A stretch of DNA of 64,000 nucleotides, from the NCBI GenBank assembly GCA_965262425.1, contig OZ253536.1:4688115-4752114 (forward strand). The letters run 5' to 3'. The position numbers were made by a program, and so were the translations under genes. How positions within the stretch are numbered: position 1 is the first letter of the stretch; the number at the start of each line of letters is the position of its first letter. The notes below the pieces were generated by a model. It saw only the letters and a list, made by a program, of their open reading frames with translations. It was not told where the DNA came from and searched no databases. This document shows, piece after piece, positions 1 to 64,000 of the stretch. Origin of the DNA: Terriglobia bacterium. GTDB taxonomy: Bacteria; Acidobacteriota; Terriglobia; 20CM-2-55-15.

Positions 1-287
1 TCGGTCGGACGCCTACACCCGGTGCCCGGAGCCCCCGCCGGAGGCCCCGTTCCCCATCGCCCACACCAGCCGACACCGCGGAGCGCAGCCGAGGGTCAAG
101 GCCGGCGCAGCCGCCGAGCTTGCGAGGGAAGCCTTGAGGCTTGGCGAGCACCGTGGTCTCCTCAAGCGGCGATGGAAGACGGTTTTACCCACAAATTCTG
201 CGGAAGACCCCAATTTTTTACAGAAGAGGCAGAGGTCGGGAACGTCGGTCTTGAACTGGAACTTGCAGCCTGTTGTGAGTGCTCATC

Positions 288-367
288 GACGCAGAGGCGC
301 AAGACGCAGAGTTTTTTTCTTCTTTTCTCCCTGAACATCTTTTCTGCGTCTTTGCGTCTCTGCGTCG
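288..367. repeat. Palindromic extragenic element, family GACGCAGAG (copy 1). It has 2 direct GACGCAGAG-type units, a 33-nt T-rich spacer, then 3 inverted CTGCGTC units.
   Basis: Read directly in the sequence. The 3' arm ctgcgtctttgcgtctctgcgtcga is identical to the 3' arm of the copy at 15454-15478. It lies immediately 3' of the minus-strand SDR gene. Confidence 0.6.
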
Positions 368-408
368 AAAAAGAGTCGTTTTGAGATCGGGCGTGGAGAC
401 CAGGTGGA

Positions 409-1137
409 TCAGATCGCCAGCCCGCCGTCCACCTGGATGACCTGTCCGGTGATGTATGAGGCTTCTTCGGAAAGGAGAAATTTCGCTATTCGGGCGACCT
501 CGTCAACCTTGCCGAACCTTCCCATCGGAATCTGATCGAGGGCTTTTTCGCGATACTCATCCCCGAGCGTCGATGTCATGTCGGTTTCGATGAGACCGAG
601 CGCGAGTGCGTTCACGGTGATGTTCGCTTTTGCCACTTCCTTGGCCAGCGCTTTCGTGAAGCCGATCATTCCTGCCTTTGAAGCGGAATAGTTGGTTTGA
701 CCCGGCATCCCTGTCAGGCCGCTGATCGATGAAACGTTCAGTATGGCGCCGGATCGCTGCCGAAGCATCGCAATGACGGTGGGTTTGGTGAAGTTGTAAA
801 CACCCTTCAGGTTCGTATCGAGAACCGCATCCCAATCCGCTTCTTTCATTCGGACGAGTAGCTTGTCCCGGGTGATACCCGCGTTATTGACCAGGATATC
901 GATCCGCTCAAAAGATGACCGGACGCTCTTGACTACCTCGGCAGCGCGCGCACTGTCGGTTGCGTCCGCCTCGAACGCGACGATCCTGTCCCCATCGGCG
1001 ATCTCTTCGGCCAGTGCGGCGTTGTGCGCGTAGGTGAAGACCACTCGTGCGCCCGCCTCCGCCAGCGCCCCGACGATTGCCCGGCCGATCCCGCGTGTTC
1101 CGCCGGTCACAATAGCTACTTTTTCTGAAAAGGGCAT
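409..1137 (-). CDS. fabG: Short-chain dehydrogenase/reductase, 3-oxoacyl-ACP reductase (FabG)-like
   Basis: Motifs TGGTRGIGRAIV (Rossmann), NNAG, and YSASK catalytic Tyr/Lys are present. The true ATG is at 1137 (MPFSEKVAIVTGG). The ORF-track start at 1188 is an upstream extension. Confidence 0.75.
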   Translation of the reverse strand: MPFSEKVAIVTGGTRGIGRAIVGALAEAGARVVFTYAHNAALAEEIADGDRIVAFEADATDSARAAEVVKSVRSSFERIDILVNNAGITRDKLLVRMKEADWDAVLDTNLKGVYNFTKPTVIAMLRQRSGAILNVSSISGLTGMPGQTNYSASKAGMIGFTKALAKEVAKANITVNALALGLIETDMTSTLGDEYREKALDQIPMGRFGKVDEVARIAKFLLSEEASYITGQVIQVDGGLAI

Positions 1138-1163
1138 AAGGGCTGGATTGTAGCAGATACGGA

Positions 1164-1592
1164 TTATCCAAGGACCCGGACGGTGCAATCGATCAATTTC
1201 TGTCGTCGGAAGGGTTTGCTCAGAACCTCGGATGCTCCCATTCGTTTGGCGAGGGCTTCAGTATCTTCGTCCCCGTATGCTGAGACGATCAGGAATTGGG
1301 TTTCGGGTTTCTGATGCTTGACCTCCGACAACAGCTCGATCCCTGTTTTTCCAGGCATTCTCAGGTCGCTGATGATGAGATCGAAGTCGATGTCCGACAC
1401 CAGTTCGAGAGCGCCTTCAGCGTCCGCCACCATGGTTACCGAGTAACCGGCCTTTTCGAGGACTCGTTGAATGGCCCTCCGCGTTATTTCGTCGCTGGGA
1501 GAGCCGACTTCCACGATCCGTTCAATGTCCGGGTCGGACATGAATTCGTCCGGTGTCATGTTGACGAGTTGATGGGCGGCCCACTGGCGCAT
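1164..1592 (-). CDS. Single-domain response regulator (CheY-like receiver, no output domain)
   Basis: REC fold signature ...LIISDLRMPGKTG... with the phospho-acceptor Asp, ...IVSAYGD..., and ...LSKPF. It is 142 aa with no DNA-binding domain. Confidence 0.7.
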   Translation of the reverse strand: MRQWAAHQLVNMTPDEFMSDPDIERIVEVGSPSDEITRRAIQRVLEKAGYSVTMVADAEGALELVSDIDFDLIISDLRMPGKTGIELLSEVKHQKPETQFLIVSAYGDEDTEALAKRMGASEVLSKPFRRQKLIDCTVRVLG

Positions 1593-1687
1593 GCCGATCC
1601 ACCGCGTCGGAGAAACCCTGTCGCAATGCGAATTCGATCGCTTGGGTCGTCTCGATCACGTAGATCATATGCACAGCCAAAAACTAT

Positions 1688-2656
1688 TCACGTAGAAAGG
1701 ACGTCGGACAGATCGAGCAGGTCCAGATCCAGTTCTTTCTTTCTGGTCACCACTTCCGACAGAGGCGTCGACCGAACTTCGCCGTGGATCGAGCCCACCA
1801 GGCATGCGAACTCGCCGCGGTCTATGCACTCGACAGCTCCCGCTCCCAGGCGCGTCGCCAGCAATCGATCGAAGGCTGTCGGGGAACCGCCTCGCTGGAC
1901 GTGACCCAGCGTGGTCACCCGCAGGTCGAACTCCAGCTTGTCGTATTCTTTGAAGTATCGAACCAGCGTTTCCGCGTTGCAGCGCGCGCCCTCCGCCACG
2001 ACGACCAGAGCGTGCTCCTTCCCTCTCATATAGGCGGTATGAAACACCTCCGCGATGTCCTCAGGCGTGGTTTCCCTTTCGGGAATGACTACAGCTTCGG
2101 CACCCCCGGTGATTCCGGCCATCAAGGCCAGATAACCGCAATCCCTTCCCATAACCTCAACGAGGAGTCCTCTCTGGTGGGATGACGCGGTAACTTTGAG
2201 GCGATCGATCGCTTCGAGAGCGATGTTCAGGGCCGTATCCACTCCGATCGTGATGTCGGAACCATACAAGTCGTTGTCGATTGTCGATGCGACTCCGACC
2301 ACCGGAAATCCGATTTCTGACAGCGCGAAAGATCCCTGCTGAGAGCCGTTTCCACCAATGACAACCAGGGCCTCGATTGACTGCCGTCGGAGATGGCGTA
2401 ACGCTTCGACACGGCCCTGCTCGGTCGCAAATTCCGGGCTTCGCGCCGTACCCAGGAAAGTGCCGCCCAGCTGGATCATTCCGCTGACGTCCCTTGTTCC
2501 CAGTGGCCGCATCGTCCCCGTAGTCAGGCCGGCGTATCCCCTCCCGACGCCGAACACTTCCCAACCTTTGCTGATTCCGGTTCGGACGACCGCCCGGATG
2601 GCCGCATTCATACCGGGAGCATCGCCCCCGCTGGTCAAAACGCCGATTCGTTTCAT
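1688..2656 (-). CDS. pfkA: ATP-dependent 6-phosphofructokinase
   Basis: MKRIGVLTSGGDAPGMNAAIRAVV N-terminus, plus GGDGS and MGR motifs typical of PfkA. Confidence 0.9.
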   Translation of the reverse strand: MKRIGVLTSGGDAPGMNAAIRAVVRTGISKGWEVFGVGRGYAGLTTGTMRPLGTRDVSGMIQLGGTFLGTARSPEFATEQGRVEALRHLRRQSIEALVVIGGNGSQQGSFALSEIGFPVVGVASTIDNDLYGSDITIGVDTALNIALEAIDRLKVTASSHQRGLLVEVMGRDCGYLALMAGITGGAEAVVIPERETTPEDIAEVFHTAYMRGKEHALVVVAEGARCNAETLVRYFKEYDKLEFDLRVTTLGHVQRGGSPTAFDRLLATRLGAGAVECIDRGEFACLVGSIHGEVRSTPLSEVVTRKKELDLDLLDLSDVLST

Positions 2657-2863
2657 AGAGTGTTAGCTTAATAGCAAAAAGCAACAGCCAGTAGCTAAAA
2701 GCCAACAGTCACATGCGATCGGTATCCATTCCTGGCGGGTCCGCAAGGATAGGTTCTCGGCGCCGTTGGCCCTGGTGAAATTCCCCTTCCCTGGCTTGAC
2801 CCGACCCGCCAAACGACCTATCCTTAACTTCAACAAGTTTAACCCCCCAAGGAGAGTCCCAAA

Positions 2864-3316
2864 TTGGATTTTGAATTCAGCAAACCATCAAGGTATCCAG
2901 AGGATCTCATCAAACCGATGAGAGATGATCTAACTCGTCTTGGCGTACGTGAAACACGGACGCCAGAGGAGGTGGACGAAGTGGTCCAGAATGCATCCGG
3001 GACGACCATGGTCGTCGTCAATTCGGTGTGTGGCTGTGCGGCGGGTAAGGCGCGACCCGGAATTGCCATGGCGTTGCAGCACAAGGTAAAGCCGGACAAT
3101 CTGATTTCTGTTTTTGCAGGTGCGGATGTAGAGGCCACAGCGCGTGCGAGGGAACACTTCGCGGGATACGCTCCGTCGTCTCCTTCGATCGCGATCATGG
3201 AGAACGGCCAGGTGGTCTACATGCTCGAACGCCACCAGATCGAGGGGCGTGAAGCGCCCGAGATCGCTTCGCTGCTCACCGCCGCGTTCGACAAACTGTG
3301 CGCGGCGCCAGTATAA
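2864..3316 (+). CDS. Bacilliredoxin-family protein (DUF1094/YphP/YqiW-like thiol-disulfide oxidoreductase with CGC motif)
   Basis: About 150 aa with ...VVVNSVCGCAAGKARP..., matching the CGC active-site context of BrxA/BrxB. TTG start with an AAGGAGAG SD 8 nt upstream. Confidence 0.55.
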   Translation: MDFEFSKPSRYPEDLIKPMRDDLTRLGVRETRTPEEVDEVVQNASGTTMVVVNSVCGCAAGKARPGIAMALQHKVKPDNLISVFAGADVEATARAREHFAGYAPSSPSIAIMENGQVVYMLERHQIEGREAPEIASLLTAAFDKLCAAPV

Positions 3317-3327
3317 GAAGGACCTTT

Positions 3328-3409
3328 ACCGCGAAGGCACGAAGGACGCGAAGCTCGGGATTTCTTCATGCAGAAGTCCAAACCTTCGTTTGCTTCGTGC
3401 CTTCGCGGT
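3328..3409. repeat. Palindromic extragenic element, family CGAAGGCACGAAG (copy 1)
   Basis: accgcgaaggcacgaaggacgcgaag ... cttcgtttgcttcgtgccttcgcggt forms a long imperfect hairpin. It sits between the convergent brx-like and actD genes. The same arm core is found at 35392-35487 and 58105-58191. Confidence 0.6.
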
Positions 3410-3444
3410 GAATTCGAGTCTGTGGGTTCAGGTGAAGTCCGGCG

Positions 3445-3951
3445 TCAAGGGATGTTCTTGACGACCCCGGGCCCGGCGTTGCCCAAGGCTTGTTCCAGGT
3501 CGCTGATCGTCTCGTCCGGTGGATTTCGAACACCGATGAGGATCTTGCCATCGGCCACTTCTTTGTCGTAAATCTCCGTTCCTTTCCGCCCCAACCTCGC
3601 GGTAACTACAAGTGTTGCCACGGTCGCCAGAACTGCCCCCAGCATCGTCAGTTCGAATAACGGAACCATGTTGGCGTAGAGCGACACGATCGGCATCCCC
3701 CCGGTGTTCAGCGGCCATGACATCTGCGTCAGGGAGGTCAGAAGATAAGCGGTGATGAGGCCGATGGCGCCCCCGACGACGGCAATCGTCGGCATCCAGG
3801 TTTCCCGATCCCTCTGGCCGAACTCGTATTCTTCCAGCGGCTCCGAGGACACGATGGCTATCTCACGCTCCGCGAAACCGGCCGCCCGGAGGGCATTCAC
3901 AGCTCGTTGGGCGGAGTCGGGGCTCACGTACAGGGAATAAATCGCCTTCAT
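3445..3951 (-). CDS. actD: ACIII subunit ActD-like (DUF3341-type small membrane subunit)
   Basis: Start MKAIYSLYV at 3951, overlapping the actC stop as ATGA. It has two predicted TM helices and sits in the position of ActD in act clusters. Confidence 0.5.
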   Translation of the reverse strand: MKAIYSLYVSPDSAQRAVNALRAAGFAEREIAIVSSEPLEEYEFGQRDRETWMPTIAVVGGAIGLITAYLLTSLTQMSWPLNTGGMPIVSLYANMVPLFELTMLGAVLATVATLVVTARLGRKGTEIYDKEVADGKILIGVRNPPDETISDLEQALGNAGPGVVKNIP

Positions 3952-5300
3952 ACCAGTTCTCCCGCTGCCTCGGATTCCGCGACAGTCTCGGCGGCTTTTA
4001 GTTCCGGGTGGGTGCCCACCCGGAGTTCCCAGATCGAGATGATCGGGATGAACTTGCAGAATAAAATGAAGAGCAGTGCGATGGCGGCGAACGTTGCCGC
4101 CATGATCGTCAACTCCGGCCACTCCGGAGTGTAGGTTCCCCAAGAATAGGGCAGTTGTTTGTAAGACAGCGACGGAATCACGATCAGGAAACGCTCCAGC
4201 CACATGCCGACGACGATACCAATCGAGGCGATGACGGTTCCGGTAATCGTCCGGAGCCTCCGAACGCCCAGTATCACGATGGGGATTACGAAGTTTAGGG
4301 CGACCATCGTCCAGAAAAACGGCGCGTACTCGCCCGTCTGCAGTGCCCCAAAAATCCCCTGCTCGTGGGACTCGTTCCCGTACCAGACCACCAGCCGCTC
4401 GTTGAAAACGAAGTACATCCAGAGCAGGCTCATCGTCGCCATTAGCTTTCCGAGGTTCTGGAAGTGAATGAGCTTCAGGTACTCTTCCAGGTGCAGCAGC
4501 CTGCGGATCAACGCCATTGCAATGATGAGGGCCGCGATCCCGCTAAAGATGGCGCCGGTCACGAAGTAGGGGCCGAAGATCGTCGAGTGCCATCCTGGCA
4601 CGACCGCCATGGAGAAATCGAAAGAGACGACCGTGTGCACCGATACCGCAATCGGAAGGATGGCGATTGCCATGATGTGCATGGCGGCTTCCAGGCGGTG
4701 CCACTGTTTGGGAGTTCCCTGCCAGCCCAGGCTCAACAGACCGTAGATCTTGCTTCGCAGTCCCGTCGTCCGGTCCCTGATGAGTGCGAAGTCGGGAATC
4801 ATCGGCAGCGCCAGAAACAGAAGACTCGCCAGCAGGTAAGTCGAGATGGCAAAGAAGTCCCACACCAACGGCGATCTGAAGTTTGGCCACAGTCCCCGCT
4901 CGCTGGGGTACGGGATCAAAAAGAAGAAAAGCCAGACGCGGCCCAGGTGGATGAGTGGGAACATCCCGCCGATCATCAGGGCAAACGCGGTGATGGCCTC
5001 GGCCGCGCGCGTAACCGGCCGCCTCCACGTTGCGTTGCACAGTCTCAGGATGGCGGAGATCAGCGTGCCGGCATGGCTGATTCCGATCCAGAAGACGAAG
5101 TTGACGAGATAGAATCCCCAGAAGACCGGCGAGTTGATGCCTGCAACACCGATTCCCGTGTAAACCTGATAAGCCCACGTGGCGAAGCCCACCAGGACGA
5201 TGGAACCGAAAAATGCGACCGCCACGTAAAACTTCGCGGACGTGTGAAGCAAAGGATGGAGGAGATCCTCGGTCAGCTTCTTATCGGTTTTCGGATTCAT
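3948..5300 (-). CDS. actC: ACIII subunit ActC (NrfD/PsrC-family polytopic membrane quinol-interacting subunit)
   Basis: 450 aa with about 10 TM helices and NrfD-like composition. It lies immediately downstream of the FeS and Mo-like subunits. Confidence 0.7.
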   Translation of the reverse strand: MNPKTDKKLTEDLLHPLLHTSAKFYVAVAFFGSIVLVGFATWAYQVYTGIGVAGINSPVFWGFYLVNFVFWIGISHAGTLISAILRLCNATWRRPVTRAAEAITAFALMIGGMFPLIHLGRVWLFFFLIPYPSERGLWPNFRSPLVWDFFAISTYLLASLLFLALPMIPDFALIRDRTTGLRSKIYGLLSLGWQGTPKQWHRLEAAMHIMAIAILPIAVSVHTVVSFDFSMAVVPGWHSTIFGPYFVTGAIFSGIAALIIAMALIRRLLHLEEYLKLIHFQNLGKLMATMSLLWMYFVFNERLVVWYGNESHEQGIFGALQTGEYAPFFWTMVALNFVIPIVILGVRRLRTITGTVIASIGIVVGMWLERFLIVIPSLSYKQLPYSWGTYTPEWPELTIMAATFAAIALLFILFCKFIPIISIWELRVGTHPELKAAETVAESEAAGELV

Positions 5301-6021
5301 GCCACGTGTCCCGCTGGAGATATGTCACCGAAGGTTCCGTGCCGAGATCGCCGAGCAATTTGCTTCCCCGTTGCGAACGGGAAAGTCGAGAAACCTCGCT
5401 TTCCCGGTCGTTCAGATTGCCGAATACGAGAGCGTTGGAGGTGCAGGCCTGAACGCAGGCAGTTTTGACCGCTCCGTCCTGGACGGTTTCGCCGTTGGCC
5501 TTGGCCTCGATCTTGGTTTCGTTGATGCGCTGGATGCAGAAGGTGCACTTCTCCATAACCCCCACCTCGCGCACCGAAACATCCGGATTCAACTGGAGGT
5601 TGAGCGGTTTCTCCCATTCGGGGTTGAAGAAGTTGAAGAGGCGCACGTTGTAGGAGCAGGCGTTGGCGCAGTACCGGGTGCCGATGCAACGGTTGTAAAC
5701 CTGCGCGTTCAGGCCCTCCTCGGTATGATGGCTGGCGTATGTCGGACAGACCGGCTCGCAGGGCGCGTTGTCGCACTGCTGGCAGAAGACGGGCCTGAAC
5801 TTGACCTGCACATCCGGGAACTCACCTTCGAAATACCGTTCGACTCTCATCCAGTGCATCGCGCGGCCTCGTGCTGCCTCGTCCGGGCCGACGGTCGGGA
5901 TGTTGTTCTCGGCGTGGCATGCCGTCACACAGGCTTCGCAGCCCGTACACCGGTCCAGATCTACGGTCATCCCCCATCGATAGTTCGTATCTGCCTGTGG
6001 AACCTGTTCTTCCTGCATCAA
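5281..6021 (-). CDS. actB: ACIII subunit ActB2 (4Fe-4S ferredoxin-type iron-sulfur subunit, PsrB/NrfC-like)
   Basis: Multiple CxxCxxCxxxCP clusters (CTGCEACVTAC, CQQCDNAPCEPVCP, CIGTRYCANAC, CTFCIQRINE...). The start codon is 1 nt after the ActB1 stop. Confidence 0.75.
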   Translation of the reverse strand: MMQEEQVPQADTNYRWGMTVDLDRCTGCEACVTACHAENNIPTVGPDEAARGRAMHWMRVERYFEGEFPDVQVKFRPVFCQQCDNAPCEPVCPTYASHHTEEGLNAQVYNRCIGTRYCANACSYNVRLFNFFNPEWEKPLNLQLNPDVSVREVGVMEKCTFCIQRINETKIEAKANGETVQDGAVKTACVQACTSNALVFGNLNDRESEVSRLSRSQRGSKLLGDLGTEPSVTYLQRDTWHESENR

Positions 6022-6022
6022 T

Positions 6023-8257
6023 CTACCTCGAGTGCTCCGAGGGTTCCCTCAAAGCTCCTCCATACAAAATAAGTCCACCCTCTCCTTCGACCTTTTCCAC
6101 ACGGACGCGCGTTGCAGCCCACGCCAGCGCGCCGGTTTCCGGCTCTACAACCGGAGCAAGGATGCGGATCGGATTGGCGCCGCGCCCACTCGCGTACCGG
6201 GTGAAGGTCTCGTGCCCCTGACCGACCGGCATCGCAATGACATCGGGTGCGATCGCGGGTGACACGAAGGCGGGCGCTCGGACCGCGCCGTGTGCGGAGG
6301 TGACCTCGACCAGGTCGCCCTGAACGATTCCGAATCCGCCTGCCGTTTTCGGATTGATTTCAACCCAACTGCACCACATTGCCGATGACAGGACGTCCGG
6401 GAGTTCCTGGAGCCAGGGCAGATGGGCGAGCGATCCATCCAGGAAGGACTGCGAAATGAAGGGTAGAAAATGATACGGATAGTCGCCCGCGTCTCCGTCG
6501 AATTGCGCTTCCTCGAAAGCCGCGGCGCCTCGGTTCGACGTTTGGTCATCGGCCGCCTGGGCCGAGGCCTCGCTCCATATACCACCTTGAGCCTGGGCCA
6601 GCGTCCAGTTGTCGGTTGATTCGTCCGCGGCCGGCAAGGCTTCAAAAGCCAACTGCAACGCTTCCCGGTAAGTCTGCCATGGAAGTGCGGGGTCGAGCGG
6701 CGTGGCCAGGCTTCGTCCCGCTTCAAGCAGGACGTCGGGCATGCCCCGCGTATCGTGAAGCGGGCGCATGGCCGGTGGGGCGACACTTCGCACCGCCATC
6801 GCCGTTCCGGACTCGGGCTCGGAGTCGACCCAGGACTCGAGGAAAGAATGATCGGGTAGAATCAGGTCCGCCAGGTTGCTCGTCTCGTCGATAAACTGAC
6901 CAAAGCTGGCGATGTACGGGATGCTCGACAATGCCTCCATGACACCCCATGCCGGCGGCGCTCCAAAGACCGGGTTGGTGTCGTTCAACAAGAGGACCTC
7001 GATCGGCGATCCGGTGCCGTCACGGATGTCGGAGGCAATTTCTCGGAGTGAACGTCTCGAACTGTTGTCGGAACCTTCCGGGCGGGGCGTGAAGAAGATC
7101 CCGCCCGGTGTCCCGACGCTTCCGCCGAGCGCATTCAGCGCATTCACTGCCAGGGCGTGGAACAGACCGTTGGTCTGTGCCAGCGGCGGCCCGCCGATCA
7201 AGGCGATGGCGGGTCCGTTCTCGGCAAACTCTCGACCCAACCGCCGGACCTTCCGGGCATCGACTCCGGTCAGTCGCTCCACCTCTTCGGGGGTGTAGGC
7301 GGGGAGGCCGTCGGACCAGCCTTCGATCAACAGGCCGGCGCGGCCGGCATCTTCCGCCGAGGCGAATCCGGTATCCATGATGACGTGGGCCAGGCCCAAA
7401 GCCAGAACGCCCTCGGAACCGGGACGCGCCGGAACCCACTCGTCGGCGTTCGCTCCTGTCTGAGACATTCGCGACTCAACCTGGACGAACTTCGCCCGGA
7501 CTCCGGGCCGGCCCTTCCGCATCTCGCCATATGCAACGTTTTGAGAGACCGGAGAGTTCCAGGTTCCGAGAAAGTCCGCGCCGAACCCGATGACATAATT
7601 CGATCGTGCCAGGTCCGGGGTCGGGAGTTGACTGAACCCGTAGCTTGCCAGGTTTGCGCGACGAAGTACGTCCTCACCGAAGACTTCGAACGCTATCGGC
7701 GGTGGAGCGCCGAACCGATCGAGGAACCGATCCACGAGCCTTCCCCGCTGTCCACTGAGGGGACGGGTCAGGAATGCCAGCGCGTTCTGGTTGCCCGCTG
7801 CGGCGAGACCGTCCAACTGAGATACCAGTTCGGCTTGCGCTTCTTCCCACGTGATGGGGGCGAACTGTCCGGACCCACGCTCACCGGACCGTTTGAGCGG
7901 CCCGGTAATGCGATCCGGGTGGTATGTCACCTGAATGGCCGCCTGACCGCGCACGCAGAGTTTTCCCTGGCTGACCGGGTGTTCCGGGTTGCCTTCCAGT
8001 TTCTTGACCAGCCCCTTGGTGACGACGCCGGCCTGGCCGTTTCGGACGACTTCGACATCCCCTTCCATGACGCGGACGGTCAGGCCGCATCCAGCGGAAC
8101 AAAGCGGGCAGATACTGGGTTTCCAGGCCGAGATGCCCGGCACGAGATACTCGTCAGGAAGGAACCGAATCAGCTCGTTTTCCGGGTTTCCGCAACTGGC
8201 AAGTGTGGCGGTCGCGCCGGTGGCCGCGGTGATTTGAACGAATTTACGACGATCCAT
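6023..8257 (-). CDS. actB: ACIII subunit ActB1 (molybdopterin-oxidoreductase-like large subunit with Tat signal)
   Basis: MDRRKFVQITAATGATATLASCG twin-arginine signal with the ATG at 8257 preceded by GGAG. The fold is a MopB-family (molybdopterin oxidoreductase large subunit) fold. In most ACIII this is fused to the FeS domain as one ActB; here it is split. Confidence 0.75.
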   Translation of the reverse strand: MDRRKFVQITAATGATATLASCGNPENELIRFLPDEYLVPGISAWKPSICPLCSAGCGLTVRVMEGDVEVVRNGQAGVVTKGLVKKLEGNPEHPVSQGKLCVRGQAAIQVTYHPDRITGPLKRSGERGSGQFAPITWEEAQAELVSQLDGLAAAGNQNALAFLTRPLSGQRGRLVDRFLDRFGAPPPIAFEVFGEDVLRRANLASYGFSQLPTPDLARSNYVIGFGADFLGTWNSPVSQNVAYGEMRKGRPGVRAKFVQVESRMSQTGANADEWVPARPGSEGVLALGLAHVIMDTGFASAEDAGRAGLLIEGWSDGLPAYTPEEVERLTGVDARKVRRLGREFAENGPAIALIGGPPLAQTNGLFHALAVNALNALGGSVGTPGGIFFTPRPEGSDNSSRRSLREIASDIRDGTGSPIEVLLLNDTNPVFGAPPAWGVMEALSSIPYIASFGQFIDETSNLADLILPDHSFLESWVDSEPESGTAMAVRSVAPPAMRPLHDTRGMPDVLLEAGRSLATPLDPALPWQTYREALQLAFEALPAADESTDNWTLAQAQGGIWSEASAQAADDQTSNRGAAAFEEAQFDGDAGDYPYHFLPFISQSFLDGSLAHLPWLQELPDVLSSAMWCSWVEINPKTAGGFGIVQGDLVEVTSAHGAVRAPAFVSPAIAPDVIAMPVGQGHETFTRYASGRGANPIRILAPVVEPETGALAWAATRVRVEKVEGEGGLILYGGALREPSEHSR

Positions 8258-8347
8258 GGTGCTCCAAAACCGGACTCTCCTTCTTCGGGGATGGGGAGTC
8301 GCCGACCTCAAGGGGAATGGACGTGATCAAGAAATTGCTGTCCAACA

Positions 8348-8983
8348 TCAATAGTGACAGACCAGGCAGTCGTTGGACGCCCCTTCCTGCTCGTGGCACT
8401 CGATGCAGAACCGCATCGAGTGGTCCACGACCCTTTCGGCCACACTCATCGTTGCCACGTCTCCATGACAGGTGGCGCACTCGACTCCGGACCGGATGTG
8501 CGGGGCGTGGTTGAAGCGCACGTGAGCCTCTTCGTACCATCCATAAACACGCTGCCAGGGAGGCTCCTCGCTTCGGTTGTAGTATTCGGTGAGCTGCTGG
8601 ATCACCGGGCTGTCCGTGGCGATGAAGTCATGGCAGTCCATGCACATCGAAACGCCAGGAATGTGAGCGATCGGCCCCTTGTCCACCCCGTCATGACAGT
8701 CGACGCAGTTCAGCCCGGCAACTTCGAGATGGGGTTGGTGGTTATAAGCGAGGGGCTGCACCGGCTCCGGCCTAATACCGAAGAAGTGCCGGACAGCTTC
8801 GGAGATGGTACGGTGCGCCGGCGTAAAAATCGGCGAAATCTCGGCGGTTGACTGATCCGTCGCTGTCTGCCCTTTCAGCGCGCCATCCTCATTCAGAAGT
8901 CCCCAGGTCAACCCGCCCAGAACGAGGGCCGCCACGATCAAGATCGATCTCTTGTAACCTGTACTTTTGTGAACTGATTTCAT
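8348..8983 (-). CDS. actA: Pentaheme cytochrome c (ActA-like)
   Basis: Five CxxCH motifs (CVDCH, CMDCH, CATCH, CIECH, CLVCH) and an N-terminal signal anchor. It is the first gene of the act cluster. Confidence 0.75.
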   Translation of the reverse strand: MKSVHKSTGYKRSILIVAALVLGGLTWGLLNEDGALKGQTATDQSTAEISPIFTPAHRTISEAVRHFFGIRPEPVQPLAYNHQPHLEVAGLNCVDCHDGVDKGPIAHIPGVSMCMDCHDFIATDSPVIQQLTEYYNRSEEPPWQRVYGWYEEAHVRFNHAPHIRSGVECATCHGDVATMSVAERVVDHSMRFCIECHEQEGASNDCLVCHY

Positions 8984-9048
8984 ATGTTCACGATCAAAGG
9001 GTCCTGTCTGTCCGCGCCCCAGTTACGGCGATTTCCTCTCCCCATCCT

Positions 9049-9423
9049 CTACTTAATGTTGAGTGGCGTCTCAGGATTTCGGTGAAACCCGCCCTCGCAT
9101 ACGCATCTGGCGGACAACATGCCACTATAATCATGTCGCCAACCACGCGCAACTCCTCTTTTCCCCGGCACTCCATAGCTAGCGAATTTCAGAGCCAGGA
9201 CACCGAGGTCGGTTTTCAGGACGATGAACATGAAGCCGGTGATCGCCAGAGTTACCATGAACTCGGCGTCGAGACTGGCGCCGTGGACCGACGCCACCTC
9301 GGGAAGCCACCAGCCGCGTTGGGCGAAAAACCAGACTGAGAAGATGGACAGCGCGACGAGGAACACCAGCAGCAACATGCCCTGCAGGGTGAAGCCGGCG
9401 CTCCGGGATTCTTTCGGTTCCAT
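9049..9423 (-). CDS. Small 2-TM membrane protein resembling the N-terminal TM hairpin of heme-copper oxidase subunit II (coxB-like stub); possible gene remnant
   Basis: ...WWLPEVASVHGASLDAEFMVTLAITGFMFIVL... matches the conserved lPxxAST...D.lF.fil TM1/TM2 region of CoxB. No cupredoxin domain follows. Confidence 0.35.
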   Translation of the reverse strand: MEPKESRSAGFTLQGMLLLVFLVALSIFSVWFFAQRGWWLPEVASVHGASLDAEFMVTLAITGFMFIVLKTDLGVLALKFASYGVPGKRGVARGWRHDYSGMLSARCVCEGGFHRNPETPLNIK

Positions 9424-9918
9424 GATTCCTTTCCCTAGTCTGTATACAAGGGGGAGTCGTGTTTAAGCATAAGAACAGGCGTTCGAGATGTAGAACGCCA
9501 AAAGATCCTTGAAGCAAGACGGATGCCGCTCGCCGACCCGGGGCGTGATAGTGACTTAAGCTGCTTATTCAAAGGGCGTTTTTGTGTTGGCGTTCCCATC
9601 GGTCCGGCTGAGCCGGACATTAGCAAGTCCCGGCCTTTGTCTTCGTGACGTTGCCGTCCGCGTGTTCAGGTTTTCGGACGACAGATTGGCATCCTTTCCC
9701 CGATCTGAACACGATGAACCGTGTCCGCACTTTTGGCCCGACTATCGACTACCGAACCCCTGCATGTTCCACGGGACTCACAAATCCGAAAAACGCATGA
9801 AATCTGAAAAATCAGGTTAGAATAGGCCACGAATGAACAGACGTTCGGGATGTGACCACCGGAAGGAAGGGCTTCTGAGGAGTTCGGGTAGAGTGTTTAA
9901 GAGTGGGGCGAGGACCGC

Positions 9919-10503
9919 TTGATGCCTAGTCGGATCTTCGTCGGTAACCTCCCCTATGACGCGACGGAAGTCGAACTGAAGGCTCATTTCGCCCAAGCGG
10001 GACCTGTGTCGCGTGTCTTCATTCCCCTCGACCGGGAGACCGGCAGGGTTCGGGGGTTCGCCTTTATCGAGTTTCCCGACCCTGCGCACGCCGCGCAAGC
10101 GATACAGCAGCTCCACCAGCAGCCTTTTAAAGACCGCCCGCTGGTTGTGAACGAAGCCCGTCCAAGCGAGGCTCGTGGTCCTGGCGCGGGTCCTCGTCCT
10201 GCGGGCCCTCGTCCTGCGGGCCGTCCTCCATCGGGTCCGCCCAGACCCTTCCGGCCTGAAGCGCGAGAAAGAACGACCGTCGGCGGATCGGATCGGCCGG
10301 CTGCCCGTAAGGCAAGCCCTTCGCGTCCAAGACGCCGGGGGAAACGGAGTCCCTGGGATGATGGACCCAAGAAAGAACCGCTCAAGGAAAAAATCGGGGG
10401 GCGCTTCTTCGGCGGGGACGATGACGCCGATGAAGAAGAAGCGGAAGATGCCGAATTTGATGATTTCGCTACCGGCTTGCCGGATTCCGACGAAGAAAGT
10501 TAG
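9919..10503 (+). CDS. RNA-binding protein with an N-terminal RRM domain and a Pro/Arg-rich, then acidic, low-complexity tail
   Basis: RNP1-like RGFAFIEF and RNP2-like IFVGNLPY motifs are present. The tail contains GPRPAGPRPAG encoded by a 15-nt tandem repeat. Confidence 0.8.
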   Translation: MMPSRIFVGNLPYDATEVELKAHFAQAGPVSRVFIPLDRETGRVRGFAFIEFPDPAHAAQAIQQLHQQPFKDRPLVVNEARPSEARGPGAGPRPAGPRPAGRPPSGPPRPFRPEARERTTVGGSDRPAARKASPSRPRRRGKRSPWDDGPKKEPLKEKIGGRFFGGDDDADEEEAEDAEFDDFATGLPDSDEES

Positions 10504-10561
10504 ACCGTTCGTGCCTGATTCGGTCTTGATCCAAACCGAACTACAAGATAATCCGTCTCAC

Positions 10562-12001
10562 TTGAATTCGGACGGGAGAGTACCGCCACGGGCTTCGGGG
10601 GGAAAGAGGTGCTCTTTCGGAGCGGTAATCTTGTCGGTAGTTTTCAGTGTGGTGTTCCTCGAGGCTCAGTTGACCGGGCAGAACGCGCTATTCGAACTGA
10701 ACCAGTCGATTGCCCTCCTCACGGAGCGAGTCGCTCCAAGCGTTGTCCAGATCGAGAGCACCTCCTATGCCCCGGCCTCCCCGGCGCGCGGCGCCTCTGT
10801 TGTGGCTCTACGTCCGACTATGGGGTCGGGGGTAATCTGGAGCTCGGACGGGCTGATCGTCACGAACGCCCACGTCGTAGCGGGGGCGGCCCGGGTACAG
10901 GTGCGTCTGCCCGCGGTGGAAGGAACTCCGGGCGGGAGCGTGTTGCCTCCCAGGGGCAGGCGGTTGCCGGCGGAGATTGTGGGGCTGGACCTCGAAACGG
11001 ACCTGGCCCTGCTCAGAGTCGATGTTCAAGGGTTGCCCGCTCTGGAGTTTGCCGATTCCGAGCAAGTGCGCCAGGGCCAGATCGTACTCGCCCTCGGGAG
11101 CCCTCTGGGCTTGGAGAACTCAGTGAGCATGGGAGTCATCAGTTCGGTCGCCCGGCAGTTCGAACCTGATGATCGAGTGATATATCTCCAAACTGATGCG
11201 CCGATCAATCCCGGCAACAGCGGGGGGCCGCTAGTCGATGTCAACGGGCACGTTGTAGGCATCAACACGATGATCCTGTCTCAATCCGGCGGCAGCGACG
11301 GTGTTGGCCTGGCGGTGGTCAGCAACATCGTGCTTTCCGTGGTGCGGCAACTGCGTGACCATGGTGTGTTTACACGAGGGGAGATTGGTGTTGAAGCGCA
11401 GACGATCACGCCGCATCTCACCGCAGGGCTGGATCTTGGCCGCGACCATGGCGTGGTGCTCGCCGATGTCTATCCGGGAGGGGCGGCTTACGGGGCCGGT
11501 CTCCGAGTCGGCGATATCGTTCTGGCCTTGAATGGAAAGCCGATGGAAAATGCCCGGCAGTTCTACGTGAACGTATACGGTTACGTGGCGAACAGGGTTG
11601 TGAATCTGGAGGTCCTTCGGGGCGATGAACAACTGAGTAAGTCCGTGGCGGTGCGAGTTCGTTCGGACGACCCGGAACGTGTCGCCGGCATGTTCGACAA
11701 GGAACAGCGCCTGGTGCCACGCCTCGGCATTCTGGGGGTCGGTGTCGACGAGAGTGTCAGCCGCCTGTTGCCGGTATTGAGAAGACCTGGCGGGATTCTT
11801 GTTACGAGGCTGGCCGCATCAGCCCGGGCGCCGACAGGACTGTTTCTACCCGGTGACGTCATTTACAGCGTTAACAACAGGTATCTCGAAACCCTGGATG
11901 AACTGTCGGCCGTAATCGACGCCTACGAACCGGGTGATGTTGTTGTCCTTCAGATTGAGCGTGGAGGTCGTCTTTCATTCATAGAGGTTCAACTGGACTA
12001 G
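10562..12001 (+). CDS. HtrA/DegP-family periplasmic serine protease with two PDZ domains (start uncertain, possibly TTG at 10562)
   Basis: Catalytic triad contexts TNAHVV, DLALL and GNSGGPL are present, with two C-terminal PDZ-like segments and a signal-peptide-like VILSVVFSVVFLEAQ. The ORF-track frame is open from 10175, but that overlaps the RRM gene and is judged an artefact. Confidence 0.8.
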   Translation: MNSDGRVPPRASGGKRCSFGAVILSVVFSVVFLEAQLTGQNALFELNQSIALLTERVAPSVVQIESTSYAPASPARGASVVALRPTMGSGVIWSSDGLIVTNAHVVAGAARVQVRLPAVEGTPGGSVLPPRGRRLPAEIVGLDLETDLALLRVDVQGLPALEFADSEQVRQGQIVLALGSPLGLENSVSMGVISSVARQFEPDDRVIYLQTDAPINPGNSGGPLVDVNGHVVGINTMILSQSGGSDGVGLAVVSNIVLSVVRQLRDHGVFTRGEIGVEAQTITPHLTAGLDLGRDHGVVLADVYPGGAAYGAGLRVGDIVLALNGKPMENARQFYVNVYGYVANRVVNLEVLRGDEQLSKSVAVRVRSDDPERVAGMFDKEQRLVPRLGILGVGVDESVSRLLPVLRRPGGILVTRLAASARAPTGLFLPGDVIYSVNNRYLETLDELSAVIDAYEPGDVVVLQIERGGRLSFIEVQLD

Positions 12002-12639
12002 TGTCGTCCCGAACGAAGCCGCCCCGATTCGTTCTCGGAGTCGACCTGGACGGCGTCTGTGCGGATTTTTACGGCGGCCTTCGACCGATCGCGGCCGAGT
12101 GGCTGGGAGTCCCTCCCGATACACTGCCGGCAAACGTCAGTCACGGCTTGACCGAATGGGGTATCGACCGCGCTCCGGGTGGATACGAAGCGCTTCACCG
12201 TTTTGCGGTGACTCAGCGCAACCTCTTTCGGGAACTCCAACCCCTCGATCGCGCTCCGGTGACGTTGCGGTCTCTTTCGGGCCACGACGTCCGAATCCGA
12301 ATCATCACCAACAGGCTCTTCATCAAGCATTTTCACAAGGAAGCCGTCCAGCAGACAATCGAATGGCTGGACCACTACGATATCCCATACTGGGATCTCT
12401 GTTTCATGAGGGACAAGGCGGCGGTCGGTGCCGACCTGTACCTTGAAGATGCACCCGAAAATATCGAGCAGCTTCGAACCGACGGCCATCCCACGATCGT
12501 TTTTTCGAACTCGACGAACCTGCATCTGGACGGTCCAAGGGCGGCTTCCTGGGAAGACGTCGAGAGTCTCGTGCTGAAGGAGCTGGGAGCCTGGAGTCAG
12601 GCCCAACAAGGGGGAGGAAAGCAACTCTCCGGGGAGTAG
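12001..12639 (+). CDS. HAD-superfamily 5'(3')-deoxyribonucleotidase-like protein
   Basis: LGVDLDGVCADF (DxDGV motif I) and an overall NT5C/YorS-like layout. GTG start overlapping the protease stop. Confidence 0.55.
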   Translation: MSSRTKPPRFVLGVDLDGVCADFYGGLRPIAAEWLGVPPDTLPANVSHGLTEWGIDRAPGGYEALHRFAVTQRNLFRELQPLDRAPVTLRSLSGHDVRIRIITNRLFIKHFHKEAVQQTIEWLDHYDIPYWDLCFMRDKAAVGADLYLEDAPENIEQLRTDGHPTIVFSNSTNLHLDGPRAASWEDVESLVLKELGAWSQAQQGGGKQLSGE

Positions 12640-12697
12640 AACTCGTGTCTGAGCAGTTTTCGAATACACTAATTGTCTTCGAACGGGAAAACACCTG

Positions 12698-14188
12698 ATG
12701 TCCAAATCAGTCACCCGGGACCCGACGCTCCTGCAGTCGCTAATTCCCGTCGCCCTGCTCATCGTGATGCTATGGGCGTCAGTGCGTCTTTTCGGCGATG
12801 GCTCTTCGTCCGGGCCGAACCAGATGGCATTGCTGCTCGCCGCGGCGGCCGCCGTTCTGGTGGGGATGTGGAACGGTCACAAGTGGGACGATCTGCAGGA
12901 GGGGATGATCCAGGGCGTGTCGATCTCGATGGGGGCTATTTTTATCCTTTTCACGGTGGGTTCTTTGATCGGGACCTGGATCATGGCCGGTATCGTTCCG
13001 GCGATGATCTATTACGGACTGTTACTGCTGCACCCTTCGATCTTCTATCTGGCGACTGTCCTGATTTGCGCGGTCGTGTCGATCGCCACCGGCAGCTCCT
13101 GGACCACTGCGGGGACCGTCGGTGTCGCGTTGATCGGAATTGCCGGCGCCCTGGACGTGAGTCTCGCCATTGCGGCCGGCGCCGTGATTTCGGGTTCTTA
13201 CTTCGGGGACAAGCTTTCTCCGCTGTCGGACACAACCAATCTGGCTCCCGCCATGACGGGGACGGATCTGTTTACGCATATCCGCCACCTGTTGTGGACA
13301 ACCATCCCCGCTCTGGTAATCGCCTGCATCCTGTTCCTCATTCTTGGCTTGCGGGACGTTGGGGCCGAGGGAGGTGATCTTCAACCTTTCATGGATTCTC
13401 TGTCCGGCCAGTTCGACATGGGATGGCACTTGATGATTCCACCAGCGATCGTCCTGTTCATGGTGGCCAAGAGAGTTCCGGCGTTGCCGGCGCTGCTGGC
13501 CGGGGCTCTTATTGGAGGTGTGTTTGCCGTTGTCTTCCAGCAGGATGCCGTCCTGAGGTTTGTCGACAGTCCGGAACTGGCCCGGCCCGTGGCCCTCCTG
13601 AAAGGCTTCTGGATTTCGCTGTTTGACGGCTTTAGTTCGGATACCGGCAACGAGCGTCTCGACGACCTGTTGACACGGGGTGGAATGTCGTCGATGCTCA
13701 CCACGGTGTGGCTTATCCTCACCGCGATGATTTTCGGCTCGGTGATGGAGAGGACGGGTAAGCTTTCCAGGATTGCGGCGACGATCCTGGCTTCAGCCCA
13801 GAGTACGGGATCTTTGATATTTGCGACGATTGTAACCGCGATCGGCACGAACATCGTGGCATCGGATCAGTACATTTCCATTGTGCTTCCCGGAAGGATG
13901 TTTCGGGCGGAATTCGAAAAACGAAAGCTGCATCCGAAAAACCTTTCTCGTTGCCTGGAAGATGCCGGGACGATGACTTCTTCGCTGGTGCCCTGGAACA
14001 CCGGCGGCGCCTACATGGCAGGCACCCTCGGCGTGCCGACCTTGGCCTACCTGCCGTTCTGCTTCGTCAACCTGTTGAGCCCCGTGATTTCCGCGATCTA
14101 CGGATTCACAGGCTTCACGATAGAAAAGCTCGAAGAGTCACCCCCGCCGGCCGACCTGGCCGCACGCCAATTTGCTTCTAACGACTGA
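12698..14188 (+). CDS. nhaC: Na+/H+ antiporter NhaC family
   Basis: 496 aa with about 12 TM helices. N-terminal half ...WNGHKWDDLQEGMIQGVSISMGAIFILFTVGSLIGTW... is typical of NhaC. Confidence 0.8.
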   Translation: MSKSVTRDPTLLQSLIPVALLIVMLWASVRLFGDGSSSGPNQMALLLAAAAAVLVGMWNGHKWDDLQEGMIQGVSISMGAIFILFTVGSLIGTWIMAGIVPAMIYYGLLLLHPSIFYLATVLICAVVSIATGSSWTTAGTVGVALIGIAGALDVSLAIAAGAVISGSYFGDKLSPLSDTTNLAPAMTGTDLFTHIRHLLWTTIPALVIACILFLILGLRDVGAEGGDLQPFMDSLSGQFDMGWHLMIPPAIVLFMVAKRVPALPALLAGALIGGVFAVVFQQDAVLRFVDSPELARPVALLKGFWISLFDGFSSDTGNERLDDLLTRGGMSSMLTTVWLILTAMIFGSVMERTGKLSRIAATILASAQSTGSLIFATIVTAIGTNIVASDQYISIVLPGRMFRAEFEKRKLHPKNLSRCLEDAGTMTSSLVPWNTGGAYMAGTLGVPTLAYLPFCFVNLLSPVISAIYGFTGFTIEKLEESPPPADLAARQFASND

Positions 14189-14200
14189 CGGAGAATATCG

Positions 14201-14644
14201 ATGGCATGGATCCTGGTATTGATTGCCCTCACAGTGGGGGTCGTTCTTCCCGCTCAGGCGGGAATAAACTCGCAACTCCGCGTTTGGCTCGGCCATCCGA
14301 TCCAGGCAGCCCTGGTCTCGTTTACGGTGGGTGCGCTGGCCCTGGCTACGATCTCCGTGGCGTTGCGCCTGTCCTGGCCAAGCGTGGATCATGTCGGTGC
14401 CGCGCCCTGGTGGGTTTGGGTCGGAGGCATCTTCGGAGCGACCTACGTTTCAATGGCCGTTGTCCTGGCACCCCGTCTTGGAGCCGCCACACTCATCGGA
14501 GCCAGCGTCGCGGGTCAACTTGTCGGTTCGCTCCTCATGGATCACTACGGTGCTGTCGGGTATGCCGTTCGTCCCTTGAGCCCGGAACGTATCGTTGGTG
14601 CGGGATTGCTCCTGCTCGGCGTCTTTTTGATTCAGAAATTCTGA
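14201..14644 (+). CDS. DMT-superfamily small membrane transporter (DUF606/YdcZ-like)
   Basis: 147 aa with 4-5 TM helices and a ...LPAQAGINSQLR... N-terminus typical of the DUF606 family. GGAGAA SD. Confidence 0.55.
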   Translation: MAWILVLIALTVGVVLPAQAGINSQLRVWLGHPIQAALVSFTVGALALATISVALRLSWPSVDHVGAAPWWVWVGGIFGATYVSMAVVLAPRLGAATLIGASVAGQLVGSLLMDHYGAVGYAVRPLSPERIVGAGLLLLGVFLIQKF

Positions 14645-14661
14645 AACAGGTGAGAACAGAG

Positions 14662-14778
14662 GAGTCCGAAGTCCGAGGTCCAAGGGCGGGAATGGTTAGC
14701 ACCGCGGTTGGCCTGTAGCAATCAGCGCCCAGGCCCCGACCTCAGACTTCGGACCTAGGATTTCGGACCTCGGACTGG
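14662..14778. repeat. Long imperfect inverted repeat (gagtccgaagtccgaggtcc ... gacctcagacttcggacc / ggacctcggact) with a spacer of about 57 nt
   Basis: Seen directly. It lies between the DUF606 transporter and the DinB-like gene. It may be a terminator or a structured RNA. Confidence 0.5.
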
Positions 14779-14826
14779 AAACCAACCGCCAATAGTTTCT
14801 TGCCCGACACAAAGGAAAACATTCAC

Positions 14827-15297
14827 ATGCCAAACGATGAAGCACTGAGACAACACGTGATCGACCTGCTCAAGAGCGGCCATGCGCACGTCGATTTCGA
14901 TTCGGTGATAAAGGACTGGAAGCCCGAACTCCGCGGGGCGAAGGCTGCCGGCTTCAACCACTCTCCCTGGCAGCTACTTGAACATCTCCGAATCTCACAA
15001 TGGGACATCCTGGGGTTCTCGAAGAGTGCCGATCACATATCGCCCACCTATCCGGACGGTTACTGGCCCGACGGGGAGGTTCCGCCCGATGAAGCGACGT
15101 GGGACCGAAGCGTCGAGCAGTTTGTTCGAGACCATGGATCCATGCAAGGCCTGGTACTCGACACGTCGATTCATCTGTTTGAGCGAATACCCCATGGAGA
15201 CGGCCAGACCATCTTGAAGGAGGCACTGACCCTGGCCGACCACAATGCGTACCACATCGGCCAGTTGATGGTTCTGCGGAAACAGCTCGGCGTCTGA
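14827..15297 (+). CDS. DinB/YfiT-like (DinB_2) putative metal-dependent protein
   Basis: About 156 aa with His-rich motifs (HAHVDF, LEHLRISQWD, DHNAYHIGQL) typical of the DinB_2 four-helix-bundle family. ATG at 14827 with an AAGGAAAA SD. Confidence 0.4.
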   Translation: MPNDEALRQHVIDLLKSGHAHVDFDSVIKDWKPELRGAKAAGFNHSPWQLLEHLRISQWDILGFSKSADHISPTYPDGYWPDGEVPPDEATWDRSVEQFVRDHGSMQGLVLDTSIHLFERIPHGDGQTILKEALTLADHNAYHIGQLMVLRKQLGV

Positions 15298-15343
15298 TTT
15301 ATACGATGACAGCTGCTACGGGTTGCACACCGGAACAGTTTTT

Positions 15344-15478
15344 GACGCAGAGACGCAGAGACGCAGAGGGTACATTTGTTTAAGAAAGCCGTGTGTACTT
15401 CCCGCTGGAACTGAGCGCGAACGGTGTAGCGGATAGAGAAATGAAATATCAACTCTGCGTCTTTGCGTCTCTGCGTCG
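15344..15478. repeat. Palindromic extragenic element, family GACGCAGAG (copy 2). It has 3 GACGCAGAG units, an 83-nt spacer, then 3 CTGCGTC units.
   Basis: gacgcagagacgcagagacgcagag ... ctctgcgtctttgcgtctctgcgtcga. The 3' arm is identical to the copy at 343-367. Confidence 0.6.
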
Positions 15479-15509
15479 ATAATCCGTATCAATCTGGCAG
15501 AATATCAGG

Positions 15510-16220
15510 CTAAAAAAGCAACGTAAGGCCGACTCGCCCGGCCACCAGGATGAGCCACGGGATCAAGACCCCGATGGTCCGGGTGATCACCGACGTTCGG
15601 TTCGGGGCCACGTTCCTGTAGGCGATGATCAGGAGGATCAGCACCCAGAAAGTAATCAGATCCAGTGACTGCGCGATGGCGAAAACCGTTCGCGAAACCT
15701 CCGTTGGATCGAGGAATGCCGACGGCGCGATTCCTCCCAGTTCCTGAGGATTGATCGCGGATGACGGTATGAAGAGAACCATCATTGTTGCCGCGACGTT
15801 TCGAATCAGCAATGGCAGCATCGCGAAGGAGGTGAGCGAGAAGAATTTGCCGTATTTTGCCGAACTACCCAGGATCATGAAGATCCCGAAGTATATTCCC
15901 GACAGAACGACAATGAGCACCGTCGGTCCAACCAGGGCCCCTGCGAATCCGATGTATCGCACGGCAGGGTTGTTCAATCTCTCGACGAACTGTTCCTTCT
16001 GCTCTTCGGTCAGGTTCGCACCCTGAGGAGACTGTTCCATAGCGCGAAGCGCCATTTCCGCAGAATCGACGGTCGCCGTGATCACGCCTGCCGAGATCAG
16101 CCCGACTATCGTCAGGACAAGGATTGCCGCCCAGGGACGAACCGGGGATTCGGCAATTTCCTCGAACGCAGATCCAGGGCTCCAGAACGTCTTGAATACC
16201 AGCACGAAACCTTTCATCAT
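15510..16220 (-). CDS. Yip1-domain polytopic membrane protein (hypothetical)
   Basis: 236 aa with 5 TM helices and Yip1-like topology. It is the last gene of the ABC-efflux operon. Confidence 0.35.
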   Translation of the reverse strand: MMKGFVLVFKTFWSPGSAFEEIAESPVRPWAAILVLTIVGLISAGVITATVDSAEMALRAMEQSPQGANLTEEQKEQFVERLNNPAVRYIGFAGALVGPTVLIVVLSGIYFGIFMILGSSAKYGKFFSLTSFAMLPLLIRNVAATMMVLFIPSSAINPQELGGIAPSAFLDPTEVSRTVFAIAQSLDLITFWVLILLIIAYRNVAPNRTSVITRTIGVLIPWLILVAGRVGLTLLF

Positions 16221-16261
16221 TCCTCACAGTCCCGAAATTAAGGACGTATGATCCGATAGCG

Positions 16262-17473
16262 TCACGAGGATCGCTCGACAATCTCGACACCGTCGACGAC
16301 ATCGTCGCTCGGATGTTCGATCACCGGGTCGGATTCCGAAAGCCCGGAAAGTACCTGGGCCTCCAGGCCGTTTCTTTGCCCGATTTGAACAATGCGCAGG
16401 ACCGCCCGGCCGTCCGTGACAGTGAACACCGCCCAGTCGTCCCCGGATCGGAACAGGCTGCTGGTTGGAATTTTCAAGGTCGCTTCGACCTCCCAGATGA
16501 CAACGCGGACCTCGACGCGGAACGCATCTCCGAGATACTCGGCGGCTTTGGCGGGATCGTCGAAATCGACGATCACGTTGACTCGCTGCTCCTCGACGCC
16601 GAGCGCGGAAAGCTTGGTAAAGCCGGACGGTTCGACCAGTCGCACACGGCCTGGAAGACTCATCCCGCCGCCCCACTGTTCGATCAATACTTTGTACCCG
16701 CTACGGACCTTGACGGCGTCTTCGGAGAGCAGGTCGGAGACTATTTCAAGCTGGTTGATGTCTCCGATCTCTACCAGCGGCTCACCCGCCGGGACAACGG
16801 CTTCGCTTTCACGAAGGCGGCGCAGGACTACGCCTTCGATGGGAGAACGGATCGTGATCGGTTGGGTGGGGTGGGTTTCCCCGGAGGTATCCCGGGCCGT
16901 TTCCAGAAGCCTGGCCCTGGCGACTTCCAAAGCCTGCTCCCGGTCGCGCACTTCGAAGTCGGCGGCTCTCGAGGCCTCTTGTTTACTTCGAGCCTCGAAC
17001 TCGATCGTGTCGAGGCGCTCCCTCGCCACGAGTCCTTGTTCGGCCAGTTCCTCGTAGCGTTCCACCTGAGAGTTCGCAAAAGCGAGTTCCTCGCGGACTC
17101 GATCCCTGGTGGCCTCAACCCGCCCCAGTTCCGCTTCGGCCACGCGAACCCGAGCTTCCGCTTCGGTCCGGGTGCGCAGGTCCAGTAACGCCGGTTCGGA
17201 TGGAAGGAAACTCGCGATGGCCGTCCGACCCGCGCGGACCGGGTCCCCGGGTTCGAGGTCGATCCTCAGGACCCGCCCGGCCACTGGGGCGGAAACGACG
17301 AACCGATCGTGAATCCGGGTTTCGCCCTCTTCATCGATCGTCACCCGCATGGGTCCCCGGATCGCTTCGGCAAAGTCCGCGGCCACCGGCTGTGGCCGGA
17401 ACGAGTACATAAGTGCCGCGCCGATCGCGGCCAGAACGATGACCAGAAACAGTTTTTTGAGAAAGCGTTTCAT
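16262..17473 (-). CDS. Efflux-transporter periplasmic adaptor (HlyD/MacA-family membrane fusion protein)
   Basis: N-terminal TM anchor, long coiled-coil Ala/Glu/Arg-rich hairpin, and a beta-barrel C-terminal domain. It is adjacent to the FtsX permease and the ATPase. Confidence 0.8.
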   Translation of the reverse strand: MKRFLKKLFLVIVLAAIGAALMYSFRPQPVAADFAEAIRGPMRVTIDEEGETRIHDRFVVSAPVAGRVLRIDLEPGDPVRAGRTAIASFLPSEPALLDLRTRTEAEARVRVAEAELGRVEATRDRVREELAFANSQVERYEELAEQGLVARERLDTIEFEARSKQEASRAADFEVRDREQALEVARARLLETARDTSGETHPTQPITIRSPIEGVVLRRLRESEAVVPAGEPLVEIGDINQLEIVSDLLSEDAVKVRSGYKVLIEQWGGGMSLPGRVRLVEPSGFTKLSALGVEEQRVNVIVDFDDPAKAAEYLGDAFRVEVRVVIWEVEATLKIPTSSLFRSGDDWAVFTVTDGRAVLRIVQIGQRNGLEAQVLSGLSESDPVIEHPSDDVVDGVEIVERSS

Positions 17474-17478
17474 CTCTC

Positions 17479-19863
17479 CTATTCTCGTGTCTTGAGCACA
17501 CCGACCAGGTTCAACCGGCCGAGTCTGTGCGCCACCACCAGGCTCGACACCAGTGCCGCCGCGACCACACCGAGCACCGCCATGCCGTAGGTCGCCGGTG
17601 CAACGTATAAAGGGATCCGATACAGCTCGGTATCGCCGACCGAATATACAGTGAGCGCCGCCAGGCCATAGCCGACCCCAAGACCCAACGGGATGGCAAT
17701 CGCCGTCAGCAAGCCGAACTCACCTAACAGAATGTAGGAAATTTCGCCCTTTGTGAAGCCCATTACCCGGAGGCTGGCTAACTCCCAACTGCGTTCCGAC
17801 AGCGAAATCCTTGCGGCGTTGTAGATGACGCCGAAAGCGATGATGCTCGAGAAAATCTGGTTGAAGAAAATGATGATGCCCATGTTGGCCTGTACCGTGT
17901 CCCTGAAGCTCCGAATCGCGGCATCTTTTAACGCTACGCCGACTACGGTCGGAGTCCGCTTGAATCGGTTGTATAACTCGTCCATTTTGGATTCGTCGAC
18001 CTGGAGGAATGCTCCGGAAAGCACTTTGCCTTCGCGCATCATTCGATGAAGGGCATCGAGATCCATGTATGCCGCTGTTCCAAGAAATTCATCGACCAGT
18101 TCCGCGACGACCACCTCCCTAACGGGTCGAGCGCCTTCAAGAACTTCGAGGGTCAGCATGTCGCCGACTTCTACACCGACGATTTCCGCCAGTTTCGACG
18201 AAAGCACGATGCCTTCGGGCGGCAGGTCGACCGACTCCAGATCCGAGTTGATGACGCGGTGCAGGCGGACTCCGGCCGCCAGCCCGGTAACGGCGGTTTG
18301 CCGGGATCGGTGGCCGTGGACCAGGCGCACTGGAACGCTACGCAATGGCTCAAGATGCATGACGCCATCGAGGCCGGCCAGTTCGTAGAGGGCCCCGGGG
18401 GAGGCCGGTTCGACGAACGTGACCGTCAGGTCCTGTCGCTCGGCCACGTTGAACTGAACGTCCATGGCGACCTGCATGGCGTCGAGGAAGAACATGCCGA
18501 CGATCATCATTGCCGCGCCGAACGCAATACCGACGGTGGATAGTGCCGCACGGAGGGGTCTTCGAGACAGGTTCCGGAAGATCATGCGCGTGGACGGAGA
18601 TACCCAACGACCGATGCCGGTTCGCTCGACCAAACTGACGCGATACCTGGCGGGTGCCTGCGGACGCATCGCTTCAGCCGGCGGCAGCTTCACTGCTTGT
18701 CCGACGGCACCCCGTGCCCCAAGCAACGCGGCCCCCAGGCTGGCCACCATCGCGACTGCGATGATGTCTGGCGATATCTCGAACTCCAGAACGGGGAACC
18801 GAAAAAACTCGTTGTACAGCGTCACCAGGGACGACGCCATCCAGGCACCCGACGCCAGTCCCATTGCGACGCCTGTCAGAGCCACGACGAGACTCCACTT
18901 GTAGTAGTGCAGACCTACCTCGAAGTTCGAGTAACCGAGCGCTTTTAGCGCCGCGATCTGCTCCCGTTGTACGGCGATGATCCGATTGAGAACGACGTTG
19001 AGGAGGAACGCGGCGACCGCCATAAATATGATCGGGATTATGGTCGCGAAACCTTGAAGTTGGTTGAGTTCGTTGTTCAGGTACCAGTGCGACAATTGGA
19101 GCGATCGTGGGGTCGCGCCGAGGCCCCCATAGCGTTCCAGCATCAGGTCCAGGCGCATGATGACGTCTTCCTGGTTGGCTCCCGCCATCAATCGGAGGGC
19201 GACGTCGTTGAAGGCGCCTTCCATGTCAAAGGCGGCAGCAAGCGCCGCCCGTTCCATCCAGATGATGCCGTAACGCTCATCGTCGGGCATGATATCGCCG
19301 GGCCGGATCGTGTAGATGAATTCAGGAGAGAGAGCCAGGCCGACGATTTCCAGTTCCCTGTGTCGTCCGTTGATGACGGCCCGGAGTGTGTCTCCGGGTT
19401 CGAATCCATGTGCCAGCGCAAAACCTTCACTGACCAGGACCTCGTTCGAACGGTTCGGATCGACGTAGCGCCCCCGTCGGATGAACACGTCGTTCAGTAT
19501 CGGTTGGCGCCGGGCCGGGATTGAGACCAGTCTGCCGACGGCCGGTTCGGACATGCCTTCGATGTCCAACGTGACGGTTGCACCGACTCTCAGTTCGGCT
19601 TGGGCTACTCCCGGGATCTGATTGATTCGCGTTTCCAGGTAGAGTGGAGCGCGCTTGAGCGAAGCGAACACGTCGGCGAACCGGTAACGGTCGTAGTAGG
19701 TCGACTGGGTGAGCCGAAGCGATTCGAACGCTCCCAGGTACATCACATAGACCGCAACGGCTGCCCCAATCACGAGGCTGATAGCCAGGACCTGCCCTTT
19801 GATGTGCCAGAGGTCCCGAACCAGTTTGCGGTTGATGGCTTCCATGGTCCCGATCCCTACCAC
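17479..19863 (-). CDS. ABC transporter permease with duplicated FtsX domains (MacB-like, about 790 aa)
   Basis: Two FtsX 4-TM modules, each preceded by a large periplasmic domain. The ends ...[19 protein letters not shown] are typical of the family. It overlaps the upstream ATPase gene by 7 nt. Confidence 0.8.
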
Positions 19864-20612
19864 TCCAGCTCGGAGGCCTTGATCCTTCGTTCGTTCGACC
19901 GTATCGATGTGATCAGTCCGTCTGACAACGAAATCACCCGATCGGCCATCGCGGCAATCGACGCGTTATGAGTGATCACTGCCGTGGTCGTTCCAAGTTC
20001 GCGATTAATCCTGTCGATCGCCTCGAGGACGACGATGCCGGTCTGAATGTCCAGCGCCCCTGTGGGTTCGTCGCACAACAGGACATCGGGACGCTTGGCG
20101 ATCGCGCGGGCGATGGCGACCCTCTGTTGTTCGCCGCCTGAAAGCTGGGAAGGGAAGTGGTCGGCCCGATCACCGAGGTCCACCCGTTCGAGCGATTCCT
20201 CGGGCGTCAGGGGATCTTCGCTGATATCAGTGACGAGCGCGACGTTCTCCCGGGCGGTGAGTGAAGGAATCAGGTTGTAGAACTGAAAGACGAACCCGAC
20301 GTGCCTGCGCCGATACCACGTCAGTTCGTTCTCGTTGGCTGCCGTCAGATCCTGGCCGCGGTAAACGACCGTGCCGGAGGTCGGGATATCGAGGCCGCCA
20401 AGGATGTTCAGTAGTGTGGATTTTCCGCTGCCCGAGGGCCCCAGCAACACAATGAACTCCGACTCATACAGCGAGAGATCCACACCGCGGAGAGCGTGCA
20501 CCTCGACGTCGCCCATCGGGTACATCTTGGCGATACCCCGGGCTTCGAATACGACCTGAGGCTGTGTCGGGACTTTCCGGTCTCCCTGAGCTGTTTCCGA
20601 GCGGAGGCTCAT
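19857..20612 (-). CDS. ABC transporter ATP-binding protein (MacB/LolD-type)
   Basis: Walker [10 protein letters not shown], signature [14 protein letters not shown], Walker [12 protein letters not shown]. Confidence 0.9.
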
Positions 20613-20660
20613 CTTCTGGCGCTCCCTGTTCCTATTTTAGCACTCGACGAAGTCCCCAAC

Positions 20661-20690
20661 AAAAAACCCTCTCCACCCGGTTGGAGAGGG
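20661..20690 (-). terminator. Rho-independent terminator (minus strand): stem ccctctcca / tggagaggg with loop cccggt, followed by T6 on the minus strand
   Basis: Perfect 9-bp GC-rich stem plus a U-tract read on the minus strand. It lies downstream of korAB and MITE copy A, and upstream of the ABC ATPase gene. Confidence 0.65.
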
Positions 20691-20895
20691 TCTTAAGTGT
20701 TGAAGAGTTCGCCTGCGTCCAGTGCCGGCTCTTGTTAGACGATGCCAGCTGCGGCGCTTACCGTTACCCCGATTGGACTCCAGGCCTCCGCAACTCGTGC
20801 GCGGTACTGAGCAACATGTGGCGCGGTCTGGAGTCTGTCCTCGGGGAGGAAGCATGAGTCCAGCGCTGGCTCTATCCTCGGTGGGTGTCTAAGGG

Positions 20896-21200
20896 GTGTT
20901 GTCTTATACAGTCACCCAGCGGCGCGAAGAACTCAGCATCCGAATGGCCCTGGGTGCCTCCCCGGGATCGGTGCGCTGGTTCGTTGTAGGTAGCGGAATG
21001 CGGCTTGTCGTGCTTGGTGTGTTCGCCGGCGCAGTGGGAGCCTACTTGTCGTCACGTTTCTTATCGTCGGTGGTTTACGGCGTGGGTGTCACGGACGTCG
21101 CGACCTACGCCGGCGTCGCAGCATTGGTCGGCGGTGTTGCTCTGGTGTCCTGTGCTCTGCCGGCAGCATCTCGGATGGACCCTCTCGCCGGCCTGCGAAG
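20896..21200 (+). pseudogene. C-terminal fragment (about 100 aa, last TM helices) of an FtsX/ADOP-type permease. It has no N-terminal part, and its frame runs into the MITE.
   Basis: LSYTVTQRREELSIRMALGAS...CALPAASRMDPLAGLRR matches the conserved FtsX C-terminus (...QRTREIGIRMALGA...PARRAARVDP..). The upstream 280 bp is non-coding. The ORF continues to 21552 only by reading through repeat copy A. Confidence 0.6.
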
Positions 21201-21202
21201 GA

Positions 21203-21368
21203 CTAGGAGCCTGCGCGGCAGAAGGGATCGTAGCGAGAAAGTGGAGAATCGAGGTCAGATTTTCTCGATTTTGAGGCGAATAGTGGTTCTATTCAACGAA
21301 AAATCGGGGGAATATGACCGATTACACCGCTTTCGCAGTAGATCTCTTCTGCCGCGCAGGCTCCTAGG
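21203..21368 (+). mobile_element. MITE-like repeat family 1, copy A. About 166 bp with a perfect 22-bp TIR CTAGGAGCCTGCGCGGCAGAAG and a possible GAAGGA target-site duplication.
   Basis: Near-identical copies occur at 31470-31632, 33434-33598 and, inverted, at 50203-50368. The flanks read gaagga|CTAGGAGCC...GGCTCCTAG|gaagga. Confidence 0.7.
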
Positions 21369-21409
21369 AAGGACTTCGCGGAATTGGCGTTCCTGTCCCG
21401 TCCCCCCTC

Positions 21410-22303
21410 TTACATCAGTTCCGCAACAAATTTCTGTGTCACCTCGGGATCTAGCTGGACCGATTGGTAGGCCAGGGGACCTTCAGCGGCCAGTACCGGT
21501 TCGGCCTGATCGAGCGAAGGAAGATCCGTCCGTTGGAAAAACTTCCCGATGAATATCTCGTCGCCCCAGATCAACGCTCGTCGCATCGCTTCGTGCCAGT
21601 CGGATGGATCGTAGCTTTCTTCGTCTTCGAGCTTCTTCACGCGCTCTCGGAACCATGGAAAGGTGTTGTCGTGGTTGTAGGTGACGCAGGGGCTGAAAAT
21701 GTCGATAAACGAAAATCCCTTATGCGCAAATGCCTGTTTGATCAGGTCGACCAGGTGTTTTGGCGCCCCACTGAACCCGCGGGCGACAAAAGTCGCTCCC
21801 GCAGCCAACGCCAGTGACATCGGGTTGAGGGGTTCCTCAATGTTGCCGAACGGCATGCTCTTGGTCTTCATGCCGATGCGGCTGGTGGGCGATGTCTGGC
21901 CCGTGGTGAGTCCGTATATCTGGTTGTCCATGACCAGGTAGACGAGGTCCACGTTCCGGCGCATCGTGTGAATGAAGTGGTTCCCACCGATCCCAAACCC
22001 GTCTCCGTCTCCACCGGTGACCACCACGTTCAAGTCGTGATTCGCCATCTTCACTCCCGTGGCGACAGCCAGCGCCCGCCCGTGCAGTGTATGCATGCCG
22101 TAGGTTTCGACATAGCCGGGCAAGTTGGAAGAGCAGCCGATTCCGCTCACCGTGACCACGTTGTGCGGTTGGATCTGGAGTTCGACAAGTGCTTTTTGAA
22201 TGGAAGACAGGACTCCAAAGTCACCGCAGCCCGCACACCAATCTGGATCGACCGGCCCCTTGAAATCCTTGATCTTCAGCTCCGGTTCTATTGTGGTCGT
22301 CAC
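21410..22303 (-). CDS. korB: 2-oxoacid:ferredoxin oxidoreductase beta subunit (TPP-binding; KorB/PorB-like)
   Basis: GDGDGFGIGGNHF TPP motif and CAGCGDFG. GTG start at 22303 lies 4 nt after a GGAGGA SD, which directly follows the korA stop. The ORF-track start at 22474 is an extension. Confidence 0.8.
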   Translation of the reverse strand: MTTTIEPELKIKDFKGPVDPDWCAGCGDFGVLSSIQKALVELQIQPHNVVTVSGIGCSSNLPGYVETYGMHTLHGRALAVATGVKMANHDLNVVVTGGDGDGFGIGGNHFIHTMRRNVDLVYLVMDNQIYGLTTGQTSPTSRIGMKTKSMPFGNIEEPLNPMSLALAAGATFVARGFSGAPKHLVDLIKQAFAHKGFSFIDIFSPCVTYNHDNTFPWFRERVKKLEDEESYDPSDWHEAMRRALIWGDEIFIGKFFQRTDLPSLDQAEPVLAAEGPLAYQSVQLDPEVTQKFVAELM

Positions 22304-22313
22304 GTTGTCCTCC

Positions 22314-24086
22314 TCAAACCTTGATTTCGTGCGTCGGCACGGACAAATTCGTTTTACCCGCCAGTTGCTCCACCACGCTTTCAACGATGTGATGGGGCAT
22401 GAAGGGTTCTCCATCGTACTTGCGAATATGTCCGTCGGGAACATAGCTGGTTTCACTTCGCAGGTAGCGCGCAAACTGGCCGCTGTAGTTGTTCTCGACG
22501 ATGATGGGGTGCTTCTCGGACCCGAGGATCTCTACGATGGCGTCTCCGTGCAGGGGGACCAGCCATCGGATCTGTAACTGGTTCGCCGAGATCCCTTCTT
22601 CCTTGAGTAGCTCGACCGCCTCTTGGATCACACCTTCGGTGGAACCCCAACCCACAAGTGTCACGTCGGCTCCCGGCTTCCCGATCAGCTTGGGAGGTTG
22701 GACCGCGGCCTCGATTCCCTCCACCTTCCGCTGGCGCTTTTCCATCATATTCCGCCGCTTGGTCGGATCGGTGAGTTCGTCGCTGATCAGCGTCCCATCT
22801 TCGTCGTGCTCATCGGTTGCAGCAGTGTGGGTGTGGTGGGGCACGCCCGGGACGGCGCGTGGGGAGACACCGCTCTCGGTGATCGCGTACCGTTTGTAGC
22901 CATTGGATCCGTTGCTGGACATGATCAGCTCTCCGCGATCGATCTCGACATCGAAGTCGAGATCTGCCGGCTCCACGCTGCCGGTGCCTTCTGAGAGAAG
23001 CAGATCGCCCAGGATGATTCCGGGACACTGGAACCGATCTGTCAGGTTGAAGATCTCAGGCACGAGTTTGAAACAGTCCAGGACAGTCGTCGGCGCGGCG
23101 ATGACTCTGGGATAATCACCGTGACCCGCACCCAGCATCTGCCAGAGATCGCCTTGCTCGGTTTTGGTCGGTATTCCGGTGGAAGGGCCACCGCGTTGCA
23201 CGTCGATCACCACAACAGGGGTTTCCATCATGGCCGACATGCCCAGACCTTCGGTCATCAAAGCGAAGCCGCCGCCGGAGGTGGCGCACATCGCCCGTAC
23301 TCCAGTGTGGGCGGCGCCGATTGCCATGTTGATGACACCGATCTCATCCTCGACCTGCCGCACTATAATGTTCGCTGCACGGGCGTGTGGAGCCATCCAG
23401 TGGAGGACACCGGTGGCCGGGCTCATCGGATAGGCGCAGTAAAATTTCACCCCGGCCGCCGCACCGCCCATCGCCAGAGCCATATTACCCGTCAGCATAG
23501 CCTTGGGGTTTTCCGTCATCGGCAGGGGCTCTTCGAAAGGCTTGAAGTTGTCCGATGCGTGGTCATAGCCTGCCCGTGCGACGTCGACGTTTTCCTTTAC
23601 CACCGCGTCACCCTTCCGTTTGAACTGCGCTGTCAAGACCTCAGCCAGCGGCCCGAAACCGACACCTATCATGTTGAGGGCGGCGCCTAGAGCCAGCGTG
23701 TTCTGCGCCAGCTTGTTGCGGCCGTTGTTGGTAAGTTCCTTTACGGGGAGGGGGCACAGTTGAACTCCGTCGGCCGCGTCCTTCGGTTGGATTGAGTCGC
23801 CGTTGTAAATGACTGCGGTCCCCGGGCCCATGAGCTTCAGATGACGATCCATGGTGTCCTGATTAAGAGGAATCAACAGATCGATCTTGTCGCCGAAGCT
23901 TGTCACAGGATCCACCCCGGTACGTATTGTGAGCAGGGTATGACCGCCCCGGATGAGTGACTGGTAGGCGTTGTATGCGTTCAGGTGCAGACCCCGCCGG
24001 ACGAGGATGCGGGCAAAGATATTCCCCGGGGTGGCCACGCCCTGGCCGGCCGCTCCGCCAATCGAAATTGCAAGAGTTCGATTCAT
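22314..24086 (-). CDS. korA: 2-oxoacid:ferredoxin oxidoreductase alpha subunit (KorA-like)
   Basis: MNRTLAISIGGAAGQGVATPGNIF N-terminus typical of the OFOR alpha/gamma fusion. 590 aa. Confidence 0.85.
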   Translation of the reverse strand: MNRTLAISIGGAAGQGVATPGNIFARILVRRGLHLNAYNAYQSLIRGGHTLLTIRTGVDPVTSFGDKIDLLIPLNQDTMDRHLKLMGPGTAVIYNGDSIQPKDAADGVQLCPLPVKELTNNGRNKLAQNTLALGAALNMIGVGFGPLAEVLTAQFKRKGDAVVKENVDVARAGYDHASDNFKPFEEPLPMTENPKAMLTGNMALAMGGAAAGVKFYCAYPMSPATGVLHWMAPHARAANIIVRQVEDEIGVINMAIGAAHTGVRAMCATSGGGFALMTEGLGMSAMMETPVVVIDVQRGGPSTGIPTKTEQGDLWQMLGAGHGDYPRVIAAPTTVLDCFKLVPEIFNLTDRFQCPGIILGDLLLSEGTGSVEPADLDFDVEIDRGELIMSSNGSNGYKRYAITESGVSPRAVPGVPHHTHTAATDEHDEDGTLISDELTDPTKRRNMMEKRQRKVEGIEAAVQPPKLIGKPGADVTLVGWGSTEGVIQEAVELLKEEGISANQLQIRWLVPLHGDAIVEILGSEKHPIIVENNYSGQFARYLRSETSYVPDGHIRKYDGEPFMPHHIVESVVEQLAGKTNLSVPTHEIKV

Positions 24087-24903
24087 TCAGAATCTCCTAG
24101 GTCGATGCTTTCCAGAAAGTCGTCCAAACAATGTCGACGCAGAAACCATTCCCTTTGAAGGGTGAGCAGCCTCGTTGAACGACTCCTGGGAAGGCAAGCA
24201 CTTGTACTCCAAGTACCGCCGGCTTCCCTCAAGCATTCTGTCGAGAGGGTCGGCGGGTTTGCGTTTTATTCCCTGCGGGCGAGGTCAAGCGTTCGATAGC
24301 ATATCGGCAGACCACGTCGCCCGCGATCATATGTTAATGGCGGACGATTGACGCCCCCAACAACTGTCGAATCATGTTCAGTTCACAGTCAAGAACGCGG
24401 TGTTGCGTTCGGCTGGGGTTGAAAAGTCTCCCATTTGAAGAAGTAATTATAGATGCCGGCACGCGCGCAACAATCCTTAAACAGGTACACACTTTAAACT
24501 ATTTTTAGCGGCACAACGATTATAAGTTGGCCTAGACTGGGCGTCCTACGAGACTTCCGGTGAGCTGCATTTTCCTCCATTCGTCTTTGCTCAAGATGGT
24601 CTCGCTAGACCGAACATGAGCCTGCCGACAAGTCGTCCGAGCCGCGCGTGCCTGCCGCGCCAGAGCCTCCAAACGGATCCCAAAAGGAGCTCTCTGGATC
24701 GTGGACCATGGACCAGACTTTGAACGTCTATCCGTCGGCCCAGCGGGCGCTCTTCCAGCAATACCACGTTGGCGGGTGCAGCAGCTGCGGTTGTCTGAGT
24801 CGTGCAGCTTAGCAGATTTGACGTTATTTTGCCACTGCTCACGAGGTGAAGCCTATTGTTTGTATGATGTTACCAACTGTGGTGAGTCTTGCACGCTGCG
24901 GGT

Positions 24904-27333
24904 TTATAGCGGGAGATTGCGGAGGCGAAGAGCGTTCGAAATTACTGAAACCGAGCTGAATGTCATCGCTGCGCTGGCGATTATCGGGCTGAGTAGCAAG
25001 CCAAGGAAGGGATACAGAATTCCCGCTGCGATCGGGACACCAACCGAGTTGTACGCGAAGGCGAAAAACAGGTTCTGCCTGATATTTCTCATCGTGCCCC
25101 GACTCAGCCGGCGCGCGCGCACGATCCCTCTCAGATCTCCCTGGACCAGTGTGACTCCCGCGCTCTCCATCGCGATGTCGGTGCCGTGTCCCATGGCGAT
25201 TCCAACGTGGGCGGCAGCCAGTGCCGGGGCGTCGTTGATTCCGTCACCGGCCATTGCCACGATGTGGTTCTGGGATCGGAACTCCTTGATAGCTGCTTGC
25301 TTGGCGTCCGGGAGGACCTCGGCCCGGAACTCGTCGAGTCCAAGCTTGGCGGCGACCACCTCCGCTGTTTCCCGACTGTCGCCTGTCAGCATAACGATCC
25401 GGACACCCTCTTCTTGAAGCATTCGAATGGCTTCGGGGGTCGATTTCTTGATGGGGTCGGAAACGCCCAGCAGACCGGCCGGTCTGTCGTCGATAGCGAG
25501 GAACATCACTGTTTGTCCGTCACGACCGAGCCTCTCGGCCGTCTCCAACAGCGGAGTCCGGTCGATGTCGCGTTGCTCGAATAGCGTGGCGTTGCCGAGA
25601 ACGATCTTGTGGCCTCCGACGGCTCCGATCACTCCCTTGCCCGTCAGGGATTTGAATTTCTCAGCTTTCTGGAACTCGACCTTGCGCCGGCGCGCCCCAC
25701 CGACGATAGCCTCGGCCAGAGGGTGCTCGCTTCCCACTTCGATCCCAGCCGCCGCGCTGAGCACTTCTCTTTCAGTCCTGCCGTCGAGCGGGCAGACGGA
25801 AATCAAGCGAGGCTTTCCCTCGGTCAGCGTGCCGGTCTTGTCTATGACGAGGGTGTCCACCTTCTCGAGTATTTCAAGGACTTCCGCGTTCTTGATCAAC
25901 ACTCCCGCCCTGGCTCCCCTTCCGGTTCCCACCATGATGGACATCGGCGTTGCCAGTCCCAGCGCGCAGGGACACGCGATGATGAGGACCGCGATCGCAT
26001 TGACGAGAGCGAACGCCATTCTGGGCTCCGGGCCAAGGACGGCCCACACGGCGAACGTTAGCACCGAAATCAGCACAATGGCCGGAACGAAGTAGGATGC
26101 CACAACGTCGGCGAGTCGCTGGATGGGCGCCCGCGTTCTCTGCGCGGCTGCGACCATTTTGACGATCCGGGCCAGCATCGTTTCGCTTCCGACCTTTTCG
26201 GCAACCATGATCAGACTGCCCGTGCCGTTGAGGGTTCCTCCCGTGACCCTGGCGCCGGCGGTCTTCTCGACCGGTATCGGCTCGCCCGTGATCATGGACT
26301 CGTCGACCGCGCTGCTCCCTTCCTCGATCCGTCCATCGACGGGTACTTTAGCCCCGGGCCGGACCCGCAGTCGATCTCCGGGGTGAACCTGTTCAAGCGG
26401 TACGTCCTCCTCGCGCCCTCCTTCATCGATCCGTCGCGCCGTCGCGGGAGCCATCTGCAACAGCGCCTTGATTGCGTTACTTGTTCGGCCTCGAGCCCGA
26501 AGCTCCAGGATCTGTCCGAGCAGAACCAGGACCGTGATGGCGGCCGCGGCTTCAAAATAGACCGCCACTCCGCCGCCGGCCTCCTCGAAAGACGCAGGGA
26601 AGGCGTCCGGGGCGATTGTCGCTATAGTGCTGTAGAGATAAGCGACGCCGGTTCCGATCCCCACCAGCGTGAACATGTTGAGGCTACGGTTCACGATTGA
26701 TGCCCAGGCTCTTTCGAAAAACGGCCAGCCGCTCCAGAGCACGACCGGCGTCGCCATAACAAGCTGGACCCAGTTCAGTGCCTCGACCGAGGCGCCGCCG
26801 ATGGGCCCCCTCGGTATCATGTGAACCATCGCAAGCAGCATCAGAGGCAAGGTCAGCGCCAACCCGATCTTGAATCGTCGCGTCACGTCCTCCAGTTCAG
26901 GGTTCGGTTCCTCTTCGAGGGCGATGGTTCTCGCTTCGAGCGCCATGCCGCAGTCCGGACAGGAACCCGCCTCGGACCGTACGACGTCGGGATGCATGGG
27001 GCAGGTGAATTCGGTCCGGTGGGCGGGGTATTCGAACTCTAAAGGTTCAAGCGCCATACCGCATTTGGGACAAGCTCCCGGCCCCTCCTGCTGAACTTCC
27101 GGATCCATCGGACAGGTGTAGATCCCCGTCGGGTCGTCCGGTGCCATGGGCAGGGGGACGGATATCGAACCGGCTGGCGTGTCGAGGTATCGATCCGGAT
27201 CGCTTCGAAACTTTTCGAGGCAACGAGTAGAACAGAAGTAATAGACGGTCCCCGAATGTTCATGCTGCCGTGCGGAGTCGTCAACGGCGACGTTCATGCT
27301 GCAGACGGGATCTTTCACACTCCGAACGCTCAT
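24904..27333 (-). CDS. copA: Cu+-exporting P1B-type ATPase (CopA) with an N-terminal YHS/TRASH domain and two CPMxPxV...CPxCGM heavy-metal-binding modules
   Basis: DKTGTLT phosphorylation site, a CPC membrane motif ([13 protein letters not shown]), [11 protein letters not shown]-terminal VCSMNV...[12 protein letters not shown] (YHS), plus 2x TCPMxP-V...CPxCGMALE. Confidence 0.9.
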
Positions 27334-27355
27334 ATCAGATCAGTGTACACTCCGG

Positions 27356-28429
27356 CTAGGAGCCTGCGGCGGGCTGGGGGAGGGTTGTGGGTGGTTGGAC
27401 CTGCCAGCCTTCTCCGTCGAGGGCTTTCATGAACTCGACCAGGTCCGCTTTTTCCTGATCGGTCAGCCGCAGGGGCTTGATTTCCTGGTCCAGAGTTGGA
27501 TTTTCGAAGCCGCCCTCATCGTAGAAATCGACGACTTCCTCCAGAGTCCAGAATCGCCCGTCGTGCATATACGGCCTCGTGTACAGGATGTCGCGCAGGG
27601 TCGGGGTTTTGAAACGCCCGCGATCTTCCTCGTTCTGGGTCACGACGTATCGGCCCGCGTCCGGATTCTCCTCATCCATACCGACGCCGAGGTTGTGGTA
27701 TTGGTTGTCGGTGAGATTGAATCCCGCATGGCAGGCGGTGCAGTTGGACTTCTCCCGATCCTCGAACAGCGTCCAGCCACGCTGTGCCGACTCCGACAGA
27801 GCGTTCTGGTCGCCCGACATGAAACGATCCCACGCGGAGTTGCCGGATATGATCGTTCGCTCGAACGCCGCGATCGCGCGCCCGACGTTATCGATCGTGA
27901 TGTCGGGCGATCCGAAAATAGCCTCGAACTGTGCTTGGTAACCCGGTATGCCGTTCAACGTCGCTACGGCCCCACGGTGTGTGTTAGCCATCTCGATAGG
28001 ATTGGCGATGGGGCCGACGGCCTGTTCTTCCAGGTCCTTCGCCCGGCCATCCCAGAATACGCCAAGCTGGGCGTAGGCCAGGTTGATTACCGTTGGGGCA
28101 CTGCGACCACCTTCCTGCCCGGCGACACCCATGCTGACCGGCCGACCGTCCGTGAAACCGAGTACCGGATTATGACAAGTCGCGCAGCTCACCGTTCCGT
28201 CCGACGAGAGCCTGGGATCGAAGAATAATTGCTTGCCCAGTTCGACCTTAGCCGCCGTCATCGGGTTGTTTTCCGGGATCGGTGGAGCGGCACCGATTCC
28301 CAGCGGAAGGTCTATTTCCATGGGATCGTGCGCCCCGGGAGGGAACACGAAGGCCTGATCCGTTGTTTGTGGTTGGCAGGCCGTCACCAGTAATCCGGCC
28401 AGGATGATCACCTTGAAAGTCTTCGACAC
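27356..28429 (-). CDS. Di-heme cytochrome c peroxidase (CCP/MauG family) lipoprotein
   Basis: Two CxxCH motifs (CATCH, CTACH) and CCP-family motifs (FFDPRLS, FKTPTLRD). GTG start at 28429 with an AAGGAGG SD. Lipobox LLVTAC. It ends 22 nt upstream of the copA start. Confidence 0.85.
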   Translation of the reverse strand: MSKTFKVIILAGLLVTACQPQTTDQAFVFPPGAHDPMEIDLPLGIGAAPPIPENNPMTAAKVELGKQLFFDPRLSSDGTVSCATCHNPVLGFTDGRPVSMGVAGQEGGRSAPTVINLAYAQLGVFWDGRAKDLEEQAVGPIANPIEMANTHRGAVATLNGIPGYQAQFEAIFGSPDITIDNVGRAIAAFERTIISGNSAWDRFMSGDQNALSESAQRGWTLFEDREKSNCTACHAGFNLTDNQYHNLGVGMDEENPDAGRYVVTQNEEDRGRFKTPTLRDILYTRPYMHDGRFWTLEEVVDFYDEGGFENPTLDQEIKPLRLTDQEKADLVEFMKALDGEGWQVQPPTTLPQPAAGS

Positions 28430-28531
28430 AATAGCCTCCTTATAAAAAGGTATCAACTTCGTCTCCAGATTGATCTGAAGTGTATCGATACCCATCAGCG
28501 CCTGGCCTTATCCAACAATTCTACTGAACGT

Positions 28532-31303
28532 TCATGTACTCATCTGTCGCAGGACGTACTGCAGAATACCTCCGTGCCTGTAATACTGAATTTCGACAGG
28601 TGTGTCCAGCCGAGCCACCACCCCGAAACTCTTCTCGGAACCGGACTCATCTCGTGCGCGTACGATGAGTTTCTGTCGGGGTGACAGGCCCCCGGCGATC
28701 CCCTCGATATCAAAGCTCTCGAACCCGGTCAATCCAAGGCTTTCCCGGCCCTCTCCGTCGGCAAATTCCAGGGGGAGAACCCCCATGCCGATGAGGTTGC
28801 TCCGGTGGATTCGTTCAAAACTCTCCGTCAGCACCGCCCGAACGCCCAGCAGGCGGGTTCCCTTGGCAGCCCAGTCTCGCGAGGAACCGGATCCATATTC
28901 CTTTCCGGCGACGACGATGAGCGCGGTTCCTTCTTCCTTGTAGCGCATCGCCGCGTCATAGATGGCCATCTGTTCCTTTTCCGGAAGGTGGACGGTCCAC
29001 CCTCCTTCGGTGCCGGGCGCCATCTGATTGCGGAGTCGGATGTTTCCGAACGTGCCCCGCATCATCACTTCGTGATTGCCTCGCCGCGCTCCGAAAGAAT
29101 TGAAATCTCCCGGCTCGACCCCTTCGCTCAAGAGATACTCGCCGGCAGGGCTGTCCTTCGGAATCACGCCCGCCGGAGAGATGTGGTCGGTTGTGACCGA
29201 GTGTCCCAGCACAGCAAGCGCCCGGCCGTTCCGGATGTCCTCGAGGGCAGGCGCCTCGCGCGGCATGTCGTCAAAAAACGGCGGCCGCTTGACGTATGTG
29301 GAATCGTCATCCCACCCGTAAAGGTCAGTCGTGGCCGACTCCAGCGCATTCCAGCGTTCATCGCCCTGGAGCGATTCTTCGTAGGCTGTCCGGAACATTT
29401 CCGGCTGCAGGGCAGAGGCAATCGTGTCCCGGACTTCTTCGCCGGTCGGCCAGATGTCCGCGAGGAGAACCGGATTTCCGGCCGCGTCGAAACCCAGGGG
29501 CTCAACTGTCAGATCCACATCCATATTGCCGACGATCGCGTAGGCGACCACGAGCGGTGGTGATGCAAGATAATTGGCCCGGACCAGGGGACTGATCCGG
29601 CCCTCGAAATTACGGTTTCCGCTCAGGACGGACGTCGCGATCAGGTCGTGCTCCTCAATACCCGCGGCGATCGGATCAGGAAGGGGGCCGCTGTTGCCGA
29701 TACAGGTGGTGCACCCGTATCCGACGAGGTGAAACCGCAATGCTTCCAGGTCCGTCAGCAATCCGGTCTTCATCAGATAGTCGGTGACGACACGAGACCC
29801 GGGAGCCAGGCTCGTCTTGACCCAGGGGCGAACGGTCAGCCCCCGCTCGACGGCTTTCCGCGCCAACAGTCCTGCGGCGATCATCACCGAAGGATTCGAT
29901 GTGTTGGTGCAGCTGGTTATCGCTGCGATCACAACCGACCCGTGACCGATAGAAAACTCATCCTGGTCCAGCTTGATCGGAACGGATTTGACGAGCGCAG
30001 CCAGTGCGTCCGTTTCGGGAACGCCGCCCGAGGATGCCCGTGGCCCCTCGCCGGAATCGATCCAGTTCTCCACCCGGGCTTCACCCCCACCTCCACTCCC
30101 GTTCAGCATCGAGACCAGGACCCGGCGAAACCCGGACTTGGACTCCCTGAGGAGAATGCGATCCTGTGGCCTTTTGGGGCCTGCGATTGCGGGTTCAACC
30201 GTAGATAGGTCCAGTTCGAGCGAATCTCTGAAGATCGGGTCGGGCGTTTCAGGAGTTCGGAACAGGCCTTGAGCCTTCGAATATGTTTCGACGAGTTCGA
30301 TCGAGGCGGCATCACGGCCGGTCAACGTCAGATAGTTGAGCGTCTCGCTATCGACAGGGAAAAACCCGACGGTGGCGCCGTACTCCGGCGCCATATTCGA
30401 AATGGTCGCCCTGTCCGCCAGGGAAAGATGGTCGAGACCCGGTCCGAAGAATTCGACGAACTTTCCGACAACGCCTTTAGCTCGAAGCATCTGGACAACA
30501 AGAAGGACCGCGTCCGTCGCGGTCGACCCTTCCGGCAATTGACCGCTAAGCCTGAAGCCAACCACGTCCGGGATGAGCATGGACAGGGGCTGGCCGAGCA
30601 TGGCGCCCTCGGCTTCGATGCCGCCCACGCCCCAGCCGACGACACCCATGCCGTTGATCATTGTGGTGTGCGAATCGGTGCCGACGAGCGTGTCCGGGTA
30701 TGCAGTGACGTTTCCACCGTCCCGGTTCGAGAAGACGACATGCGCCAGATGTTCCAGGTTGACCTGGTGCACGATCCCGGTGTCGGGAGGCACGACACGG
30801 AAATTGTCGAACGCTTTCTGACCCCACTTGAGGAACAGGTAGCGTTCGCGATTCCGCTCCAGTTCGCGCTCCGCGTTGTATGCAAAGGCCGAAGCCGAGC
30901 CATACTGATCGACCTGAACGGAATGGTCCACCACAAGATCGACAGGTTGGAGGGGGTTGATCCGTTTGGGATCTCCTCCCATGTCTCGTATCACTTCGCG
31001 CATGGTCGCCAGATCGACTATGGCGGGGACGCCCGTAAAATCCTGCATCAAGACACGCGCCGGACGGAATGCGATCTCCCATTCGGATCGTGGACCGGAG
31101 ACCGATCCGGCGAGTGCGCGAATGTCTTCTGCCGAAACCGACTCCCCGTCTTCGTGACGCAGAAGGTTTTCCAACATGACCTTTAGAGAAAACGGCAGGC
31201 CGGACACACCATCAACGCCCGATTTCTCCAGCGCCTCCAGCGAAAAGTAGCGAAGGGGCTCGGTGCCCAGTTGAAGTGTGGACTCTGTTCCAAAGCTGTT
31301 CAT
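28532..31303 (-). CDS. acnA: Aconitate hydratase A
   Basis: 924 aa from the ATG at 31303 (MNSFGTESTLQ...) with aconitase family domains. The ORF-track extension to 31441 is rejected. Confidence 0.9.
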   Translation of the reverse strand: MNSFGTESTLQLGTEPLRYFSLEALEKSGVDGVSGLPFSLKVMLENLLRHEDGESVSAEDIRALAGSVSGPRSEWEIAFRPARVLMQDFTGVPAIVDLATMREVIRDMGGDPKRINPLQPVDLVVDHSVQVDQYGSASAFAYNAERELERNRERYLFLKWGQKAFDNFRVVPPDTGIVHQVNLEHLAHVVFSNRDGGNVTAYPDTLVGTDSHTTMINGMGVVGWGVGGIEAEGAMLGQPLSMLIPDVVGFRLSGQLPEGSTATDAVLLVVQMLRAKGVVGKFVEFFGPGLDHLSLADRATISNMAPEYGATVGFFPVDSETLNYLTLTGRDAASIELVETYSKAQGLFRTPETPDPIFRDSLELDLSTVEPAIAGPKRPQDRILLRESKSGFRRVLVSMLNGSGGGGEARVENWIDSGEGPRASSGGVPETDALAALVKSVPIKLDQDEFSIGHGSVVIAAITSCTNTSNPSVMIAAGLLARKAVERGLTVRPWVKTSLAPGSRVVTDYLMKTGLLTDLEALRFHLVGYGCTTCIGNSGPLPDPIAAGIEEHDLIATSVLSGNRNFEGRISPLVRANYLASPPLVVAYAIVGNMDVDLTVEPLGFDAAGNPVLLADIWPTGEEVRDTIASALQPEMFRTAYEESLQGDERWNALESATTDLYGWDDDSTYVKRPPFFDDMPREAPALEDIRNGRALAVLGHSVTTDHISPAGVIPKDSPAGEYLLSEGVEPGDFNSFGARRGNHEVMMRGTFGNIRLRNQMAPGTEGGWTVHLPEKEQMAIYDAAMRYKEEGTALIVVAGKEYGSGSSRDWAAKGTRLLGVRAVLTESFERIHRSNLIGMGVLPLEFADGEGRESLGLTGFESFDIEGIAGGLSPRQKLIVRARDESGSEKSFGVVARLDTPVEIQYYRHGGILQYVLRQMST

Positions 31304-31469
31304 GACTGATGTTCTTTCTCCCGCTGATTGGCTGATGGTATGTGGGCCGAACAGGTCCGCGAAGACGAGCCTGACGATCCGCACTCGGACCGAAGTTACA
31401 TTATATGCGCATACCGCCTCCCTTGAATTGGTCCAGACCATCTGCTAGCGTAAGTCCTTTGGTTTGACG

Positions 31470-31632
31470 CTAGGAGCCTGCGCGGCAGAAGGGATCGTAG
31501 CGAGAAAGTGGAGAATCGAGGCCAGATTTTCTCGTTTTGAGGCGAATAGTGGTTCTATTCAACGAAAAATCGGGGAAATATGGACCGATTATACCGCTTT
31601 CGCAGTAGATCTCTTCTGCCGCGCAGGCTCCT
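31470..31632 (+). mobile_element. MITE-like repeat family 1, copy B
   Basis: Same TIR and internal sequence as copy A, with a few substitutions. It lies upstream of the gamma-CA-like gene and downstream of acnA. Confidence 0.7.
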
Positions 31633-31668
31633 CGTTTCCCGTCGTCAAACCGGGATCTCCGGAGGCTC

Positions 31669-32190
31669 ATGCTTCACGAATACAAGGGCGTGCGGCCGAC
31701 ACTGGGTGAGGGTGTCTTTGTCGCGCCAGGCGCTCACGTGATTGGCGACGTAGAGATTGGCGACCACTCCAGTATCTGGTTCAACACCGTGGTTCGCGGC
31801 GACGTCGACTACATTCGAATCGGACATCGGACGAACATACAGGATGGTTCGATTTGTCACGGCATGTTGGATGAATGCCCCGTGATCCTGGGTGACTTTG
31901 TGACCGTCGGTCACGGTGCCATCCTGCACGGTTGCACTGTGGAATCCCACTGCTTGATCGGAATGGGCGCGACGATCATGAACAATGTGCGTGTCGGAGC
32001 GGGATCGATCGTCGCTGCGCGGGCGCTGTTGACGGAAAACACCGAGATCCCGCCCAGGAGCCTGGTTTAGGGAGCTCCCGGTAGAGTGAAGAGGGCGTTG
32101 ACGGAAGAAGAAATCGCCGGCATCGACGAATATGCCTGGCGGTATTGCCGGTACAAGGACGCGTACCTGGCCGGTCCTGATAAGCGATGA
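31669..32190 (+). CDS. Gamma-class carbonic anhydrase family protein (PaaY/YrdA-like hexapeptide-repeat protein) interrupted by one in-frame TAG at 32068-32070
   Basis: Left-handed beta-helix hexapeptide repeats up to ...IPPRSLV*. The same frame continues as GAPGRVKRALTEEEIAGIDEYAWRY..., matching the conserved family C-terminus. It ends with a TGA overlapping the hisS ATG as ATGA. Confidence 0.7.
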
Positions 32191-33437
32191 TCAAATTGGT
32201 TCGTGGTACCTACGACATCCTCCCGCCCGACATCCATATCTGGCACGCCATCGAGGCGGAAATGAGGGCTGTGTTCGAATCGTACTCGTTTAACGAGATC
32301 CGTACCCCAATCTTCGAGTCGACCGAACTGTTCGTCCGGGGAGTCGGGGAAGAAACCGATATCGTTTCGAAAGAGATGTACACGTTCAAGGACAAGGACG
32401 AGAAGACCTCTTTGACTCTCAGGCCCGAGGGAACAGCGCCAGTTGTCCGCTCCTACATTGAACACCATCTTTCTGATGAATCCAGGATGATCAAGCTCTA
32501 CTACATCGGTGCGATGTTCCGTCGGGAACGACCCCAGAGGGGCCGTTTCCGGCAGTTTTATCAGGCCGGAGTGGAGGTTCTTTCTCCCAACGACAACCCC
32601 GCCATCGAGGCGGAGGTTGTCGAAATGCTCATGCTGCTGTTCGAGCGGCTGGAAGTTTCGTCGCTGGACCTGGCTGTGAATTCGATCGGGTGCCGGGAAT
32701 GTCGGCCCTCATACATCGAGAAGCTGCGGAGCGAAATCCGCGGGCGCCGTGAAGGTTTGTGTGAGGACTGTCGCAACCGGGGTGAGAAGAATCCACTGCG
32801 TGTCTTCGACTGCAAAGTGAAATCCTGCCAGGCGCTGATAGGGGAGCTGCCGACGATTACCGACAACCTCTGTCAGGAGTGCAGGGAGCACTTCTCCGGA
32901 TTTCGCGCGTACCTGGATGAAAGAGAGATCCCGTACCGGGTGGAGCCCCGGCTCGTCCGAGGCCTGGACTATTACATGCGAACGACGTTCGAGATACTTT
33001 CTTCCAGCCTGGGGGCTCAGGACACTCTGGTGGGAGGCGGCCGCTACGATGGCCTCAGCGAAGACCTGGGCGGTCCCCCGACTAACGGGTTTGGTTTCGC
33101 GATGGGGCTTGAGCGGTTGATCCTGTCGATTCCGGAGCCCGAAAAGCTGGCGCCGGGACCCGGCCCGGCCTATTTCCTGGCGACAATGGGCGAGGACGCA
33201 TTCCGGTACGCCACGCTTCTGGCACGCAAATTGCGAAAGGCAGGCTGTTCGGTCTATCTGGATTTCGCCGGGCGCAGCCTCAAGAGCCAGATGAGATTGG
33301 CAGGGAAGCTCGGTGCAGCTCAAGTTGTCATGATAGGTGAAAACGAGATCAAGTCCGGGACCCTCATCGTTCGGGACATGAACACCCGGGAGCAAAGGGA
33401 GTTGAGCGAGTCTGAACTGATGGAGACGGGCTGCTAG
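32187..33437 (+). CDS. hisS: Histidine--tRNA ligase
   Basis: 416 aa with class II aaRS motifs and an HisRS-specific N-terminus MIKLVRGTYDILP. Confidence 0.9.
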   Translation: MIKLVRGTYDILPPDIHIWHAIEAEMRAVFESYSFNEIRTPIFESTELFVRGVGEETDIVSKEMYTFKDKDEKTSLTLRPEGTAPVVRSYIEHHLSDESRMIKLYYIGAMFRRERPQRGRFRQFYQAGVEVLSPNDNPAIEAEVVEMLMLLFERLEVSSLDLAVNSIGCRECRPSYIEKLRSEIRGRREGLCEDCRNRGEKNPLRVFDCKVKSCQALIGELPTITDNLCQECREHFSGFRAYLDEREIPYRVEPRLVRGLDYYMRTTFEILSSSLGAQDTLVGGGRYDGLSEDLGGPPTNGFGFAMGLERLILSIPEPEKLAPGPGPAYFLATMGEDAFRYATLLARKLRKAGCSVYLDFAGRSLKSQMRLAGKLGAAQVVMIGENEIKSGTLIVRDMNTREQRELSESELMETGC

Positions 33438-33598
33438 GAGTCTGCGCGGGAGAAGGGATCGTGGCGAGAAAGTGGAGAATCGAGGCCAGATTTTCTCGAT
33501 TTTGAGGCGAATAGTGGTTCTATTCAACGAAAAATCGGGGAAACATGGACCGATTATGCCGCTTTCGCAGTAGATTCCTTCTGCCGCGCAGGCTCCTA
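33434..33598 (+). mobile_element. MITE-like repeat family 1, copy C (the TIR begins inside the hisS stop codon)
   Basis: ctaggagtctgcgcgggagaag...cttctgccgcgcaggctcct. The TAG of hisS is the CTAG of the TIR. Confidence 0.7.
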
Positions 33599-33612
33599 CG
33601 GAAGTACTGGAA

Positions 33613-35367
33613 ATGAAGAGAACCCATAGTTGTGGAGAGTTGACCGCGGCCGATGCGGGAAAAGAAGTTGTGCTCATGGGGTGGGTGAACCGGCGGCGGG
33701 ACCACGGCCAGCTTGTTTTCATAGATCTGCGTGACAGAGAGGGCATTACCCAGGTCGTCCTGCACCCGGAACGCGACGCCGACGCCCACGGGCAGGCCAA
33801 GCGATTGCGTTCCGAGTTCGTGATCGCCGTGCGGGGAAAGGTTTCCCTGAGGGATGGGGAACTGGCCAACCCCAGCTTGAAGACCGGTGAGATCGAAGTG
33901 GACGTCGAGCGGGTCGATGTTTTCAGTGAGGCCCGGACCACGCCCTTTCCGATCGAGGACGACATTTCAACCTCCGAAGATCTGCGACTGAAATACCGTT
34001 ACCTCGATCTGCGCCGCCCGCAGATGCAGGCCAATTTCCATCTTCGGCATCAGGTCATGATGGCGATTCGCGCCTATATGGATCGGGAGGGATTCTGGGA
34101 GGTCGAGACCCCCTTCCTGACGAAGTCGACTCCGGAGGGTGCGAGAGACTATCTGGTTCCCAGCCGGCTCTCCCACGGTAACTTCTATGCCTTGCCGCAA
34201 TCGCCACAGATCTTTAAGCAGATCCTGATGGTTTCCGGCTTTGAAAAGTATTTCCAGATCGTCCGATGCTTTCGCGACGAAGACCTCCGTGCCGACAGAC
34301 AGCCCGAGTTTACTCAAATCGACGTCGAGATTTCCTTTCCGGACGTGGATGATTTCTTTGCTGTGATGGAAGGCTTGATGGTCGAAGTGTTCAAAGTGAA
34401 AGGCCTCGAGATCGAGTGTCCATTTCCCCGAATGAGCTATGACGACGCGATGGACCGTTACGGCTCAGACAAACCCGACACCCGTTTCGGAGTCGAGTTG
34501 CAGGACTTTACCGAAGTATTTCGCGAAGCGGAACCGTCCTTGTTCCGGGATATCGTTGAGGGGGGCGGTACCGTTCGGGGTCTGCTAGCGCCGGTGTCCT
34601 ACTCTCGCCGGATACTGGATGAAATCGACACTTTCGTAAAGCACCTGGGCGGTGCGGGCGTGGCGTGGTTGAAAGTGACCGATGAGGGGACCAGTGCGGT
34701 TCCACCAATCAAAAAAGCGGGTGCCGCGGCCATCGAGGCCCTCTTGACCAAGGCTCGGGCGCGTCCTGGAGAGACGGTTTTCATGGTTGCGGGGAACCGG
34801 GGCGATGTCCTTCCCACGATGGGCGCACTGAGGTTGGAACTGGCCCGCCGCGAGGGCTGGATTCCTTCGGGCAAATGGAATTTTTTGTGGGTGGTAGACT
34901 TTCCGCTCTTCGAATTCGATTCCACCGAGAATCGCTGGGCGTCCACGCACCATCCATTCACTTCCCCGGTCGCCGAAGATCTTTCCATCCTGGAGAGTGA
35001 CACCGGCAAAGTCCGCGCTCAGGCTTACGACATGGTTCTCAACGGGGTGGAATGTGGCGGCGGTTCGATCAGGATTCACCAGAGTGAAGTTCAGGCGCAA
35101 ATCTTCAAGCTGCTGGGGCTTGACGAAGAGGAGGCGGCCGAGAAATTTGGTTTCTTTCTCGAGGCTCTGGAATACGGAACCCCGCCCCACGGCGGGATCG
35201 CGCTCGGCCTCGATCGAATCATCATGCTGCTGGCCGGAGGCCAATCGCTCCGCGACGTGATTGCCTTCCCCAAGACGGCCCGGGCGGTCGATCTGATGAG
35301 TGGCTCGCCGTCGAGGGTAGGCGACCAGCAACTCAAGGAACTGGGAATACGAACCCGGAAGAGTTGA
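33613..35367 (+). CDS. aspS: Aspartate--tRNA ligase
   Basis: 584 aa with an OB-fold N-terminus, class II motifs, and a GGGSIRIH / LGLDR C-terminal region typical of bacterial AspRS. Confidence 0.95.
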
Positions 35368-35391
35368 TGCCTCTTCGGCGTCACGTCAGTT

Positions 35392-35487
35392 TCTTTTCAA
35401 CACGAAGACACGAAGTCACAAACGAAAGTTGAATTTCATTAAGCCTGATTCCTTCTTCGTGCCCTTCGTGCCTTCGTGTTGAAAAGA
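35392..35487. repeat. Palindromic extragenic element, family CGAAGGCACGAAG (copy 2)
   Basis: tcttttcaacacgaagacacgaag ... cttcttcgtgcccttcgtgccttcgtgttgaaaaga. It lies immediately 3' of aspS. Confidence 0.6.
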
Positions 35488-35533
35488 ATGTTCCGGTGTG
35501 AGGAGCCTTTCGGTAAACGAACGGACGTGGCTT

Positions 35534-37348
35534 ATGTCCAAGATACAGGTATTGCCTGACGTAGTTGCCAACCAGATCGCTGCGGGTGAGGTGGTCGAGC
35601 GGCCGGCGTCGATCGTCAAGGAACTGATCGAGAACTCCATCGATGCCGGTGCGGGCAAGATTTTCGTCGAAGTTCGTGGTGGCGGCAGATCCCTCATTCG
35701 CGTGATCGACGACGGAAATGGCATGAGCCGGGAAGATGCGGCGCTCTGTTTCCAGCGACACGCAACCAGCAAACTTCAGGACTCGAAAGATCTGCTTTCG
35801 ATCCGGACATTAGGTTTTCGAGGCGAGGCCTTGCCCTCGATAGCGTCTGTTGCCAGGGTTCGCCTGGAGACCCAGCTTCGGGATACCGACGTCGGTACGT
35901 CCGTAGAGGTGGCGGCGGGTGAGGTCCTTTCCATTAAGGAGGATGCTTTTCCCGAGGGCACCCAGATCACTATCGAGGACGTTTTCTATAACGTCCCCGC
36001 CCGGAGTAAATTCCTGAAGTCGGAATCTTACGAACTCAGCCGGGTCACGTCCTTATGCACCCACTTCGCGCTCGCGTTTCCCGGAATTCACTTTGTGTTG
36101 AAGAGCGGAAACTTCGAGATCCTGTCGGCCCCGACCGCGACCGGCTATCGCGACCGAATATTTCAGGTGTTCGGACAGGACCTCCTGGACGAATTAGTCG
36201 AGTACCAGAAGGACTGCGGCCCCGGGCTCAAGATTCACCTTTTCACGTCTCGACCCCACGTCCAGAAGTACAACCGGAACTCGATGTTCTTTTTCGTCAA
36301 CCGCCGTGTCGTGAGGGACAAGATCATATCGCACGCCTTTAGCGAGGCTTATCGCAGCATCCTTCCTTCCGGCACTTTTCCCGTTGCGATGTTGTTCGTC
36401 GAGGCGCGTCCAAAGGACGTGGATGTGAACGTCCATCCCGCCAAGACGGAAGTTCGGTTCCGTCAGGGATCACTGATTCACGATGCGATTCGAAACACGG
36501 TGGCCGACGCCCTGACCTCGGACAAGACCATCGTTCCAATGGAAGAGGGCACTGCCGGGGCGTCACTGTATCGCGCTCCGGAGTTCAAGCCCCGGGTGCC
36601 GACTTCCTGGAGTGGAGGCCCGCTCGCGAAAGAGCCGATTGCCGATTCTCCCGCGGCGCTGACTTATTCCGAAGGGAGGGTTCTGGCTTTCGACTTCCAG
36701 CAGGGACAGACGGTGACGGGGGGGGATGCGGCCCCTGGGACCGGCTCCCCGCGCGATTTCGAATTGGTCCGGAGCGAGATTCGGCCTCTGGGCCAACTCC
36801 AGGACAGTTTCATCATCGCCGCAGACTCTTCAGGTCTGGTTGTCATCGACCAGCATGTGGCCCACGAACGCGTTCTGTTCGAGGCGTACATTCGTGAACG
36901 TGCCGACGAGCAGGTCCAGGTGCAACAGCTCTTGATGCCGATCCTGATTGAGTTAAGCCCCGCTCAGGAGGTCCTGATTGAAGCCCTGAAGCCGGAGCTG
37001 GACCGAAACGGTTTCGAGGTGGAACCGTTTGGGGGGCGGACTCTGGCAGTGAAAACAGCCCCTGCCATCCTGAAGGCCGGGGCTGTTGAAAAGCTCGTCC
37101 GCGAACTGCTGGACGGTCTGGAACGCGAACATCAGGGCTTGAGCATCGACCATTTTCGCAAGAAAATTGCGGCTACGGTGGCCTGTCATGCAGCAATCAA
37201 GATCAACAATCCGCTCGATGGTGTTAAGATGCGATGGCTGGTTACGGAGCTGATGAAAACAGATGTTCCGACGGTTTGTCCCCATGGCCGTCCGATCATC
37301 GTGAGATACGATCTTCGGGAGATACATAAGGCGTTCAAGCGTTCTTGA
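35534..37348 (+). CDS. mutL: DNA mismatch repair protein MutL
   Basis: GHKL ATPase N-terminus (IAAGEVVERPASIVKELIENSIDAGA), MutL transducer, and a C-terminal dimerisation domain. ATG at 35534. Confidence 0.9.
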   Translation: MSKIQVLPDVVANQIAAGEVVERPASIVKELIENSIDAGAGKIFVEVRGGGRSLIRVIDDGNGMSREDAALCFQRHATSKLQDSKDLLSIRTLGFRGEALPSIASVARVRLETQLRDTDVGTSVEVAAGEVLSIKEDAFPEGTQITIEDVFYNVPARSKFLKSESYELSRVTSLCTHFALAFPGIHFVLKSGNFEILSAPTATGYRDRIFQVFGQDLLDELVEYQKDCGPGLKIHLFTSRPHVQKYNRNSMFFFVNRRVVRDKIISHAFSEAYRSILPSGTFPVAMLFVEARPKDVDVNVHPAKTEVRFRQGSLIHDAIRNTVADALTSDKTIVPMEEGTAGASLYRAPEFKPRVPTSWSGGPLAKEPIADSPAALTYSEGRVLAFDFQQGQTVTGGDAAPGTGSPRDFELVRSEIRPLGQLQDSFIIAADSSGLVVIDQHVAHERVLFEAYIRERADEQVQVQQLLMPILIELSPAQEVLIEALKPELDRNGFEVEPFGGRTLAVKTAPAILKAGAVEKLVRELLDGLEREHQGLSIDHFRKKIAATVACHAAIKINNPLDGVKMRWLVTELMKTDVPTVCPHGRPIIVRYDLREIHKAFKRS

Positions 37349-37474
37349 CCGACAAAGGTGACTGGGCCGGTATTGGTCATAACGAATGATCTGTGGTTTG
37401 GCGCAAGCGTTAGCTTTGATTTTCCTCAGCAATCACGATAGTCTCTACACTTACTTTTACTAGGAGGATTCTGT

Positions 37475-37777
37475 ATGGCAGGTAAGATGACGCAGACTCA
37501 GATAATCGCCGCCATGGCGGAGAAGGCGGATGTCAGTAAGAAGGAAGCTAAAGCCTTCATCACTGCTCTCTCCGAACTGGCCCACAAAGAAACTAAGAAG
37601 AACGGTGAGTTTACGTTTCCCGGCGTCGGCAAGCTTGTGAAGCAGAAAAGAAAAGCGCGTACGGGACGAAATCCCGCGACGGGCGAAGCGATCAAGATCC
37701 CCGCCAAGACCGTGCTGAAGTTCCGAATCGCCAAGGCAGCGAAGGACGCGGTTCTGGGCGTCAAGAAAAAGAAGTAA
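37475..37777 (+). CDS. hup: HU/IHF-family nucleoid-associated DNA-binding protein
   Basis: 100 aa with the GFGKF-type arm ...FPGVGKLVKQKRKARTGRNPATGEAIKIPAK... GGAGGA SD. Confidence 0.9.
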   Translation: MAGKMTQTQIIAAMAEKADVSKKEAKAFITALSELAHKETKKNGEFTFPGVGKLVKQKRKARTGRNPATGEAIKIPAKTVLKFRIAKAAKDAVLGVKKKK

Positions 37778-37808
37778 TCGGCTACTTCGACCGGGGTTCG
37801 CAAAGTTT

Positions 37809-37862
37809 GGATTCGCGGGAACCGACCCGTTGGGAGCGTGTTCCCGCGAATCTGTTTTCGTT
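37809..37862 (+). terminator. Probable intrinsic terminator of hup (stem attcgcgggaa / ttcccgcgaat, followed by ctgttttcgtt)
   Basis: 11-bp stem with a 19-nt loop and a T-rich tail, 30 nt after the hup stop. Confidence 0.45.
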
Positions 37863-37908
37863 CGCCTTCGGGACCACGCCTGGGTCGACGGCCATCCCTC
37901 AATCCGAT

Positions 37909-38370
37909 CTATTCCACCACCTCCGCTCCGTCCCGGACAGGGACCAGTCCACCCATAAACCATCCGATGATGGACGTCACCGCCGCAATTACGCTGTTTA
38001 CGATCAAGCCCACGAGGCGAATGCCCATCGCCGCAAGAAAGCCGACTGGTCCGGGTTGGTTTAGAGCAATCGGGTTGTTGAAGTGTGTATCGCCCGCTAC
38101 GTAGGAGAGACCGGTGCCGAAAAGGATCAGGACTTGAGACACCAGGGCGATCATAACGCCCACCTGGACGGCCCCCCCCACACCGTAGCCCTTGTAACGC
38201 CTCGAGATTGCCGGCCACAATAACGTGAGATGCGTTTGCAGCGTCACCATCGAGAAATACTGGATGCCGGCTTCATAGGGGGCTCCGGCCTGGCTCATGA
38301 CCAGTTTTCCAAGGAAGAAGATCAGCAGCAGAAGGGCGGGCAGTGTGATGAAGTGTGCTTTTTCTTTCAT
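37909..38370 (-). CDS. Hypothetical 4-TM membrane protein
   Basis: ATG at 38370 (MKEKAHF...) preceded by GGAGGG. It is hydrophobic with 4 predicted helices. No recognisable family. Confidence 0.4.
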   Translation of the reverse strand: MKEKAHFITLPALLLLIFFLGKLVMSQAGAPYEAGIQYFSMVTLQTHLTLLWPAISRRYKGYGVGGAVQVGVMIALVSQVLILFGTGLSYVAGDTHFNNPIALNQPGPVGFLAAMGIRLVGLIVNSVIAAVTSIIGWFMGGLVPVRDGAEVVE

Positions 38371-38535
38371 GTATCCCTCCGGTTGTCGAAGGGATTGTAT
38401 GCCAGGACAGGGGGTCGTGGCGAGGGTTCGTGACAGGTGCGAGTGAGAAGTACGCTGCGTAGTTTCGTTGGTGCCTGAATCCACTGGTGGACACAGCTAC
38501 CCGGACCCGGTACCTCTAACGGTGCCTTTCAGAAA

Positions 38536-38742
38536 TTAGTTCTGGGCCCTGGTCGATTGCCAGTTGTGGAAATCCGACCCCAGGATGAAGAACTTGCGGC
38601 CGATCCGCATTGTCGGGATGCTCTCCTCCTCGATGATCCGGCGGAAGTGCCGGATGGAGAAGCCCGCCATCGAGGCGGCGGACGGAATATCGAGAAACAT
38701 CTTCGTCGGGGGGGCGCTTTGTGTTGTCGCTTCTTTCAACAT
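38536..38742 (-). CDS. Excisionase/MerR-like helix-turn-helix DNA-binding protein (small, 68 aa)
   Basis: ...FLDIPSAASMAGFSIRHFRRIIEEESIPTMRIGRKFFI... matches the excisionase-family HTH pattern (site-specific recombination excisionase, Xis). Confidence 0.5.
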   Translation of the reverse strand: MLKEATTQSAPPTKMFLDIPSAASMAGFSIRHFRRIIEEESIPTMRIGRKFFILGSDFHNWQSTRAQN

Positions 38743-38993
38743 AATGACCGTCTCCTGACCTGCATTCAGAGCACATCGCTTGCCATGGTGTGCGTCGGGG
38801 TTTTTCGTTCTCTTCGGAAGAACGCCTGACCCATCGCCGCCCCTGCCAGTACGTGTTTGGGCCGTTCAGGACGGGGCGTTTCGGCCGCCGCGTTGTGGAT
38901 GCCGACCGCATTGCCTGTGTTGGCGGAGACGCCGTTCGTCATTGTTTTGACGATCGAGACCCATCGGATGTCAGAAGGATGACGGAACGCTAA

Positions 38994-39204
38994 GGGCCCG
39001 CTCAAGAATAACGTCACATTTTGGCATCCCACCGTCGCGCCATCTTCGCGGACCGTCGCGCCATCTTCGCGGGACCGTCGCGCCATCTTCGGCCGCTCCT
39101 CAATCGCAGATGTCGGGCTATTTCTCCGGTCTGCTCAATCGGTCGCGACCGAATCTGACCGAAATCTGGGCGCCAATTCTGTGAAGTTGTTCTTGAGCGG
39201 ACCC
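38994..39204. mobile_element. MITE-like repeat family 2, copy 1. About 211 bp with an imperfect TIR GGGCCCGCTCAAGAATAACGTCACATTTTGGC / GCCAATTCTGTGAAGTTGTTCTTGAGCGGACCC, and it contains a 3x tandem 21-nt repeat.
   Basis: A second copy is at 57465-57633, with identical internal blocks (caatcgcagatg.cgggctatt.ctccggtctgctcaatcggtcgc.accgaatctgaccgaaatctgggcgccaattctgtgaagtt). Its gtcgcgccatcttcgcgg(g)acc unit is repeated 3x. Copy 2 carries only one related, degenerate unit, cccatcttcacgccaccttcggccgctcc. Confidence 0.65.
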
Positions 39205-39283
39205 TGGATGGAGCGGAAATGGCGTGCCTCGAGACTCCGGGCCCCGATTTGACACTGCCGACCCGTGGTCCTACCCTTGAACG

Positions 39284-40201
39284 GTGTCCCCGGCTATTGA
39301 AGTTCGGAACCTGTCGAAAACCTACCGCCGCTGGTGGTCCAGGAAGGGCGTTCACGCGTTGGTCGACGTCGACTTGGAGGTGGAGCGCGGCTCGATTTTC
39401 GGTCTGCTGGGTCCGAACGGTGCGGGGAAGACCTCTCTGATCAAAATTGCCCTGACGATCGCCCACCCCAGCCGGGGGGAGGTGGTGTTGCTGGGACAGG
39501 GGACCCATGACCGGTCCGTCTTCAAGAGAGTCGGCTATCTCCCGGAAAATCCGAGGTTCCCTGCACACCTCACTGCCTGGAACGTTCTTCGTCTCTACGG
39601 CAGCATGAGCGGCAGGGACATGAACTACATCCGCGAGAAGGGGCCGGAGTGGCTCGAACGTGTGGGCCTGTCCGGGTGGGAGCGCGTTCGGGTCGCAAAG
39701 TTTTCCAAGGGCATGGTCGAACGGCTGGCTTTTGCTCAAGCGGTGATTCACGATCCCGACTTGATTTTCCTGGACGAACCGACCGATGGGCTGGACCCGC
39801 TCGGACGCATGGAAATGCGGAAGATCTGCAGGGAACTCGCCGCCGCCGGAAAAACGATCTTCATCAATTCGCATATCCTGGCTGAGATAGAGACGGTATG
39901 CGATCGCGTCGCCCTGATGAAGGAAGGCCGAATCATCGACGTCGGCACGGTGGCCGATTTCACTTCCGGCGATGAGACGTACGAGATCGTGGTCGCGACC
40001 CAGGACGACGATCTGGGGACGTGGTTCGAGAGCCGGAAACTAGGCTTCTCGATCGACAATGGGCAGTTTCGGGTCCTCCTCCCGGACCGGAATTCCGCCA
40101 ACCAGTTGATCGACGCTCTACGAACCCGCGGCGTCGAAATCGAGTCCGTATCCCCCAGGCGCAAGTCCCTCGAGTCGGTTTTCCTGGAAAGAGTATGTTG
40201 A
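39284..40201 (+). CDS. ABC-2-type transporter ATP-binding protein
   Basis: Walker A GPNGAGKTS, signature FSKGMVERLAFAQA, Walker B LIFLDEPTDGLD. GTG start. Confidence 0.85.
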   Translation: MSPAIEVRNLSKTYRRWWSRKGVHALVDVDLEVERGSIFGLLGPNGAGKTSLIKIALTIAHPSRGEVVLLGQGTHDRSVFKRVGYLPENPRFPAHLTAWNVLRLYGSMSGRDMNYIREKGPEWLERVGLSGWERVRVAKFSKGMVERLAFAQAVIHDPDLIFLDEPTDGLDPLGRMEMRKICRELAAAGKTIFINSHILAEIETVCDRVALMKEGRIIDVGTVADFTSGDETYEIVVATQDDDLGTWFESRKLGFSIDNGQFRVLLPDRNSANQLIDALRTRGVEIESVSPRRKSLESVFLERVC

Positions 40202-41028
40202 ACCCGCTGAAGCCAGGCGTGTTTTTCGACACGTTCGAGGAGTCGTTCAGGAACAACATGTTCCTATTTTTTTTTGCGATCTCCTCGCTGTTCATCGCCT
40301 CGATCGCGCTGGCGTTGAACATGGACATCGTCAGTGGGGTCATAGCGGGAGTCACCTTCTTTGGAGAGGAGTTGGAGATTCCCAGGATGACCGTTCCGCA
40401 ATTCATCAACGCCGTTCAGTCCGGTATGGCGATGATGATTGCCACGATCGGATTGTTCCTGGCGCTGATGGCCACCTCGACGCTGTTCCCCTTGATGACT
40501 CAGAAAGGCAGCATTGAGCTGCTGCTGTGTCGCCCCGCCCCCCGCTGGCGTTTGATGGTCGCCCGTTTTCTGGGCGGCACCGCCATCATGGCCCTCAATG
40601 CCGGGTACTTGATTGTCGGCGTCTGGTTGGTTCTGGGATTGAAGTCCGGAATCTGGAACACCGGGTTTCCGAAGTCAACCCTTCTGATCGTCACCGCGTT
40701 CGTGTTCTTGTACTCGGCCGTGATGACCCTGTCGGTGATGACCGAGAACGGCCCGGTGGGACTACTGGCCGGATATGCCATCCTGATGTTTTCGCCGGTT
40801 CTGGCCGCCCACGAGAGAATTACGCCGGCCTTTTCGAAGGAACTTTACCGGGAGATATTTCGTTCACTCTACTGGGTGTTGCCGAAGGTGGCCGAGATGA
40901 TCGGAGCGGCCAGGAGCCTGATAGCGGGCACGCCGCTGGAGATCGGTTCGGTCCTGTGGACGTCCGGGCTGTTCACCGCCGGGTGCTTTGTTGTCACTTT
41001 GGTATACTTCAGTAGAAGAGACTATTGA
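40195..41028 (+). CDS. ABC-2-family transporter permease (6 TM helices)
   Basis: ATG at 40195 overlaps the ATPase stop. The profile is hydrophobic 6-TM, typical of ABC-2 permeases. Confidence 0.6.
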   Translation: MLNPLKPGVFFDTFEESFRNNMFLFFFAISSLFIASIALALNMDIVSGVIAGVTFFGEELEIPRMTVPQFINAVQSGMAMMIATIGLFLALMATSTLFPLMTQKGSIELLLCRPAPRWRLMVARFLGGTAIMALNAGYLIVGVWLVLGLKSGIWNTGFPKSTLLIVTAFVFLYSAVMTLSVMTENGPVGLLAGYAILMFSPVLAAHERITPAFSKELYREIFRSLYWVLPKVAEMIGAARSLIAGTPLEIGSVLWTSGLFTAGCFVVTLVYFSRRDY

Positions 41029-41050
41029 AAAACGGAACGAGGTCCAAACC

Positions 41051-41980
41051 ATGAAATGGGTCATTGGTGTGATTTTTCTTGCGGTGACGATCGCGGTCGT
41101 CGCGAGTTTTCCTGGAACAGTTGAAGCGGTCAATCCGGACGAGGCCCTGCTGCGCCTGTTCCCGATCGACACGAAGGGCGTGGGCTTTGTCGATTTGGCC
41201 CAACTCCGGGATAACCCGTTGATCAACGAACTGGTTATCGACAGGATCCTGCGGGACAAGCCCCTAGTGATAGACGAGTTTGAGGAGCAGACAGGACTGG
41301 ATCTGGAGTCGGACATCCAACAGATCATGGTCGGACGGACCGGCGAGAAAGAGTTCCTCATCGTCGCCAGGGCGAATTACGAGGGCTTCAGAGTCGAGCA
41401 GTATTTCAACGACAAGGGTCTCGATTTTGATACCTACGCGGGAAGCACGCTGTACTTCCCCGATGGTGATGACGACGACGGAGCGGTCAGCTTCGTGGAC
41501 GGTCTTGTCCTGGTCGGAGACAGAAACTCGATCCAGGAAGCCCTCGACCGCTTGAACGCACCCTCGACCACGGCCATGGCCAATCAAAGCCTGCTGGATT
41601 CCATTAATTCGATCGACGAGGGAAGCCAGGTCTGGGCGGTTGGCGCCTTCGAGGACTTTCTGCTTCCCGATGGGATCGCGCCCGCGATGACTACCGACCT
41701 GTTCGACGCGCTCGAGGGCGGCACTTACCAGATGCACATCGACTCGATCGTAACCGCCCGAGCCATCGGCGACTTCACGACCCCCGAAGTCGCCCAACGA
41801 ACAACCGATCTGCTCCGGGGCCTGGTCGCGCTCGGCAAGATGCAAGCCTACGAGCGACAGGAATTCATCGAACTCCTGGACGGCGTCCAGATCGAAACCA
41901 TCGACGCCACTGTCCAAATCAACTTCTCCGCCGACGGCGACCTACTCCGCCGCTTACACGAATCCGACGACAGGCAATAA
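41051..41980 (+). CDS. Secreted hypothetical protein (signal peptide; possible ABC-2 accessory component)
   Basis: MKWVIGVIFLAVTIAVVASFPGTVEA signal peptide, 23 nt after the permease stop, with an acidic DGDDDDG segment. No family recognised. Confidence 0.4.
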   Translation: MKWVIGVIFLAVTIAVVASFPGTVEAVNPDEALLRLFPIDTKGVGFVDLAQLRDNPLINELVIDRILRDKPLVIDEFEEQTGLDLESDIQQIMVGRTGEKEFLIVARANYEGFRVEQYFNDKGLDFDTYAGSTLYFPDGDDDDGAVSFVDGLVLVGDRNSIQEALDRLNAPSTTAMANQSLLDSINSIDEGSQVWAVGAFEDFLLPDGIAPAMTTDLFDALEGGTYQMHIDSIVTARAIGDFTTPEVAQRTTDLLRGLVALGKMQAYERQEFIELLDGVQIETIDATVQINFSADGDLLRRLHESDDRQ

Positions 41981-42002
41981 TAGAAAGGATCCAGCTTGAT
42001 CG

Positions 42003-42038
42003 AAAGAGGCGCTCTTCAAGAGCGCCTCTCTCTCTTTA
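42003..42038. terminator. Bidirectional terminator-like hairpin between the convergent secreted-protein gene and rho (agaggcgctctt caa gagcgcctct)
   Basis: Perfect 11-bp inverted repeat with a 3-nt loop, followed by ctctctcttt. Confidence 0.5.
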
Positions 42039-42174
42039 GCCGAACAGAGAGCACCGTAGACGCCCCGAGACCAAGGCGCGCGGAGCGAGGCCGAGAAGGC
42101 GCATTCCTATGCGTTGACGAGGCCGAACGACAAGCAACGCCGGTATCGGGGATGGATACGGCGCTCGACCGGAT

Positions 42175-43497
42175 TTAGCCTCTAGCGCCGGACATGGATG
42201 CTAGGAAGTCGGCATTCGCCTTCGTCTTCGACATCTTCTCCAGTAGCAACTCCATCGCTTCGACTGTCGACAGCGGGTTGAGAACTTTCCGCAGAATCCA
42301 GATCCGAGTCAATTCGTCCTTGGAAACCAGGAGCTCCTCTTTTCGCGTGCCGGACCGGTTTATGTCGATGGCCGGGAAGACCCGCTTGTCGACCAGCTTC
42401 CGGTCGAGGCCGATCTCCATGTTGCCCGTGCCCTTGAACTCCTCGAAGATGACATCGTCCATCCGGCTTCCGGTGTCCACCAGGGCCGTGGCGATGATCG
42501 TGAGGCTGCCCCCTTCTTCGATGTTGCGGGCTGCGCCGAAGAACCGCTTCGGCCGCTGCAAGGCGTTCGAGTCGACGCCACCGGAGAGGACCTTCCCCGA
42601 GGGCGGCACGATCGTGTTGTAGGCCCGGGCCAGGCGTGTGATCGAATCGAGCAGGATGACTACGTCGCGCTTGTGTTCCACCAGTCGCTTAGCCTTCTCG
42701 ATGACCATCTCGGCAACCTGTACGTGGCGCGAAGCCGGCTCGTCGAACGTCGAACTGATCACCTCTCCATTGACTGACCGCTGCATGTCGGTGACCTCTT
42801 CGGGCCGCTCGTCGATCAGCAGAACGATCAGGATGACCTCCGGCTGGTTCGCGGTGATGGAGTTGGCGATCGTCTGCAACAACATCGTCTTGCCGGTTCT
42901 TGGCGGCGCGACGATCAGCCCGCGCTGGCCCTTCCCGATAGGAGTCAACAGGTCCAGCACCCGGGCCGACAGCTGGTCCTTCTCAGTCTCCAGCGTCAGT
43001 CTTTCGTCTGGGTAAAGCGGCGTCAGGTTGTCGAAAAAGATCTTGTTGCGGGCCTGGTCGGGATGTTCGAAGTTGACGGCTTCGACCTTGATCAGAGCGA
43101 AGTAACGCTCACCTTCCTTCGGCGGGCGCACCTGTCCGGACACCGTGTCGCCGGTTCGTAGATCGAACTTGCGAATCTGTGACGGCGATACATAGATGTC
43201 GTCGGGGCCGGGAAGGTAGTTGTAATCGGGGGCTCGGAGGAAACCGAACCCGTCGGGCAGGGTTTCCAGCACGCCTTCACTGAAAATGAAGCCGCTCTTT
43301 TCGGTCTGGGCCTGGAGGATCTTGAAGATCAACTCCTGCTTGCGCATCCCCGATGCTCCCTGGATGTTCAGGTCTTTGGCGACCTGGGTCAGGGCGGCGA
43401 TGTTCATTTCTTTTAGCTGGGCGATGTCTCGTGTGGCGGTCCCTTCGGCACGCTCGGTTGATACTTTCTTGGTCATAGGTGGGTTTTTCTCACTCAT
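42175..43497 (-). CDS. rho: Transcription termination factor Rho
   Basis: N-terminal RNA-binding domain, RecA-like ATPase with Walker A APPRTGKT, and the characteristic C-terminus. ATG at 43497. Confidence 0.95.
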
Positions 43498-43559
43498 GCA
43501 GGTTTTTTTGAAATCGCGGCTTGCGGGCACGGTTCCGGATCGGCCCCGTATCCTCCACC

Positions 43560-44135
43560 TTAGGAAATGGCAGTTCGAATCCTGTTCAAGATGGAATCTC
43601 TTCCAAGACGCGTGACTGCGGAGAATGAAATCAGTTCTTCGGTCCCGAGCGTTTCCTTGGCTTTTCGGATCGAGTGGTTCATCTGATTCCGTTTAAGTTT
43701 ATCAGCCTTGGTCAGGATGACAGAGTTCTCGATATGGTAATAGTCCAACCACTCCTTCATTAAGAGGTCGTTTGGAGTAGGTGGAATTCGACAATCGACG
43801 AGCAACAATGCCAGTTTCAGCTGCGGGCGATCCCGCAAGTATCCTTCGACCATCTTCCGCCATCCCGCCTGCACGCTCTTGGGTACCTTTGCATATCCAT
43901 ACCCGGGCAAGTCAACAAAGTAGAAGTGGTCATTGATTGAATAGAAGTTGATGGTTTGTGTGCGGCCTGGTGACTTGCTGATCCGGGCCAACCCCCGAAG
44001 GTTGACCAGAGCGTTCAGTAGTCTTGATTTTCCGACATTCGAGCGGCCAATGAAAGCAATTTCGTGAAATCGGTCTCTGGGAAAGTCATCCGGATCCAGG
44101 GCGCTCTTGACAAATCGGGCGGAAATAACCTTCAC
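43560..44135 (-). CDS. engB: Ribosome biogenesis GTP-binding protein YihA/YsxC (EngB)
   Basis: [14 protein letters not shown] (G1), DLPGYG (G3), TKADKL (G4). Confidence 0.85.
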
Positions 44136-44230
44136 AGGAAGCTGAGCGCGAACGGCTCTTTTCCGAACATATCCATTTTAGCAATTCTTGTCGGAAAAGG
44201 TCCAGTTCGGTGTTTCTGGCTCATGATTCA

Positions 44231-46639
44231 TCAGTGCATGATGGAACCGGGCCGGACCGTCGATTCACTCGCTACCCGTGGATCGAACCCTTCAACCCCT
44301 TCGAGTGGGGTGGGCTGCTCCGTCAGGGCGACTTTGAGGACGTCATCCAATTCCTTGACGAGGTGGATGGTGAATTCTTCCAGGATATTGGCAGGAATGT
44401 CGGCCAGATCTTTCTGGTTGTCCTCGGGAATGATAATCGTCCGAATTCCGACGCGATGTGCCGCCAGCAGCTTTTCCTTCAATCCCCCGATCGGCAGTAC
44501 TTTTCCGCGCAGCGTTATCTCGCCGGTCATGGCGACGTTGCTGTGCACCGGAATCTGAGTCAGCGCGCTGACGATCGACGTCGCCATCGTAATGCCCGCC
44601 GAAGGCCCATCCTTGGGAATGGCCCCTTCCGGGACATGAATATGGATATCGAGCCTCTGATAGAAATCGCTCGGAATTCCAAAATCATGCGCCCGCGCCC
44701 GTACATAACTCATGGCGGCCTGGGCCGATTCCTGCATCACGTCGCCGAGTTTACCCGTCAGCGTGAGCTTGCCGCTTCCCTCCATCAAGGTCGCTTCGGT
44801 GGCAAGGATCTCACCGCCGACCTCGGTCCAGGCAAGACCGGTAACAAAGCCGATTTCGTTCGTTTCTTCGTGACGACTCGAACGGTACTTCGGAATGCCG
44901 AGGTAGTCCGACAGATTGTCGTTGGTGATTTCCGCCCTGTATTTCTTGCCTTCCCGGACCACCGCACGCGACACCTTGCGGCAGACTCCCGAAATCTCGC
45001 GTTCGAGGTTGCGGACCCCGGCCTCGCGCGTGTAGCCCCGGACGATGGTTGGGATCGTGGCGTTGTCGAATTCCAGCTGCTTGGTGGCGATGCCTGTCGT
45101 CTCGAGCTGTTTTGGGATCAGGAAGCGCTTCGCGATTTCCACCTTCTCCTCCTCGGTATAACCGGGGAGCCGGAGGATTTCCATGCGGTCCTGCAGCGGC
45201 TGCGGGATCGTATGCAACACGTTCGCGGTTGCAATAAACATGACCTGGGAGAGATCGTAGTCCACGTCCAGGTAGTGGTCGTTGAATGTGGAGTTCTGCT
45301 CCGGATCCAGCACCTCGAGCAGTGCCGCGGCGGGATCACCCCGGAAGTCCGTGCTCATCTTGTCGACTTCATCGAGAAGGAACACCGGATTCATCGTGCC
45401 GGCCTTCTTGATCATCTGGATGATCTGCCCTGGTAGCGCACCGATATAAGTGCGGCGATGTCCCCGGATCTCGGCCTCGTCGCGGACCCCGCCCAGGGCC
45501 AGCCGTACGAATTTGCGGCCCGTTGCTCGGGCGATAGACCGGCCAAGCGAGGTCTTGCCGACACCCGGAGGGCCCGCAAAGCACAGGATCGAACCCTTGG
45601 GCTTTTTGACGAGCTGGCGGACTGCGAGGAACTCCAATATCCGTTCCTTGATCTTATCCAGGCCGTAGTGATCCTCGTTCAGGATACGTTCGGCGGCATC
45701 GATATCCCGGATCTCCCGGCTTCGTTTTTTCCACGGCACCGCAACAAGCCAGTCGATATAGTTGCGCGAGACGGTCGATTCAGCCGACATCGCCGGCATC
45801 ATCTCGATGCGACGCAATTCCTGGGTTGCCTTTTCGTAGGCCTCCTTCGTCATTCCGGCATCTTCGACCTTGGCTCGCAGCTCCTCCATATCGGACTTTT
45901 CGTCTTTCTTTCCGAGCTCCCGCTGGATCGCCTTGATCTTTTCGTTGAGGTAATATTCCTTCTGCGCCCGTTCCATCTGCCGTTTGACACGACTCTGGAT
46001 GGATCGATCCACCTGCAGCTTTTCGATCTCGATGTCGAGCAGGTCCGCAAGTCGCTTGCAGCGCTCCACGGGATTGAAGATCTCTATAAGTTCCTGCTTT
46101 TCTTCGATGGATAGTGTCAGGTGCGAGCAAATCGTGTCTGCCAGCCGACCGATGTCATCCATCCGTATCGCCGAAAGAACTTGCTCGTAATTCACGTTCT
46201 GGCTCAGCTTGACGTATTGCTCGAAGAGTTGGCTGACGCGCGCGATCAGGTTGTCGTATCCGGAAAAGGACTGGTTCTTGAACGGAGACAGGCGGAGGTT
46301 GGCGGCCATGTGGCCGTTTTCTTCCGAAAGTTGCAGAATGCGAGCCCGTTCGATGCCCTCGACCAGAACCTTCGTGTTTCCGTCCGGGAGCTTCAGCGCC
46401 TGGACCAGGTTCGAAATGGTTCCGATCTGATAGATCTCGTTCGGCTTCGGGTTGTCGACCGAAGCGTCGTACTGCGTCGCCAGGAAGATTCGTTTGTCGC
46501 CTTCCATCGCCATTTCCAGTGCACGCACAGAGGACTTCCGTCCTATCACGAAGGGGACCAGCATGTAGGGGAAGATGACTACGTCCCGGATAGGGACCAT
46601 CGGCAACTTGACCTGCTCGTATTTATCCTTTGCGCTCAT
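44231..46639 (-). CDS. lon: ATP-dependent Lon protease
   Basis: 802 aa with a Lon N-domain, an AAA+ domain (GPPGVGKTS), and a protease domain with the catalytic Ser context PKDGPSAG. Confidence 0.95.
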
Positions 46640-46723
46640 TAGTTCACTTCCGGGTTCAGGATTTGTCGGGGATCCTGACTGGTTGGGACAACCGATCCAT
46701 TCGCCTGTCCAGCCTTTTTCTGT

Positions 46724-47986
46724 CTATCCAGCCTTTTCGTACGGCAACCGTACTTCCTTCTTTTCGACCATTCGTTTCGTGATCGTTAGCGCTTCCTGGC
46801 TTTTTTGTCCCGGGAGGGAGTACATAACGTCAAGCATCAGTTCTTCCATAATGATACGCAGGCCGCGGGCACCCACCTTTCGCTTTATGGACTGGTCTGC
46901 GATAGCCGCAATGGCTTCCTTGGAGAACTTCAAATCGACGTTTTCGTATTCGAACAAACGCTGGTACTGCTTGACGAGCGCATTCTTTGGCTGGGTCAGG
47001 ATCTTCACCAGGGCGTCCTGATCCAGGTCGTGCAGAGTTGCCACGACCGGTACCCGGCCGACGAATTCGGGGATCATCCCATACTTAATGAGATCTTCGG
47101 GTTCTACCATGTCGATCAGCGCCGACCGATTCTCTGTGGTCTTTGCGCGCAGCTCGCCCTGAAATCCCATCGTGCTACCCTTGGCGAGCCGTTTTTCGAC
47201 CATGTTCTCCAGGCCCACGAAAGCTCCACCGCAGATAAACAGGATGTTGGTCGTATCGACCTGTGTGAATTCCTGATGGGGGTGTTTCCGACCACCCTGA
47301 GGCGGGACGTTGGCGACCGTGCCCTCAAGCATCTTTAACAGTGCTTGCTGGACCCCTTCGCCCGACACATCGCGCGTGATCGAAGGGTTTTCGTCTTTTC
47401 GACCTATCTTGTCGATCTCGTCGATATAAATAATCCCTGTTTGAGCCCTTTCCACATCCCCACCGGCACTCTGTACCAGTCTCAGGATGATGTTTTCGAC
47501 GTCTTCGCCGACGTAACCCGCCTCGGTCAAGGTGGTTGCATCTACGATCGCAAACGGGACGCTCAGGAGCCGCGCAAGTGTTTGAGCCAGCAAGGTCTTG
47601 CCGGTCCCGGTGGGTCCGATCAAGAGGATGTTGGATTTCTGCAGCTCGACTTCGGACTTTTTTCGGGCCAGTTCGATCCGCTTGTAGTGGTTGTAGACAG
47701 CCACGGCCAGCTTCTTCTTCGAGGTGGTCTGACCAATTACGTATTGATCCAGGAACTCTTTGATTTCAGGTGGTTTCGGAAGGTGGACGTTGCTCGGAGC
47801 CGGCTCGACGCTCTGGTCTTCATCAATAATGTCCTGACAGACAGCGACGCATTCATCGCAGATGAACACCGTGGGGCCGGCGATCAACTTCCGAACATCG
47901 TTCTGGCTCTTGTTACAAAAGGAACACCGAAGCACATCACCGCTGTTCTTCTTCAAAGCGCTTTCCTCCACACCGTTTGCGCACAC
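46724..47986 (-). CDS. clpX: ATP-dependent Clp protease ATP-binding subunit ClpX
   Basis: N-terminal zinc ribbon CSFCNKSQ...CDEC and an AAA+ domain with [11 protein letters not shown]. Confidence 0.95.
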
Positions 47987-48039
47987 CTGGCCGCAAATCG
48001 GAATTCATTCGACCTTCTACTGCATCAACGTATGGGGCG

Positions 48040-48651
48040 TCATTGGCGTTTTGAAATGACTTCGTCAATCAGGCCATATTCCTTACATTGTTCTGAGCTC
48101 ATGATGTAGTCGCGTTCCACGTCCTTTTCGATCTTCGCCAGGGGCTGGTCCGTATGTTTGACCAGGATGTCGTTCAGGATGCTGCGCATTCGGAGGATCT
48201 CTTTTGCGTGGATCTCGATGTCGGTTGCCTGCCCCTGAAGCCCGCCCAGCCACGGTTGGTGGATCAGGATCCGGGAGTGGGGGAGCGCGAAACGCTTCTT
48301 AGGGGATCCGGCCGCAAGCAGAACCGCTGCCATGCTGGCTGCTTGTCCGACGCAGATTGTCGTCACATCGGGACGGATAAACTGGATTGTGTCGTAAATC
48401 GCCAGTCCAGCCGTTATCGATCCCCCGGGAGAATTGATGTAGAGCGAGATATCGCGATCCGGATCTTCAGCCTCGAGGAAGAGCAGTTGGGCCGTGACGA
48501 CGTTGGAGACATTGTCGTCGATCGGCGTGCCGATGAAAATGATACTGTCGCGCAGCAGTCGCGAATAGATGTCGTAGGCTCGCTCGCCGCGGTTGGTCTG
48601 TTCCACGACCATGGGGATCAAAGTATTTCTTTCTTCAATGTTGTTGCGCAT
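48040..48651 (-). CDS. clpP: ATP-dependent Clp protease proteolytic subunit ClpP
   Basis: ...[18 protein letters not shown]..., with the catalytic Ser context GQAASMAA and the His/Asp contexts. Confidence 0.95.
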
Positions 48652-48846
48652 TCACCGGTTCCACTGCATCGGGCAACGTCAAACAAAGCCCTGGTTATAC
48701 TTATCGGCAAATTGTGTCACGAACTACCCACAAAAATAGCATACAACATCGGCGGGATTATGATGCGGTCAAAGACCGGCCGCCGAGTCCAGAGTCCGAG
48801 GTTGGGCGAGAGAGGTATGTTGTAGCGGTCTCTGACGGTCGAACTG

Positions 48847-50187
48847 TCAGGGCTCCAGGATTTGCGGCGCGTCTCGAGCGTCGTCTTGTTCCTGGCTCAA
48901 GCTTCCCGCCGGGACCACTTTGGCCCTCTCTTGAAGCATGTTGAGCACTTTTTTGTTTTGAATCTGTCCTTTGATCCGATCCAGGCCGTCGTTTCGGCCG
49001 AGGACCTCACGGACATTTTCCTTGGGGCGATTCATTTCCGCGGCGATGACATCGATTTCCTTCTCGATGTCCTCATCCTCAACCCGAATATCTTCAACCT
49101 TGGCCAGGTGTTCGAGAATCAATGAACCCCGAACATCCCGGACAGCCTCCGCATATTGATCAGCCCGGATCTTTCCCCAGTCCACATCCAATCGTTGGGG
49201 GTTGACGCCCTGCTCGGTCAGGTTCCGCATGAGCCGCTGCAACCGAATCTGGACCTGGTGTTCGATGAGTGAATCGGGGACCTCGAACTCGTTGTTGTCC
49301 TGCAGCCAGCCGAGGAGTGCGTTGTGGGTTTCTTCCGAGGCGTTCCGGCGCTTATGGGCTTCCAGGTTCTCGCGAATGCTCTGCTTGAAGCCGTCCACCG
49401 TCTCATAGTCTCCCAGACTCTGGGCGAACTCGTCGTCGAGCTTCGGGCTGACCTTTTCCTTGATGGATTCCACCTTCACCGTATAGACGACGTGCTTCCC
49501 GGCCAGGTTCTTGTCCGGATGATCTTCCTTGTAGGTCACAGGGAAAGCCTTCTCCTCGCCGGCACGTGTGCCGGTAAGGTTGTCTGTGAACTCCTTGAGC
49601 GTCGTCGCTCCACCGATTTCACACAGCACCTTTTCCGCCGACAGGTCCGTCTCTTCATCTCCCTCGACCGAACCATTGAAGGTGATTTCCACGAAATCCC
49701 CTTCACCAACCTCACGATCTTCGTCCACAGGAGTCATCTCGGAGTGTTCTTCGATGATTCGCGCGAGCGCGGCGTCAATGTCTGAATCCACAACTTCGGT
49801 CGCGATCTCCTCGACTGGGATCTCGGAATGGTTCGTAATGTCCAGGCGTGGGTAGACTTCGAATACCGCTTTGAAGCGCAGCGCTTGCCCTGTCGAATAC
49901 TCCACGCCTTCAAAGCCCGGCGTATGCACGACGTCCAGGTTCTGATCCTTCGCGGCCTCTGAGAAGTACTTTGGCAGGAGTTTCTGTAACACCTCGGACC
50001 GGATCTCGTCGCGGTATCGATTCTTTACGACCGCAATCGGTGCCTTGCCCGGCCGGAATCCCGGCACCTTGGCCTGGCGCTTGAACTCCCGCGCAATGGA
50101 TGTCACTTCGCCGTCCACGACGTCCTGTGCGATCTCGATATCGAGGCGCTTCTTTACCGCGGTTATGTCAGTCAGTTCTGCTTTCAT
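48847..50187 (-). CDS. tig: Trigger factor
   Basis: 446 aa with an N-terminal ribosome-binding domain (FRPGKAPI), an FKBP-type PPIase middle domain, and a C-terminal arm. Confidence 0.9.
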   Translation of the reverse strand: MKAELTDITAVKKRLDIEIAQDVVDGEVTSIAREFKRQAKVPGFRPGKAPIAVVKNRYRDEIRSEVLQKLLPKYFSEAAKDQNLDVVHTPGFEGVEYSTGQALRFKAVFEVYPRLDITNHSEIPVEEIATEVVDSDIDAALARIIEEHSEMTPVDEDREVGEGDFVEITFNGSVEGDEETDLSAEKVLCEIGGATTLKEFTDNLTGTRAGEEKAFPVTYKEDHPDKNLAGKHVVYTVKVESIKEKVSPKLDDEFAQSLGDYETVDGFKQSIRENLEAHKRRNASEETHNALLGWLQDNNEFEVPDSLIEHQVQIRLQRLMRNLTEQGVNPQRLDVDWGKIRADQYAEAVRDVRGSLILEHLAKVEDIRVEDEDIEKEIDVIAAEMNRPKENVREVLGRNDGLDRIKGQIQNKKVLNMLQERAKVVPAGSLSQEQDDARDAPQILEP

Positions 50188-50202
50188 TGGCTAAAAACCG
50201 TG

Positions 50203-50368
50203 CTAGGAGCCTGCGCGGCAGAAGAGATCTACTGCGAAAGCGGTATAATCGGTCCAGATTTCCCCGATTTTTCGTTAAATAGAACCACTATTCGCCTCAA
50301 AATCGAGAAAATCTGTCCTCGATTCTCCACTTTCTCGCTACGATCCCTTCTGCCGCGCAGGCTCCTAG
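50203..50368 (-). mobile_element. MITE-like repeat family 1, copy D (inverted relative to copies A-C)
   Basis: Both termini are the perfect TIR (ctaggagcctgcgcggcagaag ... cttctgccgcgcaggctcctag). Its internal sequence is the reverse complement of copies A-C. Confidence 0.7.
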
Positions 50369-50455
50369 CCGATCCTCATTTTCTTAAAGTTGGCTGTTCC
50401 AGGAGAAAATTTTGACTGAGGCATGGTGTTCATGACCGCCCAGCCGGCTTCGTAA

Positions 50456-50537
50456 TGCGAAAGGAGGGACTCGAACCCTCATGGGTTGCCCCACTGGATC
50501 CTAAGTCCAGCGCGTCTGCCAATTCCGCCACTTTCGC
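50456..50537 (-). tRNA. tRNA-Leu (anticodon UAG), type II with a long variable arm, no encoded CCA
   Basis: Minus-strand read GCGAAAGTGGCGGAATTGGCAGACGCG CTGGA-CTTAGGA-TCCAG TGGGGCAACCCATGA GGGTTCGAGTCCC...CTTTCGCA. The acceptor stem is 7 bp, the anticodon loop is C-U-UAG-G-A, and it has the T-loop GTTCGAGTC. Confidence 0.8.
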
Positions 50538-50852
50538 GCACCTGTAAAGTCAATCACTTGCGGAATCCTACCACTTTCTCGTTTGCCGTCGATGTGGAAA
50601 TTTGTGGGACTCCGATCCGAACTCTGGCAGTTTCTCGACGGACTGCCGTTTCTAATCCATCGACGGGTGAGTATACCGCATCGTCGTCTTGGGGGTTTCG
50701 GTCCCATAACGTCCGAGTGGAGCAGGCGTTCGTGGAGAAGCAGATTCTCCTGATTCGGGGACGGAGGCATAATTATCCCAACTGTTCCTGACATATAAAG
50801 GTTGCGGGAGTTGTCCCTCCGTCCCCGAATTAGGAGCCCGATCTTTGCCCTC

Positions 50853-51527
50853 TCAGACGTTCTTCGCTTTGATCAGACGCAGCGGGAAGGCCGCCGGAGA
50901 GGCGGCTGAGAAGAACTTGTAGTTCTGGACCGACACGATTGTGAAGCCGGCGTTCCGAACGGACTCGACCGCCCGGCGGTTCCAGTTACATCCGACTTTG
51001 TTGACACGCAACCACAAGGGGTTGAGCAGATCCATCAGAAGCCCGTCCGGCCATCGCTCGCCCCGCACATGCTCGAGGAGCCGCAGGTCGGCGTCGGGTT
51101 TCAGGACGCGCCTGAACTCCGCCAGTGCTTTCTGAACGGATTGAACGCTGCACAGCACTGTCGAAGCCACGACCGCATCGATGCTGGCATCGTCGAACGG
51201 TAAGGATTCCGCAACGCCGGCAAGAACTTGGATCGTTGCACTCCGCGCCCTCGCCTCTTGTTGGGCCGCAGCCCGAAAGGCGTCATCCGGTTCGATCGCC
51301 GAGACGCTCACCTCGTCGCCGTAGTACGGGAACATTGCCCCGGTCCCGGCTCCGATTTCCACGACGTCACCGATGAGCCCTTCGACCAGGAGTGCCCGGA
51401 CAGGGGCGAACCCGTCCTTGTCGAGTTCCCGGACGAGCCACTTGTGGAACGGGACGGGTCCCATCGTCGCCTGCCTCCGGCCGACGCCGGGACCGTGACG
51501 GAGGAAAAATACGACTTCCTTGATCAT
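50853..51527 (-). CDS. Class I SAM-dependent methyltransferase
   Basis: Motif I VVEIGAGTGAMF and a post-I acidic residue, with an overall size of about 220 aa. The start is uncertain (ATG at 51527 or 51464). Confidence 0.65.
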   Translation of the reverse strand: MIKEVVFFLRHGPGVGRRQATMGPVPFHKWLVRELDKDGFAPVRALLVEGLIGDVVEIGAGTGAMFPYYGDEVSVSAIEPDDAFRAAAQQEARARSATIQVLAGVAESLPFDDASIDAVVASTVLCSVQSVQKALAEFRRVLKPDADLRLLEHVRGERWPDGLLMDLLNPLWLRVNKVGCNWNRRAVESVRNAGFTIVSVQNYKFFSAASPAAFPLRLIKAKNV

Positions 51528-51549
51528 GAACTGGTGAGACGGGCGGACC

Positions 51550-54194
51550 CTAAAAATCGAACCGAACAGACAGATTGATGTGCCGGGCGTTTCGGGCCCT
51601 TGTGGCTTGACCAAAGAAAGGGGAGGTCATGACACCGCTAAAGCTCTGGATGTTGACCTTGTTCAGTAGATTGTTGGCGTTGGCCGTAATCGTCATGCGA
51701 ATCCCGCGGCGGGCACCGTAATAGCCGCCACTAGAGGCTGGGCCGCTCTGCGCCCCGGCACTACGAGCCGAACGAAGCTGTATGGATTTCGACAGATTGA
51801 GGCCGACCTCAAAGAAGCCCGGGCCTGTCAGCGAATTTCGCGGAACTCCCGCGGGCCGGTCATTGGTGTTCGTGTCGTCGTTGTCGTCTGTTCCAGTCCT
51901 CAGGCTATAGGGCCGGCCGGTGTTCCAGTTGAATCGCGTGTTCGCGTTGATGTTCCAGGGAAGCCGGAAGTTCGCCGATGCGTTGAGCCGATGCGTTCCG
52001 CTGACCCGAGCCCACTCCGATGCGAGGTCGTAGTTGTCGGCCGGCCGACCAAACGCCCCTGTCGCATCCGAGTAGTTGGAGTCAAGGTTGTAGCTTCCGT
52101 TGATGTTGACGAAGCTGAACCGCTGCCGGAATCCGATCCTCAGGTTGTGGCTGCGAGACGTCCCTGTCGATTCCAGTTGATTGATATTGCCACGCTCGGG
52201 TTGGGGGCGGACACACCGTGCCAACCGTTCCTCGTCTGTTTCGTCAGCGGTTCTTGCCGGGCAGGAACGAACGACACGCTTGAATCGAAGGGTGCGTTCA
52301 GGTTTCTGCCGCGGAACATGTGGACGCCCCGGATGAATTTGTAGGCCCCCGTCAAAACAAGACCCTCTCCGAGAGTCGTTTCGACAGACACCTCGGAGTT
52401 CCACGTGTACGGCGCCGTCAGGTCCTCGGCTCGCGAGTTGACATTCGTAGGCACGCTGACGGTCGCTTCCCCGTCCTCACTCGCGAATGGATCCGGAAAA
52501 GACGGGTTCCGGATTGTCAGAGACTGCTGATGCTTCCCGTCGAATCGAATCAAGTTTCCGACGACCCCCGTATTGAGGCGTTGATGGAAAATGCCGCTCC
52601 CGCCTCGGATGACCGTTGATCCGCCCAGCGAGTATGCAAAACCCACCCGGGGGTCGAAGTTGTTGCGGTCACCGAGGTTTGTCTGGGACTCGTATCGGAC
52701 ACCGATCCCAAGAGCCAGCCGGTTCGTGACCCTGAAATCACTTTGAACGAACAGCGCGGATTCGAACTGGCTGACGTCAAGGACCGGGTCTCCCTGGTTG
52801 ACCGAGTAGAGGATGGGCTTGCCGGCAATAAAATCGTCGAGACTCGAGAACGTGAAAGTTCCGTTGAAATTCTGTCGCTGCAGGGACTCGTTCGCCCTGT
52901 ATTCCCCATCGAACCCCACCTTCAGGGACAGGTTCCTTCCCGTGTACATCGCCAGATCGCCGAACGAGTAGTTGCGGTTCCGGTTCTCGCCGCTGTTACT
53001 CGACCCACCGCCCCGGAATGCATCGATGACGTTGATGGTGGTCCCGATGTTGCCGGGAATCGATTCGTTGAAGTTTCCGTTGATCTGAAAACGCGCTTCG
53101 TTGTTGAGAACACCCGACAGGATAGATGTTTCCTTGATCTGAAAATTGAAATTCTTTCCGGTGTTACTCGAAGCCTGTTCAGGCAGTCCGAAACCTCCAA
53201 CCCCAAGGTTGTTGAAGCTGTTCGTACCGTAGGTCAAACTAAAGTTCAGCTGGTGATCGTCGTTGATCTGTGCTGTTGTGCGTGTGGTGAATCCACGGTT
53301 GATGAACGGCCGGGTGAAAGAGTCCGAAACAAGGCCCGTCGGCGTGATCGCTCGAATCGTCTCACCCTGTTCGTTATTGTTGTGGAAGAAACTGAACGTT
53401 GCCGTCACCCGGTTCGGAATCAAGGTGCCGCCCACGTTGGCGCGGAAATTTCGCTGTTGGTAGGGCGGACGGGTTGCCGCGAACGTGTTGCGTGCATCGA
53501 GCGACTCGTCCGCAAAGTTTAAACGGACATCGCCGTTGAACGGGGCGGTACCTCCACGGGTGATGATCTGGGTCTGACCCCGGCCCTGCCGGCTCTCCTC
53601 GGCTGTGAACGAGTTCTCGTTGATTCGGATTTCCTGGATTTCTTCGCGTTTCGGCATCCGGCCTCCGCGGAACCCGTCGATGCTCAAGCCTCCGCCCCCG
53701 CCCGGGCTCCGCAAGTCTCCCAGATACTCCCGCAACTCGGCTTCGTCCTCCGGCAGGTCCGAATTCACACCCGCCCCGATCGTGTCGGTCAGCGCATTTC
53801 TCTGTGCGGGGTTCAGAAACTTGACAGCCGCCAGTAACAACTGTTCCTCGAGCGCCATTATGGCGGTGGCGATGGATCGGTCGCCCGTCTCGACGCTTTC
53901 GGCGAGGCGACGCCGTTCGCGATCGTGGGCTTCATAAACCGACTGGACCTGTGTTTCCTGGTCGAAGGTCAGGGGTGGTACACCGGCCTCTTCGAGCAGG
54001 GAGCGCAAACCCGGAACGCCTTCTTCGAGCAACATGCGCCCGGCCTCGGATTTGGCTTCGTCTTCGGCGACACTTCCCGGGGTCTGAAGTCCGGGGACAC
54101 CGGCCTGGATGGTCGGCGGCTGGGCGCCTTGCTGGGCGACCGCCAGCCCTGGGACTACCAGCAGCAGCGTGAATGTCGAAATCCAACGGGTCAT
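51550..54194 (-). pseudogene. TonB-dependent-receptor-like / carboxypeptidase-regulatory-like outer-membrane beta-barrel protein (about 880 aa), interrupted by a frameshift in the 52140-52404 overlap (G5 run at about 52203-52207)
   Basis: Signal peptide MTRWISTFTLLLVVPGLAVAQQ, N/S/T/G/Y-rich beta-strand composition, and a C-terminal ...NLSVRFDF (aromatic terminal residue). Two ORF-track ORFs (52140..54296 and 51550..52404) cover it in different frames. Confidence 0.6.
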
Positions 54195-54647
54195 CGATCC
54201 TATCCCTGCGTGAATGTGAGGTGCTCCGTTCGGCACCAGCGGCCACGGGCTCATGCCATCGGCGACTTTACAGAATACAGGAAACGTGGCGACCACAAAA
54301 CCGGGTGGTTTGCTCGTCCATTTTCGGCCAAATATAATCGTACTGCCCGTTAGACTGGCAGGTTACAAGAAGGTCGTGAACTTCGGAGGGAATCCTGAAT
54401 TCCGCTAAGGCTCGAGGCTCCAATGCCGATAGATTCCTCCTGCTTCGGACGAAGCAATTTGATGCCCATTGGGCAATCAACTCCTCGAACCGGCCAACAT
54501 CGCCATACCGATCACGATGAAACCAATTCCAGCGACAGCCTTCAACGTTGCCGGCGAAACGAACCGGGACATCTGAGGAAATCAGTTAAGAAATGCTGCA
54601 TCTTTCCATTTTAGCGGAACCGCCTGCCAACCCTGCCATTCAGCCCA

Positions 54648-54923
54648 CTAGGAGCCAGCCCCGCGAGCCTTATTGGGCTGTGGGTTCGCTTTATTCACCT
54701 GTAAAGCCCGGCCACCCATGTCCTGAAGGTGCAGTGAGTCGATTGCCTCGCCTATTTGCGATTCGTCGTGGAGCTGGGCGAATCCGAACCCCCGGGAGCG
54801 GCCCGTGTCACGATAAGTCAGGATGTGGACCGATTCCAGGGGGAATCCACGAGATTCAATCCACTCGCTCAGTTCTTCGTCGGACACTGTGTAGGGGACG
54901 TTCCCAATGAACAGTTTAGGCAT
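54648..54923 (-). CDS. RNA-binding protein (single RRM domain, 91 aa)
   Basis: RNP2 LFIGNVPY and RNP1 RGFGFAQL. ATG at 54923 with an AAGGAG SD. Confidence 0.75.
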   Translation of the reverse strand: MPKLFIGNVPYTVSDEELSEWIESRGFPLESVHILTYRDTGRSRGFGFAQLHDESQIGEAIDSLHLQDMGGRALQVNKANPQPNKARGAGS

Positions 54924-55068
54924 GATCTCCTTTCTTCGTGGCGGTTTTCGACGCCGGATTCGGGACAAACCGGTGCGCAAGCCGCCGGACTTGAACGACG
55001 CGTCACTTAAGAAGACGCAAAAGGGAGGTCCAGCCGTGCAACGTTCCCCGGATTTTGTTTCGGAACGA

Positions 55069-55650
55069 CTATTGCGAGGCTAGCGCCGCCTCGATCGCAC
55101 GCACCATCTCGCGGGATTCGGGCTCCACCGGGGATCCGAATCGATTCAGGATCTCACCATCGCGTCCGATCAGGAACTTTTCAAAATTCCATTCCACTTC
55201 ACCGGGCGCATTCCGGTACGACGTCAGGAGTTCATACAGCGGCACCTTGTTCCGTCCGCTGACCACGATTTTAGAGAACATGTCGAAGCGGACACCGTAG
55301 TTCCTCTCGCAAAATTCCTGGATCTCGCCGGCCGAACCGGGTTCCTGTCGGCCAAAATCGTTCGAGGGGAAGCCCAGAATGGCGAGGCCCTCGGCTGCAT
55401 ACCGGTTGTGGAGGTTCTGAAGGCCCTCGTACTGATAGGTGTAGCCGCATTCACTGGCAACGTTGACGATCAGGACCGCCTTCCCCAGATACTGGTTCAG
55501 GTCGACGCTGTCACCGGCCAGGCTCTTCATCGTAAATTCGAGAACACCGGGCATCGCAGGCGAGGTCTCCTCAGGGTTCGTGGTCGCAGCCGCGACGAAA
55601 GCCAGCGATAGCGCCAGAACTGCAACGATGGACGTCGGAATCATTTTCAT
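55069..55650 (-). CDS. Glutathione peroxidase (Cys-type), secreted
   Basis: VNVASECGYT active-site context with Cys and no in-frame TGA, a WNFEKFL motif, and an N-terminal signal peptide. Confidence 0.85.
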   Translation of the reverse strand: MKMIPTSIVAVLALSLAFVAAATTNPEETSPAMPGVLEFTMKSLAGDSVDLNQYLGKAVLIVNVASECGYTYQYEGLQNLHNRYAAEGLAILGFPSNDFGRQEPGSAGEIQEFCERNYGVRFDMFSKIVVSGRNKVPLYELLTSYRNAPGEVEWNFEKFLIGRDGEILNRFGSPVEPESREMVRAIEAALASQ

Positions 55651-55711
55651 CGGTCTTGTCTCCCCTGCATGGATCTATTATTTAAGAGTTTCGGTCCTGG
55701 CATGGCCGATA

Positions 55712-57409
55712 TCAAGTCATTTCTTTAGTGTAAAACGAAGACTCATACAATGTCGCCTCGTCGTCGTCTTCGAGCAGAAGCCGGCGAATCAGCTTGATCG
55801 GGATACCGCCCTGACGCACGAAGTCGTCGTGGAACTTCGACAGTGAGTAGGCGTTCCCTCTGGATTTCCGGTAGTCGTGACGCAGCTTGTATAGCTGCAG
55901 CTTTCCAAGCGTGTAGATCAGGTATGTGGCATCGTACGCCCCGCGGCGAGCTTCTTCGTATGCATTGGCCGGTTCCTGGAAGCCCTTTTCGATGAAAAAC
56001 CGTGCGCCTTCTTCGACGGTCATCCCCTCGGTGTGCATCTTGATTCCGACCACGTACCGGCAGTCGCGAAGCAGTGCCTCCTGAAGTTGCGCGAGGCGAA
56101 TCCTTTCGTCGCCTTCGCGATAGCCTTCCTCGACCATCATCTGTTCGGCGTAATGCGCCCAGCCCTCGACGTTGGAGCCGCACCAGATCAGTTTTCGCGT
56201 CTTGGTTGGAAACTGATCGGCGTAGAGGAACTGGATGTAGTGACCGGGGTACGCTTCGTGGATGGTGATCACATCCATGACGGTAGGATTGAACATCCGC
56301 AGGTGTTGCTGTTTGTGCTCCTCATCCCAGTCGTGCTCGGGTGGCGTCACGTAGTAGTAGGCCTCACGCGCCTTCCGCTCATAGGCACCCGGCGTGTCCA
56401 TCGCGGCAAAGGCGCCGAAACGGAAGTATGGAGGTGTCTCCACAATATTGGGTCCGACGTCCGATGGAATGTTCACGATGTGTCTTTCTTTCAAGAAATC
56501 CACGATTCCCCGGATCGTTTTCCTTGCGCTGGGCAGCAGGCTTTCTTCTGTCGGATGATCCTCCGAGAGCAACCCCATCACTTCCGCCGGAGACCGGTCC
56601 GGGTCGAGTCGTCGTGCGGTTTCGACGAAGTCGTGATAGTCGCGAGCCAGGTTTGCCTCTCCAATCGCGAGGATTTCCTCGAGCGGTTCTTCGACCATCT
56701 CCTCGTGACGCAGCTTGGCCCTGAAAGCGTCTCGCCCGATTGCATAGTTTCCCTTTGAGCGGGGCAGTAGATCGTCTTCGAGCCAGGAAGCCGCCTCGCA
56801 GACGGCGTCGGACGCGATCTGGTGAACCCTTCGGAACTGATCCAGCAGCTTCAGGTCGTCTCCGGCCGCGGCCTGGGCCCACTCCCCGATCGTGTCCCGG
56901 AAAAACTGAATCGAGCCCGAGGTGATGCGGATCGCCAGGTCCGTGAATTCCCGCGGAGGGTTCCTGACGTTTTCCTTCAAGGCTTCCAGTATCGGCCCGA
57001 CGCCTTCCAGGCGCGAGGCGACCGAGCGCAATCTCTCCGGAGCAGGCGCAAAATCACGTTTTATCAGGCCGTCGATGGATTCGCCCAGAAGCCAGACGTA
57101 GTTGATGGGATTCTTCGTCCAGGTCTCGAGGATGTCCAGGTCCAGGAGTTCCGCGCTTATCCGGCTACCGAGGATTTGGGCATCGATTCTATCGGCATCC
57201 GCCAGCGCTTTCGTGTCAAACGAGCCCAGCCTTTCCTGGAGGGTCTTCAGTCTGTCGATCCGTCTGCGATGTCCTCTGGCCGACCAATCCGGAAACCTGG
57301 AGTCGTAATCGTGAATTCCGGCCGCGGTCGCGTCCGCCGGACACCACTCGAATAGAGCGTCGAAATAGTCGTCGACGAAGGCACTGAATTCATCCTCTTC
57401 GTTCGCCAT
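55712..57409 (-). CDS. DUF885-family protein (putative zinc-dependent hydrolase)
   Basis: About 565 aa. The HEAYPGHYIQ motif and overall size are as in DUF885. ATG at 57409 (MANEEDEF...). Confidence 0.45.
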   Translation of the reverse strand: MANEEDEFSAFVDDYFDALFEWCPADATAAGIHDYDSRFPDWSARGHRRRIDRLKTLQERLGSFDTKALADADRIDAQILGSRISAELLDLDILETWTKNPINYVWLLGESIDGLIKRDFAPAPERLRSVASRLEGVGPILEALKENVRNPPREFTDLAIRITSGSIQFFRDTIGEWAQAAAGDDLKLLDQFRRVHQIASDAVCEAASWLEDDLLPRSKGNYAIGRDAFRAKLRHEEMVEEPLEEILAIGEANLARDYHDFVETARRLDPDRSPAEVMGLLSEDHPTEESLLPSARKTIRGIVDFLKERHIVNIPSDVGPNIVETPPYFRFGAFAAMDTPGAYERKAREAYYYVTPPEHDWDEEHKQQHLRMFNPTVMDVITIHEAYPGHYIQFLYADQFPTKTRKLIWCGSNVEGWAHYAEQMMVEEGYREGDERIRLAQLQEALLRDCRYVVGIKMHTEGMTVEEGARFFIEKGFQEPANAYEEARRGAYDATYLIYTLGKLQLYKLRHDYRKSRGNAYSLSKFHDDFVRQGGIPIKLIRRLLLEDDDEATLYESSFYTKEMT

Positions 57410-57464
57410 GAGCCGCCTATTATTGCACAGCCTCCCAGGCGTTGCCGCCAGGGTTTCCGGGTAA

Positions 57465-57633
57465 GGGCCCACTCAAGAATAACTTCACATTTTGGCATCC
57501 CATCTTCACGCCACCTTCGGCCGCTCCTCAATCGCAGATGCCGGGCTATTCCTCCGGTCTGCTCAATCGGTCGCAACCGAATCTGACCGAAATCTGGGCG
57601 CCAATTCTGTGAAGTTATTCTTGAGTGGACCCT
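57465..57633. mobile_element. MITE-like repeat family 2, copy 2 (about 169 bp)
   Basis: gggcccactcaagaataacttcacattttggc ... gccaattctgtgaagttattcttgagtggaccc. Its internal block is shared with the copy at 38994-39204. Confidence 0.65.
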
Positions 57634-57709
57634 AAGGACGGCACGGTGCGATCTCAGGATTGATATTTACAGAACCCGGAACTACAATCCCAGCCAGGAG
57701 CATCCCAAC

Positions 57710-58081
57710 ATGAAGACGGCACCGTCGAAAGTTCGGCGCGCACTCTATCAGTTGCGACGCGAAATGCTGGATTACCTCCATCGTGGCGAGGCCGACACCG
57801 ACTTCTGCGGCCAGTGCCACCTCCCCCATCCTTCCGGCGATTATGAATCCTACGAATTTTGTCCCTGGTGCTGTCAGTCCGTAAACGGATGGGAGCCGAG
57901 GTCGGACGAGTCACGCCGGATCATTGAGCACCACTGGGTGACAACCGACGAGATCCAGTGTGGGGAGTGTGGTGGGGAATACGAGCAACCATCACGATAT
58001 CCATTTCAGTTCTGCCCGCATTGCGGCGCACCGTTTGCGGACCAGGATGAATTGATGATTGAGCTGCCCTTCCTGATTTAA
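57710..58081 (+). CDS. Hypothetical cytoplasmic Cys-rich protein with two zinc-ribbon-like CxxC pairs
   Basis: CGQC...CPWCC and CGEC...CPHC. No signal peptide. It is flanked by repeat family 2 (5') and palindromic family 3 (3'). Confidence 0.4.
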   Translation: MKTAPSKVRRALYQLRREMLDYLHRGEADTDFCGQCHLPHPSGDYESYEFCPWCCQSVNGWEPRSDESRRIIEHHWVTTDEIQCGECGGEYEQPSRYPFQFCPHCGAPFADQDELMIELPFLI

Positions 58082-58104
58082 CAAGTTCCCGGCTTGAAAC
58101 ATTC

Positions 58105-58191
58105 TCTTCAACACGAAGACACGAAGAACACGAAGAAGCAAAAAATAGAAACTTCGCGTGTTTTCGTGACCTTCGTGCCTTCGTGTTGAAA
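58105..58191. repeat. Palindromic extragenic element, family CGAAGGCACGAAG (copy 3)
   Basis: tcttcaacacgaagacacgaagaacacgaagaag ... cttcgcgtgttttcgtgaccttcgtgccttcgtgttgaaa. Confidence 0.6.
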
Positions 58192-58218
58192 TTTCGGCTG
58201 TTGGGTCCGCTACGGCTG

Positions 58219-58600
58219 CTATTCGTGCCGCAGCGCAATCATCGGGTCCACCCGCGCGGCTCTCCGTGCGGGAACGTAGCAGGCCAGCAGAGCCGAGGTG
58301 ACCAGCAGGGCGGTTGTTGCCGCAAGCACGTTCGGATCCAGCGCGGATGTCCCGTAGAGAAGAGAACCGACGAGGCGTCCCAGCGCGACCGAAGCTGCCA
58401 GCCCCAGGCCGATTCCCATCCCGGTCAGTGTGACTCCTTCTCCCACGACCATCTTCAGGATGTCACGCCTTGCGGCGCCTAACGCCATGTGGATTCCGAT
58501 TTCCCGCTGGCGCTGGCCGACGAAGAACGAAATCACACCGTAGATGCCCATCATTGCCAGGAGCAGGGCTGCAATACCCAGGCCTCCGAACGCCGCCGCG
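58219..58600 (-). pseudogene. C-terminal fragment (about 125 aa, TM2-TM4 of the last FtsX module) of an FtsX/ADOP-type permease
   Basis: ...FGGLGIAALLLAMMGIYGVISFFVGQRQREIGIHMALGA...LLACYVPARRAARVDPMIALRHE*. Upstream of aa 123 the ORF-track reading is unrelated sequence antisense to nrfA. Confidence 0.6.
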
Positions 58601-58616
58601 GACGCCGACTGACGCG

Positions 58617-59696
58617 GACCCGCGTTCGGTTGTCGCCCGGCAGAAGCTGGACGAAGATCCGCGACTTCGAACGATGTGGGCCGGTTACGCCTTTTCAGTC
58701 GACTTCCGGGAAGAACGGGGCCATGCCTACATGCTTCTGGATCAGACCCTGACCGAGAGACAGGCCGTGGCCCAGCAACCGGGCACCTGTATGCAGTGTC
58801 ACGCTTCGTTGTACGTGCCCTACCGAAAACTTGGTGATGGGGACCTCGTTCTTGGTTTCGAGCGGATGAACCAGATGTCGTATCAGGAAGCTCGGGAACT
58901 TGTGTCGCACCCCGTCTCCTGCATCGATTGCCATGATCCGGGAACCCTGCAGCTGCGCGTGACAAGGCCGGCGTTCATGGAGGGCATGGCGGCGCTGAAG
59001 GCCGCTGACGGCGTGGTCGACTATGACGTGAACGCCGACGCGACTCGGCAGGAGATGCGGAGCTATGTCTGCGGGCAGTGCCACGTCGAGTACTACTTCA
59101 AAGGCGAGGAAAAACGTCTCGTGTATCCCTGGGCGAACGGCTTGAAGGTCGAAAACATCATGGCGTACTACGATGAAACAGGTTTCAAAGACTGGACCCA
59201 TGAAGAGTCCGGAGCGCCGGTCCTCAAGGCCCAACATCCGGAATTTGAAATGTGGAATCAGGGGATCCACGCACGGTCCGGGGTCGCCTGTGCGGATTGC
59301 CACATGCCCTACATGCGTGAGGGTGCGATGAAGATCAGCGATCACCATGTTCGCAGTCCCGTGTTGAACATCAATCGTGCCTGCCAGACATGTCACAAGT
59401 GGCCCGAGGCGGAGCTTCTGGACCGTGTCGAGACAATCCAGACCCGTCTGTCCGGTGCGCGCGATCTCGCCATGAATGCATTGATGGACTTGATTGAAGA
59501 CATCCGTGCTGCGGGGGCGGAAGGCGCGTCCGATGCCGATCTGGTCCCAGCCCGGGATTTCCAGAGGCGGGCACAGTTCTATCTGGACTTTGTCGAAGCG
59601 GAAAACTCAACCGGGTTTCACGCGCCTCAGGAGGCAACCCGGATTCTCCTGGAGTCGATAGACTTCTCCCGAAAGGGCCAAATGTCCCTGAGATAA
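58617..59696 (+). pseudogene. nrfA: Pentaheme cytochrome c nitrite reductase NrfA homologue, 5'-truncated (no signal peptide; no nrfH)
   Basis: Five CxxCH motifs (CMQCH, CIDCH, CGQCH, CADCH, CQTCH) and NrfA motifs (DPRLRTMWAGYAF, VCGQCHVEYYF, EMWNQGIHARSGVACADCHMPY). The longest in-frame N-terminus (from 58470) has no hydrophobic signal. Confidence 0.7.
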
Positions 59697-59765
59697 GCGA
59701 CGTTGAAATGGCGTGGAACGACAGGTGGTGCGTGGTAACGTCCATCTCACACTTGTGAGGGAATC

Positions 59766-61400
59766 ATGAAGAGTGTGGTGCGAACCTTGTTCGGGTTGTT
59801 GCTGTTCGTTACGTACGTGTCGGGAGCGTCCGTGCAAAACGAGGGGGAGCACCCGAGGTTGATCCTTGTCCTCTCGATCGACCAGATGCGCTTCGACTAC
59901 CTGACGCGGTTCGACGACCTCTACACCGGAGGGCTGCGAACCCTTCTGGATCGTGGCGCCATCATGACTGACGCGAAGTTCCGCCACGCGGCTACCGAAA
60001 CCGGCCCCGGACACTCGACTCTGATATCGGGTCGCCATCCAAGCAGTTCTGGAATCATTGCCAACAGTTGGTGGGATCGACTGCTCGGCAAGGTCGTCAA
60101 TGTGGTCGACGATCCTTTCGAACGCCCGTTGGGCGGTGCCGGCCGGAGCGCTTCTCCAGTCAATTTTGATGGGTTTACGATAGGCGATGCGCTGAAGCAG
60201 AATAGTCCGCAATCGAAGGTTGTGGGGGTGTCGACAAAGGACCGTTCGGCGATCCTGATGGCTGGACGTCTGGGAGACGCCGCGTACTGGTTTGAGAGAG
60301 CCGAGGGAAACTTCATCACGAGTACCTACTACATGGACGAAGCTCCGGGATGGCTCGAGCGTTGGAACGGCAACCGAATGGCGGATTCGTATGCGGGGAC
60401 CGCTTGGACTCGTTTGTTGGGCGACGACTCGCTGTACTGGGAATATGCGGGCGAGGACGCGGTCGTCGGAGAGTGGACCGCCGAGGATACGGTGTTTCCG
60501 CATCGACTTCCCGGGAATCCGCCCGAACCGATTTATTACAACTATCTACGTCGATCCCCGTTTGCCGACGAAATGATATTGTCAGTCACCCTGGAGGCCG
60601 TCCGGGCGCACGACATCGGAGAAGATGAGTTCACCGACATCCTGGCGGTCAGTTTTTCCGGTACGGATCTGGTCGGACACGAGTTCGGTCCCGACAGCCA
60701 GGAATTGATGGACCAGCTTCTCAGGCTGGATGGGATTCTTGGAGAACTGTTCGCGGAGATTGACGGTGGCCCTGGATTGGATCGAACGCTTGTCGTGCTG
60801 ACGGCGGATCACGGAGTCGTACCGCTGGTCGAAGTCCTCGAGGCCGAGGGAGTGGATGCCCGGCGTGCAACACCGCAGGCATTTAGAAACGCTCTCGAAC
60901 GGGCTCTTGCCGATAAGTATCCCGGCGTCGAGGGTCTTATCGCCTACAGCACAGTCCGCGGTGTCTATCTGAATCGGGAACTGATTCGAGGCAGCGGGCT
61001 GGAAGTGGGAGCGGTTGAGGAAACGATCATCGAGGCGCTCCTGGCGACAGGGCTGGTCGCGACCGTCTACACCCGCGACCAGATGGTCAGTAACGACCCG
61101 GCGACGGATCCATACATCGATCTCTTCCGCAATTCGTTCGCATCGACCCGCAGTCCCGATCTGATGGTTCGTCACAACGAAAACGTCTATTTTGATTCTG
61201 ACCCCGGCGGTACAGGGCACGGCACCCCCTATGACTATGACCGCCACGTTCCGATTGTGTTCATGGGGGAGGGAATCGAACCAGGATGGTATTCCGAAGC
61301 TTGCGGGCCGGAGGACATCGCGCCGACACTGGCCTTGATTCTTGGTCTGGAATATCCGCGCGAGCCGGATTCACGTTTGTTGCTGGAAATACTGAAGTAG
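59766..61400 (+). CDS. Alkaline-phosphatase-superfamily nucleotide pyrophosphatase/phosphodiesterase (NPP)-type enzyme, secreted
   Basis: Signal peptide, LVLSIDQMRFDYL (NPP metal-ligand region) and ATETGPGHSTLISGRHPSSSGI (catalytic Thr region). Confidence 0.75.
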   Translation: MKSVVRTLFGLLLFVTYVSGASVQNEGEHPRLILVLSIDQMRFDYLTRFDDLYTGGLRTLLDRGAIMTDAKFRHAATETGPGHSTLISGRHPSSSGIIANSWWDRLLGKVVNVVDDPFERPLGGAGRSASPVNFDGFTIGDALKQNSPQSKVVGVSTKDRSAILMAGRLGDAAYWFERAEGNFITSTYYMDEAPGWLERWNGNRMADSYAGTAWTRLLGDDSLYWEYAGEDAVVGEWTAEDTVFPHRLPGNPPEPIYYNYLRRSPFADEMILSVTLEAVRAHDIGEDEFTDILAVSFSGTDLVGHEFGPDSQELMDQLLRLDGILGELFAEIDGGPGLDRTLVVLTADHGVVPLVEVLEAEGVDARRATPQAFRNALERALADKYPGVEGLIAYSTVRGVYLNRELIRGSGLEVGAVEETIIEALLATGLVATVYTRDQMVSNDPATDPYIDLFRNSFASTRSPDLMVRHNENVYFDSDPGGTGHGTPYDYDRHVPIVFMGEGIEPGWYSEACGPEDIAPTLALILGLEYPREPDSRLLLEILK

Positions 61401-61557
61401 TCTCTCCGTCCGACCCTTCACAAATGGCGATTCTCCCGCGGACCTTCATCGCGCCCCCCCATGCTTGACACTATGGCGTGTCACGACGTACACTGAATAA
61501 GTCGTGACGCGATGCATTGTGTCACGCGACAGTCCAGCGAAATGGAGAGAGTGACAC

Positions 61558-61944
61558 ATGAAACGCGATGAGATCGACAAACGCGATGAGATCGCCGCAC
61601 ACCTGCCGCTGACACCGGCATTGTTTCAGGTTTTGCTTGCCCTGGCCGACGGGGACAAGCACGGCTACGCCATCCTCAAAGAGGTCGGCGAACGGACCCG
61701 GGGCCGCGTCCGCCTCAGCACGGGAACGCTCTACGGGATCATCAAGCGTCTGCTCCATGACGAACTGATCGCGGAGCAGTCGCGACGTCCCTCGCGAGAC
61801 GACGAACGCCGGCGTTACTATCGTCTGACCCCGCTGGGCAGGAACGTCGCTTCGGCTGAGGCCGAGAGGATGGAAGAAATGATCGCCACCGCGCGCCTGA
61901 AGAAACTGATCCGTGCTCCGCAAACCGAAGGGAGCGTCGGATGA
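61558..61944 (+). CDS. PadR-family transcriptional regulator
   Basis: ...GDKHGYAILKEV...TGTLYGIIKRLLHDELIA...RRYYRLTPLGR winged-helix signature. Confidence 0.8.
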   Translation: MKRDEIDKRDEIAAHLPLTPALFQVLLALADGDKHGYAILKEVGERTRGRVRLSTGTLYGIIKRLLHDELIAEQSRRPSRDDERRRYYRLTPLGRNVASAEAERMEEMIATARLKKLIRAPQTEGSVG

Positions 61945-64000
61945 CCGGGGAGAAAAAGTCCCGGATCCGACGACTGTATCGGGCGTTGCTGCGGGCATTT
62001 CCATTCGACTTTCGCTGGGACTACGGACCGGAGATGGAAGATGTCTTCCTCGAACAGAGGCGGGATGCTGAGACACAGGGAGGGAAAGTGGCTCTCGTGC
62101 GATTGTGGTGGGAAACCTTTGTCGGAATAGTGCGAACCGCCCCCGGCGAACACTGGGAGATGCTTCGGCAGGATGCGGGTTACGCGCTCAAGACGATGTC
62201 GAAGAGACCTGGATTTGCCGCGGTTGCCGTCGTCACGCTGGCACTGGGAATTGGCGCTAACGTCGCCATCTTCAGTCTTGTCAACGGCATCCTGCTCGAG
62301 CCCCTGCCCTTCCAGGATGCGGATCGGATCGTTCAGATTTTCGAACAAAACCCGACCGAAGGCGTCGAGCGGGCCAGCGTCGCGCTTCCGAATTTCCTGG
62401 ATTGGAGATCTCAGAATAGCGTGTTCGAGGACATGGCCGTGTTCGACCGGACGGGCGTGACCTTTGCCGGTGCGGAACCGAGACGGCTTTCCGCTATCGT
62501 CGCGTCTTCGAGCTTTCTCCGGACACTGGGCGCGGTTCCGATCAAGGGACGGGACTTTCCCCGCGACCAGGATCTGCGAGCCGCGGACCGGGTTGTCCTG
62601 ATCGGCGAGCAGTATTGGGTGGCGGACATGGGGCGAGACCCATCCATTGCCGGTCGCACCATGATGCTGGACGGCGAAGCACATACCGTGATCGGGGTTT
62701 TCAGCATGGCCCTGAATGTCTTGCTGGACGACGTGGACGTGATCGTTGGGATGGCTATCGACTCGACCGGTGCGGACCGGTCCCAGCACGAATACAGTGC
62801 CATCGGGAAGCTTCGGTCCGGTGTTGCTCCCGACGAGGTCCGGGCGGAGTTGGAGACAATCAGTCTGCGCCTGGAACAGGCCTATCCGGAAACGAACCGG
62901 GGATGGCAGGTTTACACGGTTCCGATTGCCGAACGCATCTTTAACCCGGTACTGCGGGCCATCCTGCTACTGCTGACGCTCGGGTCCGGATTCGTTCTCC
63001 TGATCGGGTGCGCGAACGTCGCCAATCTGTTGTTGGCCCGTGCAACGAGCCGGGAACAGGAAGTGGCCGTTCGCATGGCCCTGGGAGCGGGAAGGGCCCG
63101 AATTGTACGCCAGTTCCTGACTGAGAGCGTCTTACTGGCTGTCTTGAGTGGGCTGGCGGGCATTCTGCTGGCCGCCTGGTCCCTGCCCGGACTGATTGCA
63201 CTGGTACCTGCCGAGGTGCCGCGGATCGCCAACGTTGTCCTCGACGGCTGGGCGCTACTCTATGCGATCGGTGTTTCCGTAATGACCGGCGTGTTGTTCG
63301 GCCTGGTCCCGGCCGTCCACAGCTCAAGACCCCAAATCAATGAAGCGTTGAAGGAAGGGGGCCGAACCTCGGCCGGCCGATCCCGTGCCCGCCTGCTCAA
63401 GAGCCTCGTTGTTTCGGAAGTGGCACTGGCATTCGTCCTCCTCGTCGCCGGTGGCTTGTCGATCCGCAGCTTTCAGCTGTTGACCGAGGTCGATCTCGGC
63501 TTTCGAACCGACAACCTCCTTACGGTCGATGTGGCGTTGCCGGAAAGCGACTACGACGATCCCGGTGACCGTGAAGTGTTCTACCGCAGTGTCGTGGACC
63601 GACTCAACTCCATCGCCGGCGTCCGATCGGCTGCCGCAGTGACGACCTTGCCGATGGGAGAGTCATCGTCCTGGAGCGAAATTCGCATCGAACCAGGGGA
63701 GCCGGTCGACGGCGGTCGGCCCACTTTCGCGGGCTATCTCATCGTGAGCCCGGACTATTTCCAGACCATGGGTCTGGGGTTCCGGCGAGGTCGGAGTTTC
63801 GGATCCCCGACGGGTGAGGGTCCGGTGGAAGTTGTGGTCAACGATGCCCTGGTTCGAGCTTTCTTCCCCGGCGAGGTCGATCCCATCGGGAAGCAGTTCC
63901 AGGCTATTCATGCAGCTCCGGACAGAACGCTGCAGGTTGTCGGCGTCGTGGGCGATGTGCCTTATTCCCGCATCGAAAACGGATCCCGGGCGGAAGTGTA
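61941..64000 (+). CDS. ADOP-type FtsX-family permease (MacB-like duplicated permease), partial and open at the window end
   Basis: Not in the ORF track because it has no stop within the window. I translated it codon by codon from the ATG at 61941, which overlaps the padR stop as ATGA. The frame is open for 686 codons and includes ...GFAAVAVVTLALGIGANVAIFSLVNGILL... and ...EQEVAVRMALGAGRARIVRQFL..., which are FtsX motifs. Confidence 0.8.
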   Translation, partial: MTGEKKSRIRRLYRALLRAFPFDFRWDYGPEMEDVFLEQRRDAETQGGKVALVRLWWETFVGIVRTAPGEHWEMLRQDAGYALKTMSKRPGFAAVAVVTLALGIGANVAIFSLVNGILLEPLPFQDADRIVQIFEQNPTEGVERASVALPNFLDWRSQNSVFEDMAVFDRTGVTFAGAEPRRLSAIVASSSFLRTLGAVPIKGRDFPRDQDLRAADRVVLIGEQYWVADMGRDPSIAGRTMMLDGEAHTVIGVFSMALNVLLDDVDVIVGMAIDSTGADRSQHEYSAIGKLRSGVAPDEVRAELETISLRLEQAYPETNRGWQVYTVPIAERIFNPVLRAILLLLTLGSGFVLLIGCANVANLLLARATSREQEVAVRMALGAGRARIVRQFLTESVLLAVLSGLAGILLAAWSLPGLIALVPAEVPRIANVVLDGWALLYAIGVSVMTGVLFGLVPAVHSSRPQINEALKEGGRTSAGRSRARLLKSLVVSEVALAFVLLVAGGLSIRSFQLLTEVDLGFRTDNLLTVDVALPESDYDDPGDREVFYRSVVDRLNSIAGVRSAAAVTTLPMGESSSWSEIRIEPGEPVDGGRPTFAGYLIVSPDYFQTMGLGFRRGRSFGSPTGEGPVEVVVNDALVRAFFPGEVDPIGKQFQAIHAAPDRTLQVVGVVGDVPYSRIENGSRAEV

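Follow-up and report, generated by a model that had tools for sequence, protein, structure and literature searches.

The locus of interest in the window (the whole stretch of DNA that was analysed, 64 kb) carries two gene remnants on opposite strands. On the minus strand lies the 3′ end of a gene for a duplicated FtsX permease of the ADOP family, and on the plus strand lies an nrfA gene that has lost its 5′ end and belongs to the clade with CxxCH at haem 1. The two remnants meet at a deletion junction. A hairpin-forming palindrome and a MITE-like insertion are found on the ADOP side. The features and their coordinates are collected in Table 1.

Table 1. Features of the locus, in window coordinates.
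Feature	Position	Strand	Description
MITE-like insertion, ~166 bp	57467..57632		57-nt imperfect terminal inverted repeats, 57464-57520 and 57577-57633
Hairpin-forming palindrome, 84 bp, CACGAAG(A/G) units	58107..58190		28-nt arms, 89% complementary; outside the deletion event
ADOP-family duplicated FtsX permease gene, 3′ remnant	58219..58601	-	Last 127 codons and stop; pseudogene fragment
Deletion junction	58595..58601		Breakpoint placed at 58601/58602; three-way alignment with the L001 and L003 sides
5′-truncated nrfA, CxxCH-haem-1 clade, pseudogene	58602..59696	+	Codons 97-460 and stop; PF02335 E=6.6e-127

The two gene remnants

The ADOP remnant spans the last three predicted TM helices, which agrees with an earlier note on this DNA that described a minus-strand 3′ fragment of an FtsX permease. 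The ORF containing the remnant, 58219-58965 on the minus strand, matches Pfam FtsX (E=2.5e-16) and the NCBIfam ADOP family TIGR03434 (E=4.8e-49). The TIGR03434 match covers only profile positions 673-803 of 803, and its score of 167 bits lies below the family cut-off of 622. The full architecture of ~800 aa, in which MacB_PCD-FtsX is duplicated, is not present in the window stub; the homologue in an intact relative, contig L001, has MacB_PCD-FtsX twice. The stub corresponds, with ~93% DNA identity, to L001 4220-4602, the 3′-terminal part of an intact gene for an 805-aa ADOP, and its C-terminal 127 residues are ~97% identical to the end of that protein.

A lone FtsX/ADOP C-terminal fragment of ~105 aa is also found at window 20881-21195 (+). 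It matches Pfam FtsX (E=3.7e-9) and shows 36% identity to ADOP residues 696-802. No permease body lies upstream of it, and a repeat copy, 21205-21367, follows directly. This fragment may be a second truncated permease remnant.

The match of the plus-strand ORF 58470-59696 to Pfam Cytochrom_C552 (PF02335) starts at ORF residue 56 and, at 424.5 bits, passes the cut-off of 24.1. Against the NCBIfam equivalog NF008339 the score is 289.6, with a cut-off of 595; for a protein that is truncated and belongs to the CxxCH clade, a lower score is to be expected. The five haem motifs are CMQCH, CIDCH, CGQCH, CADCH, and CQTCH. The first is of the CxxCH form, and the earlier count of five such motifs with CMQCH as haem 1 is borne out. 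The KAQH active-site/Ca motif is kept in the segment VLKAQHPEFEMW, which follows CGQCH and precedes CADCH (haem sites 3 and 4) and aligns with the corresponding segment of 1FS9 and 2VR0. The stub itself aligns to the solved NrfA structures 1FS9, 2VR0, and 1GU6. In protein searches, it shows 97% amino-acid identity to an intact 460-aa NrfA, P0001, and ~100% identity to a 340-aa gene call, P0002; it shares 73–79% identity with hundreds of soil NrfA sequences. NrfAs whose first haem motif is CxxCH are a known clade and dominate among the nrfA reads from soil (Saghai et al. 2023, PMC10716430). Both homologies in the window, to NrfA and to ADOP, are real and far above chance.

Missing from the NrfA stub are the N-terminal 96 residues of 460, counted against the intact L001 allele; the earlier note had put the loss at ~50 residues. 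The lost region includes the membrane anchor, FRLIILASVVTLVVSVAGLSLLF, and the conserved FPLQYDAY segment, and it aligns, the conserved FPxQYD segment included, to structured parts of solved NrfA. An in-frame upstream start with a signal peptide was looked for in the nrfA frame, and none was found. The frame has a stop at 58431, the only possible in-frame starts are TTG 58470, TTG 58554, and ATG 58674, and no hydrophobic segment follows any of the three. Upstream of 58602, the frame reads antisense ADOP sequence, whose Kyte-Doolittle(15) value peaks at 0.17, versus 2.85 for the lost anchor in L001. The N-terminal export signal or membrane anchor that NrfA requires is lacking in the stub, as is an adjacent gene for a redox partner (nrfH or nrfBCD). 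By tblastn, no match to nrfH, nor to a second nrfA, is present anywhere in the 64-kb window. The earlier note was right about both the missing signal peptide and the missing nrfH. Scans for promoter and terminator consensus sequences around the junction gave nothing exceeding shuffle expectation.

The deletion and its junction

The contig of P0001, L001, is ~92–97% identical to the window at the DNA level and has the same neighbours: GSHPx, DUF885(-), a 123-aa gene(+), Phosphodiest(+), PadR(+), and a downstream ADOP(+). The 123-aa gene and Phosphodiest are separated in L001 by the 805-aa ADOP(-), a 197-bp intergenic region, nrfH (150 aa, with four CxxCH), and nrfA (460 aa). Alignment by blastn pairs window 57653-58601 with L001 3645-4602 on the left side, and window 58595-64000 with L001 7581-12966 on the right side, both collinear and on the same strand. 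At the locus, the window differs from L001 by one collinear deletion, L001 4603-7587 (2,985 bp). It took away ADOP codons 1 to ~678, the 197-bp region between the divergent genes, the whole of nrfH, and nrfA codons 1-96. The two genes are cut at one common point, as had been claimed, and alignment with the intact loci places the breakpoint at 58601/58602.

A second reference, L003, is the complete 6.41-Mb Terriglobia MAG chromosome OZ252023.1, the closest genome in a GTDB genome scan that lacked the window's own genome. Its nrfHA is intact. Gene order and orientation on either side of the junction are collinear with the intact loci of both L001 and L003, and the right-hand breakpoint is the same against L003 as against L001. 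What had been called a rearrangement is one simple deletion of 2,985 bp. L003 keeps the N-terminal ~97 codons of the same ADOP gene, a part complementary to the window's ADOP remnant; therefore, the ancestor had the whole ADOP gene. Across the collected NrfA loci, nrfH lies directly upstream of nrfA in 81 of 82, and the sole exception, contig L002, carries the deletion. As judged from these sequence comparisons, the deletion is the derived state. The intact references are 92–97% identical relatives and not the direct ancestor, whose bases at the breakpoints may have differed from theirs.

The junction 31-mer is identical in L002 and in L083–L089, that is, in 8 contigs from 8 separate assemblies, as follows: ERZ21829562, ERZ25068966, ERZ26167216, ERZ28763718 (a 6.35-Mb contig), ERZ25069191, GCA_047514405.1, ERZ23495140, and ERZ23495126. 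The contigs, retrieved via a protein cluster look-up, are 99.6–100% identical to the window. Among them are long-read contigs of high coverage (19x, 842 kb; 6.35 Mb) as well as scaffolds from short reads. An exact 28-nt junction scan of JGI metagenome contigs gave 0 matches. Metagenome assemblies can contain misjoins, and the intact L001 and the deleted L002 co-occur in one sample, ERZ21829562, so the junction could in principle be a chimeric or collapsed contig that joins two points of the intact locus. This alternative, raised in the earlier note, is refuted by the independent contigs: an assembly chimera is excluded because the identical junction occurs in 8 separate assemblies, long- and short-read. 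In addition, the flanking DNA of L001 and L002 differs by 3–8%, which marks them as different populations and not one locus assembled twice, and no repeat able to cause a collapse is present at the breakpoints. We regard an artefact as practically inconceivable. The deletion is real and is common to a whole population of soil Terriglobia (Acidobacteriota).

In a base-level three-way alignment, the left-side homology ends at 58601 and the right-side homology starts at 58599, with CGG at 58599-58601 common to both. This CGG is found in L001 at 4600-4602 and again at 7585-7587, and a single copy is left in the window. The longer sequence GCCGCGG (58595-58601) matches the nrfA side at 6 of its 7 positions, and the ancestral microhomology may have been 3–7 bp long. 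Microhomology of at least 3 bp occurs at 5.8% of random position pairs, which makes 3 bp weakly non-random (p ~0.06). The stubs abut, with no filler DNA, element remnant, or spacer at the junction; the ~20 bp that had been placed between them is absent, the ADOP side ending at 58601 and the nrfA side starting at 58602. A microhomology-mediated deletion should show a direct repeat at either end of the undeleted sequence, no filler where the ends meet, and flanks that stay collinear; all three are found here, the repeat being short. The ends were probably joined by illegitimate recombination, through replication slippage or end joining, and not by homologous recombination between repeats.

A sub-variant of this explanation is that the deletion was guided by a quasi-palindrome, in the manner of the Glickman-Ripley type. 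An imperfect 19-nt inverted repeat would have paired in ssDNA and aligned the CGG repeats, with slippage following. The arms in L001, 4587-4605 and 7597-7615, are complementary at 15 of 19 positions, 8 of them forming a perfect run, and they lie on or within 10 nt of the breakpoints; the scar sequence is now CCGAACGC-N28-GCGTTCGG. Of random position pairs with equal spacing, 2.5% reach such an inverted-repeat score. However, the observation was made post hoc, and the p values, 0.025 for the score and 0.056 for the exact run of 8 nt, are modest. A perfect stem of 8 bp adds negligible thermodynamic stability when the loop to be closed is ~3 kb, and the left arm has one further mismatch in the window lineage (C at 58597). 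We consider guidance of this kind unlikely, and hairpin-assisted slippage is a weak, post hoc lead on which we do not rely.

The course of events that we propose is as follows. The ancestral order would have been DUF885(-), a 123-aa zinc-ribbon-like gene(+), full ADOP(-), a divergent promoter region, nrfH(+), nrfA(+), a phosphodiesterase-family gene(+), and padR(+). A single 2,985-bp deletion took out the front of ADOP, the intergenic region, nrfH, and the first 96 codons of nrfA, with the ends joined at the 3-bp CGG microhomology and no DNA inserted. The outcome would be two non-functional stubs back to back, the nrfA stub lacking a promoter, an export signal, and NrfH as its electron donor. 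Haem attachment would no longer be possible, and the locus would no longer support nitrite ammonification. Taken as a whole, this explanation, in which one microhomology deletion in an ancestor with an intact ADOP-nrfH-nrfA locus produced two dead stubs, is in our judgment very likely correct.

Repeats and further variation

The palindrome has a predicted RNA fold of -46.5 kcal/mol (z=-4.1) and separates the 123-aa gene from the stop codon of the ADOP gene, the two genes converging. A second member of the family is located at 35401-35478. The two CACGAAG(A/G) palindromes make up a two-member family, both intergenic, and the copy at 58107 is placed like a terminator between converging genes. 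The palindrome is at the same site in the intact L001, where it has one extra 8-nt unit, and the count of these units differs between the window and L001.

The MITE has a further copy at 38991-39205. In L002, which is 99.5% identical to the window, an extra copy (L002 640-812) is inserted at the position that corresponds to window 51548, so that even near-identical strains are polymorphic for the insertion. A second family of ~165-bp repeats has copies at window 21205-21367, 31472-31632, 33429-33598, and 50202-50366, which are 92–96% identical to L001 864-1028. These repeats, of which the window has at least four copies, probably represent a further family of MITEs.

The earlier note attributed the junction to repeat-mediated rearrangement, that is, to recombination or transposition via the palindrome (its family 3) and/or the MITE (its family 2). 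Both elements are indeed less than 1 kb from the junction, and the distance of about 1 kb given for the MITE holds good (~970 bp). Polymorphic MITE insertions are found between close strains, and an independent ADOP deletion in L003 has one breakpoint inside the palindrome, which shows that the palindrome can accompany deletions at the locus. However, the palindrome does not bracket the junction as had been stated; it lies on one side only, ~410 bp away, and is intact and unmoved in the undeleted L001. The MITE site is empty in both L001 and L003, and the sequence between the MITE and the junction is collinear with both. The junction itself is free of repeat copies, terminal inverted repeats, target-site duplications, and filler, and the ends of the segment deleted from L001 carry no copy of the MITE or the palindrome. 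Order and orientation are kept on both sides, with nothing rearranged. A repeat at the breakpoint and an altered order or orientation, the marks of a deletion mediated by a transposable element or repeat, are both absent. A repeat-mediated origin is highly improbable, and the microhomology deletion remains the preferred explanation.

The deletion at L003 4990-5340 (OZ252023.1), shared by L090 and corresponding to window 58135-58601, is its own ~2.24 kb deletion in the same ADOP gene. One of its breakpoints lies inside the right arm of the CACGAAG palindrome, ~20 bp of filler is present, and nrfHA is kept in L003. At least two deletions have taken place at the locus, independent ones as their different breakpoints suggest, and the palindrome may promote other deletions here, of which L003/L090 would be a case. 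Three allelic states are found among the 92–97% identical relatives: a fully intact locus, a deletion of ADOP only, and a deletion of ADOP, nrfH, and the 5′ part of nrfA. The last of these is nearly clonal across at least 8 assemblies. A more far-reaching proposal is that deletions recur at ADOP-nrfHA, as a hotspot, across a species complex of Terriglobia that is widespread in soil, and that the loss of nitrite ammonification in the population of the window would be an adaptive, swept presence/absence polymorphism and not neutral decay; we hold this proposal to be unlikely.

Divergence around the locus is mosaic. The phosphodiesterase gene (window 59766-61400, L001 8749-10383) has a dS of 0.59 against L001, and its neighbours have values of ~0.07–0.13. 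Identity between the window and L003 is 97% on the right side of the junction and only ~92% on the left side; for L001, the two sides are reversed. This pattern suggests recombination among the L001, L003, and window populations. Two of the junction-bearing contigs show additional changes. In L085, the phosphodiesterase gene has a nonsense change, TGG>TGA, at the position of window 60353. In L087, the 123-aa gene shows CGA>TGA at the position of window 57755, and a highly divergent tract spans padR (61693-61924). These changes may represent further decay, recombination, or sequencing errors.

Age, function, and relation to known systems

Across 9 sequences, the nrfA stub is free of stops and frameshifts, and its dN/dS against L001 is 0.068, similar to or below that of the flanking intact genes. 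The nrfA changes specific to the window lineage, polarised with L001 and L003, number 14 synonymous and 3 non-synonymous, where the neutral expectation is roughly 3.4 non-synonymous changes per synonymous one. From the 14:3 ratio and the lack of stops, it follows that the deletion is recent; it would cover only the last small part of the window-lineage branch. Within the deletion-carrying population, there are 2 variable sites in the nrfA stub (1 non-synonymous) and 1 in the ADOP stub, a diversity too low for a relaxed-selection test.

The c-type cytochromes are matured, with haem attached, only after export to the periplasm, in a process that is Sec- and Ccm-dependent. The nrfA stub is regarded as a pseudogene because it has no export signal, no NrfH, and no native promoter. 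It would have lost its function, and no mature periplasmic multihaem enzyme would be made from it. The earlier note took the same view of maturation, which is supported by the absent export signal and nrfH, the last step following from established knowledge.

Could the truncated NrfA still be functional, for example as a protein translated from ATG 58674 or TTG 58470 that has taken on a new role in the cytoplasm or after export by another route? In the 9 sequences, the 364 codons of the remnant stay open and encode every haem motif, gene callers predict a 340-aa product, and the lineage-specific changes are mostly synonymous. However, a recent deletion explains the low dN/dS, and the population diversity is too low to show ongoing constraint. 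The stub also has no anchor or signal peptide, nrfH, or native promoter for a protein whose haem attachment needs periplasmic export, and the region that was lost corresponds to structured parts of the enzyme. We give a retained function almost no credence and prefer loss of function.

The locus matters chiefly for annotation and ecology. The 340-aa, five-haem ORF will be scored as a nitrite reductase by gene callers and in surveys that use nrfA as a marker, and such surveys would miscount it as DNRA potential. In the population concerned, known from at least 8 assemblies, the locus has been stripped of its nrfH, promoter, and export signal. Together, the intact and deleted nrfHA alleles provide a clean natural pair in close relatives among soil Acidobacteriota.

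Comparison with known systems places each part of the locus in a familiar class. The ADOP remnant matches the C-terminal end of the TIGR03434 profile. Compared with the members of that family, it is one sixth of the protein and lacks MacB_PCD, the first FtsX half, and its own start codon. In common with the NrfHA operon of the CxxCH-haem-1 clade (PMC10716430), the window copy has the Cytochrom_C552 match, five haem motifs with CMQCH first, and KAQH, but residues 1-96, the promoter region, and nrfH are absent from it. Its intact relatives belong to the CxxCH clade as ordinary members, and the window copy is the remnant of a member, not a working member. The event is an ordinary microhomology deletion that left two pseudogenes; it belongs to a well-known class, is of low novelty, and involves no new mechanism or system. 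Like the microhomology-mediated (illegitimate) deletions that make bacterial pseudogenes, it has a clean junction, a 3-bp repeat with one copy retained, and collinear flanks, the only extra here being the weakly significant imperfect inverted repeat at the two breakpoints.
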